A DNA stretch of 64,000 nucleotides, taken from NCBI GenBank assembly GCA_963709345.1, contig CAVPVX010000010.1, forward strand, positions 128,001 through 192,000. The letters are read 5' to 3'. Positions 1 to 64,000 of the stretch are shown one piece after another. Source of the DNA: an uncultured Actinomycetes bacterium. Lineage in GTDB: Bacteria; Actinomycetota; Thermoleophilia; UBA2241. Numbering within the stretch: position 1 is the stretch's first letter; every line of letters starts with the position of its first letter. A program made the position numbers and the translations under genes. The notes beneath the pieces were generated by a model. It ran no database searches. It was not told the origin of the DNA and saw only the letters and a list, made by a program, of their open reading frames with translations.

Positions 1-1124
1 CGGAAATGCCCGAGCTCGTCAAGAAGTTCGCCGTCGACCAGGTCGTGTTCGCGTACTCGGACGTACCATATGAGTACGTCATGCATCGCTCGGCTCTCGT
101 CAACTCCCTCGGCGCCGACTTCCGCCTGCTCGGCCCGGAGCACACCATGGTCAAGAGCACCAAGCCGGTGATCGCGGTCTGCGCCGTGCGTACCGGCGCC
201 GGCAAGAGCCAGACCACGCGCAAGATCCAGACCACCCTGCGCGCCGCCGGCAAGAAGGTCGTCAGCATCCGTCACCCCATGCCCTACGGCGACCTGGTCG
301 CCCAGAAGTGCATGCGCTTCGCCACGGTCGAGGACCTCGCCAAGAACAACTGCACCATCGAGGAGATGGAAGAGTACGAGCCGCACGTCACGGCCGGCAA
401 CGTGATCTACTCCGGCGTCGACTACGAGGCCATCGTGCGCGAGGCCGAGAAGGAAGCCGACATCATCCTCTGGGATGGCGGCAACAACGACTTCTCCTTC
501 TACAAGCCCGACCTGTACATCACCGTCGCCGACCCGCATCGTCCGGGTGACGGCCTCAGGTACTATCCCGGCGAGGTCAACCTTCGGCTCGCCGACGTCG
601 TCGTGCTCAACAAGGTCGACTCCGCAGATGCCGCCGGCATCCAGGCCGAGCTCGAGGCGGTGCGCTCGGTCAATCCCGACGCACGTATCATCATGGGCGC
701 TTCGCCGCTCACCGTCGACAAGCCCGAGCTCGTCCAGGGCAAGCGCGTCCTCGTGGTCGAAGACGGCCCGACGCTCACGCACGGCGAGATGAAGTACGGC
801 GCCGGCACCGTGGCCGCCAGGCAGCTCGGTGCCGCCGAGTTCATCGACCCGCGTCCGTTCGCCGTCGGCGAGATCACCTCCACCTTCGAGAAGTACCCGA
901 ACATCGGCGTGCTTCTTCCGGCGATGGGCTACTCGCAGGAGCAGCTCAACGACATGGAGACCACGATCAACAACTCCGGTGCCGACGTGATCGTCATCGG
1001 TACGCCGATGGATCTTCGCCGCATCATCAACATCAAGATCCCCGCGGTGCAGGTCAAGTACGACCTCCAGGAGATCGGCAGCCCGACGCTTGAGGACATC
1101 TTGCGCGAGCGCAAGTTCATCTAG
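1..1124 (+). CDS. arcE: Arginine synthetase (ArcE)-like P-loop protein, COG2403 / cyclic 2,3-diphosphoglycerate synthetase-like family; 5' end lies outside the window
   Basis: Motifs VRTGAGKSQT (P-loop), IRHPMPYGDL, TIEEMEEYEPH, WDGGNND, VEDGPTLTHG, LPAMGYS. Directly upstream of carbamoyltransferase and carbamate kinase genes. Confidence 0.75.
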   Translation, partial: EMPELVKKFAVDQVVFAYSDVPYEYVMHRSALVNSLGADFRLLGPEHTMVKSTKPVIAVCAVRTGAGKSQTTRKIQTTLRAAGKKVVSIRHPMPYGDLVAQKCMRFATVEDLAKNNCTIEEMEEYEPHVTAGNVIYSGVDYEAIVREAEKEADIILWDGGNNDFSFYKPDLYITVADPHRPGDGLRYYPGEVNLRLADVVVLNKVDSADAAGIQAELEAVRSVNPDARIIMGASPLTVDKPELVQGKRVLVVEDGPTLTHGEMKYGAGTVAARQLGAAEFIDPRPFAVGEITSTFEKYPNIGVLLPAMGYSQEQLNDMETTINNSGADVIVIGTPMDLRRIINIKIPAVQVKYDLQEIGSPTLEDILRERKFI

Positions 1125-1141
1125 GAGCCGCTCGTAGCATT

Positions 1142-1181
1142 TCGGCGGCGGCCGGTTTGCGGAACAACCGGCCGCCGCCGA
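1142..1181 (+). other. Intergenic 16-bp stem-loop between arcE and arcB (RNA stabiliser or partial terminator)
   Basis: tcggcggcggccggtt (1142-1157) is the reverse complement of aaccggccgccgccga (1166-1181). No strong U-tract follows. Confidence 0.6.
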
Positions 1182-1238
1182 GCCGTCTGTTGCGGCGGCT
1201 CACCAGTTCAGCCAACTATCCCGTCAAGGGAGGGTTGC

Positions 1239-2201
1239 TTGTCTACCCCGTTGAATCAATGCATCTCCGAACTCGATCTCACCGGTCGCAGCTTCCTCAC
1301 GATCCACGAGTTCACACCAGCTGAAATCACCGCGTTGCTCGATCTGACCACGGAGTTCAAGGGAGCGCGGAAGCGCCGTGAGCTGACGCCACTGCTTGCC
1401 GGACGCACTGTCGCGATGATCTTCATGAAGACCTCGACGCGCACCCGGGTGAGCTTCGAGGTCGGCATCGCCCAGCTCGGCGCCCAGGCCATGTTCCTCA
1501 ACGCCAACGACATCCAGCTTCACGTCGGGGAGACCATCAAGGACACGGCCAACGCGATGAGCCGCTACGTGGATTGCATCATGATCCGCACCTTTGCCCA
1601 CAAGGACGTCGAGGACCTCGTGGCCTACGGGCAGATCCCGATCATCAACGGGCTCACCGACCTGCATCACCCGTGCCAGGCACTCTCGGACGCACTCACG
1701 ATCCGCGAGCACGTCGGCCGCCTCGAGGGCGTCAGGGTGGTCTACTCAGGCGACGGCAACAACGTCGCCCACTCCCTGGCGGAGGTGGGCGCGAAGACAG
1801 GGATGCATGTCGTGATCTGTTCACCAGCCGGGTATCGGCCCGACACTGCGATCATCGAACGGGCCCGCGAGGACGCCAAGGCGACCGGTGCGACCATCGA
1901 GCTCACGAGTGATCTCAAGACCGCCGTCAAGGGCGCGGACGTCATCTACACCGACACGTTCACGAGCATGGGCCAGGAGGCGGACCACGACGTCCGCCTC
2001 GCCGGCCTGCGCGACTACCAAGTCAATATGGACCTGCTACGCCTCGCTGGCCCGCAGGCCAAGGTCATGCACTGCCTGCCGGCGCACTGGGGTGAAGAGA
2101 TCACCGAAGAAGTGCTCTACTCGCCGCGCTCCGTGGTCTTCGACCAGGCGGAGAACCGGCTGCACGCACAAAAGGCGATCATGGCAGCAGTGATCGCATG
2201 A
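1239..2201 (+). CDS. argF: Ornithine carbamoyltransferase, probably catabolic
   Basis: STRT carbamoyl-phosphate motif, HPCQ, DTFTSMG, HCLP, DQAENRLHAQKA. TTG start after GGGAGGG. Confidence 0.92.
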   Translation: MSTPLNQCISELDLTGRSFLTIHEFTPAEITALLDLTTEFKGARKRRELTPLLAGRTVAMIFMKTSTRTRVSFEVGIAQLGAQAMFLNANDIQLHVGETIKDTANAMSRYVDCIMIRTFAHKDVEDLVAYGQIPIINGLTDLHHPCQALSDALTIREHVGRLEGVRVVYSGDGNNVAHSLAEVGAKTGMHVVICSPAGYRPDTAIIERAREDAKATGATIELTSDLKTAVKGADVIYTDTFTSMGQEADHDVRLAGLRDYQVNMDLLRLAGPQAKVMHCLPAHWGEEITEEVLYSPRSVVFDQAENRLHAQKAIMAAVIA

Positions 2202-3205
2202 GCCTCGTGAAGGAGTCAGGTAACGTGCCTCAGAACTCAGGCGAACGCGGAAAGACAGTAGTGATTGCCCTCGGTGGCAATGCGATCTTGCAGCCGGGGC
2301 AGATCGGGACCTTCGAAGAGCAGCTTGTGAATGTCGATGGCGCTATGCGCTGCATCACCGATCTTGTCGAGGGCGGCTGGCGCGTCGTGCTCACCCACGG
2401 CAACGGCCCCCAGGTCGGTGATCTTCTCGTGCAGAATGCGCTCGCCGCAGGGACTGTACCGGTGATGCCGATGGATGTCTGCGGCGCCGAGAGCCAGGGC
2501 GAGATCGGCTACATGCTCGAGCAGACCCTCTTGAATCACTTCCTGAAGCGGCACATCTCCGTGCCGGTCGTCACAGTGCTTACGCAAGTTGCCGTGAGCG
2601 CCACAGACCAGGCGTTCGAGAACCCGACCAAGCCGGTCGGCGCGTTCTACTCTGAGGACGAGGCAAAGAAGATGATGCTTGAGCAGGGCCACGTCATGCG
2701 GGAAGACGCCGGCAGGGGCTGGCGGCGCGTGGTTCCTAGCCCCGAACCCGTGGAGATCGTCCCTCGCAAAGCGATCGTCGACATGGTCGACGACGGTATC
2801 TGTGTCATCTGCTCCGGCGGGGGCGGCGTTCCCGTGGTGCGCGCCAAGGATGGCACACTATCGGGCATCGCGGCAGTCATCGACAAGGACCTGGCTGCGG
2901 CACTGCTTGCCAAGGAAGTGGCCGCTGACGCGCTTCTCATTCTCACCGACGTGTCTCAGGCCTACGTTGACTACAACACCCCGGACCAGCGTGGTCTTGG
3001 CATCGTGAGTCTCACCGAGATGCAGGGATACGCTGACGACGGACACTTCAAGGCCGGCTCCATGGGCCCCAAGGTGAAGGCATGCATGCGGTTCGTGGAG
3101 GGCGGGGGGACGGCAGTCATCGGCAGCCTGACCGAAGTGGTCCAGGCGATGGCCGGTGAGGCTGGGACCACCATCGTCCCTGACGACGACCCACGGACCG
3201 AGTAG
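2198..3205 (+). CDS. arcC: Carbamate kinase
   Basis: IALGGNA, THGNGPQVG, NPTKPVG, GWRRVVPSP, GGGGVPV, VIDKD, GSMGPKV. ATGA overlap with the upstream gene. Confidence 0.96.
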   Translation: MSLVKESGNVPQNSGERGKTVVIALGGNAILQPGQIGTFEEQLVNVDGAMRCITDLVEGGWRVVLTHGNGPQVGDLLVQNALAAGTVPVMPMDVCGAESQGEIGYMLEQTLLNHFLKRHISVPVVTVLTQVAVSATDQAFENPTKPVGAFYSEDEAKKMMLEQGHVMREDAGRGWRRVVPSPEPVEIVPRKAIVDMVDDGICVICSGGGGVPVVRAKDGTLSGIAAVIDKDLAAALLAKEVAADALLILTDVSQAYVDYNTPDQRGLGIVSLTEMQGYADDGHFKAGSMGPKVKACMRFVEGGGTAVIGSLTEVVQAMAGEAGTTIVPDDDPRTE

Positions 3206-3444
3206 CGGCTGTCGACAAGGCGAGGCAAGGGGAGGATCAGCGGCCGAATCGCGAATGGCCCTTGCGAGCCGGGATCGTACAAGAGGGAGCGGGAGGCGGG
3301 TGACCGTCGCCCGTTCCCTCCGTCAGCGGAGAGTGCGCGGGGAGGAGAGAAGACACCGACTCCAGGGGTGCCGATCCCGTTCGCACTGACTCGCTTCCCA
3401 GGAGGTGAGACCCAGCCATCCGCTCGACACGGACCGTCGGGGCG

Positions 3445-4278
3445 CTATTCGGAGGTGCTGGAACACGACGGTGCTCCTATCATCTCGACGTGTACCGCAT
3501 GCGCCTCGGTGTCGGTCGGGTTGCTCCATGTCCACGGAGTGCCGGGAGGCAGCATGATCGAGTCGCCGGGGCCCAGAAGAGCGGCCTCTTCAATGCTTTC
3601 GCCCGTGACGAGACGGAACTCGAACCAGCCCTCCGTGACGAACACGAACGTCTCGTAGCGACGCGAGAGATACCCGCCGCTGCCCGATCCTGCCGGCGCG
3701 ATGATGAGAGCGGGCTCCATACAGTGGCCGAGCCCGGCAAGCTCTTCGTATCTGACGCCACCTGCCAACGAGATTCCCCGACGGCTTGCTGCTCGTTCGA
3801 CGTGCCTGTCGGCGGGTTGCGGTCCGCTGGAGAAGACGCTCTGGGGCAGATTGAGCGCGTCGGCGATCCGCGCCATGGTCGTCGCCGATGCGCCAGACTC
3901 GCCGCGCTCGAGACTGGACAGGAACGACTCGGACAGCTCGGCATCGGCCGCCAGCGCCTGGAGGGTCAGACCGCGGGACAGGCGTATGTGCCGCACTCTG
4001 GCGCCCAACGACGAGTCGCCTGCGTCGGGATTCTGCTTCGGTGCCGAAAGCGTCCCGGAGCTGAGCATGGCGGCCGCGTTCCACCCATGCTGGCGCCGCA
4101 GTCCGACCACCTGGCGTACCCTGCGGTAGCACTCCGCGTCGTAGAGCCGCTGTCCACCCGCGCTCCTGTGCGGCGAGATCAAGCCTCGCCGCTCCCAGTT
4201 TCGCAGCGTCTGAGGACTCACGCCGACGGCTCTGCTCAACTCTCCAATTGTTCGGTAGGTTTTGTCGTCTTCATGCAT
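3445..4278 (-). CDS. Transcriptional regulator: MerR-type HTH + XRE HTH + cupin sensor domain
   Basis: TIGELSRAVGVSPQTLRNWERRGLI..R..GGQRLY (MerR); LGARVRHIRLSRGLTLQALA..LSSLERG (XRE); ETFVFVTEG..LGPGDSI..P (cupin). Confidence 0.88.
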   Translation of the reverse strand: MHEDDKTYRTIGELSRAVGVSPQTLRNWERRGLISPHRSAGGQRLYDAECYRRVRQVVGLRRQHGWNAAAMLSSGTLSAPKQNPDAGDSSLGARVRHIRLSRGLTLQALAADAELSESFLSSLERGESGASATTMARIADALNLPQSVFSSGPQPADRHVERAASRRGISLAGGVRYEELAGLGHCMEPALIIAPAGSGSGGYLSRRYETFVFVTEGWFEFRLVTGESIEEAALLGPGDSIMLPPGTPWTWSNPTDTEAHAVHVEMIGAPSCSSTSE

Positions 4279-4333
4279 CCCTTCGACCTCACGTGTAGCG
4301 GTCCGCCTAGGAAAAAGGCGCCCGGAGGACCGA

Positions 4334-4361
4334 TTGACACTCTACAGTCGACTGGTAGAAT
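4334..4361 (+). promoter_or_regulatory. Sigma70-type promoter of the amidinotransferase unit, with a palindromic putative operator in the spacer
   Basis: TTGACA (4334-4339), 16-bp spacer, TG-n-TAGAAT (4356-4361). The perfect palindrome CAGTCGACTG (4345-4354) lies inside the spacer. Confidence 0.7.
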
Positions 4362-4432
4362 ATCAGCGTTACAGCGTCTCAATGAAGATTTCTCATCTTG
4401 CGGACGACGCGGCGGCAACAACAAGGAGGTTC

Positions 4433-4501
4433 ATGCGCGGTAGCTTGCTGACTAGTCCAAGTGCCTCCGAGACTGACGGTACTGCCTCGGCAGCGCACTG
4501 A
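4433..4501 (+). CDS. Putative 22-aa leader peptide MRGSLLTSPSASETDGTASAAH
   Basis: Perfect SD AAGGAGGT (4423-4430) just before ATG 4433. Lies between the promoter and the amidinotransferase start. Confidence 0.3.
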   Translation: MRGSLLTSPSASETDGTASAAH

Positions 4502-4531
4502 CCCAAATGCCCCTACCAGAGGAGTGAAGAT

Positions 4532-5743
4532 ATGCCTACTATCGTCAAGTCGTGGGATGAGTGGTCGCCACTCAAGCGCGTGATCATCGGGCGTCCGGAG
4601 GGGACCAACGTTCCGGCTCCCGAGCCGGCTTGGTTCTACGACCTGCCGAATGGCGGGTACCCGCTCGGCTCGCACGGCCCGTTCCCGCAGGAAATGGTCG
4701 ACGCCGCCAACGAGCAGATGGACTACTTCGTCGCCCAGATCGAGAAGCGCGGCGCCATCGTCGAGCGCATCGACATCCAGCCCTTCATGATGAACAAGCC
4801 CCTCTGCTCGCCGCTCGGCTGGGTCCATGAGGGCGCGCACGGCGTGAACAACGTCCGCGACGTCACCACGATCCACGGCAACTACATCATCGACGCCACG
4901 ACGGTCCGCCGCTCCCGCGTCTTTGAGCGCTTCAACCTCCGGCCGATCTTCGAGCGCTACTGCGAGGAAGATCCCGAGGCTGTGCACTTCTCCGCGCCGT
5001 TCCCGATGCTCACCGACGAGTCGTACGTGAACATCTCCGGCACCGGCGCGCCGGACTACTACCATTACTACGAGAACGTGTGGACCGACGAGGAGAAGCG
5101 CGACCGCCTCTACAACTCCGAGTTCCAGCTCGCTGAGAAGGAAGCCCTCTGGGATTCCGCCGACACCATGCGTTTCGGCAAGGACTGCTTCCACCAGATC
5201 TCCTGCGTGACCAACAAGAAGGGCGTAGACTGGCTGAAGCGCATGTTCGCCTCCCTCGGCCTGCGGCTGCACCACATCACGTTCGACACGCCGATGGATC
5301 CGTCCAAGCAGAAGCCGGAGAACTTCCATCCGTGGCACATCGACGTCAACTTCGTGCCGCTGCGCCCGGGTCTCGTCATGACCAACCCGGACTGGAAGCC
5401 GCGCACTCCTGAGGTCTTCGAGCTCTTCAAGCTCAACGATTGGGAGATGATCGAGGCCGCACGCCCGACGCGCGTCCACAAGAACGACGTCTTCCTGACC
5501 GGCCTCTACGAGGGTAAGTCCTGGATCTCGATGAACACCTTCTCGTTCGACGAGAAGACCGTGTTCGTCGAGGCCGGCGAGACGGCGTACTGCGAGCAGC
5601 TTGAGAAGCTCGGCTTCGACGTCGTGCCGATCCCGTACGAGAAGGTCATTCCATTCGGTGGGGCGCTGCACTGCACCACCCTGGACGTCCACCGCGAGTC
5701 CGAGTGTGTGGACTACTTCCCGAAGCAGGTAAAGGGATACTGA
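4532..5743 (+). CDS. Amidinotransferase (glycine / inosamine-phosphate amidinotransferase family)
   Basis: N-terminal SWDEWSPLKRVIIG. Catalytic Asp/His/Cys context WDSAD, WHID, GGALHCTTLD. SD GAGGAG. Confidence 0.9.
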   Translation: MPTIVKSWDEWSPLKRVIIGRPEGTNVPAPEPAWFYDLPNGGYPLGSHGPFPQEMVDAANEQMDYFVAQIEKRGAIVERIDIQPFMMNKPLCSPLGWVHEGAHGVNNVRDVTTIHGNYIIDATTVRRSRVFERFNLRPIFERYCEEDPEAVHFSAPFPMLTDESYVNISGTGAPDYYHYYENVWTDEEKRDRLYNSEFQLAEKEALWDSADTMRFGKDCFHQISCVTNKKGVDWLKRMFASLGLRLHHITFDTPMDPSKQKPENFHPWHIDVNFVPLRPGLVMTNPDWKPRTPEVFELFKLNDWEMIEAARPTRVHKNDVFLTGLYEGKSWISMNTFSFDEKTVFVEAGETAYCEQLEKLGFDVVPIPYEKVIPFGGALHCTTLDVHRESECVDYFPKQVKGY

Positions 5744-5760
5744 GTCGAATCGCGCAGAAC

Positions 5761-5788
5761 AGGAGGGCGCCGCACGTGGCGCCCTCCT
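5761..5788 (+). terminator. Stem-loop after the amidinotransferase
   Basis: aggagggcgcc-gcacgt-ggcgccctcct, 11-bp stem. Weak U-tract. Confidence 0.5.
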
Positions 5789-6126
5789 GTGCTGCATCCA
5801 AGCAGCGTTGTCCCCCAAGGACAAGGGGAAACATGCGGGCCCCACGCCAAACGGCACGACCCGCGCTCTTCCCCGGGAGAGGGCTCTCGGGGCTTGTGCG
5901 GCGCCCGTGCACGACCGCTGCGCGTAGCCGGTCGTTACCGGCTTTGAACGGCGATCGCGCACGCATGCCGCGTGCGGCCATCTTCGGCCGCGTTCCGTAT
6001 CGTTGTCTTCCGTACTCATTCAGCATGCGCTCGGTGTCGGCAGGGGATAGATCCGCCACCGGGCGGACGAGGGGGAGATCGTGATGCAAACAGGGTGCCA
6101 TGGGATAATCGAAGGGGGTTTGACCA

Positions 6127-7653
6127 GTGGATAAGTTCGAAATCGGCCTTTTCCTGCTCATCGCTTTTTTCGCCATAGTCGGTATGTCCACGTATTTCCT
6201 CGTACGTAAGAGCGGTAAGCGCTTCATCATCGCCGGCAAGTCGCTGCCATTCTTCATCATCGGAACGATGCTGTTCGCCCAGGCGCTGGATGCCAACGCC
6301 ACGCTGGGGAACACTGGTGCCGCCTACGGCAGTGGCTTCTGGTGGGGGTTCCAGTTCCCGCTGGGCCTGGCCCTCTGCCTGTTCATCACCGGTATCTGGT
6401 TCGCCAAGCCGCTGAACCGGATGAACCTCATGACGCTGCCCGACTATTACTACCGGCGCTACGGCAGCGCGACAGAGGTCATCGTCTCCGTGCTGATGGC
6501 CGTGAGCTTCATCATCCTCGTGGCCGGTAACCTGGCGGGCTGTGCCTGGATCATCCACATCATCTTCGGCGTAGGCTACGTCCCGTCACTCATCATCATC
6601 AGCCTGATCATCATGGCCTACACCGTCAGCGGCGGGCTCTTCTCGTGCGCCGCGACCGACATCGTGCAGCTGTATCCGGCGTTCATCGCCTTCGTGGTGG
6701 GGACGATCTGGCTGGTCGTCGACGGCGGTGGCTGGTCCGAGTACGCCGCCGTGATCCCGGACGGGTACTTCAGCATGGCCGGCCTGACGTCGTTCGACGA
6801 CGGCGCGCTTGTCGTCTGGGCCGGCATCCTGGCGCTGGCGATCGGCGATATCGTCGCACTGGACTTCATGGAGCGCATCTTCTCCGCCAAGAGCCCGGAA
6901 ACGGCGCGGAGAGGCTGCTTCTTTGCCGGCGTCATGACGCTCGTCGTCGGCTTCTGCGCTTCTCTCATGGGCCTGATGGCGTTCAAGCTGATCCCCGGCG
7001 GCGTGGACGACCCGCGGTCGGTAATCATCACTATTGCGACCGCATCGTTGCCGTTCCTCCTGGGCCTCTTCGTTCTCGGCGGCATCCTCGGCGCCGGCTT
7101 GTCCACCGCCAACGGTGGCTCTCTCGGAATCTCCGCCGTCTTCGCCCGGAACATCATGCAGAGGAACATCTTCCTGCCGAGGATCCGCAGGCAGGCCAAG
7201 GCCGAGGGCAAGGACTTCCTGGAGGTCATGGAGTCGACCGACTGGCACAAGGCAGACCAGAAGCTGCTGTGGTACGCGCGACTCATGCTCATCCCCACGT
7301 TCGCGGCGGCCATCACGCTCGCCTACTATCGGCCTGAGCCGGGCATGCTGCTCGTCCTCGCGTTCGACGTGGTCTTTGCCGGCTGCGTCGCGCCCCTGAT
7401 CCTGGGGATGTACTGGAAGAAGGCCAACGCGTACGGCGCCGTGACGGCCGTCATCGTCGGCAGCGTGTTGCGTCTGGTGCTCTACTACACCATTCCGGTG
7501 GAGTGGGCCGGCATCGATACCATGATCCCGCCGGTCGTTTCGGTGGTGGTCATGGTGATCGTGTCGCTGGCCACACAGACGCAGAGTCCGCCGATGCACG
7601 AAGTGAACTTCGAGACGCCCGACGAAGCCGAGGTCGCTCGAGCACTCCGCTAG
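6127..7653 (+). CDS. Sodium:solute symporter (SSS) family transporter
   Basis: About 13 hydrophobic segments. Motifs FIIAGKSLP, TLPDYYYRRYG, YTVSGGL..ATD, LGMYWKKAN..GA. Confidence 0.9.
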   Translation: MDKFEIGLFLLIAFFAIVGMSTYFLVRKSGKRFIIAGKSLPFFIIGTMLFAQALDANATLGNTGAAYGSGFWWGFQFPLGLALCLFITGIWFAKPLNRMNLMTLPDYYYRRYGSATEVIVSVLMAVSFIILVAGNLAGCAWIIHIIFGVGYVPSLIIISLIIMAYTVSGGLFSCAATDIVQLYPAFIAFVVGTIWLVVDGGGWSEYAAVIPDGYFSMAGLTSFDDGALVVWAGILALAIGDIVALDFMERIFSAKSPETARRGCFFAGVMTLVVGFCASLMGLMAFKLIPGGVDDPRSVIITIATASLPFLLGLFVLGGILGAGLSTANGGSLGISAVFARNIMQRNIFLPRIRRQAKAEGKDFLEVMESTDWHKADQKLLWYARLMLIPTFAAAITLAYYRPEPGMLLVLAFDVVFAGCVAPLILGMYWKKANAYGAVTAVIVGSVLRLVLYYTIPVEWAGIDTMIPPVVSVVVMVIVSLATQTQSPPMHEVNFETPDEAEVARALR

Positions 7654-7668
7654 ACGCGTCTTGCTTGT

Positions 7669-7706
7669 GGGGCGGGGCGATCCTGCGGGATCGCCTCGCC
7701 CCTTTT
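7669..7706 (+). terminator. Rho-independent terminator after the SSS transporter
   Basis: 15-bp stem ggggcggggcgatcc / ggatcgcctcgcccc, tgcg loop, then TTTT. Confidence 0.8.
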
Positions 7707-7952
7707 CGCGTACGCCCGGCGTCGTCTGAGGACGCTCTGTTCGCGCTCTCCGCATCATCGAGCGCTTCGACAGCCTGCAAGACGCGACTTGGCTGCCGCC
7801 CGGCGCTGGCAGGGTCGCACACTCCACCGCCCCCTCGTCGGTCGTCTGACGTTCACCGGCACGCGTCAATCCGGTAGACTGCGCGCAACTCCCGGTGACT
7901 TGGCTTCGCACCCGCGGATGCCGCGCCCGGCCGCTTCAAGGAGACCACCTCG

Positions 7953-9317
7953 ATGGCAGCCAACCTCATCGACGACAGTCACCTCGTCAAGACGCGCGAG
8001 ATGTTCGCCAAGTGCCAGCAGGTCGTCTCCGGCGGCGAATCCAGCTACGCGCGCCTCATCGGTACGCGCCCGATCGTCATGGAGCGCGGCGAGGGCGCCT
8101 ACTTCTTCGACGTGGACGGCAACGCCTACATCGACTGGTGCATCGGCTACGGCCCCATGATCTTCGGCCACCGCCCCAAGCCGATCCTCGACTCGATCGT
8201 CGCCCAGATCACCCAGGGCGGCATGCTCTACACCTTCCCGCACGAGCTGGACTACGAGGTCGGCCGCAAGATCATCCAGGCGGTGCCCGGCATCGACCAG
8301 GTGCGCTTCGCCAACTCCGGCAGCGAGGCGACCCAAGCGGCGATCCGCCTCGCGCGTGCCTACACGGGCAAGGACAAGATCATGAAGTGGGAGGGGAGCT
8401 ACAACGGCTTCCTCGACTGTCACGCCTACTCGCACATCACGGCGATGGGGGCGGCCGGCACCGAGCGCTTTCCGCGCGTCCAGCCGTCCTCGGCCGGCAT
8501 TCCCAAGGCACTCGACGACACGATGGTCATCGGCTGCTTCAACGATCTGGACGCCGTCGAGACGGTCATCAGGCGCAACCGCGACGAGCTGGCCTGTGTG
8601 CTCGCGGAGCCGATCCTCGCCGACGCCGGCATCATCCCGCCGGTCCCCGGCTTCCTCGAGGGCCTGCGCCGCATCTGCGACGATAACGGCGTGCTCCTCG
8701 TCTTCGACGAGATCATCACCGGCTTCCGGGTCTCGCTCGGGGGCGCCCAGGAGCTGTACGGCGTCACCCCGGACATCACCTGCGTCGCCAAGGCGGTCGG
8801 AGGCGGCACGCCCGGCGCGGCGGCCTTCGGCGGCAAGAAGGAGATCATGGCACTCGAGGCCGACGGCACCGTGCTCCACGGCGGCACCTACAGCGGCAAC
8901 CCCATGACGCTGGCCGGCATGAACGCCGCGCTCGACATCCTGATCAACGACCGCGAGCGCGTGTACGGCCACCTCAACTCGATCGCCAACGCGATGGTCC
9001 AGGGCATGCGCGGCATCTTCACCGAGAACGGCGTGCCCGCGTACATCAGCCAGGTGGGGCCGATGTGGCAGGTGTTCTTCGGCCAGGAAGGCCCGGTCAC
9101 GAAGTACCGGCAGGCCCGGGCCAGCGACACCCGGTTCTTCGGCATGCTGCAGGCCGAGTGCCAGATGCGCGGCGTGTACTTCCACAACTTCAACTTCGAG
9201 CGCTTCTTCGCGAGCACGGCGCACACCAAGGCCGAGGTCGACCGCAGCCTCGAGGTGATCGCCACGGCGACGAAGATCGTGAAGGACCGGCTCTCGAATC
9301 TGCCGGCCGGGGTCTGA
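7953..9317 (+). CDS. Class-III PLP aminotransferase (GSA-aminomutase-like subfamily)
   Basis: DVDGNAYID, FANSGSEAT, FDEIITGFR, PDITCVAKAVGGG (PLP lysine), GTYSGNP. SD AAGGAG. Confidence 0.9.
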   Translation: MAANLIDDSHLVKTREMFAKCQQVVSGGESSYARLIGTRPIVMERGEGAYFFDVDGNAYIDWCIGYGPMIFGHRPKPILDSIVAQITQGGMLYTFPHELDYEVGRKIIQAVPGIDQVRFANSGSEATQAAIRLARAYTGKDKIMKWEGSYNGFLDCHAYSHITAMGAAGTERFPRVQPSSAGIPKALDDTMVIGCFNDLDAVETVIRRNRDELACVLAEPILADAGIIPPVPGFLEGLRRICDDNGVLLVFDEIITGFRVSLGGAQELYGVTPDITCVAKAVGGGTPGAAAFGGKKEIMALEADGTVLHGGTYSGNPMTLAGMNAALDILINDRERVYGHLNSIANAMVQGMRGIFTENGVPAYISQVGPMWQVFFGQEGPVTKYRQARASDTRFFGMLQAECQMRGVYFHNFNFERFFASTAHTKAEVDRSLEVIATATKIVKDRLSNLPAGV

Positions 9318-9443
9318 GACGGCCTGAGCGGCCGCGACACGAGTGGCCCGGGGGCGCCCGAGCGGCGCCGGTGGAGATGATGCGACGGGGGCGAGGCGGC
9401 CGGAAGGGCCACCCCGCCCCCGTCGTGCGCGTGCTGCCGGCCT

Positions 9444-9851
9444 TCAGCTCCGGGGTGCGTACCGCGTGAAGCCCTGCTCGTCGAAGTGCGGGTCGAGGCC
9501 GAGATAGCGGTCGATCTCACGGCGGCGCATCACCGCGAAGCTCACGCAGTCCACGAGACTGAGGCGACGCCGCCGTGCGGTCAGCAGCGCTTGCAGGCCG
9601 AGCGCGTGATCCGCATCGGTGACCCAGTGGATCTCGGCCATGGGGAGCATGTCGTCCATGAGTGTGCGGACCGCGTCCACGCCGAGACGCCGCTGCGTCA
9701 GGGCGGTCGTCTCGAGTACGACGTAGTTGCTGGTCACAAAGCCCTCGCCGTCGTCGATACCGCTGTCCCAAGCGGGGCGAAGGAGCTCGTGACCGACGTC
9801 GCCGATGTCGAGGAGAGCGTACAGAGCGGTGGTGTCGACGAACACAGTCAT
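9444..9851 (-). CDS. vapC: VapC-type PIN-domain toxin
   Basis: VFVDTTAL, YVVLET, LSLVDCVSF, LDPHF acidic PIN residues. ATGA-coupled to the upstream small gene. Confidence 0.9.
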   Translation of the reverse strand: MTVFVDTTALYALLDIGDVGHELLRPAWDSGIDDGEGFVTSNYVVLETTALTQRRLGVDAVRTLMDDMLPMAEIHWVTDADHALGLQALLTARRRRLSLVDCVSFAVMRRREIDRYLGLDPHFDEQGFTRYAPRS

Positions 9852-10099
9852 TCGTCGATGGAATCTGCGAAGTAGTCGTCGTGGCGCACGGAGACGTCGC
9901 CAAGCCCCGAGCGGAAGCGGCCGCAGGCCGCCTTGGCTCTGCGCCTGCGTTCGTCGAGGCTGACACCGGGGCGCTGCCGCAGCAAGCTCTCATCGACGGC
10001 GTTGCGCACCACAGCCGAGATCGAGACCTGACGCTCAGAGGCTTGGCGACGCAACGCCTCGACCGCGGACTCGGTGAACTGGATCTGCATGCGGATCAT
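9848..10099 (-). CDS. CopG / ribbon-helix-helix antitoxin (VapB-like)
   Basis: MIRMQIQFT..LRRQA....SISAVVR.AV and C-terminal DVSVRHDDY. ATG at 10099 follows GAGG. Confidence 0.85.
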   Translation of the reverse strand: MIRMQIQFTESAVEALRRQASERQVSISAVVRNAVDESLLRQRPGVSLDERRRRAKAACGRFRSGLGDVSVRHDDYFADSIDE

Positions 10100-10120
10100 G
10101 GTGCGCCTCACTTCGTCACT

Positions 10121-10164
10121 GATGGTATCTATGCCAGTATGATGGCATGATTCGGGACAGGCAA
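10121..10164 (-). promoter_or_regulatory. vapBC promoter with overlapping palindromic operator
   Basis: On the minus strand TTGCCT-17 bp-CATACT. Inverted repeat ATGCCA-N6-TGGCAT (10131-10148) covers the -10 box. Confidence 0.6.
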
Positions 10165-10189
10165 GGGCGCCGTGGATCAGTCCGGGTGA

Positions 10190-11566
10190 CTACTCCACGA
10201 GGATCGCGCGGAAGTCGTTGACGTTGGTGCGGGTCGGGCCGGTGACGACGAGGTCGCCGATGGCCGCGAAGAAGCCGTAGGCGTCGTTGGCGATCAGCAT
10301 CGCGACGGGGTCCGCGCCGGCGTCGCGGGCCCGGGCGAGAGTACCCGGCGTCACGATCGCCCCGGCGTTGTCTTCGCTGCCGTCGATGCCGTCGCTGTCG
10401 CAGGCGATCGCCGAGACGCCCGGGTGTCCGTCGAGCGCGAGCGCCAGGCCGAGCAGGTACTCGACATTGCGGCCACCGCGGCCGGACCCGGACACGGTGA
10501 CGGTCGTCTCGCCGCCGGAGAGCAGCACGAGCGGTCTCTGCGGGCCGGTGAGGATCGAGCCCTCGATGTGCGCGACGCCACGCGCAACCGCTTCGCGCAG
10601 CGCGACGAGCGCCGCCTCTCCGCCGCGCGCGCACGCGATCGCGAGGGCGCCGTGCGCCCCGCCGAGGTTGCGGGCCTCTCCCTCGAGGTCGCCGCCGAGA
10701 GTCACGACGTCGAGGCCGGCGGCGCGGGCGCAGCCAGCCGCCGCCTCGAGTGCGTCGTCAGCCGTCGCGAGCATCACGACCTCGTCGCCGGCGAACGCCG
10801 GATCGGCGGGCTTCGGGGTCTCGGCCACCGAGCCCGCGGCGCCGGCGCGCAGGTGCTCGCGAACCGCCGGAGGCGCGGCGACCTCGTACTTCTCCAGCAC
10901 GTCGAGGGCGGCGGCGAACGTCGTCGGATCGGGCACGGTCGGCCCGGAGGCGATCACCGAAGGGTCGTCGCCGGGCACGTCGCTGATCAGGTACGTGACG
11001 ACGCGTGCGGGGTGGGCTGCGGCGGCGAGGCGACCGCCCTTGATCGCCGAAAGGTGCTTGCGCACGCAGTTCATCTCGTCGATGGCGGCGCCGCTCCGGA
11101 GCAGGGCGGAGCTTACGGCGCGCTTGTCGTCGAGAGAGACGCCCTCGGCCGGCAGCGCCAGCAGAGCTGAGCCGCCGCCCGAGACGAGGCAGAGCAGGAG
11201 GTCGCCGGCGGAGAGGCCGCCGGCGACCTCGAGGATCGTGCCGGCCGCGGCTCGGCCGGCCGCGTCCGGCACTGGGTGCGCGGCTTCCACGACCGCGATG
11301 CGCACGCACGGTATGCCGTGGCCGTAGCGGGTGACGACGAGGCCCTCGAGAGGGCCGTCCCACTCGCGTTCGACGGCCCGCGCCATGGCGGCCGCGGCTT
11401 TGCCGGCGCCGGCGACCACCGTCCGGCCGGCAGGGATCTGCGGAAGCCGCCCGGCCAGCAGTTTGTCGGGGTCGGCCGCCGCGACCGCGGCGCCGAACAG
11501 CGAGCGTAAGAGGGCGCGCGGCGTGAGCGGGTCGCCGTTCGCCGCCGCGCGCCACCCGCCGGTCAT
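10190..11566 (-). CDS. Glycerate kinase (MOFRL / TtuD-type glycerate 2-kinase)
   Basis: GAGKAAAAMA, EAAHPVPD, LVSGGGSAL, VRKHLSAIKGG, ISDVPGDD..IASGPT, SGGETTV, GRGGRN, TGPTRTNVND. Start taken at ATG 11566. Confidence 0.93.
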   Translation of the reverse strand: MTGGWRAAANGDPLTPRALLRSLFGAAVAAADPDKLLAGRLPQIPAGRTVVAGAGKAAAAMARAVEREWDGPLEGLVVTRYGHGIPCVRIAVVEAAHPVPDAAGRAAAGTILEVAGGLSAGDLLLCLVSGGGSALLALPAEGVSLDDKRAVSSALLRSGAAIDEMNCVRKHLSAIKGGRLAAAAHPARVVTYLISDVPGDDPSVIASGPTVPDPTTFAAALDVLEKYEVAAPPAVREHLRAGAAGSVAETPKPADPAFAGDEVVMLATADDALEAAAGCARAAGLDVVTLGGDLEGEARNLGGAHGALAIACARGGEAALVALREAVARGVAHIEGSILTGPQRPLVLLSGGETTVTVSGSGRGGRNVEYLLGLALALDGHPGVSAIACDSDGIDGSEDNAGAIVTPGTLARARDAGADPVAMLIANDAYGFFAAIGDLVVTGPTRTNVNDFRAILVE

Positions 11567-11594
11567 CTGGGCACCTGGGCGCGCGGCTGTGGTG

Positions 11595-12755
11595 TCACGC
11601 CCTCCACCTCGGGAGGCCCAGTTCGTCCGCGTTGACGATGCTGGGCGCCGCTGCCGGCGGCTCGGGGTCGTCGAGGAAGGGCGCGACGTCGTCGCGCCCG
11701 GCGATCGGCGGCCACACCGGTAGACCCTGGATGACCGCCGCGGCGTTGGCCGCGGCCAACGTCGCCATGCCCTCGCGCGTCCAGGTTGTGGCCGATCCCA
11801 GATGAGGCACGATGACGACGTTGTCGAGGTCGGCGAGGCCCGGCGCCATGCTGGGCTCGTGCTCGTAGACGTCGAGGCCGGCACGGAAACACGGATGGGT
11901 GCGGCAGTGGGCGACCAGCGCGGCCTCGTCTATCAGCGGGCCGCGACTGGCGTTGACCAGCACCGCGGTCTCCTTCATCGCGGCGAGCTCGCGCGCGCCG
12001 ACCAGGTGACGTGTGCGCTCGGTGAGCGCGGCGTGGATGCTGACGACGTCCGCGGCGCCGAGAAGCTCCTCCAGGTTCCCTGCGCGTCGGCAGTGGACCG
12101 GCTGCTCGCCGCGCGCCGCAAGGAAGGCGCCGTAGTCGGCGACGTAGCGCTCGAGCTGGTCGTTGGCGCGCACGTCGTAGTAGACGACGTCCATCTTGTG
12201 ACCCTCGACCATCATGCGCGCGTACGCCTCTCCGATGCGCCCGGCGCCGACGACGCCGAGAGTGCCGCCGTAGAGGAGCGAGCCGAGCAGCATGCGCGGC
12301 AGCCAGCCGTGGTACTTGCAGGCGCGCATCAGGCGATCGCCCTCGACGACGCGCCTCGCGGCGGCGAAGGTGAGGGCGACCGCAAGCTCGGCCGTGGTCT
12401 CGGTGAGGACGCCGGGGGTGTTGCCGACCGGCAGGCCGCAGCTCGTCGCCGCGGCAACGTCGACGTTGTCGTAGCCGACCGCGAACTGGCTGTAGATCGC
12501 GGCTCCGGCGGTCTTGAGGCTTTCGAGGAGCGGGGCGGACCAGGCCTCCGTGAGCTGGCCGATGGCGGCGTCCACGTGATCGCCGAAGGCGGCGTTGAGC
12601 TCGTCCGCCCCGAGGATGTCGTCGCCCTGGGCGATCTCGACGCGGCAGTCGGCGGCGGTGAGGATCTGGAGCCAGCGGTCGCCCGGCAGCTCCTTGCTCA
12701 CCATGACTCGGCGTGATCCGCCCTTGTTCACGACTCTCCACTCGCGCCGGCTCAT
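11595..12755 (-). CDS. Hydroxypyruvate / glyoxylate reductase (D-glycerate dehydrogenase), plant-HPR-like
   Basis: AVGYDNVD, NTPGVLTETTAE, GAGRIG, VNASRG, GLDVYEHEP, PHLGSAT. N-terminus V.SKELPG.RW..IL....CRVEI resembles plant peroxisomal HPR. GGAGG before ATG 12755. Confidence 0.9.
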   Translation of the reverse strand: MSRREWRVVNKGGSRRVMVSKELPGDRWLQILTAADCRVEIAQGDDILGADELNAAFGDHVDAAIGQLTEAWSAPLLESLKTAGAAIYSQFAVGYDNVDVAAATSCGLPVGNTPGVLTETTAELAVALTFAAARRVVEGDRLMRACKYHGWLPRMLLGSLLYGGTLGVVGAGRIGEAYARMMVEGHKMDVVYYDVRANDQLERYVADYGAFLAARGEQPVHCRRAGNLEELLGAADVVSIHAALTERTRHLVGARELAAMKETAVLVNASRGPLIDEAALVAHCRTHPCFRAGLDVYEHEPSMAPGLADLDNVVIVPHLGSATTWTREGMATLAAANAAAVIQGLPVWPPIAGRDDVAPFLDDPEPPAAAPSIVNADELGLPRWRA

Positions 12756-12778
12756 GCACACACCTCCTGGACGACGAA

Positions 12779-12809
12779 GGACAGGGTGATGAGACCCATC
12801 ACCCTGTCC
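12779..12809 (-). terminator. Expression-platform hairpin (attenuator-like) just upstream of the reductase RBS
   Basis: Perfect 13-bp stem ggacagggtgatg / catcaccctgtcc, followed on the minus strand by TTCGT and then GGAGG. Confidence 0.6.
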
Positions 12810-12853
12810 GCGGTGGGGGCGACGAGCGCCCGTCGCTTCAGGGGGCCCGTAGA

Positions 12854-12963
12854 GTCGCGTTCCGGTGGCCTGAGAGTTTCGGCGACGCGTCCGGCGCCGT
12901 CCTTGCCCCTTCGGCGCCCGCTCGCTCCGCTGAGCGGCGGACTCTCACGCGACCTTCATCCGG
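12854..12963 (-). ncRNA. Glycine riboswitch (single aptamer)
   Basis: Minus strand reads GGATGAAG-GTCGCG-TGAGAG...CGCCGAAGGGGCAA...AAACTCTCAGGC...GGAA-CGCGAC. P1 is GTCGCG / CGCGAC and the conserved GAGAG, CCGAAG and CTCTCAGG blocks are all present. Confidence 0.88.
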
Positions 12964-12983
12964 GCATCCTCGGTGTTGAGCGC

Positions 12984-13012
12984 AGAGTAGCACCCGGCGC
13001 GGGGCGTGACAA
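12984..13012 (-). promoter_or_regulatory. Sigma70-type promoter upstream of the glycine riboswitch
   Basis: On the minus strand TTGTCA-17 bp-TACTCT with an extended TG. Confidence 0.6.
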
Positions 13013-13040
13013 CGAGATGGACCGGCGTCGTCGTCTGCCT

Positions 13041-13391
13041 TCACAGGCTCAGCACCCACCAGACCTGGTAGGTGACCACGGCGGCCAGCACGGCGGTGAG
13101 CAGAACCGCGGCGACGGTCGCCGAGCGGTGTGCTCGCAGGCGCCAGAGCAGCACCGCGCCCACCGTCACGATGCCGAGCTTGAAGGCCAGCGCCTGTGCC
13201 GTTCCGGCCCGGAGGAAGAAGTCCATGATGTCGTTCGACTCGGTGGCGAAGCCGAGCCACATCGCGTGGCGGGTCAGCGCGAGGTCGGCGACGTTGAGCA
13301 GCCATAACTGGACGAGCAGCAGCAGGAGGAACCGGTCTCGGGCGGCGCTGGGGCGGGGTCGCCCGGTGATCGCCCGGTGCTGCCAGTTCAC
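13041..13391 (-). CDS. Small membrane protein (DUF5658-like)
   Basis: LLNVADLALT...G..E.N..M...L.FK pattern, three hydrophobic helices, coupled to the upstream gene. Confidence 0.7.
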   Translation of the reverse strand: MNWQHRAITGRPRPSAARDRFLLLLLVQLWLLNVADLALTRHAMWLGFATESNDIMDFFLRAGTAQALAFKLGIVTVGAVLLWRLRAHRSATVAAVLLTAVLAAVVTYQVWWVLSL

Positions 13392-14614
13392 TGCGGCAGC
13401 TCCGTGGTCTCAACCCGGACGGCGCCTGCGACGGTCGCGAGCCACGCCGCCACGCCGCCGCTCACCGCGACCTCTGTGACGGGGCCGGGGACCGCGGCGA
13501 TGGTGAAGGCGGGGCCATCGCCGAGGCGACGCCCCCGGATGCGGTAGCCGGAGGCGGCGTCGTCACGCTCTGCCCAGACGGCGGTCCGGCCGTCGAAGGC
13601 AGGACCGACGAGCCCTGCGACGCCGGCCGCCACGGGGCGCGTCGCGCCTCCGTCGACGGAGGCGGCGAGGACGCTTCCTGCTGAGTCGACGCCTGCGGCG
13701 ACCTGTCCCCACACGAGCGTGCGCGCGCCGAGGGCGAAGCCCGTCAACTCGCCGCTCTGCCCGCCGGTCGCCAAGGGCCACGCGCGCCCACCGCTCAGCT
13801 CACGAGCCGTGAAGGGCCCGCTCGGCCCGCGAGACCAGACGACCAGCCCGTCCGAGACGACCGGCGTGCCGTACTCGGGGGCGATGTCGAACGGGGCGCC
13901 CGTGATGATGCGGACGCCGCCGAGGCGCGGCTCGCCGATCTTCGCCGCCGCGCACCACACCGCGGTCTCGCCGGACACGGAGGGGTACGAGTAGACGGAG
14001 CCGATGTCGGCCACGGCCCAGCGGCGCCCGCTCGCGGTGTCGTAGACGACCACCTGAGCCGCCAGTGCGCCCGTGGTGTCGGCCTCGAACCAGACCGCGT
14101 AGCGCTCGCCGACCGCGGGCGCCCAGGTCGAGCGCATGCCCGGACCCGGCCCGAGCAGGCGGAGCCTGCCGGAGGCGAGATCGAGATACTCGATGGACGG
14201 CCCGTTCTGCCAGAGCAGCCGTGGGCCGCTCAGCGCGAGGCCGCTGAACCGGCGCCCGGGACTGCCGGTGACGCGCCAGCCGTCTGTCGTCTCGGCGACG
14301 GCCGGTGGCCGCAGTGAATACGCGCGCTCCATGCGGAACCAGGCGGTGCCCAGAACCGCGCCTGCGAGCAGGACAAGGAGGGTGATGAGGCCGGCGCGCA
14401 GCCACGACGGCCGCCGTCCCGGGCGGGCGTCGCTGCTCGCCCCGGCGGCGAGGGGCGGAGCCGGGCACTCGTCGCCGCGCGGGTCGCTCACCTGACGTCG
14501 CTCCGCGCTGCGACACTCGTTCCCGGCCGCGGCCGGGGGTCGTCGTCTGGGCACACGCTCCTGCCGGCCATTCTGCGGACTCCGTTCCGGTGCCGTCGTG
14601 GACGGTACCGACAT
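13388..14614 (-). CDS. Hypothetical membrane-anchored protein with repeated beta-strand (propeller-like) units
   Basis: One TM helix, then repeats of the form P.VSG..AVW / P.FDG..AVW. Start uncertain. Confidence 0.65.
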   Translation of the reverse strand: MSVPSTTAPERSPQNGRQERVPRRRPPAAAGNECRSAERRQVSDPRGDECPAPPLAAGASSDARPGRRPSWLRAGLITLLVLLAGAVLGTAWFRMERAYSLRPPAVAETTDGWRVTGSPGRRFSGLALSGPRLLWQNGPSIEYLDLASGRLRLLGPGPGMRSTWAPAVGERYAVWFEADTTGALAAQVVVYDTASGRRWAVADIGSVYSYPSVSGETAVWCAAAKIGEPRLGGVRIITGAPFDIAPEYGTPVVSDGLVVWSRGPSGPFTARELSGGRAWPLATGGQSGELTGFALGARTLVWGQVAAGVDSAGSVLAASVDGGATRPVAAGVAGLVGPAFDGRTAVWAERDDAASGYRIRGRRLGDGPAFTIAAVPGPVTEVAVSGGVAAWLATVAGAVRVETTELPQ

Positions 14615-14811
14615 GATGGCACAGGGACCGGGACGACAGCATCCGGGACGCTCGCGGCCGGGCCGCGGCGCGGCTGCGCGGATCCCCCCGGTGTCGCTAT
14701 ACTACTCCGACCTGCCTACGGAGCAGACCGACAAAGGATGCAACTCTTGCTGCATAGGTCGAGGGGTTATTCGTCGCGGTCCGGTCGTCGTCCTGTGGCG
14801 GGGGAGCGGGC

Positions 14812-15699
14812 GTGACCGACGTCCTGCAGCAGGTGCTCAACGGCATCAGCCTGGGAAGCACGTATGCTTTGCTCGCTTTGGGCCTGGCCATCGTCTTCAG
14901 TATCGTCGGGCTGGTCAACTTCGCCCACGGCGAGCTCATCACGGTCTGCGGCTACGTCATGTTCGGCGGCCTCGCTCTGGGACTGCCTTGGTGGGCCTAC
15001 GCGCTGCTCGGGATCCTCGGCACGGTGCTAGCCGCGCTCGCCATGGAGCGCCTCGCCTTTCGCCCCGTCCGTCACGCGAGCCCACTGACGATGATGCTCA
15101 CGTCTCTCGGCGTGAGCATCATGATCGCCGCCGCCTTCGAGAGCTTCGTTTCGCCTCGCGTGAGGGCGGTGCCCGCTCCCGGCTGGGTGTCTTCGGCGGT
15201 GCACGTCGGCGAACTGCGCATCCAGGCCGAGCACATCCTGACCATCGGCGTCACCGCGGTGGCCGTGCTCCTCCTCCTCCTCCTCCTCAAGCGCACGGTC
15301 ATCGGCACCGCGATGCGCGCCGCCTCCGAGGATTTCGACGCCGTCCGCCTCATGGGCGTCAAGGCGAACAAGGTGATCGTCGCCGCGTTCGCCATCTCGG
15401 GGCTGCTCGCCGGCCTGGCCGCCGTGCTCATCCTGGCCCGTCGCGGAGCGGTGAGCCCGCACATGGGCGTCTTTCTCGGCATCAACGCCTTCGTCGCCAA
15501 CGTCATCGGCGGGCTCGGCAACATCTGGGGAGCTCTCGCCGGAGGCTTCGCCCTGGGCTTCATAGAGGTCATGCTGCGGGCCTGGCTGCCGGCCGGCATG
15601 AGCGGCTTCACCACCGGCTTCGTCTTCCTGTTCGTCGCGATCGTGCTCGTCCTGCGTCCGGGCGGGCTCTTCGGCGAGGTCAGCGCGGAGCGCGTGTGA
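14812..15699 (+). CDS. livH: Branched-chain amino acid-type ABC transporter permease (LivH-like)
   Basis: QQVLNGISLGSTYAL.ALGL..VF....VNFAHGE, G.AMRA.SED...A.LMGV, IGGLGN..GA. Confidence 0.9.
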   Translation: MTDVLQQVLNGISLGSTYALLALGLAIVFSIVGLVNFAHGELITVCGYVMFGGLALGLPWWAYALLGILGTVLAALAMERLAFRPVRHASPLTMMLTSLGVSIMIAAAFESFVSPRVRAVPAPGWVSSAVHVGELRIQAEHILTIGVTAVAVLLLLLLLKRTVIGTAMRAASEDFDAVRLMGVKANKVIVAAFAISGLLAGLAAVLILARRGAVSPHMGVFLGINAFVANVIGGLGNIWGALAGGFALGFIEVMLRAWLPAGMSGFTTGFVFLFVAIVLVLRPGGLFGEVSAERV

Positions 15700-17645
15700 G
15701 CCTGTATCGCCGCGACCTCTCCCGGGCGGCGCTGGGCGCCGTTGCGCTCTTCGCCATCGTCGCTGCGGTCACGCTCGTCTACGGCTCGTTCGGCGGCTCG
15801 CAGGCGAATGTGGCGATCGTGCTGCTGATCAACCTCATCATCGTGCTCGGCCTGCAGATCTTCGCTGGCAACTCGGGCGTCCTCACGCTGGCTCACGTCT
15901 CGTTCGCGGGCATCGCCGCCTACGCGTCCGCGATCCTTAGCACGCCGGCTCTCGTCAAGGGCACGATCATCGCCGGCGCGCCGCTCGGCCTCGCCGAGGT
16001 GCAGTTGCCGGTGCCGCTGGCGATGCTCGCCGCCATCGTCCTGACGACGGCTCTGGCGGCGCTGATCGGCCTGGCTCTCGCGCGGCTCTCCGGGATCAGC
16101 GCCACCATCGTCACGCTCGCGCTGGTGATCGTCGTGTTCGCCGTGCTGACCAACTGGAAGAGCGTCACCGGCGGCGCCGAGGCCTTCTACGGTATCCCCT
16201 CCACGACCACGCTGGGGTGGGCGCTGGCTGCGGCCTTCGCGGCGCTGCTGATCGCTCGGCTCTTCAAGGCCTCGAAGCTCGGGCTGCGCGTGCAGTCCAC
16301 GCGCGAGGACGCCGTTGCGGCGGCTGCGTGCGGTGTGCAGGTCGTCCGCTCACGGTACTGGTCGTGGGTGCTCAGCTGCGCCGTGTGCGCCCTGGGCGGC
16401 GTGCTCATGGCGCACTTCCTCGGGGCCATCAGCCCCGCGGGCTTCTACTTCCCGCTGCTCTTCCTCACGCTGTCGATGCTGGTCCTTGGCGGGGAATACA
16501 GCGTCACCGGAGCGGTGGTCGGCACGTTTCTCATCACCATCATGGCGGAGGCCACACGCTTTCTCGGCGACGGCCCCGTCATCCTCGGCTGGCAGGTGCC
16601 GGCGCTGGCGGGTCTGTCGCTGCTCAGCCAGGGCGCGATCATCATCATCGTGATGATCTGGCGGCCGACCGGGCTTCTCGGAGACCGTGAGATCGACGGG
16701 CTGTTCCCGCGGCGCGCGCTCCGTGCTCGCACGGATGCCGGAGCAGAGCGCGCGGATGCTGCGGCCGCCGCACGCGCCTTCGGCGCACGCGGCGCGGAAG
16801 TACCTGCCGCGGGTGCACCCGCGGCGTCGCCCTCGGCGACCACCCGCCCGATCACGCTCATCGTCAAGCACGCGTGCAAGCATTTCGCCGGCCTGACCGC
16901 GCTCGAGGACGTGTCGCTGGAGGTCCAGACCGGCGAGATCGTCGGGCTGATCGGGCCGAACGGCGCGGGCAAGACCACGCTGCTCAACCTCGTGTCCGGT
17001 CTGTACGAGGCGACCGAGGGCGAGATGACCCTGGACGGAGTCTCGCTGGACCGGGTCTCCCCGCACCGCATCGCGCGCCTCGGCATGGCGCGCACCTTCC
17101 AGACGACGCGCCTGTTCCGCGAGCTCACCGTGGATCAGAACATCGAGGTCGCGGTTTCGGTGGCGCATCGTCACCGGCCGGAGGCTGCACGGCCCGCCGG
17201 CGACATCCTCGCGCAGTTCGGGTTCGAGGACATCGCCGAGCGAAAGGCCGGGGTGCTGCCCTACGGCCGCCAGCGCGAGGTCGAGATCGCTCGTGCCGTC
17301 GCCCTTTCGCCCTCGATCCTCCTGCTCGACGAGCCGGCGGCGGGCCTCAACGACGAGGAGTCGATGGAGCTCGTTCACGCCGTGCGCACGATCCGCGACC
17401 GCGCCGGCTGCGGAGTGCTGCTCATCGACCACGACCTGCACTTCGTGATGGCGCTCTGCGAGCGCATCTACGTACTCGACGCCGGGCGTGTCATCGCCGC
17501 GGGGACTCCCGCGGAGGTCCAGTCCGACCCACTCGTCGTCGAGGCCTACCTGGGGACGCGCGAGGTCCGGCGGCCTCGCGCTTCGCCGGCCGACGCATCC
17601 GCAGCGCCGCGGACGGGTGCCGGCGACCTCGGCGTGACGACATGA
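15696..17645 (+). CDS. Fused LivM-type permease + LivG-type ATPase
   Basis: GTGA overlap start. TM domain with SG.L.LAH..F.G and TGGAEAF, then GLIGPNGAGKTT, LPYGRQR, LLDEPAAG, PAEVQSDP.V.EAYLG. Confidence 0.88.
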   Translation: MSLYRRDLSRAALGAVALFAIVAAVTLVYGSFGGSQANVAIVLLINLIIVLGLQIFAGNSGVLTLAHVSFAGIAAYASAILSTPALVKGTIIAGAPLGLAEVQLPVPLAMLAAIVLTTALAALIGLALARLSGISATIVTLALVIVVFAVLTNWKSVTGGAEAFYGIPSTTTLGWALAAAFAALLIARLFKASKLGLRVQSTREDAVAAAACGVQVVRSRYWSWVLSCAVCALGGVLMAHFLGAISPAGFYFPLLFLTLSMLVLGGEYSVTGAVVGTFLITIMAEATRFLGDGPVILGWQVPALAGLSLLSQGAIIIIVMIWRPTGLLGDREIDGLFPRRALRARTDAGAERADAAAAARAFGARGAEVPAAGAPAASPSATTRPITLIVKHACKHFAGLTALEDVSLEVQTGEIVGLIGPNGAGKTTLLNLVSGLYEATEGEMTLDGVSLDRVSPHRIARLGMARTFQTTRLFRELTVDQNIEVAVSVAHRHRPEAARPAGDILAQFGFEDIAERKAGVLPYGRQREVEIARAVALSPSILLLDEPAAGLNDEESMELVHAVRTIRDRAGCGVLLIDHDLHFVMALCERIYVLDAGRVIAAGTPAEVQSDPLVVEAYLGTREVRRPRASPADASAAPRTGAGDLGVTT

Positions 17646-17655
17646 CGACGACCAC

Positions 17656-17684
17656 CGCCCGGCGACGACGGTCGTCGCCGGGCG
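17656..17684 (+). other. Perfect 14-bp inverted repeat upstream of the binding-protein gene
   Basis: cgcccggcgacgac-g-gtcgtcgccgggcg. Likely an mRNA-stabilising or processing hairpin. Confidence 0.55.
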
Positions 17685-17749
17685 AGACGAACATGACTGT
17701 AGAGTGAGACGATCTTGACGACAAAGAGACCGGCGAACAGGGGGATATC

Positions 17750-18951
17750 GTGAGAAGAAGCAAGCGGATAGGGACGATCGTCATCGTCCTCGCGCTGGCC
17801 GTCACGGCGGCGACCGGCGCGCTGGCCTGCGGCGGGTCGGGCGACGAGGGTGACGGATCCTCGAGCGAGAAGATCGTCATCGGCGCCGCCCTCGGGCTCG
17901 TCGGCGACGCGGCGCCCGGCGACGTGCCCGCCTCCGAGGCGATGAAGTACGAGGTGGCGCAGATCAACGAAGCGGGCGGTATCGACGGCAGGCAAGTCGA
18001 GCTGATCGTCAAGGACATGAAGAGCGACCCGGCTCTCGGCGGCACCGTGACCCAGGAGCTTCTCGACGCCGGCGCGCAGGTCATCATCGCCCCGGCTTTC
18101 CCGGGCATGGGTGCCGGAGTGGTACAGACGGCGGCCAAGGCCGGCGTGCCGGTGCTCAGCGCGACGTCCACGCAGCCCGAGTACGTCGTCGTCGGCGGCA
18201 GCAAGGCCTATCTGGTCGCCTTCGGCGACAACGTGCAGGCCGCGGCATCCGCCGAGTACGCGCTCGGGCAGGGCTTCAAGACCGCCTACACGCTCACCTC
18301 GCCGGATCTCTCCTACACCGAGCTCGCTGCCCAAGTTCTTCACGGAGGCGTTCAAGAACGGCGGCGGCACGACCATCGGCGACGCCGCGTTCAGCATCGG
18401 CCAGCAGGACTTCGCCGCCCAGGTGACCAAGATCCAGGCGCTCGACCCGCAGCCCGACGTCATCTACACGAGCATGTTCCCGCCGGACGTCGGCGTGCTG
18501 GTACGCCAGCTGCGCAGCGCCGGCGTCAAGGCTCCGCTCTACGGCGCCGACGGCTGCGACCAGCAGGCGCTGATCGACCTTGCGGGGAAGGACGCCAACG
18601 GGATCGTCTTCACGACGCACGGCTTCCCCACCCCGGGCGGGACGTTCGAGGAGTTCATGACCGGCCTCACGGAGTTCCAGGGTAAGGCCCCCGGAGGCTC
18701 CGGCGCTGGCCGCGCTCGGCGGCGACGCGATGCTCGTCGTCCAGGCTGCCATCGTGGCGGCGGGGAGCACCGACCCGAAGGCCATCGCCGACGCGCTTGC
18801 GAACCTGGAGAACGTCGAGGTCGTGAACGGCGCGATCACCTACGCCGGGACCAACGGCGTGCCGTCCAAGACCGTGGCCATGGTGGAGATCGAAGACGGC
18901 CAGTTCGTCTTCAAGGAGACCATCACGCCTTCGTTCATCCCCGAGCCGTGA
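17750..18951 (+). pseudogene. Liv-type ABC substrate-binding lipoprotein, broken by two +1 frameshifts (about 18323 and 18690); possibly sequencing errors
   Basis: Lipobox ALAC and INEAGGIDGRQVEL. Homology continues in the next frame (SLPKFF...QQDFAAQVTKI) and then a third frame (EAPALAALGGDA...ITPSFIPEP). Confidence 0.8.
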
Positions 18952-18995
18952 CCGCCGGCGCGTGAACCGCGAGGGCGATGGGTGAACGGGATGCC

Positions 18996-19794
18996 ATGAC
19001 GGAACGGCAGGCAGCATCTGAGCCGGGTCCGGCGACCGGCGCGGCCATGCCGCGCGGTCGCCGGGACCCCGGCTCCGTCCTGCTCTCGGTCGAGGGCCTC
19101 GTGGTCAAGTACGGAGGCATCGAGGCCCTGCACGGTATCTCGCTGCACGTGACCGCCGGTGAGATCGTCGGCGCTCCTCGGCCCCAACGGGGCGGGCAAG
19201 TCGTCGGCGCTGAACGGCATCATCGGACTGGTGCGGACCGCCGCCGGCCGCATCGCCTTCGAGGGTCGGGACATCACCGGCCGCGAGACCGAGAGCATCG
19301 TGCGCGGCGGTCTCGCACTGGTGCCCGAGCGTCGCCGCCTGTTCGGCCGCCTGAGCGTCCGCGACAATCTCCTGCTGGGCGGCGCGTCTCGCGGCGACAA
19401 GGCTGCGGCACGGCAGGACCTGGAGCGTGTCCTGAGCCTGTTCCCCGTGCTCGGCGACCGGCTCGACCAGCTCGCCGGCCTGCTCTCCGGCGGCGAGGCC
19501 CAGCAGCTGGCCATCGCCCGGGCGGTCATGTCCGGGCCGCGGCTGCTGCTGCTCGACGAGCCGTCGCTGGGACTGGCGCCGCTGCTGGTCGACAGGGTCT
19601 TCGAGCTGGTGCAGACCTTGCGTGACGAGGGGCTCACGATCCTCATCGTCGAGCAGAACGCCTATCAGGTTCTCGAGTTCGCGGATCGCGCCTACGTGCT
19701 GCGCAACGGCTCGATCGTCGACGAAGGCACGGGTCGGGAGCTTCTGGCGCGAGAGGACCTCCATGCGCAGTATCTCGGGTCGAGCGCCGGGTAG
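18996..19794 (+). pseudogene. livF: LivF-type ABC ATPase with one +1 frameshift at about 19170
   Basis: LSVEGLVVKYGGIEALHGISL...GEIV then ALLGPNGAGKS in the next frame, LSGGEAQQLA, LLDEPSLGLAP. Confidence 0.82.
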
Positions 19795-19827
19795 GCCGGG
19801 CGCTTCTAGTGGAAGGGTGAGCAGAAC

Positions 19828-20383
19828 ATGGAGACGGTGAGCGGATCGGGAGAGCGTATCTCCCTGTCGGTCAACGGCGCCCGGCACAGCTACGTGCTCG
19901 GCCACGACCTGCTGGGGACCGAGACACTGGCCGAGGTGCTGCGCGAGCGCATCGGCCTCACCGGGCTCAAGGTCGCCTGCGGACGAGGGCGCCTGCGGCG
20001 CCTGCACGGTGATGATGGACGGCCGGGCCGTCCTCTCCTGCATGGTCCTGGCGATCGAGGCGGCCGGGCACGAGGTGCTCACCATCGAGGGACTCGACGA
20101 CGACGACCCCGTGATCCAGGCGTTTGCCTGCCAGTGCGAGCCCGGGCACGGCACGGCTCTGCAGTGCGGCTATTGCACCCCGGGCGCCGTGATGACGGCC
20201 AAGGCCTTCTTGAGCGAGAACCCGGATCCCACACTGGACGAGGTGCGCGAGGCCCTCGCGGGCAACCTCTGCCGCTGCGGCTGCTACCAGGGCATCGCCC
20301 AGGCGGTGTTGAACGCGGCGGCGACGATGCGCGAGCGGCGGGCCTTCGAGGCGCCGCTCGCCGCGGGCAGAGCCGAGTCGTGA
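19828..20383 (+). pseudogene. [2Fe-2S] subunit of a xanthine dehydrogenase / CoxS family enzyme, +1 frameshift at about 19982
   Basis: LRERIGLTGLKVAC then DEGACGACTVMMDG..LSC in the next frame, QCGYCTPG, GNLCRC. Confidence 0.85.
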
Positions 20384-22840
20384 CCCGCCCCTTCGTGCCT
20401 CGCGAGCCGCACCGGTACGTCGGGACGTACCGCCCCAGGGTCGACGCTCTCGAAAAGGCGAGCGGCCGGGCCGAGTACCTCGACGACATTGCTCTCGGCG
20501 CCAAGCTTCCCGGGCATGCTGCACGCCAAGGTGCTGCGCAGCCCGTACCCGCATGCCCGCATTCTGAGCATGGACACGACTGAGGCCGAGGCTCTGCCCG
20601 GCGTGCACTGCGTGCTCACCTACGCCGACCCCGAGGTCGCGGCCCTCAAGCCGACCACGAACGCCTGGACGAGCATGAACACGGCCGGGTACCGGCAGAT
20701 GTACTGGCCCAGCCTGCGCGACCGGCGCGTGCTCAGCGACCACGTCACCTGGGCCGGCGACGAGGCCGGCGCGGTCGTGGCCGCGGAGACCGAGGCGATC
20801 GCCGACGAGGCGCTGCGCCTCATCGAGGTCGAGTGGGAGGAGCTGCCGTTCGCGCTGCGGCCGCAGGACGCTCTCGCCGAGGACGCACCGCTCATCCACC
20901 CCGAGATCAACTCGGCGAGCAACCTCTTCCCGGTGGCCGAGGACACGCAGGAGGACGTCTTCTACGAGCGCGGCGACGTCGCCGCGGGGTTTGCCGCCGC
21001 CGACGTGGTCGTCGAGGTCACGGCGCGGCACCATCGCGCCGACCACGGCTGCCTCGACACGCGCGGCTGCCTGGTGCGCTGGCAGGGCGGCAAGCTGACC
21101 TGCTGGACCAACCTGTACCAGGCGGACCAGACGCGCATGCACATCGCCGAGATGCTGGACCTGCCGCTCAACAAGGTGCGCGTGATCTGCCCCTACGTGG
21201 GCGGCTCGTTCGGGCGCGGCAACGTCGGCGACCAGATCTTCTTCATCTTCACCGCCATCCTGGCCCGGCGTACCGGCCGCCCCGTGCGCTTCAAGCACAC
21301 GCGGCGCGAGGACTTCCACGACACGCGCAACGCCATCGACTACGCGATGCGAGTCGGCGCCACCAGCGACGGCCGCATGACCGCGCTGGCGACCCACGCC
21401 ATCGGCGACGCCGGCGCGTACGCCGAGCACACGCACGCGGCCGTGAAGATGGTGCTCGAGCTCGACGCTCTCGAGGTGCTGCTGCCGCGGATCCCCGCCG
21501 TCGAGCTCAAGGGCCACTCGGTGTACACGAACACCATCCCGGGCGGCTGCATGCGCGGCATCGGCAACATCCAGTTCAACCTGGCCATGGGGCTGGCCGT
21601 GGACGAGCTCGCCGAGCGGCTCGGCCTCGATCCCATCGATGTCGCCGTGAGCAACTTCAGTCACGAGTGGGAGGCGCCGCCCAACAAGAGCCTGCAGGCC
21701 GTTCTGGCCGCCGGCGCCGAGCGCATCGGCTGGGAGCGCCGCGGGGAGCCCGGCGCCGCTCAGCCAGGCCCCGACGGCAAGTGCCGCGGCATCGGCTTCT
21801 CGTTCCACCACGCTTGGCACGCCGCCTGGCAGGAGGAGCCTCGCGGGCGCGTGCAGGTGGGCGTCAAGCTCAATCCCGACGGCACGGTGATCCTGCAGGC
21901 CTCTCAGGTCGAGACCGGTGTGGGCTCCAACACCTGCGCCGTACTCGCCTGCGCCGAGGCGCTCGACTTCCTCGGCGTGACCGCGGACGACGTGGAGTGG
22001 ATCTCCCCGACGGACACGGAGACCGGGCTCAAGGACATGGTGCAGACGGACAGCGCCGTGTCGTACCTGCACGCCGAGGTCATGGCGCAGGCGGCGCGGG
22101 AGCTCAAGGTCCAGGTGTGCGCCGCCGCCGCCGCGGAGCTCGGGGTCGCCGCCGGGGACGTCGACGTCCGCGGCGGCGTCATCTTCGTCGGCGGCGCCGA
22201 CAGCGGCAAGGCGGTGACCGACATCCTGCAGGCCGGCGACATGCTGCCCCTGCACGTCACGGTCACCGACCATCTTCCCCTGGAGAAGACGGGCGCCCCG
22301 TACCTTGCTTCGTTCGCCGAGGTCGAGGTCGACACCGGGACGGGCAAGGTCGACGTCCTGCGGCTCGTCGTCGTCCACGACGCCGGCACGGTGATGTTCC
22401 CGCCGGGCGCCGAGGCGCAACAGATCGGCGCCCAGGTCCAGGCCATCGGCGAGGCGCTGTACGAAGAAGTCGTGTACGACGAGGCGAGCGGGCAGCCGCT
22501 CTCGTTCGACTGGGTCGGCTACACCATGCCGACGATGCTCGACATGCCCACGGTCGAGCCGGTGCTCCTCGAGGTGTGGAAGGGCGCTGGGGAGTACGGC
22601 GCCTGCGGCATCGGCGAGTCGGCCATCACCTGCACGCCACGGGCGATCCTGAACGCCGTCTACAACGCCACCGGCGTGCGCATCAACGAGATCCCCGCCA
22701 AGCCGGAGAAGGTACTAGAGGCGTTGGGTCGCAAGGAGCGGAATGAGGTCGCCGTAGACGAGGAGCTGAACGTGGAGGTCCACGGGCGCCTGGATGCCGC
22801 CGTGAGCCTGAGCGAAGCCGGCGGGCAGGTGGCGCCGTGA
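20380..22840 (+). CDS. Molybdopterin-binding large subunit, xanthine dehydrogenase / aldehyde oxidoreductase family; +1 frameshift at about 20510 near the N-terminus
   Basis: RVDALEKASGRAEYLDD in the first frame, then PGMLHAKVLRSPYPHARI, YVGGSFG, MRGIG, ETGVG, VHDAG, GACGIGE (catalytic Glu). Confidence 0.88.
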
Positions 22841-25221
22841 GCTTCTCGCATCGCAGCGCCGGCACCCCCGAGCATGCGGCGGAGCTCCTCGCCGAGTCTC
22901 CCGGCGCGGCGAGGATCGTCGCCGGAGGCACCGACCTGCTCGGCGTCATCAAGGACCATGTCCACTCGCAGTCGCCCGAGGTGCTGGTCGACCTCAAGAC
23001 CGCCGCGGGGCTTGACGCCGTTGTCGAGAGGGACGGCGGCGTCGCCGTCGGCGGCCTCGTGCGCCTCAGCGACCTCGAGCGTGACCCGCTGGTGCGCGAG
23101 CGCTACCCGGCGCTCGCGGCGGCGGCCCACGCCGTGGCTTCGCCGCAGGTGCGCAACATGGGCACCGTCGGCGGCAACATCTGCCAGGAGCCGCGGTGCT
23201 GGTACTACCGCGCCCCTGAGAACACCTTCGATTGCACGCGCAAGGGCGGCCGCTACTGCAACGCCTTCACCGGCGACAGCCGCTTTCACTCAATCGCCGG
23301 CTCGATGCGAGTCGACACGCGGCCCTGCACGGCCGCCTGCCCGGGTGGCGTCGAGATCCCCGAGTACATGGATCTGCTGCGCGCCGGCGACGTCGACGGA
23401 GCCGCACGGCGCCTTCTCGCGCGCAACCCCTTGCCGGCGGTGACGGGGCGTGTGTGCCCGCACACCTGCGAGGACGACTGCAACCGGGGTCTCTTCGACG
23501 AGGCGGTCTCGGTGCGCGACGTGGAGCGCTTCCTGGGGGACCACGTCCTCGAGCACCCGGAGCTCCTCGGCGGCGGCCTGCCGGACACCGGCAAGGGCGT
23601 CGCCGTCGTCGGCTCCGGCCCGGCGGGGCTGTCGGCCGCTCACTACCTGAGGCTGAAGGGCCACCGTGTGACCGTCTTCGAGCGCGCCGACCGTCCTGGC
23701 GGGATGCTGCGCTACGGCATTCCGGCCTATCGCCTGTCGCGGCAGGTGGTGGACCGCTCCGTCGCACTGCTCGAGGATCTCGGCGTCGAGTTCCGCTGCG
23801 GCGTCGCCCTCGGTGAGTCGCTCACCGTGGATGCCCTCCGCGCCGACTTCGACAGGGTCTTCGTCGCCACCGGCGCCTGGGGGCTGCCGCGCATCGGCCT
23901 CGAGGCCGAGGACGAGCTCCTCACCGGCCTCGACTTCCTCACGGCCGTCGCGGGCGGCGACCGGCGGGTGCCCGGGCCTCGCGTCCTGGTCATCGGTGGC
24001 GGCAGCGTGGCGATGGACGTAGCCGTGACGGCCCGGCGCCTCGGCGCCGAGCGCGTCACGGTAGCGTGCCTCGAGACCTGCGACGAGATGCCGGCTCTGC
24101 TGGAAGAAGTCGAGGAGGCGCTCGCCGAGGGGATCGAGCTGGCCCCGTCGTGCGGGCCCTCGCGGGTGTTGCGGCGAGACGGCCGCATCGTGGGTCTGGA
24201 GGTCGTGGCCTGCACCTCCGTGTTCGACGACCAGGCGTGCTTTGCGCCGACGTTCGATGAGAGCCTGCGAGACACGGTCGAGGCCGACGAAGTCATTCTC
24301 GCCGTCGGCCAACGGGTGGAGGCGGAGACGCTGGCCGCAGCCGGGCTGACGCTCGACGGCGGCCGTCTCGTGGCCGATCCAGAGACACAGGCAGCCGCGG
24401 CCGATCGCGTCTTTGCCGGCGGTGATGTGGCGACCGGTCCGGCGACGGTGATCGCGGCGATCGGCGCCGGGAGGCGTGCCGCCGCGGCGATCCACGCCGA
24501 GCTGTCGGGAACGGCGTCCGAGGGGGCGGCCGATGTGGTGGCCGAGGCAGGACAGGCCTTCCAGCACTTCGACGCCGGCTGCACGACTCCATCGGCGCGC
24601 CTCTCCGGCGTGCCGGCGTCCGTCGCCGAGCGCAGCCTTGTCGAGGAGGACTGCCGTACGGTCCCGGGTTCTGCCGCCGTGCGCGAGGCCGCCCGTTGCT
24701 TCAACTGCGGGTGCGTCGCGGTCAGCCCGTCCGATCTGGCTCCCGTCCTCGTGGCGCTCGACGCCACCGTCGTGACGACCGTCCGGGAGCTGCCTGCGGC
24801 GGCCTTCTTTGCGGCGACACGGGCATCGTCCACGGTCCTCGGCGACGACGAGGTCGTGACGGAGGTGCGTCTGCCGCCGCCCGCCGCCGGGACGCGCACC
24901 GCCTTCGACAAGTTCCGCCTGCGGAACGCCATCGACTTCCCCATCCTCTCGGTGGCGATCTCGCTCGTGGTGCGGGACGGCGTGGTCGGGGATGCGCGCG
25001 TCGTGCTGGGCGCCGCAGCCCCGATCCCCTTGCGCGCGCCGCTCGTCGAGCGCGCGCTCGAGGGTCTCGAGGCGTCATCCGCCGGGTTCGGCCCGGCCGC
25101 TCGCGCCGCCGCGACGGAGTGGGCGGCGGGCTGCCTGCCGCTGGCCCCGAACGCGTACAAGCTGAAGATCGCGACGACGCTGATCGGCCGCGCCGTGGAG
25201 AGAGCCGCGAGCGCCTGCTGA
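22837..25221 (+). CDS. FAD-binding subunit (CoxM / PaoB / HcrB-like) with an inserted GltD/NfnB-type Fe-S flavoprotein domain
   Basis: AGGTDLL, ASPQVRNMGTVGGN, CWYYR..C..C; then PCTAACP, TGRVCPHTCE..C, VGSGPAG, GGMLRYGIP, IGGGSVAMD, FAGGD, RCFNC; then CVAVSPSDLAP..ALDA and KFRLRNAIDF. Confidence 0.88.
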   Translation: MSFSHRSAGTPEHAAELLAESPGAARIVAGGTDLLGVIKDHVHSQSPEVLVDLKTAAGLDAVVERDGGVAVGGLVRLSDLERDPLVRERYPALAAAAHAVASPQVRNMGTVGGNICQEPRCWYYRAPENTFDCTRKGGRYCNAFTGDSRFHSIAGSMRVDTRPCTAACPGGVEIPEYMDLLRAGDVDGAARRLLARNPLPAVTGRVCPHTCEDDCNRGLFDEAVSVRDVERFLGDHVLEHPELLGGGLPDTGKGVAVVGSGPAGLSAAHYLRLKGHRVTVFERADRPGGMLRYGIPAYRLSRQVVDRSVALLEDLGVEFRCGVALGESLTVDALRADFDRVFVATGAWGLPRIGLEAEDELLTGLDFLTAVAGGDRRVPGPRVLVIGGGSVAMDVAVTARRLGAERVTVACLETCDEMPALLEEVEEALAEGIELAPSCGPSRVLRRDGRIVGLEVVACTSVFDDQACFAPTFDESLRDTVEADEVILAVGQRVEAETLAAAGLTLDGGRLVADPETQAAAADRVFAGGDVATGPATVIAAIGAGRRAAAAIHAELSGTASEGAADVVAEAGQAFQHFDAGCTTPSARLSGVPASVAERSLVEEDCRTVPGSAAVREAARCFNCGCVAVSPSDLAPVLVALDATVVTTVRELPAAAFFAATRASSTVLGDDEVVTEVRLPPPAAGTRTAFDKFRLRNAIDFPILSVAISLVVRDGVVGDARVVLGAAAPIPLRAPLVERALEGLEASSAGFGPAARAAATEWAAGCLPLAPNAYKLKIATTLIGRAVERAASAC

Positions 25222-25264
25222 CCCGCACGGGCGCTCCTTCAGAGCGCCGTGACGTGCGCTGCCG

Positions 25265-26341
25265 TCAGCGCGTTCGGTAGAGGTGCAGGAGGTCGGCGTA
25301 GACGCCGTAGGCCGTCTGCGGCACGAGGCCGTGACGCTCGCTGACGACGACGTCGGCCATGAGGTCGGTGTGCAGGACGGCGCCGAGCGACTCCCCGGTC
25401 AGCGCCGCGAGCGGGTGCTCGATGTCGAGTTCGCGGGCGCGCAGGCGGGCGCGCACGCACCCGGCCTCATCGCGCCACACGCTGGTGACCAGACGAAGCC
25501 TGCGCCCGTCGGCGCGGGCCCGCAGGATGCGTTCGAGCGGCACATCGTGCAGCCGCTCGCGGTCCACATCCGCCGGCGTGATCTCGGCGTCCATGGCCAC
25601 GTTGGCCAGCGCCGCCGCCTTGCTGGCCGCGTCCCAGCCGTCGAGGTCGTTGGACGGGTCGGCCTCCGCGTACCCGTCCGCCTGGGCGCTCGCGAGAGCG
25701 TCACCGAGGTCGCGGCCTGTCCCCATCTCATCGACGATGAAGTTGGTCGTCGCGTTGAACACGGCGTCGAAGCCGAGCAGCGTGCAGTCCGGCAGGGTGT
25801 ATTCGAGGAGGCTGAACACGGGCAGGCCGTCCATGACGGTGCTCTCGAAGCGGATGCGGCGGCCGCTTGCGGCGGCCGCCGGCGAGACCTCGGGCCAGCT
25901 CCAGGCGATCGGTCCTTTGTTGGCGGTGACGACATCCATGCCGAGGCGGAACGCCTCGAGGGCGTGCGCGGTGGCGGCGGGGACGAAGGTCGTCTCGCCG
26001 CCCGCGACTCCGGAGAGGTCGCCCATCACGGTGAGCTCCACGAGCACGTCCGCTCCGGACGCGGCGAGGAGCTCGGCGGCCGGCAGAGGCGCCTGCGGCG
26101 GGGCCGGCCGTTCGCCCACCTCCGCGAGCACGGCCGCGGGGCTCAGCCCCGCCGGCGCCAGCAGACTGCCGTGACGGGTGCCGGCGGCGGTGATCAGGAC
26201 GCGTAGGCCGTGGCGCTCGGCGAGCACACGTTCCTGGTGTGCGAGCAGCTCGCAGAACGCCCGCGCGACGCTGCCGAATCCGAGCAGGCACAGGCGCACG
26301 TCGCGCGGCGCGCCGGCCGGCGTGGCGGGGCCGGCGCTCAT
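25265..26341 (-). CDS. Homoserine dehydrogenase family protein
   Basis: LLGFGSVA, VVTANKGP, FESTVMDGLP, NATTNFI, GYAEADPSND.DGWDAA.K. Confidence 0.88.
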   Translation of the reverse strand: MSAGPATPAGAPRDVRLCLLGFGSVARAFCELLAHQERVLAERHGLRVLITAAGTRHGSLLAPAGLSPAAVLAEVGERPAPPQAPLPAAELLAASGADVLVELTVMGDLSGVAGGETTFVPAATAHALEAFRLGMDVVTANKGPIAWSWPEVSPAAAASGRRIRFESTVMDGLPVFSLLEYTLPDCTLLGFDAVFNATTNFIVDEMGTGRDLGDALASAQADGYAEADPSNDLDGWDAASKAAALANVAMDAEITPADVDRERLHDVPLERILRARADGRRLRLVTSVWRDEAGCVRARLRARELDIEHPLAALTGESLGAVLHTDLMADVVVSERHGLVPQTAYGVYADLLHLYRTR

Positions 26342-27645
26342 CGCACCGATCGCGAGAGGTCGCCGACGGCGGTGACCAGCCGCTCGAGCTCACCTTCCGT
26401 CGTGTACGGGGCGAGACCGACGCGCACGAGACCGCCGCTCTCGAGCAGTCCGAGCAGTTCCACGAGGCGGTGTGCGTAGAAGTCGCCGTCCCAGGCGAAG
26501 AGGCCGCGGGCGCCCAGCGCTCGGCACACCTCGGCGGGCCGGTAGCCGGCGAGTGTGAAGGCCACGGTGGACGTGCGCGGGCTGCCTTCGGGCGGTCCGC
26601 ACAGCCTGACGCCCGGGGTGTCGGCGAGCTGTTCGCGCAGCCGCCTCGCGAGCGGCTGCTCGTAAGCCTCGCCGGCCAGTATGCCGGCGACGATCGCCTT
26701 GCGCCTGCCGTGCAGCGCCGGGCTGGAGGAGCCGGTCGCGGCGCAGCCGAGACCGCCGGGGAGCCGGTCCCCGACCATGCCGAGGTGCCGCTCGCCGAGG
26801 TCGGCGATGAAGTCGATCGCCGCGGTCGTGCCGGCCATGCCCTCGTGATTGAGCGTCCCCGTCTCCCACACGCACGGTGGTTCGTCCTCCTGCGTGCTCA
26901 AGCGTATCGGGTCCAGCATCCGCGTCGTCTCCCGGCGCGCGTACATGAGACCGATGTGCGGGCCGAAGAACTTGTAGGCCGAGCAGAGCAGGAAGTCGCA
27001 GCCGATCGCGCTGACGTCGATCGGCCCGTGCGGTGCGTAGTGGACGGCGTCGACGATGCTGAAGGCGCCGGCGTCGCGCGCCAGCGCTGCGGCGCGCGCT
27101 ACGTCGTTGACGGTGCCGACCGCGTTCGAGGCGTAGCCCAGCGCGATGACCTTGGTCCTGCCGGGCTCCACCAGCTTCTCGAAGGCGTCCCAGTCGAGGG
27201 TGCAGCTCTCGAGGTCGACGGGCACCTCGCGAACGACTGCGCCGCGTTCGGCCAGACGCAACCAGGGTCCGCGGTTCGCCTCGTGGTCGAGTTGCGTGAC
27301 GAGCACCTCGTCGCCCGGCCCTATGTCGCGGGCGATCGCGTCGCTCAGCAAGAATGCGAGCGTGGTCATGTTGGCGCCGTAGCTGACCTCGTCCCAGTCG
27401 CAGCCCATGAGGTCGGCGCCGGCCTCGTGCGCCGCCTGGACGACCGCATCGGTCTCTTCGCTCGTCGCGAAGAAGCCGTGGATGTTGGCGTTGTGGTTGA
27501 TGAGGTAGTCCTGGACGGCGTCCAGGACCCGCTGCGGCGTCTGCGTGCCGCCGGGGCCATCCAAGTAGGCAACGGGGTGGCCGTCGATGACTCTCTTGAG
27601 TGCGGGGAACTGGCTGCGCACGTAGGCGATATCGAATGCAGGCAT
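26338..27645 (-). CDS. Cysteine desulfurase-like class-V PLP protein
   Basis: VRSQFPAL, YLDGPGGTQ, LDHEAN..PW, ASNAVGT, DAVHYAPH, CSAYKFFGPH, ETGT, RVGLAPY. ATG 27645 after GAGGTG. Confidence 0.9.
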   Translation of the reverse strand: MPAFDIAYVRSQFPALKRVIDGHPVAYLDGPGGTQTPQRVLDAVQDYLINHNANIHGFFATSEETDAVVQAAHEAGADLMGCDWDEVSYGANMTTLAFLLSDAIARDIGPGDEVLVTQLDHEANRGPWLRLAERGAVVREVPVDLESCTLDWDAFEKLVEPGRTKVIALGYASNAVGTVNDVARAAALARDAGAFSIVDAVHYAPHGPIDVSAIGCDFLLCSAYKFFGPHIGLMYARRETTRMLDPIRLSTQEDEPPCVWETGTLNHEGMAGTTAAIDFIADLGERHLGMVGDRLPGGLGCAATGSSSPALHGRRKAIVAGILAGEAYEQPLARRLREQLADTPGVRLCGPPEGSPRTSTVAFTLAGYRPAEVCRALGARGLFAWDGDFYAHRLVELLGLLESGGLVRVGLAPYTTEGELERLVTAVGDLSRSVR

Positions 27646-27740
27646 CGGCTCACCTCGGGTCGGCGGGTCGGCGGGTCGTCGGGAGACCAGTGTATCGCCG
27701 TCGTGCATGAAGCGCGCACATGGGGGAGGATGTGAGCACG

Positions 27741-30700
27741 ATGCCGAAGAGCGACGACAAGACGACGGCGGCTGAGGTCGCGCGGGCGGTGACCGCTGAG
27801 GGTCTGCCCGCGTCCGCCGGGCGGGACGGACCCGGAGACGAGGCCGCCGGTCGTGCTCTCGCGCGTGCTCTCGATCACGAGTTCGATCTGATCTGCTTCG
27901 ACTGGGAAGGGACGGCCGTTGCCGACCTTCGGGCGGACGCCGCGGCCGTCCGCGGCCGCGTCGAACGCCTCACGGCGCTCGGCGTCGACATCGCCGTGGT
28001 GAGCGGTGGAGGCGCCGCCGCCGTCGACGGTCAGCTTCTCGCCCGGCCCGGCGTCGAGGGTCGGCTGTTCCTCTATCTCTCGGGCGGCTCCGAAGTCTAC
28101 GTCGTGGGCCCGAGCGGCCCACGGCTGCTCGAGCGCCGGCAGGCGACACCGGAGGAGAACGCGCAGCTCACGGGCGCCGCCGAGGCGTTGCGCGACCGGC
28201 TGGTCGCGGATGGCCTCCGCGTCGAGGTCGCCTACGACCGGCTGAACCGGTGTCGTGTCGACCTCGCTCCGGACTGGCCCGACCCGCCGCAGGGCGGGCT
28301 CGGCGAGCTGCGGCGCCAGGTGAACGAGCGTCTGCGGAAGGCCGGCATCGCCGGCGTCGACGGGTGCGTCGATCTGGCGCGCGAGCTGAGCCACGAGGCC
28401 GGCCTCGCGCACCTGCGCATCGCCGGTCACGGCAAGCGCATCGAGATCGGGTTGACGGACACCGGCGATTCGATGCGCTCCGTGCTGCGTTCGCTCGTCG
28501 TCGGCCGTGGGCGCCGGCCGCAGGATGTGCTCGTGCTCGGCTCCCGGTTCGGCTCTGTCGACGGCGAATCGCCGCTGCTCATCCCCGAGCTGCGCCGGGC
28601 GGTGTTCGTCGGCGTCGGCACGGAGCCCGGCGACGCACCCGCGAGGGTGCTGAAGGGCGGCGGCGGCCCCGGGCGCTTCCTCGAGATCCTGCACGACCAG
28701 CTGGCGACGCGCGAGATCGTCGCGCAGCGCGGCTTTCCCGAGCCGATCGCCGACCCGGCCTGGCGCTTCGAGGTCAAGGGCTTCGACCCGTTCCGCGAGC
28801 GCGAGGTCGAGACGTGGCTCACGGTCGCCAACGGCGAGACCGGTACGCGCGGCGCCGTCGAGGAGGGCTCGGCCGTCAGCACGCCGGCCACCTTCGTCGC
28901 CGGCGTCTTCGGAGACGGCACCGGCGACCCGGCCTTTCGCCAGCCGGTGCCGGCGCCCGACTGGACCGGGCTGCGTCTCATGGTCGGCGGGAGCATCCTC
29001 ACGCTGGCCAACGGCGAGATCCTCGAGCACGAGCGCGTGCTCGATCTCAAGCACGGGGTCGTGTACCGGTACTGGCGCCAGCGCCTGCGCACGGGGCGCA
29101 CCGTGCGCGTGCGTACGGCGCGCTTCGCGTCGCTCGCCGACCGGCAGCTCATGGCTGTGCGCGCCGAGGCGACGCCGGAGGACTTCGCCGGCACGCTCGT
29201 TTGGCAGGGCGCCGTGGGCGTGACGTACGCGGGCGGGGCGACCAAGGAGACCGTGTTCGAGCATCTCGAAGACCCGCCCGGGTTTCTTGCCCGCACGCGC
29301 GGCCGCAACGGCGGCGGGCACGCGCTCGCGGTGACAACGAGCCCGGCGCCCGGCTCGCCGGTCGCGCGCACGGTGCAGCAGGCGCGCGACGTCATCGGCG
29401 GCCGCCTCGAGCCCGGGGACCCCGCAACGGTCGACCGTCTGGCCGCCGTCGTCTCGGCCCGCACCAGGGCGCCGTCGGGCGACTCCGCCCGCCGCGCGCT
29501 CGTGCGCGCAGAGACGCTCGGCTTCGACGAGCTGCTTCGCCGCCACCGCGCGGCGTGGGACGAGGCCTGGGGGGCTGCCGACCTGCGCATCGACGGTGAC
29601 GCGTCCGACCAGCACGCCCTGCGTTTCGCCATCTACCACATGATCAGCACCGCGCACCCCACCAAGGACACCGTGTCGGTCGGCGCGCGCGGCCTCGGCG
29701 GCATGTCGTACTTCCTCCACGTTTTCTGGGACACGGAGATCTTCGTGCTGCCGTTCTTCATCTACACGCAGCCGGAGACGGCGCGGACGCTGCTCACCTA
29801 CCGCTTTCGCAATCTCCGAGGCGCGCGCGAGAAGGCGGCGAGCCTCGGGCACCACGGAGCCCTGTATCCTTGGGAGTCGGCGGACAAGGGTGTGGAGACG
29901 ACGCCGCCGTACGCGTATCTGCCCAGCGGCGAGATGGTCCCGATCCTCTCGGGGCTGATGGAGCATCACATCTCGGCCGACGTGGCCTGGGGTACGTGGG
30001 AGTACTGGAAGGCGACCGGCGACGACGCCTTCATGGCGAGCATGGGCGTCGAGATGATGCTCGAGACGGCGCGCTTCTGGGTCTCGCGCGCCGTGCTCGG
30101 CGACGACGGGCGGCATCACGTCGAGGTGGTCGTGGGCCCCGACGAGTACCACGAGGGCGTCGACGACAACGCCTACACCAACGTACTGGCGCGCTGGAAC
30201 ATCCGGCACGCGCTCGAGGCCGTGGCCTGGCTCGAGAAGGTCGACTCCGGGTACGCGGAAGAGCTCAAGGAGCGTCTCGGGCTGACCGTCACGGAGCTGT
30301 TCGGATGGCGCCGAGTGATAGACGGTCTGGCGGACGGGTACGACCCGGAGACGCTGCTCTACGAGCAGTTCGCCGGCTTCTACGACATGGCCGACGTGCC
30401 GCTCGAGAAGCTCCGCCCGCGGCCGATGGCCGCCGACCTGCTGCTCGGCCGCGACGTCACGCTGGTGAGCAAGGTCGTCAAGCAGGCTGACGTCGTCATG
30501 CTCTGCCACGTGCTCGCCGACGAGATCGACGACCCCACGACTCGCGCCAACTACGACTACTACGAGCCGATCACCTGTCACGGCAGCTCGCTGAGCCCAG
30601 GCATCCACGCCGCCGTTGCCGCGCGGCTCGGTCATGTGCCCGAGGCGACCGAGTACTTCAAGATGGCTGCGGCCATCGACCTCGCCGACAACATGGGCAA

Positions 30701-31028
30701 CGCCGCTGCCGGGCTGCACATGGCCACGATGGGCGGTCTGTGGCAGGCGGCTGTGATGGGCTTCTGCGGCCTCATGCGCCGTGGGGAGGCCCTGCAGCTC
30801 GACCCGCACCTACCGAAGGCGTGGAAGCGCGTGCGGCTCCCGCTGCGCTTCCGCGGCTCGCGCGTGCGCTTCGATCTGCGACGCCGCAGGGGTGGTGACG
30901 AGGTGGGTATACACATCGAGAAGGCGCCGCTCACGCTGTTGCTCGACGGCGAGGAACGGGAGTTCCGGCCCGGCGAGCATCGCCTGAGTCGCCTGGACGG
31001 ACAGGCTTGGCGAGAGGTCGTGGAATGA
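27741..31028 (+). CDS. Glycoside hydrolase family 65 phosphorylase (kojibiose / trehalose / maltose type) with an N-terminal HAD-like domain
   Basis: TVANG..G.RG..EE, FWDTEIF, GALYPWES, EHHISAD, GPDEYHE, KQADV, HGSSLS. N-terminal FDWEGT. Start may be 27720, 27732 or 27741. Confidence 0.9.
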   Translation: MPKSDDKTTAAEVARAVTAEGLPASAGRDGPGDEAAGRALARALDHEFDLICFDWEGTAVADLRADAAAVRGRVERLTALGVDIAVVSGGGAAAVDGQLLARPGVEGRLFLYLSGGSEVYVVGPSGPRLLERRQATPEENAQLTGAAEALRDRLVADGLRVEVAYDRLNRCRVDLAPDWPDPPQGGLGELRRQVNERLRKAGIAGVDGCVDLARELSHEAGLAHLRIAGHGKRIEIGLTDTGDSMRSVLRSLVVGRGRRPQDVLVLGSRFGSVDGESPLLIPELRRAVFVGVGTEPGDAPARVLKGGGGPGRFLEILHDQLATREIVAQRGFPEPIADPAWRFEVKGFDPFREREVETWLTVANGETGTRGAVEEGSAVSTPATFVAGVFGDGTGDPAFRQPVPAPDWTGLRLMVGGSILTLANGEILEHERVLDLKHGVVYRYWRQRLRTGRTVRVRTARFASLADRQLMAVRAEATPEDFAGTLVWQGAVGVTYAGGATKETVFEHLEDPPGFLARTRGRNGGGHALAVTTSPAPGSPVARTVQQARDVIGGRLEPGDPATVDRLAAVVSARTRAPSGDSARRALVRAETLGFDELLRRHRAAWDEAWGAADLRIDGDASDQHALRFAIYHMISTAHPTKDTVSVGARGLGGMSYFLHVFWDTEIFVLPFFIYTQPETARTLLTYRFRNLRGAREKAASLGHHGALYPWESADKGVETTPPYAYLPSGEMVPILSGLMEHHISADVAWGTWEYWKATGDDAFMASMGVEMMLETARFWVSRAVLGDDGRHHVEVVVGPDEYHEGVDDNAYTNVLARWNIRHALEAVAWLEKVDSGYAEELKERLGLTVTELFGWRRVIDGLADGYDPETLLYEQFAGFYDMADVPLEKLRPRPMAADLLLGRDVTLVSKVVKQADVVMLCHVLADEIDDPTTRANYDYYEPITCHGSSLSPGIHAAVAARLGHVPEATEYFKMAAAIDLADNMGNAAAGLHMATMGGLWQAAVMGFCGLMRRGEALQLDPHLPKAWKRVRLPLRFRGSRVRFDLRRRRGGDEVGIHIEKAPLTLLLDGEEREFRPGEHRLSRLDGQAWREVVE

Positions 31029-31068
31029 GTTCGTCGAGTAGGGCAGGGACACGTCAGGAGGCGTCGTC

Positions 31069-31863
31069 GTGACGCTCCTCATCGCCGTCGCCGACGCCGG
31101 CGCGGACGCCGATCTCGTCGTCGCGGCGCGTGCGCTCGCCGCAGCCGCCGGCTGGGATGTGCGCGCCGTGCACATCCACGAGGCCGGCGCCGCCCCGGTC
31201 GGCGACCCCGGGCTCGACGAGATCGAGCTCACCGAGCTCGAGGGCGATCCGGTCGCCGCGCTGTGCTCCCTGGCCGGCCGAGGCGGTATCGACGCCTTCG
31301 CCATTGGCCTGCGGTCGTCGGCCGGCGCAGCGCCGGAGCCCGGCCTGGGTCACGTCGCGGAAGCGATTCTCGCGGCTGCTGTGGCGCCGCTTCTGCTGGT
31401 ACGGCCCGGCATGCGCCCCCTCGGTGGCCTGAGGCGCATCCTCGTTCCGCTCGAAGGCAGCCCGTCCGCGTCCGCCTCGATGAAGGTCGCCGACGACGCC
31501 TTCTGCAGGCGCGGCCGCGAGATCGTGATGCTGCATGTGGTGACCAGCGAGACGCCAAGTGAGCGAGGGAGCCTGCCGGCGCCGCGCATGATGGACCAGG
31601 AGCACTACGAGTGGGCCGCCTGGCAGGACGAGTTCACGATGCGGTTCTCCGCCTGCCCCGAGGGCGGCCGGCACCGCGTGGCCGTGCGCGTCGGCGACCC
31701 TGCAGACACCATCGCCGAGGAGGCGGCTGGTCTGAACGCCGAGCTCATCGTCCTCTCGTGGAACGGCTCGTTCGCAGCCGGTCACGGCGCCGTAGTGGGA
31801 GAATTGCTCGACACGGCGCCGTGCCCCGTGCTGCTCGTTCCCTGCGGGGTCTGCGCCGTCTGA
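31069..31863 (+). CDS. Tandem universal stress protein
   Basis: LGHVAEAIL...PLLLV, RRILVPLEGS..A, GDPADTI....A.LIV, LL..APCPVLLV. Confidence 0.85.
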   Translation: MTLLIAVADAGADADLVVAARALAAAAGWDVRAVHIHEAGAAPVGDPGLDEIELTELEGDPVAALCSLAGRGGIDAFAIGLRSSAGAAPEPGLGHVAEAILAAAVAPLLLVRPGMRPLGGLRRILVPLEGSPSASASMKVADDAFCRRGREIVMLHVVTSETPSERGSLPAPRMMDQEHYEWAAWQDEFTMRFSACPEGGRHRVAVRVGDPADTIAEEAAGLNAELIVLSWNGSFAAGHGAVVGELLDTAPCPVLLVPCGVCAV

Positions 31864-31948
31864 GCCCGCGGCCTCCCGCACCCGTGCTTGACCCGCTCCG
31901 TCGCCGGCTGACACACTGCAGGGACGACGCATGCGAGCAACGGGGGGC

Positions 31949-33439
31949 ATGAGACGTACCACCACCATCCGCGGGCTCGTGGCCGCCGCCGCCCTTGCGG
32001 CGCTTGCGGCGGCCTGGACGCCCGCACCGGCCGGGGCTCTCGAGCTGCCACTCCGTCTCGATACGCAGGGGACTCTGCTCGAGCAGTTCGGCTACTCACC
32101 CGGGTATCCGCTCAACATCCCGTCGTTCAACGTCGCCAATCGCCCCTTCATCCGCAGCCGGACCTCCTCGCAGCACTTCACGCAGTCGGCGATCAGGCTT
32201 GGAGACGACGGTGGGTGGATCACCGCCTCCATCCTGAAGGCGGTGCGCCGCGCGTTCCCCACGTTCGCCGATACGGTGAACGCCGGCGGGTACGTGAGCG
32301 AGCGCATCGAGTTCGACACTCGCGGCCGCGCGTACACACTGCTGGAGATCCGGCTGCGCGGCGGCTGGTACCACAACGCGCTGCTCTATTCGCTCGACGG
32401 TTGCCGCACCTGGCGCGTCGTCAAGCTGCCGTTCGGCGGCCGGCGGCCGCTCTTCGACGGGCGCGACGGCGGCACCGCGGCGCTGGAGCAGTACGCGGGC
32501 CACAACGTGACGTCCAGACCCCCGCTGGTGGCCGTCTGGCGACCGATGGCCGACTGGCCGGGCGACTACTGCTCCCGGAACTGGCTCTACGTCACCAAGC
32601 CGCGCTTCCGCAACGGTCGGCTCGTCTTGCCGGCTCCGACGCTGGTCAGCAAGCGGTACATCGGTCAGACGTACGGAGCGGGGGGAGCCTCGTTCGCCGT
32701 CTCCACTTCGTCCACCTCGTACCTCGTCTGGCCGGAGCGGGCGCGCATTGGCCAAGCCGGAACTCCGACGTACGTAGCCGCCTTCGATCATGCCTCCGGG
32801 AGGATCGTCGAGCGCCAGCTGTTGGCCTTCGCGCAACGCCGTAACGACAATCACGACGCCCCCGGGATCGCTCGCGACGGCAAGGGCCATCTCCACGTTC
32901 TGACCGGGGCCCACAACGCCGCGCTCCTGTACTCGCGTAGCGTGGCGCCGCTCCACGCGGGTATTTGGACGCCACCCGAACAGGTGCTTGCGGGGGGCTA
33001 CGTGGCCGACGGCGCGGAGCCGCCCGGCGCGGCGCGCCAGACGTATCTCTCACTGGCCTGCCTCCCCGACGACAGCCTGGTGATCGTGTTTCGCCAGGGG
33101 CGGCGCGGGGTGGACCCCGATCACGACGGCGCAGCCTACGACGCGTTGAGCGTCCAACGCCGCTCTCCCGAGGGGGTGTGGAGCGACGCCGAGCGCCTCG
33201 TCTGCTGCGGCGACCGCGCCGGCTACGCGAACTACCATCAGAAGCTCACGGTCGACCGTCTCGGCCGGCTGTACCTCTCGCTCAGCTACTTCAGCCCGCT
33301 CGACTACCCGCCGCATCAGCGTGCGGACAACCGGTACCGTCATCGGATGGTGCTGATCTCCAAAGACGGAGGCGTGGGCTGGGACTTCGCCGCCGCCGCC
33401 GATTTCATCGAGGGTGTCTCGCTGGCGGCTGCCGACTAG
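31949..33439 (+). CDS. Secreted BNR-repeat / beta-propeller protein (BNR_4-like)
   Basis: Signal peptide ending APAGA, YSLDGCRTW and ISKDGGVGW Asp-boxes, DNHDAPGI.RD.KGHLHV..GAH. Confidence 0.7.
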   Translation: MRRTTTIRGLVAAAALAALAAAWTPAPAGALELPLRLDTQGTLLEQFGYSPGYPLNIPSFNVANRPFIRSRTSSQHFTQSAIRLGDDGGWITASILKAVRRAFPTFADTVNAGGYVSERIEFDTRGRAYTLLEIRLRGGWYHNALLYSLDGCRTWRVVKLPFGGRRPLFDGRDGGTAALEQYAGHNVTSRPPLVAVWRPMADWPGDYCSRNWLYVTKPRFRNGRLVLPAPTLVSKRYIGQTYGAGGASFAVSTSSTSYLVWPERARIGQAGTPTYVAAFDHASGRIVERQLLAFAQRRNDNHDAPGIARDGKGHLHVLTGAHNAALLYSRSVAPLHAGIWTPPEQVLAGGYVADGAEPPGAARQTYLSLACLPDDSLVIVFRQGRRGVDPDHDGAAYDALSVQRRSPEGVWSDAERLVCCGDRAGYANYHQKLTVDRLGRLYLSLSYFSPLDYPPHQRADNRYRHRMVLISKDGGVGWDFAAAADFIEGVSLAAAD

Positions 33440-34206
33440 CTCAGCCGCACCGCCGGCTTCTTTGCGAACAGCAGCACCAGCACGAAGCCGATCGCCACGC
33501 TGGCGATGCTCACCCACTGCGGTTGCGTGAGACCCGCCAGCCACTCCGGGTTACGACGCACGAATTCCACGAGAAAGCGCTCGAAGCCGGAGAGGACCAG
33601 GAACCAGCCGAAGGTCCACCAGCCGGATTTGTCGTAGCGCGTGGCTAGTCGCCAGAGGATCCAGACCACGAAGGCCATCGCGATGATCTCGTAGATCGGT
33701 GTCGGGTGCACGGTCACGCCGGGCGGGGTCGGGACCGTGCCTTGCGGGTAGCCCATCGCCCACGGCAGGTCGCTGGGCCGGCCGTAGTCGCCGTCGCCGG
33801 CCAGCTGGCAACCGACGCGACCGATGGCGTAGCCCATCGCGACCGCGGGCGCCATCGCGTTGGCGACGATGTCGAGCGGGAGTCGTCGGATCAGCGACCA
33901 GATCACGACGGCTACGAAGCCGCCGATGAGGCCGCCGTACCAGGTGAAGCCGATGCCGCCGAAAGCCACGCCCCAGAGGTCCGCCTTGGTGACCGCCCAG
34001 TTCTCGGCCATGAAGTAGAGCCGGGCGCCGATGAAGCCGCCGAGGGCGGCGGCGACGATCAGTTCATAGGCGAACTCCGCCGGGGCGCCGCGACGACGTA
34101 CCAAGGGCCTCACGAGGGTGAGCCCTGGAACGATGAGCGCCAGCGCGGCCATGAGGCCGAAGCTGTAGAAGGTGAAGTCGCCGATCTGGAAGAGGACGGG
34201 CCGCAT
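33436..34206 (-). CDS. lgt: Prolipoprotein diacylglyceryl transferase
   Basis: IGARLY, WYGGLIG, AIGRVGC, YG.PS.LPW, HPTPIYE, RFLVEFVR. Confidence 0.9.
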   Translation of the reverse strand: MRPVLFQIGDFTFYSFGLMAALALIVPGLTLVRPLVRRRGAPAEFAYELIVAAALGGFIGARLYFMAENWAVTKADLWGVAFGGIGFTWYGGLIGGFVAVVIWSLIRRLPLDIVANAMAPAVAMGYAIGRVGCQLAGDGDYGRPSDLPWAMGYPQGTVPTPPGVTVHPTPIYEIIAMAFVVWILWRLATRYDKSGWWTFGWFLVLSGFERFLVEFVRRNPEWLAGLTQPQWVSIASVAIGFVLVLLFAKKPAVRLS

Positions 34207-34325
34207 CGCCTTCCAGTCTAGGTCTTCCGCGCGGCGGCGGCCAGCGGGGGGTCGCGCAAGCGGCCGACTCCAGCCGTCGGCCAGCCGGCGTCGGACCTCG
34301 GCCAGCCGGCTTCAGACACCCGTAG

Positions 34326-35297
34326 TCAGGCGCCTGGTGAGCCCACGAAGGCGCCGCCTGCCAGCTCGCGCGCCAGGTCCGGGTCGACGTGACCGTTGTA
34401 CGGGGACGTTGCGTTGGCGGCGGCGGCGCCGGCCGCAATGCGGAGCGCGACGTCGGGCTCGTCGCCGCGCCCGAGCGACAGCGCCAGACCGGCGGCGAAG
34501 CAGTCGCCCGAGCCGACGGGGCTCACCGTCCGGACGGGCGCGGTGCGCACGTGCCACTCGCGGCTGCCGAGAACGGCTGCGGCTCCGGCGGCGCCGAGCG
34601 TGACGACGGCTTGGCTGGGGCCGCTCGCGACGAGTCGCCGGGCTAACTCGAGGCCTTCGGCGACCAGCTTTGCCTCCGGCGCGTGCTTCTCATCCTCACA
34701 GTGCGCCACGGGCAGGCCGACTGCCGAGCAGGCCTCGGCCAGATTGACCTTGACCAGGTCCGGCCGCTCGGCGAGGGCTCCGGTCAGCTGCTCGTCCGCC
34801 GCGTCGACCAGCGATCGGAAGCCGGCTTTGCGCACCGCGCGGACGAGGTCGGCGTAGAAGCCCGGCGAGACGCCGGGTGGCGCCGCCCCCGTGATGACGG
34901 CCCAGTCGCCGGGGGTAGGGATCTGCGCCCCGACGAGGTCGACCAGCGCGCGCTCTTCGTCCGGGCCCTGCTCCGGGCCGAACTCGTAGAGGCGCGTGAC
35001 CGAACCGTCGTCCCCGAGGACAACGGTGGAGACGCGCGCCTCACCGCCCGTGACCACGACGTCGAACTCGAGCCCCTCATCGCGGGCGAGCTCCTCGATG
35101 ATGCGCCCGCCGCGGCCGGCGGCGAATCCGGCCAGCACAGCGGCCCCGCCCAGGGCCCGCAGGGCGCGCGCCACGTTACCGCCCTTGCCGCCGGCCTGCG
35201 TGCGCAGCGCCCGGCAGCGCGTCGTGCCGCCGGGCCGTAAGGTATCGGCGGCCAGCATGCGGTCGATGGCGAGGTTGGGGCAGACGACGAGGGTCAC
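34326..35297 (-). CDS. 1-phosphofructokinase-family (PfkB) sugar kinase
   Basis: PNLAIDR, AGGKGGNVAR, LVKVNLAE, VVTLGAAGA, SPVGSGDCFAAG. Confidence 0.9.
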   Translation of the reverse strand: MTLVVCPNLAIDRMLAADTLRPGGTTRCRALRTQAGGKGGNVARALRALGGAAVLAGFAAGRGGRIIEELARDEGLEFDVVVTGGEARVSTVVLGDDGSVTRLYEFGPEQGPDEERALVDLVGAQIPTPGDWAVITGAAPPGVSPGFYADLVRAVRKAGFRSLVDAADEQLTGALAERPDLVKVNLAEACSAVGLPVAHCEDEKHAPEAKLVAEGLELARRLVASGPSQAVVTLGAAGAAAVLGSREWHVRTAPVRTVSPVGSGDCFAAGLALSLGRGDEPDVALRIAAGAAAANATSPYNGHVDPDLARELAGGAFVGSPGA

Positions 35298-35614
35298 GGC
35301 CGTCCGTCGAGGGCGCGGCCGTCGCCGGGGCAGCGGCCGGCTGAGCCGCCGCCGCGGTCGTGCGGTCGTGGAGTTCTCGGCGCATCCCCTGTGCGATGCT
35401 CGGTGGAGGGCTTGTGGCGGTCGGATGGCATGCTCATCTGCCCACGATAGTACACAGGGGGCGACCGGGGGACCAGGCGGCGCGTTCGGTGTACGCGGCG
35501 CCGTCCCACGCGAAGCCGTTTCGCGTCGCCTTCCCGCAGCGCACGTGGCTCTTGAGGCCGACGCCGATCCTGGCGATAGGATGAAGGCAGGTCGTCATCA
35601 CGGATCGGGGTCAC

Positions 35615-36874
35615 GTGCACTCTCATCACCGACTCGCCGCCGTTGCGCTGTCCCTGGCGGCCACGCTTGCCGTGGCGGCGTCGCTGTGGCTGTTCATCGC
35701 AGGATGCGGGCTGGAGCAGGAATCCGGAGCGGACGACGAGCGGTCCACCCAGGCGCGGACGCTCGCGCTGGCCCGGGACGGATTCTCCCGTGCCGCGGAT
35801 GCGCTGCTCGCCGGCGATCAGGCCGGGTTCCGCGCCGCGCTGGCGGCGGGCGGCGCCGCCGCCGCATCCGCCGCTGTGCGCGAGAGCTTCGAGGATGTGT
35901 ACCGGGCGCTGGCGCCGCTGCCGTGGCGGAGCTTCTCGTTCGAGGTCACACCGCTCGACGCCGACTCGGGGTTGTATCGGGTCCGCGGCATCGGGCAGCT
36001 CGGCTCGGCCGGCCCTCCCGACCGTATCGCGGTCGTGCGCCACCTGGTCCTTCACACGTCCGCGGACGCGGTCACCCTGCGTTCCGACGAGACGCCCGCC
36101 GGCCTTCGCCGCCGGTATCTGATGGCGCTGCGCGACCCCGTCGTGCTGCAGCGCCCGGGCCTGCTCGTTCTCGGCGATCGCCGCGCCGGTGACCGCGTCG
36201 CGACCGTCGCCGCGGCGGCCACGAGGGCGCGGCCGCGGCTCGCAGTCGTGGGGGTGGGTGCCCGAGCGACCGTCGTGGTCACCGTCTTCGACTCCGCGGA
36301 GGACGCGCGCGACGCTCTCGGCATCGAGGCATCGAGCGCGCGCCTCGTCTTCTTCGCATATCCGGCGCTCCGAGTCGCCGGTGAGCCGTGGCGCGTCACG
36401 GACGTCGGCGTCATGGGGCCGTGGCTCCGTGACGCCGGTGATTCGCTGGAGGCCGTGCTGGCGCACGAGCTCGCGCACGCGTTCACCGTGGGCTGGTTCG
36501 CCGGCGCCGCTCACACGCCGGCGTTGCTGGTCGAGGGCATCGCCCAGACCGTGGAGGGTGCGGACCCGGTCTATCTGCGGGAGGAGGTCGCGAGCGGCAA
36601 TCAGCTGTGGCCGCTGCCCGAGTCGTTCGCCACCGAGGATCTGTGGGCCGGCAACGATGGCCGGGCGGTCGGACTCGGCTATGAGATCGGCGGCTCTCTG
36701 GTCGGCTACGTGCTCGAGCACTGGGGCGTGCGCCTGCTGCGGCCCTTCGTTCGGGCGGTGGCCGTGGCCGAGCCCACCGAGGCGGACCTGGACCGCGCCT
36801 TGCTGGAGACGCTCGGCGTGAGCTGGAGGCAGTTCTACGACGGCTGGCGCAGATGGGTGCTGACGGGCGCGTGA
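35615..36874 (+). CDS. Exported HExxH zinc-metallopeptidase-like protein (gluzincin type), paralog 1
   Basis: N-terminal hydrophobic segment ending IAGC, LAHELAHA, downstream LVEGIA. Confidence 0.72.
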   Translation: MHSHHRLAAVALSLAATLAVAASLWLFIAGCGLEQESGADDERSTQARTLALARDGFSRAADALLAGDQAGFRAALAAGGAAAASAAVRESFEDVYRALAPLPWRSFSFEVTPLDADSGLYRVRGIGQLGSAGPPDRIAVVRHLVLHTSADAVTLRSDETPAGLRRRYLMALRDPVVLQRPGLLVLGDRRAGDRVATVAAAATRARPRLAVVGVGARATVVVTVFDSAEDARDALGIEASSARLVFFAYPALRVAGEPWRVTDVGVMGPWLRDAGDSLEAVLAHELAHAFTVGWFAGAAHTPALLVEGIAQTVEGADPVYLREEVASGNQLWPLPESFATEDLWAGNDGRAVGLGYEIGGSLVGYVLEHWGVRLLRPFVRAVAVAEPTEADLDRALLETLGVSWRQFYDGWRRWVLTGA

Positions 36875-36907
36875 TGGCGCAGGGTCGAGGCCCCTGACGT
36901 CACCGGC

Positions 36908-38236
36908 GTGGCAGCCCCCTCGGTGCTCGCGCCACGGGGTGACCCCCGCGGCGGGACCGCGCGCCGTACAATGGTCGTCATGGATCGACCTCGCCGCAGC
37001 CCGCGCTCCACCGTCCTCCTCGCCGCGATCGCCTTGCCGGTCGCCGTCCTTGCGCTCGTCGTGTTCGGCGCCCTTCTGCCGGTCATCGTCGAGGAGAGGG
37101 CGCCGGCCACCGAGCCGGTGGTGCGGGCGGCCCGGCCGGACGAGGCAAGGGCGGCACTGGGCCGCGCGGCGAGCGCGCTCCGCGAGGGCGACCGCGTCGC
37201 CTACGACGACGCCCTGCCCGCATCCGGCCCCGCCGCCCGCACGGCGCTCCGCTCGCTCTACCGGCACCTCGCGCCGCTGCCGTGGACGAGCTTTCGTTTC
37301 GCGGCCAAGCCGGTCCCTGGTGTACCGGGGCGCTTCGACGTGCGCGCCGTTGGAGAGCTCGGCGCCGCCGACCCTTCGGACCGCATCCTCGCCGAGCGCA
37401 TCCTCGACATCGGCGTGCTCGACGAGCGGGTCATCGTGCGCGGCGACGACACCCCGCCCGCCGTCGCCCGCCAGAACGTCATGGCCTTCGCGCGGCCGAT
37501 CGCGGTGCGGCGCAACGGCTGCATCGTGCTCGCCGACGAGAGTGAGGCTGGGCGAGCCGGCGACGTCGCCGACGCCTGCGGCCCGGCGCGAGAGCGGCTC
37601 GCGCTGCTCGGCATCACATCGCGCGAGCCGGTCGTCATCTACTACTTCTCCTCGCGCCGCCAGCTTCGCCGGGCGCTCGGCGGGGGCCCTGCCGAACAAC
37701 GCATCCGGTTCTTCTCGCGCGCTCCCGACCGGCTGAGCCGCGCGCCGGCGAAGACCCGCGACATCGGCGTGCTGGGCCCGGCCCTCGACGGCCAGGACGA
37801 CTGGATGCCACTGATGCTCGCCCACGAGCTCACCCACGCCCACACCGCGAGTTGGTTCGCGAAGACGAAGCACGCGCCCACGCTTCTCGCCGAGGGTCTC
37901 GCCACCGCCGTGGAGGGAGGGCGCACCTACCAGCCGCTGCGCGACGACCTCGCGTCGGCCGACCCCGAGCTGCCGCTGCTCACGGCGATCGCCAGTGGCA
38001 GCCTGTGGAGCGGAAAGCCGATAGACATCGTGCGGCTCGGGTACCTCGAGGGGGGGTCCCTGGTGCTCTACGTGCTCGACGGCTGGGGCTTGGCCGACCT
38101 GCGCCGCTTCATCACCGCGGCGAGCGACTCGGACCTGAGCGAGACCGGGCTCGACAAGGCGGTGCGCAAGAGCCTCGGAGTCGGTTGGGACGAGTTCTAC
38201 GCCGGGTGGGTGCAGTTCGTAAAGACGCTGCCCTGA
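36908..38236 (+). CDS. Membrane-anchored HExxH zinc-metallopeptidase-like protein, paralog 2
   Basis: LAHELTHA, LAEGLA. Shares LAPLPW.SF.F, GY..GGSLV.YVL..WG and LGV.W..FY.GW with the upstream gene. Start may be 36971. Confidence 0.72.
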   Translation: MAAPSVLAPRGDPRGGTARRTMVVMDRPRRSPRSTVLLAAIALPVAVLALVVFGALLPVIVEERAPATEPVVRAARPDEARAALGRAASALREGDRVAYDDALPASGPAARTALRSLYRHLAPLPWTSFRFAAKPVPGVPGRFDVRAVGELGAADPSDRILAERILDIGVLDERVIVRGDDTPPAVARQNVMAFARPIAVRRNGCIVLADESEAGRAGDVADACGPARERLALLGITSREPVVIYYFSSRRQLRRALGGGPAEQRIRFFSRAPDRLSRAPAKTRDIGVLGPALDGQDDWMPLMLAHELTHAHTASWFAKTKHAPTLLAEGLATAVEGGRTYQPLRDDLASADPELPLLTAIASGSLWSGKPIDIVRLGYLEGGSLVLYVLDGWGLADLRRFITAASDSDLSETGLDKAVRKSLGVGWDEFYAGWVQFVKTLP

Positions 38237-38304
38237 CGGCGGCGCCCCCGCGGGCACAACGACGCCGCGAGAACGGCAGCGGAGCCCCGCGGCCCCGCCG
38301 CGCC

Positions 38305-40839
38305 TCAGACCGCCGGTTCCGAGAGGTCGACGAGGCCTCGACGCACCACCCGGAGGCACGAGGCGGCGACGTCGTCGTGGTACAGGCGGCCGGCGCCCCA
38401 CTGGATCTCGTCGAGCGCTGCGCCGACGCCCAGAGCCGGCCGGTACGGGCGGTGCGAGGCCATGGCCTCGACGACGTCGGCCACCATCAGGATGCACGCC
38501 TCGAGCATGATCTCGTCGCCGCGCAGGCCGCGAGGGTAGCCGGAGCCGTCGAGGCGCTCGTGGTGCTGCAGCACGATCTCCGCCACCGGCGCCTCGAAGC
38601 CGATGCCGGCGAGCACCTCGTGGCCGACCTCCACGTGGGTCTGGATCAGGCTGTACTCCCACTCCGAGAGGCGCCGCGGCATGGTCATGATCTCCGCCGG
38701 AACGGCGACCTTGCCGATGTCGTGGACCGAGGCCGCGTGGCGCAGCCCGGCGATCACCCGCGGCTCAAGCCCCATGTCGGTGGCGATGGCCTCCGCGAGC
38801 GCCGTGACGCGGCGCTCGTGCCCGGCGGTGTACGGGTCGCGCAGGGCGACGATGGTGCCCATCGCCGCGACCGTGTCGCCGAGCACCGCGCTGAGCTGCT
38901 CCTCGCGCGCGAGAAGCGCGTCCTTGGCCAGGCGCGCGTCGGTGATGTCGGTGCCGGCGACGATCAGGGCGCCGACGTCGCCGTCCGCACCCACCACCGG
39001 CGTCACCGACAGGTCGAACCACGGCGTCTCGCCGTCCTTGGCGACGAGTCGCCGCTCGAAGCGGTCGCTCTTGCCCTCGCCGGCCAGCGCCAGCGACAGC
39101 CGGCGCAGCATAGCCGGGCGCTCCTCCGGCGGCGTGATGTCGCGCATGGTCATGCGCTGCAGCTCTTCCGCCGGGTAGCCGAGCGCCCCGTGGAAGGCGC
39201 GGTTCCAGCGCGCGAACGCGCCGCGCGGGTCCATCACGACCATCGGGATGCCGACGAGGTCGAACACGGCGTGCATCTCGGCCTCGCTGGCGCGCAGAGC
39301 CTCCTCCGCCCGCTTCTCGGCGGTGACGTCGTTGTAGATCGCCACGATCTCCCCGGTGGGCAGCTTGAAGACGTAGTTGTCGTACCAGTTCGCGAACCGC
39401 TCGTCCGTGTAGATCTTGGCCGGGAAGTGCTCGGGGTCGCCGGTGCGCCAGACGCGCCAGAAGACGTCGACAAGGCCGTACTCGTCGATGGCCGGGCGCA
39501 GACCCTTGAGGCTCTTGCCGATGACGCTGTCCTTGCGCCGGCCTTCGATACGCAGGCTCGTCTCGTTCATGTCCTTGATGACGTAGTCGTCGCCGGAGCG
39601 GCCGTCGCCGCGCACTTCGTAGATGCCGCAGCCGCTCGGCATGGTGTCGAAGAGGCCGCGAACCAGCGCTTCGCGCTCGAGCAGCCTCTCCTGCGCCTCG
39701 ACGGCGTCGGTCACATCCTGGATGACGCCCAACGCCCGCAGCGGCTCACCAGCGTCGTCGCTCTCCACCTCGAGCGACTGGCGCAGGTGACGTGTCTTGC
39801 CGTCGGGGCGGATGATGCGGAACTGGAGCTCGGCGGCGGTGGCTCCCGCCGCGATTGCATCGTTGAGCTCCTGGTTGCGGTCGCGATCGTCGGGGTGGAT
39901 CAGGGCGACGATCGCCGGGAAGGAGAGCTCGAAGCCCTCGTCCACGCCCCAGATGCGATAGAGCTCGTGTGACCACGTGAGTTCGCCGGCGGCGATGTCC
40001 CACTCCCAGCTTCCCATGCGGCCCACCTGCTGGGCGCGATTCATGGTCTCCTCAGCTCTGCGCAGCGTTGCTTCGGTGCGCTCGCGCTCGGTGACGTCGA
40101 ACTCCACGCCGACGATGCCGGCCGGACGGCCGGCCAGGTCGGCGTACACCGAGCGGTGCAGATCGATGCGGCGCAGGCCTTCGTGCGCGTACATCGCGTC
40201 CTCGATGACGTGGTCCGCGCCTCCGCGTGCGAGGATCGCGGCGTCGTCCTTGTCGTAGGCGGCTGCCAGGTCGGCCGGATGCACGTCGGCGGCCGTCCTG
40301 CCGAGGATCGCGTCGCGCTCCACGCCGACGGCCTCCGCGTACGCGCGGTTGACGGCCACGTACACGCCTTCCGCATCCTTGTGGAAGATGGGCGCGGGGA
40401 TGGCGTCGAGGATCTGTTGGAGGTAGTTCGCGGACTCGCGAAGTTGCTGCTCCGCGCGCATGCGGGCGGAGACGTCGTGGGCGATGTGGACCGAGCCGAC
40501 GATCGAGCCGCCGGCGTCGCGGAGCGGTGCGCACGAGACCTCGAAGAGGCCCTTGCCCGTGATCTCGACGCGCTCGGTCGTCGGTTCGCCCGAGTCGTTG
40601 AGCAGACGCATGTGCGGGCACTTCGTCATGGGGCCGTCGGTCCCGTGGACGAGCTCGTAGCACTTGCGACCGACGAGCTGGTCGGGCTCGAGCCCGAAGG
40701 CGGTGGCCATCGCACGGTTGGCGCGGCGCACGGTACAGTCGGTGTCGATGAGCGCGACCCAGTCGGGAGCGACGTCGAACGCCGCATCCGGCGTGAACGC
40801 GTCGACGACCGGCCCGGCCTCTGCCTCTGACTCGTTCAT
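38305..40839 (-). CDS. Multi-PAS HD-GYP c-di-GMP phosphodiesterase
   Basis: Several PAS/PAC domains, RDPYTAGHERRV, VHDIGK, HHERLDGSGYPRGL, VADVVEAM.SHRPYR. Confidence 0.92.
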   Translation of the reverse strand: MNESEAEAGPVVDAFTPDAAFDVAPDWVALIDTDCTVRRANRAMATAFGLEPDQLVGRKCYELVHGTDGPMTKCPHMRLLNDSGEPTTERVEITGKGLFEVSCAPLRDAGGSIVGSVHIAHDVSARMRAEQQLRESANYLQQILDAIPAPIFHKDAEGVYVAVNRAYAEAVGVERDAILGRTAADVHPADLAAAYDKDDAAILARGGADHVIEDAMYAHEGLRRIDLHRSVYADLAGRPAGIVGVEFDVTERERTEATLRRAEETMNRAQQVGRMGSWEWDIAAGELTWSHELYRIWGVDEGFELSFPAIVALIHPDDRDRNQELNDAIAAGATAAELQFRIIRPDGKTRHLRQSLEVESDDAGEPLRALGVIQDVTDAVEAQERLLEREALVRGLFDTMPSGCGIYEVRGDGRSGDDYVIKDMNETSLRIEGRRKDSVIGKSLKGLRPAIDEYGLVDVFWRVWRTGDPEHFPAKIYTDERFANWYDNYVFKLPTGEIVAIYNDVTAEKRAEEALRASEAEMHAVFDLVGIPMVVMDPRGAFARWNRAFHGALGYPAEELQRMTMRDITPPEERPAMLRRLSLALAGEGKSDRFERRLVAKDGETPWFDLSVTPVVGADGDVGALIVAGTDITDARLAKDALLAREEQLSAVLGDTVAAMGTIVALRDPYTAGHERRVTALAEAIATDMGLEPRVIAGLRHAASVHDIGKVAVPAEIMTMPRRLSEWEYSLIQTHVEVGHEVLAGIGFEAPVAEIVLQHHERLDGSGYPRGLRGDEIMLEACILMVADVVEAMASHRPYRPALGVGAALDEIQWGAGRLYHDDVAASCLRVVRRGLVDLSEPAV

Positions 40840-41069
40840 GGTGTGGCTCTCTCCGCCCGGCGGGTGCCGTCTCCCCGCAATGGGTGGATTATGCACACGA
40901 AACCGGCGCTCACGCCACTCCGGGGTGGGAGCTCTTGCAGCTCGACCGGCGCCGGTTGCGTGGTGCGTCCGGATCGCCGGTTGCCACTGTAAGGTTGCGT
41001 CGTCGCCCGGTCGGGGGTACACCTCAGTAGACACAGCCCCGCAGCAGCATCACTCCGGAAGGAGATCCC

Positions 41070-42446
41070 ATGCGGTCCAGAGTCATCATCCTCGCCTCCC
41101 TCGTCGCTCTCGCGGCGGTGATCCTGGTCGTCGGCGTCGCCGTGGCCGGCGCCGACCAGTCGACTCCGCTCCCCGACGTCAGCGCTCCCGATCTGCTCGC
41201 AAGGATGGGGCAGGCGGACGGCGAGGTGACGGCCATGAGTGGAGAGATCTCCTGGCGGAACGAGTTGTTCGGCGATGTGCGCGCGGCGAGTGACATGGCG
41301 CAGCTCCCGGCACAGTCGCCGCTCATGACCGGCGGTTCGGGCCGCATCTGGGTGAGTGACGCCGGCGCCCGTGCCGAATCCCAGGCGAGCGGCGGCGACC
41401 AGGTGGTCGTCGTGAACAAGGCAGCGCGCACCGCGTGGGTCTACGACTACGCCGCGAACACGGTGGAGGAACTGGTCGTCACTGGTGAGGCGCCGGCGGA
41501 GACCCCTTCTCCGGCGCCTTCCGCCGCCTTCATGACACCCGAGGCGATCACCATGTATCTGCAGCGTTTCGCGCGCTTCGCTACGGTCGAGGTGTCCGGC
41601 CAGGCCGAGGTCGCCGGGCGGGACACCTACCTGCTGCGGATGACGCCGGTGGCCGACGACACCGCCTTGGGCTACGTGCAGGCGGCGATCGACGGAGAGA
41701 CCATGGTGCCGCTCCGGCTCGAGGTCTTCGCCAAGGGCGGCTCCGCGCCGGTGCTGCGCTTCGGCTTCGACAGCGTGAAGTACGATCCCATCGACCCGTC
41801 GCTGCTGGTCTTCACGCCGCCTGAGGGCGCTGCCGTCAAGGCGAAGACCGTGGACGGCGACGCGATGCGCGAGAAGGCCGAAGCGGCGCACGACGATCAG
41901 GCGGCCAAGGGCGAGCCGACCGAGGCCGAGAAGGCCGCCGCGCAGAAGCAGGTGCGGCGCGCTCTGCTCACGCGCGAGCAGGTGCAGGATCTCGTGCCCT
42001 ACGACGTCGCGCGGGCGCGCGGCTACGAGGCGCGACCGTATCGCTGGGGCTACGTGTTCGACCAGGGCGGCCCGCTGACTGCCGCCGGGACTCCGCTGGC
42101 GCAGCTCATGGGCATGGCGACCGGAGGCGGCAAGGCCTTCGAGGGTATCGGTGAGCAGGCCGATCGCCCGACGACCGGTCCGACCAGCGTCCTGCTCTAC
42201 GGTGACGGCTTCGGCGCCGTCGCTCTGGCGCAGACCGAGACGACGCCGGAGATCGAGAAGCAGCTCGAGGAACTGCGGAAGACGTCGCAGATCCTCGGCA
42301 CGACCAGCGTCGGCGGCGCGAAGGCGCAGGTCGTCGGCACGCCGCTCGGCGGCGTCATCGTCTGGCAGCAGGGCGGCACCACGCTCGTCGCCGGCGGGAT
42401 GGTGCCGATGAGCGACCTCGAGGCCTTCGCGAGTTCCGTTCGTTGA
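41070..42446 (+). CDS. Exported LolA / RseB-like fold protein (DUF2092-like) linked to an ABC exporter
   Basis: Signal sequence, AWVYD...N, VAGRDTY.L.MTP, IDGET.VPLR, FTPPEGA.V. Confidence 0.7.
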   Translation: MRSRVIILASLVALAAVILVVGVAVAGADQSTPLPDVSAPDLLARMGQADGEVTAMSGEISWRNELFGDVRAASDMAQLPAQSPLMTGGSGRIWVSDAGARAESQASGGDQVVVVNKAARTAWVYDYAANTVEELVVTGEAPAETPSPAPSAAFMTPEAITMYLQRFARFATVEVSGQAEVAGRDTYLLRMTPVADDTALGYVQAAIDGETMVPLRLEVFAKGGSAPVLRFGFDSVKYDPIDPSLLVFTPPEGAAVKAKTVDGDAMREKAEAAHDDQAAKGEPTEAEKAAAQKQVRRALLTREQVQDLVPYDVARARGYEARPYRWGYVFDQGGPLTAAGTPLAQLMGMATGGGKAFEGIGEQADRPTTGPTSVLLYGDGFGAVALAQTETTPEIEKQLEELRKTSQILGTTSVGGAKAQVVGTPLGGVIVWQQGGTTLVAGGMVPMSDLEAFASSVR

Positions 42447-42447
42447 C

Positions 42448-43551
42448 GTGGACGACACTGAGACGCCAGACGTCGCGGAAGCGCAGATGGTGAGTGGACA
42501 CGAGGAGGTGCGGCCCGGGCAGCAGAGTTGCGACGGCCGCGACCCCGACGGCGTACGCGACCCGGACGCGTCGCGCGCGGGCCCCATCCTCACGACCCAT
42601 GGCCTCACCAAGCAGTTCGGCGGCATCCGCGCTGTGGACGGCCTCGACATGCGCGTCTGCAAGGGCGACATCTTCGGCTTTCTCGGGCCCAACGGCGCCG
42701 GCAAGACGACGGTCATCCGTCTCGCCCTCGGGCTGATCCACCCGACGAGCGGTCACGTGGAGGTGTGCGGGCACCGGGTGCCCGGCGAGCTTCAGGAAGC
42801 GCTACGCCACGTCGGCGGCTTCGTCGACGACCCGACGTTCTACCCGCTCATGAGCGCGCGGCGGAACCTCCGGCTGCTGGGCAGCATGACGGGCCCTGTG
42901 AGCGAGGAGCGCATCGACGAAGTGCTGGACATCGTCGCGCTCCGCGACAGGGCCGGCGACCGTGTCGGCGGCTTCAGCCACGGGATGAAGCAGCGCCTCG
43001 GCATCGCCCAGGCGCTGCTGCACAGCCCCGAGCTCATCGTGCTCGACGAGCCGACCAGCGGGCTGGACCCGCGCGGCATGAAGGACGTGCGCGAGCTCAT
43101 CCGCGAGCTCGGCGCGGCGGGCACGACCGTCTTCCTGAGCTCGCACCTGCTGCACGAGGTGGAGCAGGTGTGTACGCGCGCGGTGATCATCAACAAGGGC
43201 CGCGTCGTCGTGCAGGGTCCTGTGAGTGAGTTGCGGCCCAAGGACGACGCCATCAAGGTGCTCACCGGCGACCAGGGGCGCGCTGCCGGTGTGCTGCGCG
43301 GCCAGTTCGGCGCCGCCGGCGTGAGCGACGACGAGGAGTACCTGATCGTCAAGGCCGGCGAGGACGCGGTGCCCGAGATGGTCCGCCGGCTGGTCGGCGA
43401 CGGCATCGAGGTGCGCGCCGTCGTGCCGGCGCCCGAGCAGGGCCTCGAGGACTTCTTCCTCGAGCTCACCGGCACGGACGACGCGAGCCGGCCGGCGCCG
43501 GCGAAGCGCCGCGCCGGTCTCTCCCGCCTGCTCCCAGGGAGACGGAGATGA
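42448..43551 (+). CDS. ABC-2 type exporter ATP-binding protein
   Basis: GFLGPNGAGKTT, FSHGMKQRLGIA, LDEPTSGLDP, SSHLL.EVE. Confidence 0.92.
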   Translation: MDDTETPDVAEAQMVSGHEEVRPGQQSCDGRDPDGVRDPDASRAGPILTTHGLTKQFGGIRAVDGLDMRVCKGDIFGFLGPNGAGKTTVIRLALGLIHPTSGHVEVCGHRVPGELQEALRHVGGFVDDPTFYPLMSARRNLRLLGSMTGPVSEERIDEVLDIVALRDRAGDRVGGFSHGMKQRLGIAQALLHSPELIVLDEPTSGLDPRGMKDVRELIRELGAAGTTVFLSSHLLHEVEQVCTRAVIINKGRVVVQGPVSELRPKDDAIKVLTGDQGRAAGVLRGQFGAAGVSDDEEYLIVKAGEDAVPEMVRRLVGDGIEVRAVVPAPEQGLEDFFLELTGTDDASRPAPAKRRAGLSRLLPGRRR

Positions 43552-43597
43552 CGGCCGCGGCCCGCCGCGCCGCGCGGCCCGCCGTCGGAGGCCCCCG

Positions 43598-44620
43598 ATG
43601 AGCCCCGCCGGCTGCGCCTGCCCGCCCCCCAAGCCGCCGGGCAAGGACGGCCCGGCGCCCGTCCCACAGGCCGGCGGCCCCGACTACACGACGACCTCCG
43701 GCGAGCCGATCCACGGGCCCGCCGGCCCGCCGCCTGCCGAGCGGTCGCCCGCCGCAGCCACCGACTCCGCTCACGGCAGCACCACCGCCGCCATGCGCGG
43801 CTCCGCCTGGGGCCCGCTGCGCCGCGAGTGGATCAAGCTGTTGTTCCAGCGCCGCAGCTACCTCATCTGGGGCGGCGCGCTCCTCATCCCGTTTCTCATT
43901 GCTCTCGCGCTCTACCTGGCGAGCGAGGATCCGCACGGAGGCGGGGGCGGCCCGCTGTTCATGGAGCGCGTCACCGGCAACGGCATGTTCGTCCCTCTCG
44001 CGGCGCTGTCGTCGCTGCTGCCCTTCCTGTTGCCGCTGGCCGCGGCCATGGTCGCCGGGTACATGGTCGCCGGCGAGGCCGAGTTGGGCACGCTCCGCAT
44101 CGTGCTGCTGCGACCCGTCCGCCGCGGCTCGCTCCTCCTCGCCAAGTGGACGATCGCGATGGCCTATCTCGCCGTCGGCTTCGCGATCATGGCCGTGGGC
44201 GGGCTGCTCTTCGGCGCGCTCTTCTTCGACATCGAGCCGCTGATCACGTTCTCCGGCTCGACCGTGAGCATCGCGGAAGGCCTCGTCCTGATCTTGCTCT
44301 GCTGCCTGTACGGCTTGGCGGCGATGGCCTGCATCGTGTCGCTGGCGCTCCTCTTCAGCACCATCACCGACTCGAGCCTCACAGCTCTGATTGCCACTAT
44401 CGTCATCTACATCGTCCTGCAGGTGCTGATCGCCTTCAGCTACTTCGACTGGTTGGCCCCCTGGGTGTTCCCGCACTACTTCCTCGAGTACGTCAACTTC
44501 TTCCGCGACCCGATCTACTGGGAGCCGATCGTCAAGGGCCTGGCGTCGTTCGCGGCTTGGAGCTTCGGGCTGACGTTCGTCGCCTATCTGCTGTTCCGCC
44601 GCAAGGACGTGTTGTCGTAA
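43598..44620 (+). CDS. ABC-2 type exporter permease
   Basis: EWIKL, VAGEAELGTLR..L.RPV.R..LLLAK, six TM helices, FRRKDV end. Confidence 0.9.
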   Translation: MSPAGCACPPPKPPGKDGPAPVPQAGGPDYTTTSGEPIHGPAGPPPAERSPAAATDSAHGSTTAAMRGSAWGPLRREWIKLLFQRRSYLIWGGALLIPFLIALALYLASEDPHGGGGGPLFMERVTGNGMFVPLAALSSLLPFLLPLAAAMVAGYMVAGEAELGTLRIVLLRPVRRGSLLLAKWTIAMAYLAVGFAIMAVGGLLFGALFFDIEPLITFSGSTVSIAEGLVLILLCCLYGLAAMACIVSLALLFSTITDSSLTALIATIVIYIVLQVLIAFSYFDWLAPWVFPHYFLEYVNFFRDPIYWEPIVKGLASFAAWSFGLTFVAYLLFRRKDVLS

Positions 44621-44682
44621 GCTGAAGTCGCGCCGGACGTGCCCCCGACCGGACCCGTCCGGAAGCGTCGTCAACCAGGAGG

Positions 44683-45873
44683 ATGACGATGACTGAGGCG
44701 ATCCCCCCGACGATGCGGGCGATGCGGCTCGCGGTGCCCGCACCCGCAGCCGAGGCGCCGCTCGAACTGGTGGAGATGCCCGTGCCCGAGCCGGGTCCCG
44801 GCCAGGTGCTGCTGAAGGTGCTCGCATGCGGCGTCTGCCGCACCGACCTGCACATTCTCGAGGGCGAGCTACCGCCGCATCGCTCACCGGTCGTCCTTGG
44901 TCACCAGATCGTCGCCGAGGTCGCGGCGCTCGGGGAGGGTGCGCAACAGGTCGCGCCGGGCGGCGACCCGTCCGCGTTGCCGCTTCGCGTCGGCGACCGC
45001 GTCGGCGTGCCCTGGCTGCACCAGACCGACGAGACCTGCCGCTTCTGCGTCCGCGGTCGGGAGAACCTCTGCGATCACGCGCTGTTCACCGGCTGGGACG
45101 TGGACGGCGGCTTCGCCGAATACACGCTGGCGCCGGCCGGCTTCGTCTACCGTCTGCCGGCCGGCATGACCGCGATGGCCGCGGCGCCGCTGCTCTGTGC
45201 CGGCATCATCGGCTATCGTTGCCTGCGGCTGGTGGGCATCGTCGGCGACAGCGTCGCGCTTCCGTCGGCCGCCGGCGCCCCCGGCGGATCGGCGGCCGCC
45301 GAGCTGGCCGCCGTCAAGGAGCGGGAGCGCTGGCCCGACTGGCCGCCCGCTCCGCCCGGTTCCGCCGGCCCGCGTCGCCTCGCCATCTACGGCTTCGGCT
45401 CGGCGGCCTCGCTCTGCACGCAGATCGCCGTCTGGCGCGGCTGGGAGGTCTACGGCATCGCCCGCGACGCCGAGCACCGGGCGATGGCGCTCGAGCTCGG
45501 CGCCGTCTGGGCAGGCGAGGCGAGCGACGACCCCGGCGTGCTCTACGACGCGGCGATCGTCTTCGCGCCTGCCGGCGAGCTCGCCGTCGACGCCCTGCGC
45601 CGGCTCGACAAGGGCGGCATCGTGGCGCTGGGCGGGATCTACTCCTCACCCATCCCGCCCATCGAATACCCGTTGATCTACCACGAGCGCGTGGTGCGCA
45701 GCATCGCCAACTCCACGCGCCAGGACGCCCGCGAGCTGCTGCGCGACGCGGCCGCCATCCCTATCGCAAGCCGTGTGCAGGAGTACGCGCTCGAGCAGGC
45801 GAACGAGGCGCTCCTCGACCTCAAGGAGGACAGGGTGCGGGGGTCCGCGGTGCTCAGGGTCGCTGAGGGCTGA
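44683..45873 (+). CDS. Zinc-dependent alcohol dehydrogenase family protein
   Basis: CGVCRTDLH, GHQIV, GDRVGVPWL, CRFC..G.ENLC, APLLCAG, IYGFG. Confidence 0.92.
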   Translation: MTMTEAIPPTMRAMRLAVPAPAAEAPLELVEMPVPEPGPGQVLLKVLACGVCRTDLHILEGELPPHRSPVVLGHQIVAEVAALGEGAQQVAPGGDPSALPLRVGDRVGVPWLHQTDETCRFCVRGRENLCDHALFTGWDVDGGFAEYTLAPAGFVYRLPAGMTAMAAAPLLCAGIIGYRCLRLVGIVGDSVALPSAAGAPGGSAAAELAAVKERERWPDWPPAPPGSAGPRRLAIYGFGSAASLCTQIAVWRGWEVYGIARDAEHRAMALELGAVWAGEASDDPGVLYDAAIVFAPAGELAVDALRRLDKGGIVALGGIYSSPIPPIEYPLIYHERVVRSIANSTRQDARELLRDAAAIPIASRVQEYALEQANEALLDLKEDRVRGSAVLRVAEG

Positions 45874-45890
45874 GCGAGCCTGGGAGCATC

Positions 45891-46110
45891 ATGAAGCGAG
45901 GTGGAGTGGGCGTTGAAGCGCGCCCCGAGGAGGTGTGGCAGCAGACCGCCGTGCTCTCAGGAGTCTCCAAGGAGTTCACCGACAGCTACTACGCCGGGAA
46001 GAGGAAGGCGGTCGCCAATCGTCTGGGCGAGGTCATCGAGTACGAGGCTCCGAAGCGGCCTGCCGACATCGGGCTCACCCGCGCGCAGCAGTCGTTCGTC
46101 TACCTGCCAT
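45891..46110 (+). pseudogene. C-terminal fragment of an ASCH / PUA-like domain protein
   Basis: PEEVWQQT...SGVSKEF.DSYYAGK.KAVA..LG.V..YE.P....DIG....QSFVY matches the ASCH C-terminal half. The N-terminal half is absent. Confidence 0.55.
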
Positions 46111-46239
46111 TGGCTGGCCCCATTCGCCGGTCCACTTCCTATGTCAGTGCCGGAGTCACCTCCGGGGTAGAGGTCGGAGGAGCGTAGTCGGAGAGCGAGA
46201 AGCCTGGGAAAACGCTCGTCTCAGGCGCCGGCGGCCTGT

Positions 46240-46530
46240 TGCCGAGCGCGCCGTGCAGGCGGCGGTGGCGAGGCTGCCGCAGCGTCACTCCGACCTCCTC
46301 AGGATCTTCAAGTCGGTGGAGCACACGCATGACGAAGAGGCCTGCGAGCGGCTGCCGGCAGACCAGTCGGTGCGCGACGAGTTCTACGAGCGGCTGTCCG
46401 CGTGTGCGCGCTCGCCGGGCATCTCGCTCTCCGCCGAGGCGCTCTTCCGCGACACGAGCGACAAGAAGGTCCGCCGCTACAAGGCGGACCTGCGGTGCTT
46501 CGAGAATCTGCGCCGGTCCGTGCGCCGCGG
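46240..46530 (+). pseudogene. Internal fragment of a type I restriction endonuclease R subunit (HsdR C-terminal region)
   Basis: LPQRHSDL..IFK.V....DEEA.E.L.AD..VRDEFYERLS..AR...I.LS.......D..V.RYK.DL..F.NLRRSV. No nuclease or helicase domains flank it. Confidence 0.55.
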
Positions 46531-46639
46531 GGCGCCGGACTGCCCGGCATCGCGTGCCGCAGCGCCGCGCCGGCCGCCCCGGAGGGCGGCGAGGAGTTGG
46601 CGTGGTTCCCTCGCGAAAGACGGCTCGCCGCACGCGGCG

Positions 46640-47899
46640 TCAAGGCCTTCGCCGACTGGTTCTGGCCCCGCCCCGTGTGAGAAGGGGTAGCGCCGCGCTC
46701 ACCTGCGGCCACGGAGGCAGGCGCCTCGACCATTCTGGCGTCAGCAGAGCGGCGAGGGGCGTGGCCAGCGGCGCGAGCATCCCGAGTACCACCGGGAGCC
46801 ATACTCCGGCGGCGAGCCCCAATGCAAGTGGCGGCAGCCAGTACCAGGCGTGGACGACCGGCAGGCAGAGGACGAGAAGGGTGAGCGACCACGCGAAGGC
46901 GGTCGCCGTGCGCTCGCGTCCGCGCAGCAGAAGCGCGAAGGCGACCGCTCCGCCCACGGTGACGGCGCCGCACAGCAGCAGAGCGACATCACGCGAGGCG
47001 ACGTGGGTCAAGAGCGAGTAGATCAGGGCTCCTCCCGTCCACGTGGAGCCGCTCTCGAAGAGCGAGCCGAAGGCGCCGCCGGTCAGCAGGTACGGCACAT
47101 AGGGGATGGCGAGGGTGGGCACGAAGCCGGCCAGAAAGCGCAGCGGCTTTGCCCGCCCGCCCAGCAGCGCCGGCACCAGAAGCACCGCCGGCGTGATCCT
47201 GAAGGCGACGGCCAGGCCCAGTACGGCGCCGGCGGCCAGGTCGCGGCGGCGCACGAGCAGCGCCGCCGCAGCGACCACGAGGAAGACGGTGACCGCCTCA
47301 AGGTGGGCCTGCCCCCAGGTCTGAAGGATGACGACCGGGCAGAGCAGGTAGAGCACGGTCGCCGCGTGCCGGCGTCGGGCGCCCGCCAGCCACCAGATGG
47401 CCGCAGCCGTGGCGAGGTCGAAGAGGCCGAAGAGGAGCTTGAGGCCCATAAGGCCGCCATCAAGAGCGGCCACTCCGAGAAAGGTCGCCTCGGCGAGAGG
47501 CGGGTACGGTGTGCGCACGCCCGGATGGTTGATCAGGTCGCGCCCGTCGTGCTCGACACCGTCGAGTGCGGGTGCTCGTGGAGTGTGCAGATACGGATTG
47601 ACCCCCGAGAGTTGCACTTTGCCGTCCCAGAGGTAGCGGACGTAGTCGTCGGAGATGCTGGGAGTGACCGGAAGGAAGATGACGCGAAGGATGACGGCGG
47701 CGATGATGACGCCGCGCAGCGGCAGTCTCGTTGCCGCCGAAGCAACGAGGGCGAAGCCCAGGCCGCTGAAGCCGTAGAATACGGTGAACCGGGTGGAGTG
47801 CTCGACGAGGTCGCCGGATGCGGCGAGCGCCACGAGCCCCGCCGCGACCGACGCCAGACCGAGGTAGGCGCGCCAGCGTGGATCATTCATCGTCGCCAT
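46640..47899 (-). CDS. Membrane GT-C glycosyltransferase (GT87 / DUF2029-like)
   Basis: SDDYVRYLWDG.V...G.NPY, T.YPPLA, multiple TM helices, VHAWY. Confidence 0.82.
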   Translation of the reverse strand: MATMNDPRWRAYLGLASVAAGLVALAASGDLVEHSTRFTVFYGFSGLGFALVASAATRLPLRGVIIAAVILRVIFLPVTPSISDDYVRYLWDGKVQLSGVNPYLHTPRAPALDGVEHDGRDLINHPGVRTPYPPLAEATFLGVAALDGGLMGLKLLFGLFDLATAAAIWWLAGARRRHAATVLYLLCPVVILQTWGQAHLEAVTVFLVVAAAALLVRRRDLAAGAVLGLAVAFRITPAVLLVPALLGGRAKPLRFLAGFVPTLAIPYVPYLLTGGAFGSLFESGSTWTGGALIYSLLTHVASRDVALLLCGAVTVGGAVAFALLLRGRERTATAFAWSLTLLVLCLPVVHAWYWLPPLALGLAAGVWLPVVLGMLAPLATPLAALLTPEWSRRLPPWPQVSAALPLLTRGGARTSRRRP

Positions 47900-48606
47900 C
47901 GTACTTCATCGTCGTGCCGGTGCTCGACGAAGCCGAGGCGCTACCGGGTCTTCTCGCGGACCTGCAGCGGCTCGGACTGCTCGAGCAGACGCTCTTCGTG
48001 GACAACGGCTCTCACGATGGGAGCCCCGACCTCGTCGTCGCGGCCGGCGGAACCGTGCTGCACGAGACCCGCCGCGGGTACGCCTACCCCTGCTTCACCG
48101 GCGCGCGCGAAGCCGCGGCGCGGGGCGCCTCGGCGGTCGTCTTCATGGAGGGGGACGGTACCGACGACCCGGCCCAGGTGCGCCACCTCGTGGGGCCGGT
48201 GCTCGCCGACGTCGCCGATCTCGTCGTGGGGTCGCGGCGCGTCGCCGTGCAGGGCGGCGACGCCGGCTCCATGCCGTGGCATCAGCGGGTCGGCAACGAG
48301 TACCTGGCTCTCGCGCTTCGCATCCTGTTCGACCTGCGGCTCAGCGACGACGGCCCGTTTCGCGCCGTTCGCCTCGACCTGCTCGACCGGTTGCGGCTCG
48401 AGGAGCGCCCGTGGGCCTTCACCACCGAGATGGCCGTGAAGGCCCGCCTCGTGGGCGCCCGGATCGCCGTCCGCGACACCAGGTACCGGGTGCGTGGCGG
48501 CCGCTCCAAGATCGCCGGCACGCTGGGCGGCACTCTGGGAGCCGTGCGCGACATCCTGTGGAGCATCCTGCGGCTGCGGCTCTTCGGCTTTCGGCCGCAG
48601 GGCTGA
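47878..48606 (+). CDS. Glycosyltransferase family 2 (polyprenol-phosphate sugar synthase-like)
   Basis: IVVPVLDE, VDNGSHDGS, RGY..C..G, EGDGTDD, DLVVGSR, D.GPFRA, YR.R.G.SKIAG. Confidence 0.88.
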   Translation: MDHSSSPSYFIVVPVLDEAEALPGLLADLQRLGLLEQTLFVDNGSHDGSPDLVVAAGGTVLHETRRGYAYPCFTGAREAAARGASAVVFMEGDGTDDPAQVRHLVGPVLADVADLVVGSRRVAVQGGDAGSMPWHQRVGNEYLALALRILFDLRLSDDGPFRAVRLDLLDRLRLEERPWAFTTEMAVKARLVGARIAVRDTRYRVRGGRSKIAGTLGGTLGAVRDILWSILRLRLFGFRPQG

Positions 48607-48674
48607 GGCCGGACGCCTCGCGCACGTCCGTCAGTGACTCCTGTGCCCGGGAGACTCCCGAGCGGTCAGTAGCC

Positions 48675-50588
48675 TCATATGCAGTCGAAGAGCGCGAGGT
48701 TCCTTTCGCCGGCGACCGCCTGACCGGTATCGCACGAGGCGCCGGCTTCGCCGGAGCAGGAGAAGACGGTGGCGGGCGGTGCTGCCGGATCGGCCGCGGC
48801 GGCCGCTTCGTCGATGAGCTGCTGCATGACCGGGCGCACCAGGTCGCAGTAGGGGAAGGGGGCCGTCAAGCCGCCCGGCTCTTCGGCAGCTCGGGCGGCA
48901 TAGTGCGCCTGCATCCAGCACTCGCCGCCGCAGGCGTCCACGACGGGGCAGCTGCGGCACTCGTTGCGGTCGCGCGCATGCATGTTGCGCAGCAGCCTCA
49001 GGGCTGGGGAGGAGCGCCAGATGTCCTCAAGGGAGGTACTGCGCAGATCGCCGGCCACGAAGGCCGGATCCCCGCAGGTGATCGGGCAAGCGTGCACGCG
49101 GCCGAAGGGGTCGATGGCGAGATCCTTGCAGCCTGAGGCGCAGAAGTCCAGAGGTGCCTTGAGGCGTCGCCGCCAAGCCGGGATGTTGTCCACGAACAAG
49201 TCAACCTCGCCCGCCGCCGTCTCCAGAGCGCGCACGCCCTGCAGCATCTCCTCGCTGCTCGGGATGAGTTCGGGGGCGTCGGGCAGGCCGCCGCGGTCGT
49301 GCGGGAAGATGAGGTGCAGGCGCGTGACTCCGGCGGCCCGCACGAGCCGCGCCATCTCGGGCAGACCCGGCAGCACCGGCCGCAGCACGACCGTGTTCAC
49401 CACCGGCGCCAGACCGGCTTCCAGCAGGTGGGCGATCGTCTCCATGACGCCGTCCCAGTTGCCGGCTCCGCGCAGCGCATCGTTGGTGGCCGGCGGACCG
49501 TCGAGGCTGAGGAGCGGCCGGAAGCGGCCGTGCCCTGCGCGCGCCAGTTCAAACGCCTTGTCGCGATCGATCCTGCGGTTGAAGAAGAGCCTGGTCTTCG
49601 CCTGTCGCGTGCCCGACGCGTAGTCGATCAGCTCGATGAGATCGCGGCGCAACAGCGGGTCGCCGCCGATGAAGACGAAGCTCTCGCCGCCCAGATCCAG
49701 GCACTGGTCGATCGCATCCTTCCAGGCCTCCGTGGAGAGCTCGTCCGGGTCGCGCGGGCTCGTCTTGTTGTAGCAGTGCGGACAATCGAGGCCGCAGCGA
49801 TTGGTCACGTGCAGGTAAGTCTCCCTGATGTGCTCAAGCGGTTCCCCGCGCGGCGGCTCACCGCCCCCCGCGCCGATGAGGCGCTCCATGAGCGGCAGGT
49901 CGGCGACCGTGTCGACGTCCACCCACAGGGGCAGCTGGTCCACGTGCAGGCCGAGCACGGCCGCCTCACGCAGCGTGAACGGCAACGCTCGAGGCGTCCC
50001 CATCGGCGTACCGGACAGGAGCCCGTTCAGTTCGTTTCCGCGGGTCTCCCACGTGGAGCGGGAGAGGCCGATGAGGTAGTAGCCGCCGTCGGTGGCCGGG
50101 CCGAGCACCAGATGTCCCTGTGCCTCTCGGCCCTCGTCGTCTGCTGCTTCCAGGAGCTCGAAGCTCCTCGCCACGTACTCCTCCGGCATGCCGGGGCTGT
50201 CGCTGCTCACGATCGTGACCCAGTGGTAGCCGGCGTGGAAGAGCTGCGCGAAGACGCTTGCGAGACGCTCACCCAGGTCGTCGCCCGTCTGACGGATGAG
50301 GGTCCACGCCGAAGGAGTCAGGCGACTCTCGGTGCTAAGTCCAAGGCTCCCCAGGTCGGGTTCACCGTCCGGGTCGCCGTCGGCGAGAGCGACGAAGAGC
50401 GTCGTGTCCGGCGCGGATTGAGCACGCACCATCGTGTCTCCGAGAAGCGTGATGTACACGTCCAGGGCGCCCTCCGCCCCGATGCCTTCGGCCAGGCGGG
50501 TCTTGACCTGGCCCGCCACAGCCCGGCGGGCCATGATCACCAGAGCGCGGCCGCGATCCGCCACGGCGTCTCGCCTTGCTCCCGCCAT
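48675..50588 (-). CDS. Fusion of a DUF2064 (CofC-like, TIGR04282-type) transferase and a radical SAM / SPASM domain
   Basis: N-terminal G.VKTRLA, Q.G.DLGERL, SDSP, LGPATDGGYYLIG, DVDT..DL; then TNRCGLDCPHC, GGDPL and SPASM cysteines C..G...C...CRSC..C.G.C. TGATG-coupled to doxX. Confidence 0.88.
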   Translation of the reverse strand: MAGARRDAVADRGRALVIMARRAVAGQVKTRLAEGIGAEGALDVYITLLGDTMVRAQSAPDTTLFVALADGDPDGEPDLGSLGLSTESRLTPSAWTLIRQTGDDLGERLASVFAQLFHAGYHWVTIVSSDSPGMPEEYVARSFELLEAADDEGREAQGHLVLGPATDGGYYLIGLSRSTWETRGNELNGLLSGTPMGTPRALPFTLREAAVLGLHVDQLPLWVDVDTVADLPLMERLIGAGGGEPPRGEPLEHIRETYLHVTNRCGLDCPHCYNKTSPRDPDELSTEAWKDAIDQCLDLGGESFVFIGGDPLLRRDLIELIDYASGTRQAKTRLFFNRRIDRDKAFELARAGHGRFRPLLSLDGPPATNDALRGAGNWDGVMETIAHLLEAGLAPVVNTVVLRPVLPGLPEMARLVRAAGVTRLHLIFPHDRGGLPDAPELIPSSEEMLQGVRALETAAGEVDLFVDNIPAWRRRLKAPLDFCASGCKDLAIDPFGRVHACPITCGDPAFVAGDLRSTSLEDIWRSSPALRLLRNMHARDRNECRSCPVVDACGGECWMQAHYAARAAEEPGGLTAPFPYCDLVRPVMQQLIDEAAAAADPAAPPATVFSCSGEAGASCDTGQAVAGERNLALFDCI

Positions 50589-51076
50589 CAGTACACCGGC
50601 AGCCGTGGGCTCGGCTTCCGGCGCGCCAGGACGGCATCCACGCCCAAAGTACGCCCCGACTGCGCGAGACCGATCGCGACCAGCAGCAAGAACATGATGA
50701 TGTAGATGCCGGGCCACTCGTTGGTCCCTGAGGTGGCGATCAGCAGATTGAGCTGAAAACCGGCGGCCAGCAGCGCCGACACCGGCGTGAAGACGCCCAG
50801 CACCAGGAAGAGGCCGAAGACCACGAGCTCGATCGCGAACTGGCCGTAGGCGAACACCCAGGCGTTGGGGATCATCACGTCGTTCAGCATGTCGGCGAAC
50901 AGGCCGACCTTGGTCGTGTCGGCGTAGTGCTGCACGAAATCGGCCCAGCCGCCGGGCGAATAGAAGCCCTTCGCAAGGTTGTCGGTCCACACGGCGATGA
51001 AGATGGCGCCCATCATGATCCGAAGGCACGCCATCAGAAGCTCGCTGCGGTGTTCCCGGGTCGTCCAGAGGCTCAT
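50588..51076 (-). CDS. DoxX / DoxD-family membrane protein
   Basis: LRI.MG.IF, EL..GL.LVLG.FT, GR.LGVD. Four TM helices. Confidence 0.85.
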   Translation of the reverse strand: MSLWTTREHRSELLMACLRIMMGAIFIAVWTDNLAKGFYSPGGWADFVQHYADTTKVGLFADMLNDVMIPNAWVFAYGQFAIELVVFGLFLVLGVFTPVSALLAAGFQLNLLIATSGTNEWPGIYIIMFLLLVAIGLAQSGRTLGVDAVLARRKPSPRLPVY

Positions 51077-51128
51077 GGTTGCTCCCCGCGTTGCTTTCAG
51101 AGGGAGCGTACCCGGGGGAGGTGCTTCG

Positions 51129-51395
51129 TCACCCTCCGGCGACCGGAGGAATGATGTCGATCCGGTCGCCGTCGGACAGCGCTGTCGCTTTGACGCCGGC
51201 CGACGGCAGGTGCCGCCCGTTGAGCACGACCGAGACGAGCAGACGGTCGCCGTAGAAGATGCGCTGCTCGTACTGCGGCGCTCGCGCCGCGACCGCGAGC
51301 AGCGCCTCTCCCACCGTCGCCGCCTTGCAGGGCACGTCGTGGGCGGGCTGCGGCGAGGTCAGGACCGCGGGGAGGTGGACAATGACGGCCGGCAT
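51129..51395 (-). CDS. MoaD / ThiS family sulfur-carrier protein
   Basis: ATVGEAL, V.LNG, LSDGDRI.IIPPVAGG with C-terminal GG. Confidence 0.9.
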   Translation of the reverse strand: MPAVIVHLPAVLTSPQPAHDVPCKAATVGEALLAVAARAPQYEQRIFYGDRLLVSVVLNGRHLPSAGVKATALSDGDRIDIIPPVAGG

Positions 51396-51417
51396 GCTCA
51401 CTGCGGGGATCCGGTGG

Positions 51418-52347
<930 letters not shown>

Positions 52348-52385
52348 CGGGTCACCGCTGGGGGTAGGTTGCTGTTGGTCTTCGA

Positions 52386-53266
52386 TTATACGTCGCCTCC
52401 CGGCGCCTCACGTGCAGGCCGAGGCTCGAGGGCACGGTTCACCTCGACGCCGACGAGCACGGCCAGGTTGAGCACCCAGGCCCAGACGAGAAAGGCGACG
52501 CCGGCGCCGAGCGTGCCGTAGACGCGGTTGTACGACGCGAAGTGACTCAGGTAGACGCTGAAACCGGCCGACGCTGCGACCCAGAGACTCACTCCGACGG
52601 CGGCGCCGGGAAGGAGCCGCCAGAAGGCGGGCTGCCGTCGCCCGGGTGCGTACCGGTACAGCAGACCGAACATGAGCAGGCCGACACCGAACAGCAGCGG
52701 CCACTTGACCCACGACCACAGATCCAGGCCGTAGGTGCCTATCCCGGTGAGGTCCGCCGCCCAGCGGCCGAACGGACCGACGAGAGCGACCATCGCCGCG
52801 GCAAGGGTCAGGAGGCCGAGCAGCAGAAGCGCCAGGGCCAGGCGTACGGGGAGGATGCGCCAGTACGGGCGCCGCTCGGTCGTCTGGTAGATGGTGTCGG
52901 ACGCCCACATGAAGGCGCCGACGTACGCCGAGGCGGCCCACAGCGACGTGGCCGCACCGACGACGAGGGCCAGGCCGGAGCTCTGAGAGCCCAGCACGCT
53001 GCCAAGCGCATCCGAGATGAAGTCCGTGGCCCAGCGCGCGCCGAGGTCGCCGACGGAATCGAGCAGGCCCTGCAGCGCATCCGTGGACAGGCCGACGACG
53101 CCGAGGAGGGCCGTCACGACGAGGAGCGCCGGCAGCAGCGAGAGCACGGTGAAGTAGGTCAGCGCCGCGGCGAGCTTGGGCAGCTCGTGGGCGAGGATGG
53201 TGTTCAGGAGCGCGACGGCCTCGCGCCACAGTCGCGCCAGCCCGGGCGTAGACGTTCGGGTGCCAC
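52386..53266 (-). CDS. YihY / BrkB family membrane protein; probable frameshift close to the start
   Basis: AAALTYF.VLSL.P, LW.AS, LYRYAP, PGA, YN..YG.LG. The open frame extends past 53147, but the GGAGG-preceded GTG at 53266 is out of frame with it. Confidence 0.8.
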
Positions 53267-53336
53267 GGTACCTCCATTGTCGAAAGACTGAGCCTAGACT
53301 ATCTCGCCGCGGCCGCGGCCGCGGCAGCCGACGCAG

Positions 53337-55373
<2,037 letters not shown>

Positions 55374-55536
55374 ACAATGCTCATACCCGGGTGCGTGCGG
55401 TCGCGCAACGCCGCCCGGTGTTCCGCTCCTGCCGCAGGGAGTCGTATACTTACTGTTCACGGTGTGCTTTCGGGGATTCTCCATCGCCGCCGGGCCGAAC
55501 GCGGCACGGGAGGAGGGGTCGGCCATCAGCACCAAA

Positions 55537-56526
55537 GTGGTGTCGGGAGTTCTGCTTGCGACGCTGGTGTCGGTCGCGGTCCTTCTGGTAGCGCCCGGCT
55601 CCGCAACGGCGCCCACGGCGGTCGCGGCTTCCTACCCGCCCTACCCGTCACGGCTGATCGTGAAGTCGGAGCTGCGGTACAAGGCCGATCTCATGCAGCG
55701 TGGTCTGTCCAGTTCGCCGCAGCTCATCTTCTTCGGCGGCTCCCGCAGCCAGCGCTTCGACCCGGCGTTCGCGCGCAAGCGCACGGGGCTGCGCTCCGCC
55801 AACCTCGCGCACAGCAATGCGCGCCCCGAGGCTGCCTGGGCATACGTCAACTGGATCTACAAGCGCTGGCCGAACGCCAAGCTGCGCTGGGTGTGGGGCG
55901 TGCAGCCCACCATGATCCGTGACCGCGACATGGACCCGGCACTGCTGCAGGACCGCCGCTTCTACCGGTGCTTCCCCGCGGACCTGCTGGCCGCGCAGCG
56001 CCGTCTGCTCCCCGGCAGCGTCTCGGCGATGCCGCGCTTCTACGGCTTCCAGCGCAACCGCTATTCCGACCTCGGTCTGCTCAAGTGGAACGTCTACGAC
56101 GCGCGCCGCGCCGCCGGGTACACGCTCGACCGCTCGCTCGACGCCTACATCGCGAAGATGCTGCGCCCCTCGCACCAGGAGCCGCGGCAACAGACGGGGC
56201 GCGCACGCGACTACTTCGAGAAGACGATCAAGCTGCTGAACGAGCACGGGACCACGCCCGTGCTCGTGCTGATGCCGACGCACCCGCGCGTCCTCCGAGT
56301 GATCAAGGAGCACGGCCTGGGCGGCTCGCGCGAGGCGCTGCGCGACTACCTCTTGAGCCTCGCCGAGGACACCGAGAACTACGACGTGCAGGTACTCGAC
56401 TTCACGCGCATCCAGTCGTTCAACGGCGAGTCGCGGTGGTTCTACGACGGTGTTCACATCACGCGGCTCAACGCCAATCGCGTCATCACGGCGATCAGGT
56501 ACAAGGCGCGCGACTGCCTCAAGTAG
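55537..56526 (+). CDS. Secreted SGNH-hydrolase-like protein
   Basis: Signal peptide, FFGGSRS (block I), FYDGVH (DxxH). Start uncertain. Confidence 0.6.
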
Positions 56527-56571
56527 CGGCTTTCCCCGCCACCGGCGTCGCCGTTCCGGCCGCCGCCGGCT

Positions 56572-57246
56572 CTACTCTGCGCCGCCGGCGGCCGGCCCCT
56601 TCGCCGAGGTTCCCTCACCACGCACCGCGGCCAGGCGCTCCTTGAATCCCGTCTCCTCGAAGATCGTCTGCACTTCCCTCACGACGTCGTCCGGAGGGTA
56701 CAGGTCGCCGAGGCCGAGTTCCGTACGGATCTCGAGGAGATGCTCCATGTAGCAGGTCCACTTCTCGCCCCACGCTTCCTTCACGGCGGGGAACATGAGG
56801 TGTGGATCGCCGCCCATGCCCTTGTCGTAGAAGTTGCCGCACCACTCCGCGAACATCTCGACGTGCGGGCGGCCGCGGCCGCTCTCGACCTGCATGCCGC
56901 GGACGACCTGGTTGATGACCGCCACGCTGTTGTGGCGCGGGCAGCGGCTCTGGCAGGTGTAGCAGTAGTAGCAGTACCAGATGTCGTCGTCCTCCAGCAG
57001 GCTCACGTCGCCTTCGAGCGCGCGGCGCGCCGTCTCGCGCGGCGAGTAGTCGGTGAAGCGCGCCGCAGGACAGCCCGACGTGCAGATGCCGCACTGGATG
57101 CAGCTCTGAAAGCCCTCCTTGTGATCGTGCATGCGCGGGTCCTCGAGGATGCGCCGCCCCAGCTCCGGATCGCGTCGCGGCGCTGCCGCGAACCTGTCGT
57201 CGGCGATACCGGCGTTCGCCCGGTCGTCTCGCGTGTCGTCAGTCAT
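56572..57246 (-). CDS. hdrC: Heterodisulfide reductase subunit C-like 2x[4Fe-4S] protein
   Basis: CIQCGICTSGCP and IWYCYYCYTCQSRCPR. Confidence 0.88.
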   Translation of the reverse strand: MTDDTRDDRANAGIADDRFAAAPRRDPELGRRILEDPRMHDHKEGFQSCIQCGICTSGCPAARFTDYSPRETARRALEGDVSLLEDDDIWYCYYCYTCQSRCPRHNSVAVINQVVRGMQVESGRGRPHVEMFAEWCGNFYDKGMGGDPHLMFPAVKEAWGEKWTCYMEHLLEIRTELGLGDLYPPDDVVREVQTIFEETGFKERLAAVRGEGTSAKGPAAGGAE

Positions 57247-58423
57247 CGGGGCGCTCCTCGGGGATGTGCTCGACTGCCCGGAAGAACTCGGGCCAGAGGT
57301 GGACGGGGACGGTGAGCCTGAGCTCGCGCGCCGCGGACCGCAGGTTGTCGCGGCAGAGCACGCAGGTGGTCACCACCGGCGCCTGCGACGCCGCGGCGAA
57401 CTCCAGGAGCCGCGCGCTCGCCTTGGTGGCGCCGCGGTACATCCCGCCGAGCGCCCCACAGCAGCCGCTGTGCAGCGTGGGGTAGTCGACGGCCATGGCG
57501 GCGCCGGACTGCTCGGCGGCGTCGCCGAGCGCGGCCAGCGCCGCGTCGCGATCGGCGAGGCAGCCGACGTAGGGAACGAAGGTCGCGCCGGACGCCCGCA
57601 GCGTGATACGCGGGCTGCGGGCGGCGCGCTCTGTGAGCGCGTCCCAGAGCGGCACGGCCTCGACGCCGGCCTCCTCGAGGCTGGCGTCGCACGCCGGGCA
57701 CGCCGTGTAGACGCGCTCGTCGGACGCGAAGAGGCTGGCGACGGATCCACGGCTGGGATGGCCGCAGCAACCTGCGTCCGTAGGCTCGCCCAGACGGACG
57801 CCGAACCCGGCGGCCACTTCGTGAACGAGCGCGTGAAGCTTGCGGTCCTGCGGTATGGCGCAGCCGGCGTAGAAGGGCAGCGTCACGGCATCGCCGGCGG
57901 CCGGCCCGGCGTCGCCTGCCCGCCGCCGCCCGCCCAGCGGAAGCAGCTGGCCGGCGAGCTTCACGCCCATCTCCACTGCGCCGATCTTGTCCTTGGGCAG
58001 GTGGCCCTTGACGACCATGGCCGCGCCGAAGCGCAGGTTGTCGATGCGCGGCCGCTTGCGCAGGTGATGAGCGGCGACGTTCGCGGCGGTGCGCTCGGCG
58101 CAGCGGATCGCGTCGCCGTGCTCCTGTTCGAGCCGCCGCAGCCGGCTGAGGATCGACGCGACGTCGATGCCCATCCGGCAGACAGCGGAGCAGGTTCCGC
58201 ACTCCGTGCAGCGCCAGAGGTCGTCGCTCTTCAGCACCGCGTCGATCTCCCCGGCGAGGACGAGCCGCACGATGCGCCGTGGGCCACGGTAGAGATCGCG
58301 TGCGCTCGGGCAGCTCGAGGTGCAGGTGCCGCACTGGTAGCAGATGCGGCATTCCTCCGCGAGGCGAGCGAACTCCTCGACGACGGTGGGTGGGTACGCG
58401 CGGGTATCAGCGACCGCAGTCAT
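57239..58423 (-). CDS. HdrC-HdrB (HdrD-like) fusion: 2x[4Fe-4S] plus two CCG domains
   Basis: CYQCGTCTSSCP, LWRCTECGTCSAVC; YAGC..CCG..CPAC and YVGC..CCG..CVLC. Confidence 0.82.
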   Translation of the reverse strand: MTAVADTRAYPPTVVEEFARLAEECRICYQCGTCTSSCPSARDLYRGPRRIVRLVLAGEIDAVLKSDDLWRCTECGTCSAVCRMGIDVASILSRLRRLEQEHGDAIRCAERTAANVAAHHLRKRPRIDNLRFGAAMVVKGHLPKDKIGAVEMGVKLAGQLLPLGGRRRAGDAGPAAGDAVTLPFYAGCAIPQDRKLHALVHEVAAGFGVRLGEPTDAGCCGHPSRGSVASLFASDERVYTACPACDASLEEAGVEAVPLWDALTERAARSPRITLRASGATFVPYVGCLADRDAALAALGDAAEQSGAAMAVDYPTLHSGCCGALGGMYRGATKASARLLEFAAASQAPVVTTCVLCRDNLRSAARELRLTVPVHLWPEFFRAVEHIPEERPDD

Positions 58424-60854
58424 GGTCGTCACCTCCTCCGGAGGGGCCGGCGGGGGCGCCCGCGAGGGCGCCGGCTCCGGCGCCGATCAGTCCCATCTCG
58501 TGCTCGACCAAATCCGGCGAGAGGTCGCCGCCGACCGCCTTTGCATGGAACAGGCGGATGCGCCGGCCGACGCTCCTGCGGTCGACGGCGCACAGGTGCC
58601 ACAGCTCGAGCGGCATGGGCACGCCGCCCTCGGCCAGCACCTCCTCCGCGATCTGCATCTGTTCGAGCGCGCTCGCGTCGCCGCTGCGGTACTGGCAGCG
58701 GCCTTCGGCGCAGCCGGCGAGAAAGGCGCCGGCGGCGCCCAGACGAGCCGCCTCCACGATGTGCAGCGCGCTGACGCGTCCGAGGCAGGGCAGCTCGATG
58801 AGTCGCACGCCCTCGGGGTACGTGTCCCGGCGCTGCCCGCTCAGGCTGATGGCCGCTCCGGCGCATTCCCTGCAGTAGAAGCCGACGACGGGCCGATCCA
58901 CGCCCTCCGTCATGGTCGCGATGCGGCCGAAGAGGGCGTCGTCGCTCAGGTTGTGCGCGATCGCCACTTCGGGGCAGTTGGCCGCGCAGATACCGCAGGC
59001 ACGGCACGTCTCGGTATCGATCACGGCGAGCTTGCCGTCCTCCTTCACGGAGTCGGGCCGCGGTGTGCCGGCGGGCCGGTCGACCAGCGTGATGGCGCCG
59101 AACGGACACATGTCCACGCAGGTGTCGCAGCCCACGCACTGGGCCGGGTCCACGCGCGATGCCGCCGTGCCGAGGCGCCCGGTCGAGGTGAGGAAGTTGT
59201 GAATCTCGCCGGCGACCGCGGAAGCCTCGGTGTTCACCTCGATCAGCGCCTTAGGCCCGGCGGCGGAGCCGCAGACGAAGATGCCCTCGCCGCTCGTCTC
59301 CGTGGCCCGGTTCTTGCGGTCGAGGATCTCGACGAACCCATCCACATCGCGGTCGACGGCGAGCGTCCCCGTCAGCTCCTCGGCGCCGGCGGACGGGACC
59401 ATGCCGGTGCTGAGGACGACGAGGTCCGGCCGAAGCACGCGCTTGCGCGCCGCCGTGACGTCCTCGACCTCGACGACTGGCCGTCCGGCCGCGTCGAACT
59501 GCACCTCCGGCGGCGTGCCGCGAAGGAACTCCACGCCGGCGCGGCGCGCCTCGAGGAACCAGTTCTCGTAGCCCACGCCGGCGGTGCGCATCTCGAGATA
59601 GCAGATCGTGATCTTCATCTCGGGAAAGAGCGTCTTGAGGCGGATCGCGTGCTTGAGCGCGATCATGCAGCAGAGGCGCGAGCAGTGCGGCAGGTGGCGC
59701 TGGTCGCGCGAGCCCGCGCACTGGATCATGACGAGCTCCTCGACCGGCATGCGGCCCAGGGACGCCTGCGCCGCCCAATCGTCCAGCATCTCGGCCAGCT
59801 CGACCTGCGTGACGACGCCGTCGTGCCCGTAGCCCAGGTAATCGAAGCACTCGCGCGGCGCCGGCTCGCAGCCGGTGGCCGCCAGGATCGCGCCGGCATG
59901 CACGGTGGCGCGCTGCGGCGACTGCGCGAAGTCGATGGCGTCGACGGGGCACTCGGCGGCGCACCGGCCGCAGAAGGTGCAGGTCTCGAGGTCGACGGTG
60001 CGGATCACGCGTCCGTCGTAGAACTCGGTGAAGATCGCCTTCTTGCCGGGTTCCGATGCCTCGACCTCGCAGACCGTCTCGCACGTACCGCAGTTGATGC
60101 AGGCGTCGGTGACGATGTTGGGCAGCGTGCGGATGCTCACCTGGAAGTCGCCCGGGTGACCCGTCACGGATTCCACCGTGGATCGCCGGCGGATCGAGAG
60201 GCCGGGGTGGTCGATGGCGACGTTACGGTGGAAGCACTTGCGCGTGCCGGCCTGCGCGTCGGTGGTCGGCAGGCACTGGCCGCAGTCGTTGGTGGGGAAC
60301 ACGGTGCCGATGCGGGCGGCGCGGCCGCCGAGGAAGGGGCGCCGCTCCACGAGTTCGACGCGGTGTTCCATCTGGGCGAGAACGGCGGCGGCTTGCGTGC
60401 CGGCCACGCCGCCGCCGATCACCACGACCGTGTTCTCCCGCTTCGCGCAGCTCATGGTGTCGGCGGGCGCGTCGGGATACGCGAGCGACGAGTCGATGAT
60501 GCGCTCGGCCTTGCCGGTGACGGCGGCGACGTCGACGCCGTGCACCCAGCTGCAGCTCTCGCGGATGTCGGCGATCTCCAGGTGCAGGCCGCGCGCCCGG
60601 AGCTTGCCGAAGCGGCGCGCGGCGAAGTCGGGAGAGCATCCGGCGAAGACGATCTGGCGCTCGCTCCCGGTCTCCAGAGACTCGAGCAGCCTCGCCTGGC
60701 CGACCCGGCCGCACCAGTGGGTGTCGCGGATCACGTCGGCCTGCCGGCCGACGTGCGTCTCAAGCCGGTCGAAATCGATGTTGCGGAGGGTCCCGGCGCA
60801 CTCGCAAAGGAGGACGAGCGGGCGCTGCCGTCCGTTGTCGGCCGGCGCGGTCAT
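58407..60854 (-). CDS. hdrA: HdrA-like flavoprotein fused to a C-terminal MvhD domain (QmoB-like architecture)
   Basis: LCEC, IRE.CSWVH, IGGGVAG, FPTNDC, ferredoxin motifs, QCAGSRD, CSRLCC, GPK; C-terminal GFYC..C, PCLGRV, GC..G.C.Y..G. Confidence 0.88.
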   Translation of the reverse strand: MTAPADNGRQRPLVLLCECAGTLRNIDFDRLETHVGRQADVIRDTHWCGRVGQARLLESLETGSERQIVFAGCSPDFAARRFGKLRARGLHLEIADIRESCSWVHGVDVAAVTGKAERIIDSSLAYPDAPADTMSCAKRENTVVVIGGGVAGTQAAAVLAQMEHRVELVERRPFLGGRAARIGTVFPTNDCGQCLPTTDAQAGTRKCFHRNVAIDHPGLSIRRRSTVESVTGHPGDFQVSIRTLPNIVTDACINCGTCETVCEVEASEPGKKAIFTEFYDGRVIRTVDLETCTFCGRCAAECPVDAIDFAQSPQRATVHAGAILAATGCEPAPRECFDYLGYGHDGVVTQVELAEMLDDWAAQASLGRMPVEELVMIQCAGSRDQRHLPHCSRLCCMIALKHAIRLKTLFPEMKITICYLEMRTAGVGYENWFLEARRAGVEFLRGTPPEVQFDAAGRPVVEVEDVTAARKRVLRPDLVVLSTGMVPSAGAEELTGTLAVDRDVDGFVEILDRKNRATETSGEGIFVCGSAAGPKALIEVNTEASAVAGEIHNFLTSTGRLGTAASRVDPAQCVGCDTCVDMCPFGAITLVDRPAGTPRPDSVKEDGKLAVIDTETCRACGICAANCPEVAIAHNLSDDALFGRIATMTEGVDRPVVGFYCRECAGAAISLSGQRRDTYPEGVRLIELPCLGRVSALHIVEAARLGAAGAFLAGCAEGRCQYRSGDASALEQMQIAEEVLAEGGVPMPLELWHLCAVDRRSVGRRIRLFHAKAVGGDLSPDLVEHEMGLIGAGAGALAGAPAGPSGGGDDHDCGR

Positions 60855-61333
60855 GCGCTCACCGCCGCTTCGGCCGGCGGCGCGGCGGCGGCCGATCCGG
60901 CCTCGCCGGCCGTCATCCCGGCGTCTGGCGGCGCGGCGTCCGCCTTCGGCGGCCGCGCCTCGATCGCCCCTGCCGGGCAGGCGCGCGCGCAGGCGCCGCA
61001 GCCCAGACACCGCTCGGAGTCGTAGACGATGGTGCGGTAGACGGTCACCCGCTCCGGGACCTCCACGAGGCCGTCGGGAGCGTGCCGCATGAGACGCCGG
61101 AGCGCGCCGCCGAGGGCGCCTCGGCGGCTGTCGGCCGGCGCTTCGAGCAGCTGGCTCACGTCGAAGAAGTCGCCGCGCCGCGAGGCGCCCGACGGGCAGC
61201 AGGCGGCGCACTTCCCGCACCCGACGCACAACTCCTCGTGGCGGACGATCTCGCAGCCGACGCCGGTCGCGCTCGGCATGACGGAGCCGGGCACGCGGCT
61301 GAGGATCTCGTTGCCGCGACGGCTGAGCGGCAT
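60851..61333 (-). CDS. 2x[4Fe-4S] ferredoxin-like protein
   Basis: CVGCGKCAACCP and CLGCGACARACP. Translationally coupled on both sides. Confidence 0.85.
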   Translation of the reverse strand: MPLSRRGNEILSRVPGSVMPSATGVGCEIVRHEELCVGCGKCAACCPSGASRRGDFFDVSQLLEAPADSRRGALGGALRRLMRHAPDGLVEVPERVTVYRTIVYDSERCLGCGACARACPAGAIEARPPKADAAPPDAGMTAGEAGSAAAAPPAEAAVSA

Positions 61334-61890
61334 CAGGCGGCCCCCCTCGCGACTGTGGGAGCGCCGGTGTCGCCGCTGAGCGCCGTCGCCGGCTCGCCAC
61401 CGGCTGGGGCGTTGATCAGCGAGGGCGCCACCGTGGACCGCGGCAGCGGCGGCAGGCCGCCGATCACGCGGTCCATCTCGCGCACGGCGGCGACGAACTT
61501 CGGCGGCTCGCCGGCGCTCATGGTGAACATCCGGCAGCGCTCGGGCTCGACGCCGACGCTCTTGAGCAGTCGCTGCACGAACGCGACCCGGTCGACGGCG
61601 TTGAAGTTGCCCTCGCGGTAGTGACACTGGCCGAGCAGGCAGCCGGCGACCATGACGCCGTCTGCACCCTCGGCCAGAGCGCTCAGCAGGTGGAGCGGGC
61701 CGACGCGCCCCGTGCAGGGCACGAGGATCAGCCGGACGGTCGCCGGCAGCGGCGTACGGGCGTTGGCGCTGGAGTCGGCCGCCGTGTAGGCGCACTCGCG
61801 GCAGCAGAAGGCGACGATGGAGCGGCCGGCGGCGGGCCCTGCGGCCCCGCCGGCCGTGCCCGCGCCGGGTGCTCTGGTGGCGCCGGCCAT
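61333..61890 (-). CDS. mvhD: MvhD / FlpD [2Fe-2S] subunit
   Basis: IVAFCC..CAY.AAD, VPCTGRV, GADGV..AGC..G.CHY.EGN, GVEPER. Confidence 0.9.
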   Translation of the reverse strand: MAGATRAPGAGTAGGAAGPAAGRSIVAFCCRECAYTAADSSANARTPLPATVRLILVPCTGRVGPLHLLSALAEGADGVMVAGCLLGQCHYREGNFNAVDRVAFVQRLLKSVGVEPERCRMFTMSAGEPPKFVAAVREMDRVIGGLPPLPRSTVAPSLINAPAGGEPATALSGDTGAPTVARGAA

Positions 61891-64000
61891 CAGACCGTCG
61901 CCTCCGCCAGGAGCTCGGCGTCGCTGTAGCCGCCGAGCTGGATCGCCCCGGTGGGGCACTCCGCGGCGCAGATGCCGCAGCCGCGGCAGATGTTGGGATC
62001 GACCACCGAGTGGGCGTTGGCGCCCACGGTCAACGTCACCGCGAGCTGCGGGCAGGTCGTCTCGCAGACGCCGCAGCCGATGCACACCTCCGAGTCGCTC
62101 GCGGCGACCTGTGCCGGCGTGAGCACGAAGCCCGTCGAGAGCATCGCCATGGCTCTTGCCGCCGCGGCCTTGGCCTGGGCGATCGACTCGGGGATCGTCT
62201 TCGGGCCCTGCGCCGTGCCGGCGACGAACATGCCGCTGCGCTGCGTGTCCACGGGCCGCAGCTTGGGGTGGTACTCGCGGATGAAGCCGGCGGCGCCGGT
62301 CTGCAGGCCGGCGACGCGCGCGATGTCGCGCGTGCCATCGCTGGCCTCGAGACCGGCGGACAGGATGACCATGTCGTAGAAGTCCTCCTGCTTGCGGCCC
62401 GTCATCGTGTCTTCGAAGCGCACCCGGAGATCCCCGTTCTCCTCCTCCTGGACTTCGCCGAAGCGGCCGCGCACGTAGCGCACGCCACGTTCCTGCACGA
62501 GGCGGTAGTACTCCTCGTGCGCCTTGCCGGGCGCGCGCAGGTCGGTGTAGCCGATGGTCACGTCGGCGTCGGGGTAGTGCTGCTTGATCAGCGAGGAGTG
62601 GAGCGTGGCGAAGAGGCAGCAGATGGCCGAGCAGTGCTCGTTGCCGGTCGACGTGCAGTCGCGCGACCCGACGCACTGCAGCATGAGGATCCTCTTCGGG
62701 ACGGCGCCGTCCGACGGACGCACCAACTCGCCCTCCGTGGGGCCGGCGGCGGAGAGAAGGCGCGCCACCTGACTCTGGGTCAGCACGTTCTTGTGGCGCC
62801 CGTAGCCGAGGGGCGCCTTGCGCCTCGCGTCGAACTCCTGGTGGCCGGTGGCGATGATCACGGCGCCGACCGTCAGCTCCTCGAGCGTCTCGGGCTGGTC
62901 CCAGTCCACGGCGCCGGACGGGCAGGCCTGAACGCACGATCCGCAATCGCTGCACACGGCGCAGTTCAGGCAGCGCTTCGCCTCCGCGACGGCCTCCTCG
63001 GCCGTGTAGCCGCGGCTGACCTCGTTCCAGTTCGCGCAACGCTCGAGCCCGTCGACCAGCGCCATGGGGACGCGCTGGCCGATCGCGACCGCGTCGAGCT
63101 CGGCGTCGCTCGGCCGGGCGGTCTCGGCCCCTTCTTCCCACACGGGCAGCAGGCGCTCGCCGCGCAGGTGGTTGTGGATGGCGGCGGCGGCGCGGCGGCC
63201 GGCCGCCACGGCCTCGATGGCGGTGTAGAAGCCCATCGCGGCTGCGTCGCCGCCGGCGAACACGCCGGCGCGCGTCGTCATCATCGTCTCGCGGTCGACG
63301 CGTATCTGGCCGTTCTCGAGCGCCAGGCCCGGGCAGCCCCGGGCGAAGTCGTCGACCAGGGCCTGGCCGACGGCGAAGATCACCGTGTCGGCCTCGAGCG
63401 CGAACTCGGAGCCGTCGACTGGCACCGGCTGGCGGCGGCCGGACGCGTCGGGGTCGCCCAGCTCGCAGCGCTGCAGCTCGATTCCGGCGACGGACCCGTC
63501 CCGGCCGCGGATGGCCAGCGGCTGGACGAGGAACTCCACCATCAGGCCTTCTTCCCGGGCCTCTTCGACCTCGGTGACGTTGGCCGGCATCTCGACGCGG
63601 GTCCGGCGGTACACGAGCGTCACATCGGGCTCGTGGCCGGCCTGCTTCTGGAGGCGGATGGCGCTGCGCGCGGCGTCGAGCGCCACGTCGCCGCCGCCGA
63701 TCACGACGACCTTTTCGCCAAGGGCCGGCGTGCCGCCGAGGTTGAGCTCGCGGAGGAGCTCCACGGCGCGGGTCACGCCGCTCAGGTCGCCGCCGGGGAG
63801 CTCGACCGCGGCGCTCTTCTGCAAGCCGGTGGCGAGGAAGACGGCGCTGTAGTCCCGCTCCAGGAGCTCGTCGACGGTGAAGTCGGCGCCTGCCCGCTGC
63901 CCGAGCCGGAGCTCGATGCCCTTGGCGAGGATCTGCTCGACCTCGCGCTGGATCACGTCGTGCGGGAGGCGGTAGTCGGGGATGCCGGTGCGTAGCATGC
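61890..64000 (-). CDS. hdrA: Large HdrA (HdrL-type) with an embedded GltD-like NAD(P)H-binding domain; 5' end lies outside the window
   Basis: GIPDYRLP, IGGGDVALD, FAGGD, EAKRCLNC..C..C..C...CP; then IIATG, QCVGSRD, CSAICC, HPKLRPV, QGPK and a C-terminal ferredoxin. Confidence 0.9.
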   Translation of the reverse strand, partial: MLRTGIPDYRLPHDVIQREVEQILAKGIELRLGQRAGADFTVDELLERDYSAVFLATGLQKSAAVELPGGDLSGVTRAVELLRELNLGGTPALGEKVVVIGGGDVALDAARSAIRLQKQAGHEPDVTLVYRRTRVEMPANVTEVEEAREEGLMVEFLVQPLAIRGRDGSVAGIELQRCELGDPDASGRRQPVPVDGSEFALEADTVIFAVGQALVDDFARGCPGLALENGQIRVDRETMMTTRAGVFAGGDAAAMGFYTAIEAVAAGRRAAAAIHNHLRGERLLPVWEEGAETARPSDAELDAVAIGQRVPMALVDGLERCANWNEVSRGYTAEEAVAEAKRCLNCAVCSDCGSCVQACPSGAVDWDQPETLEELTVGAVIIATGHQEFDARRKAPLGYGRHKNVLTQSQVARLLSAAGPTEGELVRPSDGAVPKRILMLQCVGSRDCTSTGNEHCSAICCLFATLHSSLIKQHYPDADVTIGYTDLRAPGKAHEEYYRLVQERGVRYVRGRFGEVQEEENGDLRVRFEDTMTGRKQEDFYDMVILSAGLEASDGTRDIARVAGLQTGAAGFIREYHPKLRPVDTQRSGMFVAGTAQGPKTIPESIAQAKAAAARAMAMLSTGFVLTPAQVAASDSEVCIGCGVCETTCPQLAVTLTVGANAHSVVDPNICRGCGICAAECPTGAIQLGGYSDAELLAEATV

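Follow-up and report, generated by a model that had tools for sequence, protein, structure and literature searches.

The locus at the left end of a 64,000-nucleotide stretch of DNA (the window) from an uncultured Actinomycetes bacterium raises the question of why an amidinotransferase (AT) and a sodium:solute symporter (SSS) lie beside genes for an arginine synthetase-like protein (ArcE), an ornithine carbamoyltransferase (OTC), and a carbamate kinase (CK). The first-pass annotation had proposed an energy pathway in which an imported guanidino compound donates its amidino group to ornithine and the resulting arginine is used to make ATP. Open reading frames screened with a codon-position GC filter recover all seven genes where they had been placed (Table 1), and the cluster is common to uncultured bacteria of many phyla, most of them oxygen-avoiding. 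The interpretation stands in part: the linkage is conserved, and neither an arginine deiminase (ADI) nor NRPS/PKS genes are present, whereas the aminotransferase and the cupin regulator fall outside the conserved set. On the basis of family membership and gene linkage, a route in which an imported guanidino compound and ornithine give arginine, from which ArcE-OTC-CK form ATP and carbamoyl phosphate and restore ornithine, is given somewhat better than even chances.

Table 1. Features of the locus, with positions in the window
Feature	Position	Strand	Basis and remarks
arcE-like (arginine synthetase family)	1..1124	+	3' 373 codons in window; 440 aa whole
Inverted repeat, perfect 16 nt, 8-nt loop	1142..1181		Repeat search; between arcE and OTC
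Ornithine carbamoyltransferase (OTC)	1239..2201	+	TIGR00658 422.8 bits vs cut-off 280.85; exact start uncertain
Carbamate kinase (CK)	2198..3205	+	TIGR00746 405.3 bits vs 358.25
Regulator, MerR HTH + XRE HTH + Cupin_2	3445..4278	-	Pfam; Cupin_2 29.5 bits vs 27.2
Sigma-70-like promoter match TTGACA-16-TAGAAT, extended TG	4334..4361	+	11/12 matches; upstream of AT
Amidinotransferase (AT), AGAT/SxtG/HsvA/StrB1 clade	4532..5743	+	PDB sequence matches, fold search, alignment
SSS sodium:solute symporter	6127..7653	+	PF00474 103 bits
Class-III aminotransferase, HemL-like	7953..9317	+	NF000818 400.4 vs 398

The left edge of the window cuts the arcE-like gene, whose ATG lies 198 nt farther upstream (G000:C10:127802). 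Profile searches with the protein return no Pfam or NCBIfam family, and its sole notable PDB relative is cyclic 2,3-diphosphoglycerate synthetase (9sxb, E 1.1e-8); more than 120 homologs with 79–91% identity are named "predicted GTPase" or "cyclic 2,3-diphosphoglycerate synthase". The protein is 95% identical to its counterpart in a same-genus twin (L004) and 52–66% identical to 47 ArcE-family ORFs in the AT loci of other phyla, and the gene occurs in 75 of the 89 genomes of the window's order. From sequence comparisons that span relatives other than the characterized TK2200 itself, the gene is assigned to the arginine synthetase family as arcE-like. The inverted repeat behind it, which is not followed by a T-run, was detected as the pair at L003 15142-15181 and is also visible as a self-match. 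For the OTC, the putrescine carbamoyltransferase model was rejected (312.8 bits against a cut-off of 500). OTCs from operons in other phyla likewise score at the equivalog level (TIGR00658, 429–437 bits). CK overlaps the end of OTC by 4 nt, its start codon running into the OTC stop codon, and this CK is the only one in the genome.

AT has no Pfam match even at E ≤ 10, and its PDB sequence matches are SxtG (3.5e-39), HsvA (5.5e-38), AGAT (1.5e-34), and StrB1 (5.2e-27). The intact Asp/His/Cys triad reported earlier is confirmed: D110, D208, H269, D271, and C381 correspond to AGAT D170, D254, H303, D305, and C407, and all five catalytic residues are invariant in an alignment of 15 family members. 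With the AF2 model (pLDDT 74.5, pTM 0.80), Foldseek retrieves AGAT at 5.7e-30 (TMt 0.84). The four solved amidinotransferases lie at E values of 1e-24 to 6e-30 and 25–29% identity, compared with 1e-12 or weaker and 10–14% for the superfamily hydrolases. The pocket differs from that of AGAT, since Trp288 takes the place of Arg322 and 9–10 residues are inserted before the catalytic His loop. Internally the family is extremely conserved, with a mean column identity of 80% across phyla. The promoter search gives one site in 9.9 kb and shuffles average 1.0; hence the site upstream of AT is a consensus match only.

The closest solved structures to SSS are the choline transporter CHT1 (8.5e-18) and vSGLT (2.5e-14), and homologs of 56–65% identity, with generic names only, are found in taxa that also have AT. 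In the same-genus twin, the closest relative, an APC permease replaces the symporter, yet regulator-AT is retained beside ArcE-CK. The regulator is divergently transcribed, and its 65%-identical copy in this twin is the only one found beside AT, contrary to the place it had been given in the set. The aminotransferase, also counted in that set, has no ortholog in the 78 related loci, where the aminotransferases reach at most 29% identity to it; the aminotransferases at other loci accompany argJ/argB. It is a member of the window's cluster and lies outside the conserved module. Its candidate identities as TIGR00713 (387 vs 527) and GntE (357 vs 525) fall below the cut-offs, and the genome's true hemL is found elsewhere.

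Linkage was assessed in 79 loci, 78 from one-genome-per-species contigs and the window, with 84 AT genes from at least eight phyla. All 78 related loci come from MAGs, some with ambiguous binning, such as L032 and L033, which are identical yet titled as different phyla. Among the 68 AT genes with enough upstream sequence, 30 have ArcE as their immediate upstream neighbor (within 400 bp, in the same orientation), and among 63 AT genes, 29 are immediately followed by SSS. Where at least 6 kb is available on both sides (29 AT genes), ArcE, OTC, or CK occurs within 6 kb of 24, and these three plus SSS accompany 12. Consecutive orders in the 79 loci are ArcE-AT (33), AT-SSS (35), OTC-CK-ArcE-AT (15), and ArcE-AT-SSS-CK (10), and the position of AT beside ArcE/OTC/CK is held through about 11 gene orders; AT is alone in 15 loci, many of them short contigs. 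In one clade of the AT tree, where phyla are mixed, 49 of 52 rows show the link to ArcE/OTC/CK. Four genomes of the window's taxonomic order carry an AT of a second subfamily, about 40% identical, directly in front of arcE (L109–L111 from alignment; G079 from coordinates alone), and a truncated third AT copy lies upstream of the window's own arcE. Several AT paralogs, each with its own SSS, occur in one genome (L042, L056, and L057, one assembly by accession). Since the linkage recurs across phyla, the arrangement is far beyond chance, and the association of AT, SSS, ArcE, OTC, and CK that the first-pass annotation had put up for testing is conserved across loci. Operons spread by transfer are non-independent observations.

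The arcE-OTC pair is native to the lineage. It occurs without regulator, AT, SSS, or aminotransferase in seven of eight relatives, with an OTC 71–81% identical to that of the window. AT-SSS is patchy and was probably acquired by transfer, and the window's AT-SSS-aminotransferase unit looks to have been added horizontally next to the native pair. Transfer of this front end is suggested by the conflicting identities of AT (84–85% to Chloroflexia copies) and ArcE (57% to Chloroflexia ArcE, 81–88% to order relatives), by the cassette-free arcE-OTC pairs in relatives, and by a regional GC of 0.62–0.68 against 0.70 for the contig. Directly upstream of the window, outside the view of the earlier reader, lie an agmatinase-family gene and the truncated AT paralog. 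Three signs point to rearrangement at the locus: this truncated copy is fused behind the agmatinase gene, the 5' end of arcE is duplicated, and a gene for a PIN toxin lies downstream. Contigs from a DNA run, 3–12% divergent from the window, cover CK, regulator, AT, SSS, and aminotransferase in part, and bridge gene to gene only CK-regulator and no other pair.

In the proposed pathway, a portable "guanidino-group harvesting" front end of importer and AT would be docked onto the arginine synthetase pathway. The symporter would import a guanidino compound other than L-arginine, and AT would transfer its amidino group to L-ornithine through a Cys381 thiouronium intermediate, giving L-arginine and the de-amidinated amine. 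ArcE would convert arginine, ADP, and Pi to citrulline, NH3, and ATP; OTC would phosphorolyze citrulline to ornithine and carbamoyl phosphate; and CK would make a second ATP, or the carbamoyl phosphate would pass to pyrimidines. Ornithine would be regenerated and thus act catalytically. In the window, the AT-SSS-aminotransferase unit has a promoter-like site of its own and the divergent cupin regulator. Neither a conserved enzyme for the leftover amine nor a riboswitch or other donor-naming feature was found, which counts against the proposed pathway. The characterized ArcE, TK2200, takes L-arginine only and refuses agmatine, guanidine, and D-arginine (PMC11032458), a limitation that would give a clear reason for an AT in front of ArcE. 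The literature search gave no paper in which an amidinotransferase and arginine synthetase are mentioned together, and no description of the proposed route.

Because amidinotransfer is reversible and the free-energy change of ArcE is small, direction is not fixed by gene content alone. The latter is given as -6.8 kJ/mol in the available part of the ArcE report (PMC11032458). The arginine-forming direction of AT is favored by the conserved adjoining importer, whose type is swapped in the twin, by the AT paralogs with their own SSS, and by the lack of ArgG in three of three genomes of the order with an AT at least 60% identical (vs 19 of 89 overall). The lack of ADI noted earlier for the window holds for its whole genome, 98% complete (arcA reaches no more than 33 bits, the cut-off being 489), and ADI exceeds the cut-off in none of the 50 AT-bearing genomes. 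ArgG and ArgH were not found in the window's genome either, so its ArcE may also make arginine. Few carriers have ArgG (17 of 50 over the cut-off; 31–33 without it), and the trio may therefore also be an anabolic route to arginine and carbamoyl phosphate. That ArcE may run towards arginine in the carriers without ArgG counts against the proposed pathway, as do the separate transcription of AT-SSS from arcE-OTC-CK in the window and the anabolic neighborhoods of other operons, which adjoin argJ/argD/argB in some Actinomycetota loci and argB with an argA-like GNAT gene in Desulfobacterales. In favor of the arginine-forming direction of AT, ArgG and CarB are both retained in 12 of the 50 carriers, where the trio is thus dispensable for biosynthesis. 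Carbamoyl phosphate synthetase (CPS) is missing from 25 of the 50 and present in the window's genome. These gaps, and PyrR before CK-ArcE in 6 loci, fit carbamoyl-phosphate supply by the pathway as in Thermococcus, according to the available part of that report (PMC13260591). With ArcE near equilibrium and ArgG/ArgH and/or CPS missing from many carriers, the module probably supplies arginine and carbamoyl phosphate too and is thus likely to be amphibolic, not catabolic alone.

The same genes could run in reverse, with CK, OTC, and ArcE building arginine from NH3, CO2, ornithine, and two ATP, and AT loading the amidino group onto an amine, whether imported or endogenous, to form an osmolyte, signal, storage, or defense compound while ornithine is recycled. 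To our knowledge, arginine is the donor for all characterized AT relatives (AGAT, SxtG, HsvA, and StrB1). Such biosynthetic guanidinylation would also suit the absence of ArgG/ArgH from the window's genome, the 31–33 carriers likewise without ArgG, and the arginine-biosynthesis genes adjoining some operons; ArcE itself is reversible and, in the available part of PMC11032458, is proposed to be biosynthetic in organisms without ArgG/ArgH. However, an uptake-type symporter conserved beside AT, with another importer in the twin, suits a scavenged substrate over a precursor, and the several AT-SSS pairs in one genome likewise argue against guanidinylation. The loci share no conserved methyltransferase, ligase, NRPS/PKS, or exporter; in the window's genome the reported lack of NRPS/PKS extends to all contigs, with no condensation domain and a lone ketoacyl synthase on another contig. 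Canonical ArgG and CarB stand alongside the operon in 12 carriers, and CK would be an odd source of carbamoyl phosphate in a genome with CPS, such as that of the window. Guanidinylation is considered rather unlikely.

A lower probability still is given to the AT-like protein being a superfamily hydrolase (deiminase, amidinohydrolase, or dihydrolase) that acts on the imported compound, with the ArcE/OTC/CK link reflecting shared regulation of nitrogen-rich substrates and no shared intermediate. The Cys/His/Asp machinery is common to the superfamily, so the triad cannot separate transfer from hydrolysis, and a cyanobacterial protein predicted to be an amidinotransferase reportedly proved to act as an arginine dihydrolase (ArgZ). 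After the transferases, the best structural match is nitroguanidine hydrolase NnhA, and Trp288 and the insertion make the pocket unlike that of AGAT. Nevertheless, the protein groups firmly with the four solved amidinotransferases in both sequence and fold, and a hydrolase would not need the ArcE seen immediately upstream in 30 of 68 cases. Genes for processing urea or ureido compounds, such as urease or a specialized carbamoyltransferase, are not conserved, the operon carbamoyltransferases being equivalog-level OTCs. It is very improbable that the adjacency in the window is functionally meaningless, a transferred regulator-AT-SSS-aminotransferase cassette having landed beside native arcE-OTC-CK at a rearrangement-prone spot. 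The separately transcribed units with their divergent regulator, the absence of the cassette from eight of eight sampled relatives, and the truncated AT, duplicated arcE end, and PIN toxin gene would agree with chance, but about 11 gene orders in different phyla show the association, as does the second AT subfamily, the twin keeps regulator-AT beside ArcE-CK with a different transporter, and the truncated copy shows an earlier AT next to the window's arcE.

The proposed pathway shares with the ArcE-ArcB-ArcC pathway of Thermococcus kodakarensis, in the available parts of its descriptions (Michimori et al. 2024, PMC11032458; 2026, PMC13260591), an arcE family gene adjoining OTC and CK, the lack of ADI, an expected two ATP per arginine, and the capacity to supply carbamoyl phosphate. 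In contrast to that system, AT is close to the trio in the window and at least 48 other loci, and in 35 loci AT has a dedicated importer next to it; neither AT nor such an importer appears in those parts of the two papers. Together they would admit non-arginine guanidino compounds and make ornithine catalytic rather than stoichiometric. The ADI pathway (ArcA-ArcB-ArcC) likewise couples guanidino groups to substrate-level phosphorylation through citrulline and carbamoyl phosphate. Unlike the ADI pathway, the cluster's genomes have no ArcA, and the deimination step would conserve energy by way of ArcE; the ADI pathway usually has an arginine/ornithine antiporter as partner, whereas the window has an SSS symporter and AT. 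The agmatine deiminase pathway (AgDI, putrescine carbamoyltransferase, and CK) also takes an imported non-arginine guanidino compound to carbamoyl phosphate and ATP, but there the compound itself is deiminated and a dedicated carbamoyltransferase is required, whereas the carbamoyltransferase of the window is a true OTC. By moving the amidino group onto ornithine first, one downstream enzyme set could serve many donors and yield two ATP instead of one.

AT has the fold, the Cys-His-Asp triad, and the two guanidino-binding Asp residues of AGAT, SxtG, HsvA, and StrB1, yet it is only 25–29% identical to them and has no Pfam match, and it differs from AGAT in the Trp at the Arg322 position and the insertion before the His loop. 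Its context would be catabolic or salvage, in contrast to the secondary metabolism of the biosynthetic amidinotransferases. As in the urea cycle and the cyanobacterial ornithine-ammonia cycle (ArgZ), ornithine would be the recycled carrier of a carbamoyl/amidino unit. In those cycles ATP is consumed for fixing or storing nitrogen, which is set free by hydrolysis, whereas the proposed cycle would convert an external amidino donor to NH3 and CO2 with a gain of ATP.

The cluster named in the first-pass annotation is present in full. An arcE-like gene, an ornithine carbamoyltransferase (OTC), a carbamate kinase (CK), a regulator, an amidinotransferase (AT), a sodium:solute symporter (SSS), and a class-III aminotransferase are all found in the window, with arcE, OTC, and CK contiguous. 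The source genome is a 98%-complete assembly of 3.11 Mb with about 70% G+C, and the window spans G000:C10:128001-192000 in it; genes were called from an ORF listing with a codon-position GC filter. The G+C content of the cluster is 0.62-0.68, versus 0.70 for the contig. Unrelated minus-strand genes and a PIN toxin gene come after the aminotransferase. The latter (PIN-domain, VapC-like; 9444-10111, minus strand) lies directly after the cluster, and a small ORF upstream of it could encode its antitoxin. Metatranscriptomic contigs from one library, 85-91% alike, span the AT (4541-5731) and the SSS (5827-7094 and 7274-7651); they may derive from DNA, carry neither strand nor level, and are no proof of transcription.

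Features of the cluster in window coordinates
Feature	Position	Strand	Remarks
arcE-like gene	1-1124	+	ATG 198 nt before window; 440 aa in all
OTC	1239-2201	+	ORF
CK	2198-3205	+	start codon overlaps OTC stop codon
Regulator, MerR HTH + XRE HTH + cupin	3445-4278	-	domain search
AT	4532-5743	+	ORF
SSS symporter	6127-7653	+	ORF
Class-III aminotransferase	7953-9317	+	ORF
Sigma-70-like site TTGACA-16-TAGAAT	4334-4361		before AT
Perfect 16-nt hairpin	between arcE and OTC		

Neither Pfam (E<=10) nor NCBIfam (E<=0.001) has a family that the AT matches. Among solved structures, its closest relatives by sequence are SxtG (3.5e-39), HsvA (5.5e-38), AGAT (1.5e-34), and StrB1 (5.2e-27), and a profile of its family retrieves SxtG at 1.6e-63 and AGAT at 4e-60. 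Residues D110, D208, H269, D271, and C381 align with D170, D254, H303, D305, and C407 of AGAT, respectively, and do not vary among 15 family members. In AGAT, C407, H303, and D254 form the catalytic Cys-His-Asp triad, and D170 and D305 are the Asp pair holding the guanidinium group. Trp288 of the AT occupies the position of AGAT Arg322, the carboxylate-binding residue, Trp268 occupies that of Met302, and the His loop is preceded by an insertion of 9-10 residues. In the PDB-match alignment, HsvA also harbors a Trp at the Arg322 position, and despite this it uses arginine as the donor.

The AlphaFold (AF2) model of the AT (pLDDT 74.5, pTM 0.80) predicts a five-fold beta/alpha propeller whose nearest solved relatives are the amidinotransferases of the AGAT/StrB1/SxtG/HsvA clade. 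Foldseek ranks AGAT first (5.7e-30, TMt 0.84), followed by SxtG (1.2e-28), HsvA (1.3e-27), and StrB1 (8e-24), with TM values of 0.80-0.86; the superfamily hydrolases NnhA, arginine deiminase (ADI), DDAH, and ArgZ come next, at 1e-12 or weaker. The family comprises 469 database matches, the best 120 of which are 62-96% identical and derive from metagenome-assembled genomes (MAGs) of Desulfobacterales, Dehalococcoidia, Peptococcaceae, and others. Mean column identity in the family alignment is 80%. Public labels for the family are inconsistent: JGI uses "glycine amidinotransferase", and NCBI uses "serine/threonine protein kinase", the second of which is a probable systematic misannotation. Elsewhere in the source genome, an AT-like gene that is 28% identical (L102:4953-6026, i.e., G000:C1:398953-400026) adjoins ureohydrolase-family and enolase-superfamily genes.

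The arcE-like protein belongs to no curated Pfam or NCBIfam family, and among solved structures only cyclic 2,3-diphosphoglycerate (cDPG) synthetase is a notable relative (1.1e-8). ArcE itself is distantly similar to this enzyme (PMC11032458), and homologs of the arcE-like protein are annotated as "predicted GTPase" or "cDPG synthase", as described for ArcE homologs in the same work. The shared similarity to cDPG synthetase and the matching annotations lend indirect support to a predicted membership in the arginine synthetase family typified by TK2200, the ArcE characterized in Thermococcus kodakarensis. The OTC is assigned by TIGR00658 (422.8 vs a cut-off of 280.85) and stays below the models for putrescine carbamoyltransferase (312.8 vs 500), AOTCase (176.6 vs 288), and ATCase (156.8 vs 236.95). 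CK scores 405.3 against a TIGR00746 cut-off of 358.25. The SSS is recognized by PF00474 (103.2 bits, residues 33-445), and no substrate-specific NCBIfam model exceeds its cut-off (PutP, 80.7 vs 515.5; PanF, 80.3 vs 328). Its homologs carry generic names only, and its nearest solved relatives are choline transporters, a kinship that, at most, hints at an organic cation as substrate. The aminotransferase is HemL-like but falls under the hemL equivalog cut-off (TIGR00713, 387.3 vs 527.3); an identification as HemL was rejected, the true hemL (590.6 bits) being located on contig C7.

The first-pass annotation had made its pathway depend on a linkage conserved in other genomes, and such conservation holds for AT, SSS, ArcE, OTC, and CK. 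From 128 relatives (one genome per species), the best 80 were kept, giving 78 loci, all from MAGs, and thus 79 loci with the window; gene families were defined by de novo clustering of all ORFs in the 78 loci and the window region. ArcE is present in 49 of the 79 loci, SSS in 45, CK in 39, and OTC in 38, counts that are non-independent where operons have spread by transfer. ArcE lies directly upstream of the AT (<=400 bp, same strand) for 30 of the 68 AT genes with enough sequence, out of 84 AT genes in total, and SSS lies directly downstream in 29 of 63. When the AT is flanked by at least 6 kb on both sides (n = 29), at least one of ArcE, OTC, and CK lies within 6 kb in 24 cases, and the full set of four partners, SSS included, in 12. 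Consecutive ArcE-AT pairs occur in 33 of the 79 loci and AT-SSS pairs in 35. The string OTC-CK-ArcE-AT is found in 15 loci, with SSS next in 7 of these, and ArcE-AT-SSS-CK is found in 10. About eleven gene orders retain the AT with ArcE, OTC, or CK. The AT stands alone in 15 loci and with SSS only in 8, many of these being short contigs.

OTCs in operons of other phyla reach the equivalog level, and the window ArcE is 52-66% identical to 47 ArcE-family ORFs from loci of other phyla, and 95% identical to that of its same-genus twin (L004). AT sequences (n = 82) were placed in a maximum-likelihood tree (quick search, SH-aLRT support only), in which 49 members of a clade of 52 are linked to ArcE, OTC, or CK, and the phyla within this clade are intermixed, indicating that the module has been transferred between lineages. 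Two loci, L032 and L033, are identical contigs in MAGs titled Desulfatiglandales and Sedimentisphaerales, respectively; given this binning ambiguity, phylum counts are not literal. No cultured carrier is present among the 78 loci or in a cluster look-up of 10 proteins. Comparative genomics strongly supports a functional coupling of the predicted AT and importer to ArcE-OTC-CK.

Accessory genes near the 84 AT genes include a HAD-IIA phosphatase (15), an agmatinase-family gene (7), an aldehyde dehydrogenase (5), and M24/creatinase-like paralogs (5), and some operons have argJ/argD/argB or argB/argA-like genes as neighbors. One family (F15), which has no PDB relative, occurs in up to five tandem copies beside the AT in Aminicenantes and Eubacteriales; as a lead only, it may be an M24 peptidase or creatinase-like (atlas; Pfam, 35 bits). 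Regulators vary by lineage and comprise cupin-HTH, Lrp/AsnC, sigma-54 activators, and PyrR, the last preceding CK-ArcE in 6 loci. These PyrR neighbors tie the AT module to pyrimidine control in genomes without CPS. PyrR lies between AT and CK, or beside the AT, in L016, L028, L011, L067, L071, and L019, and an aspartate carbamoyltransferase gene is next in L071.

Within the window's order (89 genomes), ArcE is found in 75 genomes, including 29 of the 32 of high quality, with full-length matches that are 75-95% identical; CK is found in 80 of the 89 and ArgG in 70. Relatives of the AT at E<=1e-60 occur in 13 of the 89, and those at least 60% identical in only 3 (the window; the twin genome, G067, 90%; and G072, 62%). 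Around arcE in 8 relatives, OTC follows in 7, and CK, the regulator, AT, SSS, and the aminotransferase are there in none. The window AT is 84-85% identical to copies from Chloroflexia, whereas for ArcE the identity to the Chloroflexia counterparts is only 57%. On account of this contrast, the absence of the cassette from relatives, and the lower G+C of the cluster, the regulator-AT-SSS-aminotransferase unit looks like an acquired front end beside a native arcE-OTC. A co-acquisition of CK with the AT was considered and dropped, as CK is widespread in the order and merely not beside arcE-OTC in the 8 sampled relatives. At the twin locus, regulator-AT is kept near ArcE-CK, and an APC permease, which has only generic amino-acid-transporter matches, and a metallophosphoesterase occupy the place of the SSS.

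The AT-ArcE link is seen independently in a second AT subfamily (~40% identical), intact copies of which immediately precede arcE in four more genomes from the order, three of them by alignment (L109-L111) and one by coordinates alone (G079). Readings of the L109-L111 copies as pseudogenes or selenocysteine proteins were rejected; the single stop, in L111, is where a slightly shorter protein naturally ends, and all three reading frames are uninterrupted.

The DNA upstream of the window, contained in the longer stretch L003, retains traces of a further AT. An agmatinase-family gene lies ~880 nt upstream of arcE (TIGR01230, 191 bits vs a cut-off of 174), and a start-less AT remnant of 132 codons follows in frame behind its TAG stop (L003:11926-13317, i.e., G000:C10:125926-127317). 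The remnant corresponds to the C-terminal third of another AT, with the catalytic Cys motif kept and the first two thirds lost, and is 63% identical to the window AT over 128 residues; its junction with the agmatinase-family gene resembles a scar left by deletion or recombination. In addition, the ribosome-binding site and initial codons of arcE are present twice, as a 50-nt direct repeat with 78% identity (L003:13578-13627 and 13780-13829), the extra copy lying 202 nt ahead of the real start. The remnant and the duplicated arcE start indicate that this spot was rearranged and that an AT gene once already adjoined this arcE.

Farther upstream, ~7.7 kb before arcE, a gene for a stand-alone protein of 432 aa with LOR/SDH and ArgZ-like C-terminal domains (L003:4954-6252) is another arginine- or ornithine-related neighbor. 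Genes for a B12-binding protein (L003:2803-3435) and a URO-D-family, methyltransferase-like protein (L003:10309-11655) are also located upstream, with genes for an ODP-type di-iron lactamase-fold protein and an EamA transporter between them. The B12-binding and URO-D-family genes hint at a corrinoid methyl-transfer system.

The first-pass annotation saw no ADI in the window, and the same applies to the source genome, where the best match scores 33 bits against a cut-off of 489. ArgG and ArgH are also absent from this genome, CPS is present, and ArcE and CK each occur once. A second OTC (L101, G000:C2:176001-192000) adjoins ornithine racemase-like and GlmL-related ornithine-degradation (Or-4) genes and a 752-aa ORF, a neighborhood that suggests anaerobic ornithine fermentation. 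Among 50 AT-bearing genomes, ADI exceeds its cut-off in none (fragments in one), ArgG in 17 (fragments in 2 more), and CarB in 19 of the 25 with CarB matches; ArgG, CarB, and an ArcE-linked AT occur together in 12. The single-chromosome assemblies G002, G003, G012, and G020 are without ArgG, and the last three are also without CarB. In the window's order, all 3 genomes with an AT at least 60% identical are without ArgG, as are two with 48% copies. ArgG is missing in 5 of 13 carriers of AT-like genes vs 14 of 76 others, a descriptive comparison only, as the genomes are kin. Since the source genome has ArcE and neither ArgG nor ArgH, and since ArcE and CK are common in an order where 19 of 89 genomes have no ArgG, ArcE may be an arginine-forming enzyme in part of the order.

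ArcE catalyzes the reversible conversion of arginine, ADP, and Pi to citrulline, NH3, and ATP (free-energy change, -6.8 kJ/mol) and takes L-arginine only, D-arginine, agmatine, guanidine, and arginine dipeptides not being used (PMC11032458). In Thermococcales lacking CPS, carbamoyl phosphate is described as coming from the ArcE pathway (PMC13260591). An importer and an AT beside ArcE make sense if non-arginine guanidino compounds are first turned into L-arginine. In the proposed pathway, which is the preferred reading, the importer would bring in a guanidino compound other than L-arginine, and the predicted AT would move its amidino group onto ornithine, forming L-arginine. ArcE, OTC, and CK would then give citrulline, carbamoyl phosphate, up to two ATP, NH3, and CO2, with ornithine returned.

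Flow in the opposite direction, which would make the module biosynthetic, keeps a real though smaller share of the probability. The arginine-forming direction appears favored by the conserved uptake systems together with the replacement of one transporter type by another in the twin, by the several AT-SSS paralog pairs in one genome, and by the canonical anabolic enzymes kept in carriers along with the association with loss of ArgG. Given that the ArcE reaction lies close to equilibrium and that no other route exists in many carriers, the module probably has an amphibolic role, supplying energy, arginine, and carbamoyl phosphate. No riboswitch naming a ligand was found with Rfam in 7 loci, in the window at 1-10000 (E<=1), or in 13 further loci, the last yielding only unrelated T-box, SAM riboswitch, and tRNA matches. 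The first-pass annotation assigned removal of the leftover amine to the class-III aminotransferase; this step finds no support, as the AT loci share no conserved amine-processing enzyme and the window's own gene is local to its lineage. Speculatively, free guanidine, or donors leaving glycine, GABA, or putrescine, would fit the absence of a conserved downstream enzyme. With free guanidine, the leaving group would be ammonia, which would explain that absence.

In its widest form, the proposal is that a catalytic ornithine cycle, amounting to a urea cycle in reverse that is fed by an external amidino donor, operates in uncultured anaerobes of many phyla and conserves up to 2 ATP by substrate-level phosphorylation per amidino group of a non-arginine guanidino compound, with a donor that might even be free guanidine and with the importer-AT pair as a mobile adaptor to any resident ArcE pathway. 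This proposal is tentative, and we consider it somewhat likelier to fail than to hold as a whole.

Full-text literature searches returned nothing joining an amidinotransferase with arginine synthetase, although a gene-cluster figure in the supplement of the 2024 ArcE paper may show such neighbors without comment. The listings for amidinotransferase with carbamate kinase name no work on such a pathway. ArcE was recognized only in 2024, and the ArcE literature found, broader searches included, consists of two papers of the Atomi laboratory. If correct, the proposal would provide a function for a highly conserved family now labeled "serine/threonine protein kinase", and would help to explain arginine and pyrimidine metabolism in genomes without ArgG/ArgH, CPS, and ADI. 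Energy-limited anaerobes (Desulfobacterales, Dehalococcoidia, Peptococcaceae, Aminicenantes, Thermoleophilia, and others) would also have a new means of drawing ATP, arginine, and carbamoyl phosphate from guanidino compounds. Amidinotransferases are treated as biosynthetic in passages of a 2025 review of guanidine metabolism (PMC12623156), and the module described here would be the first catabolic or salvage role for an enzyme class known from biosynthesis.
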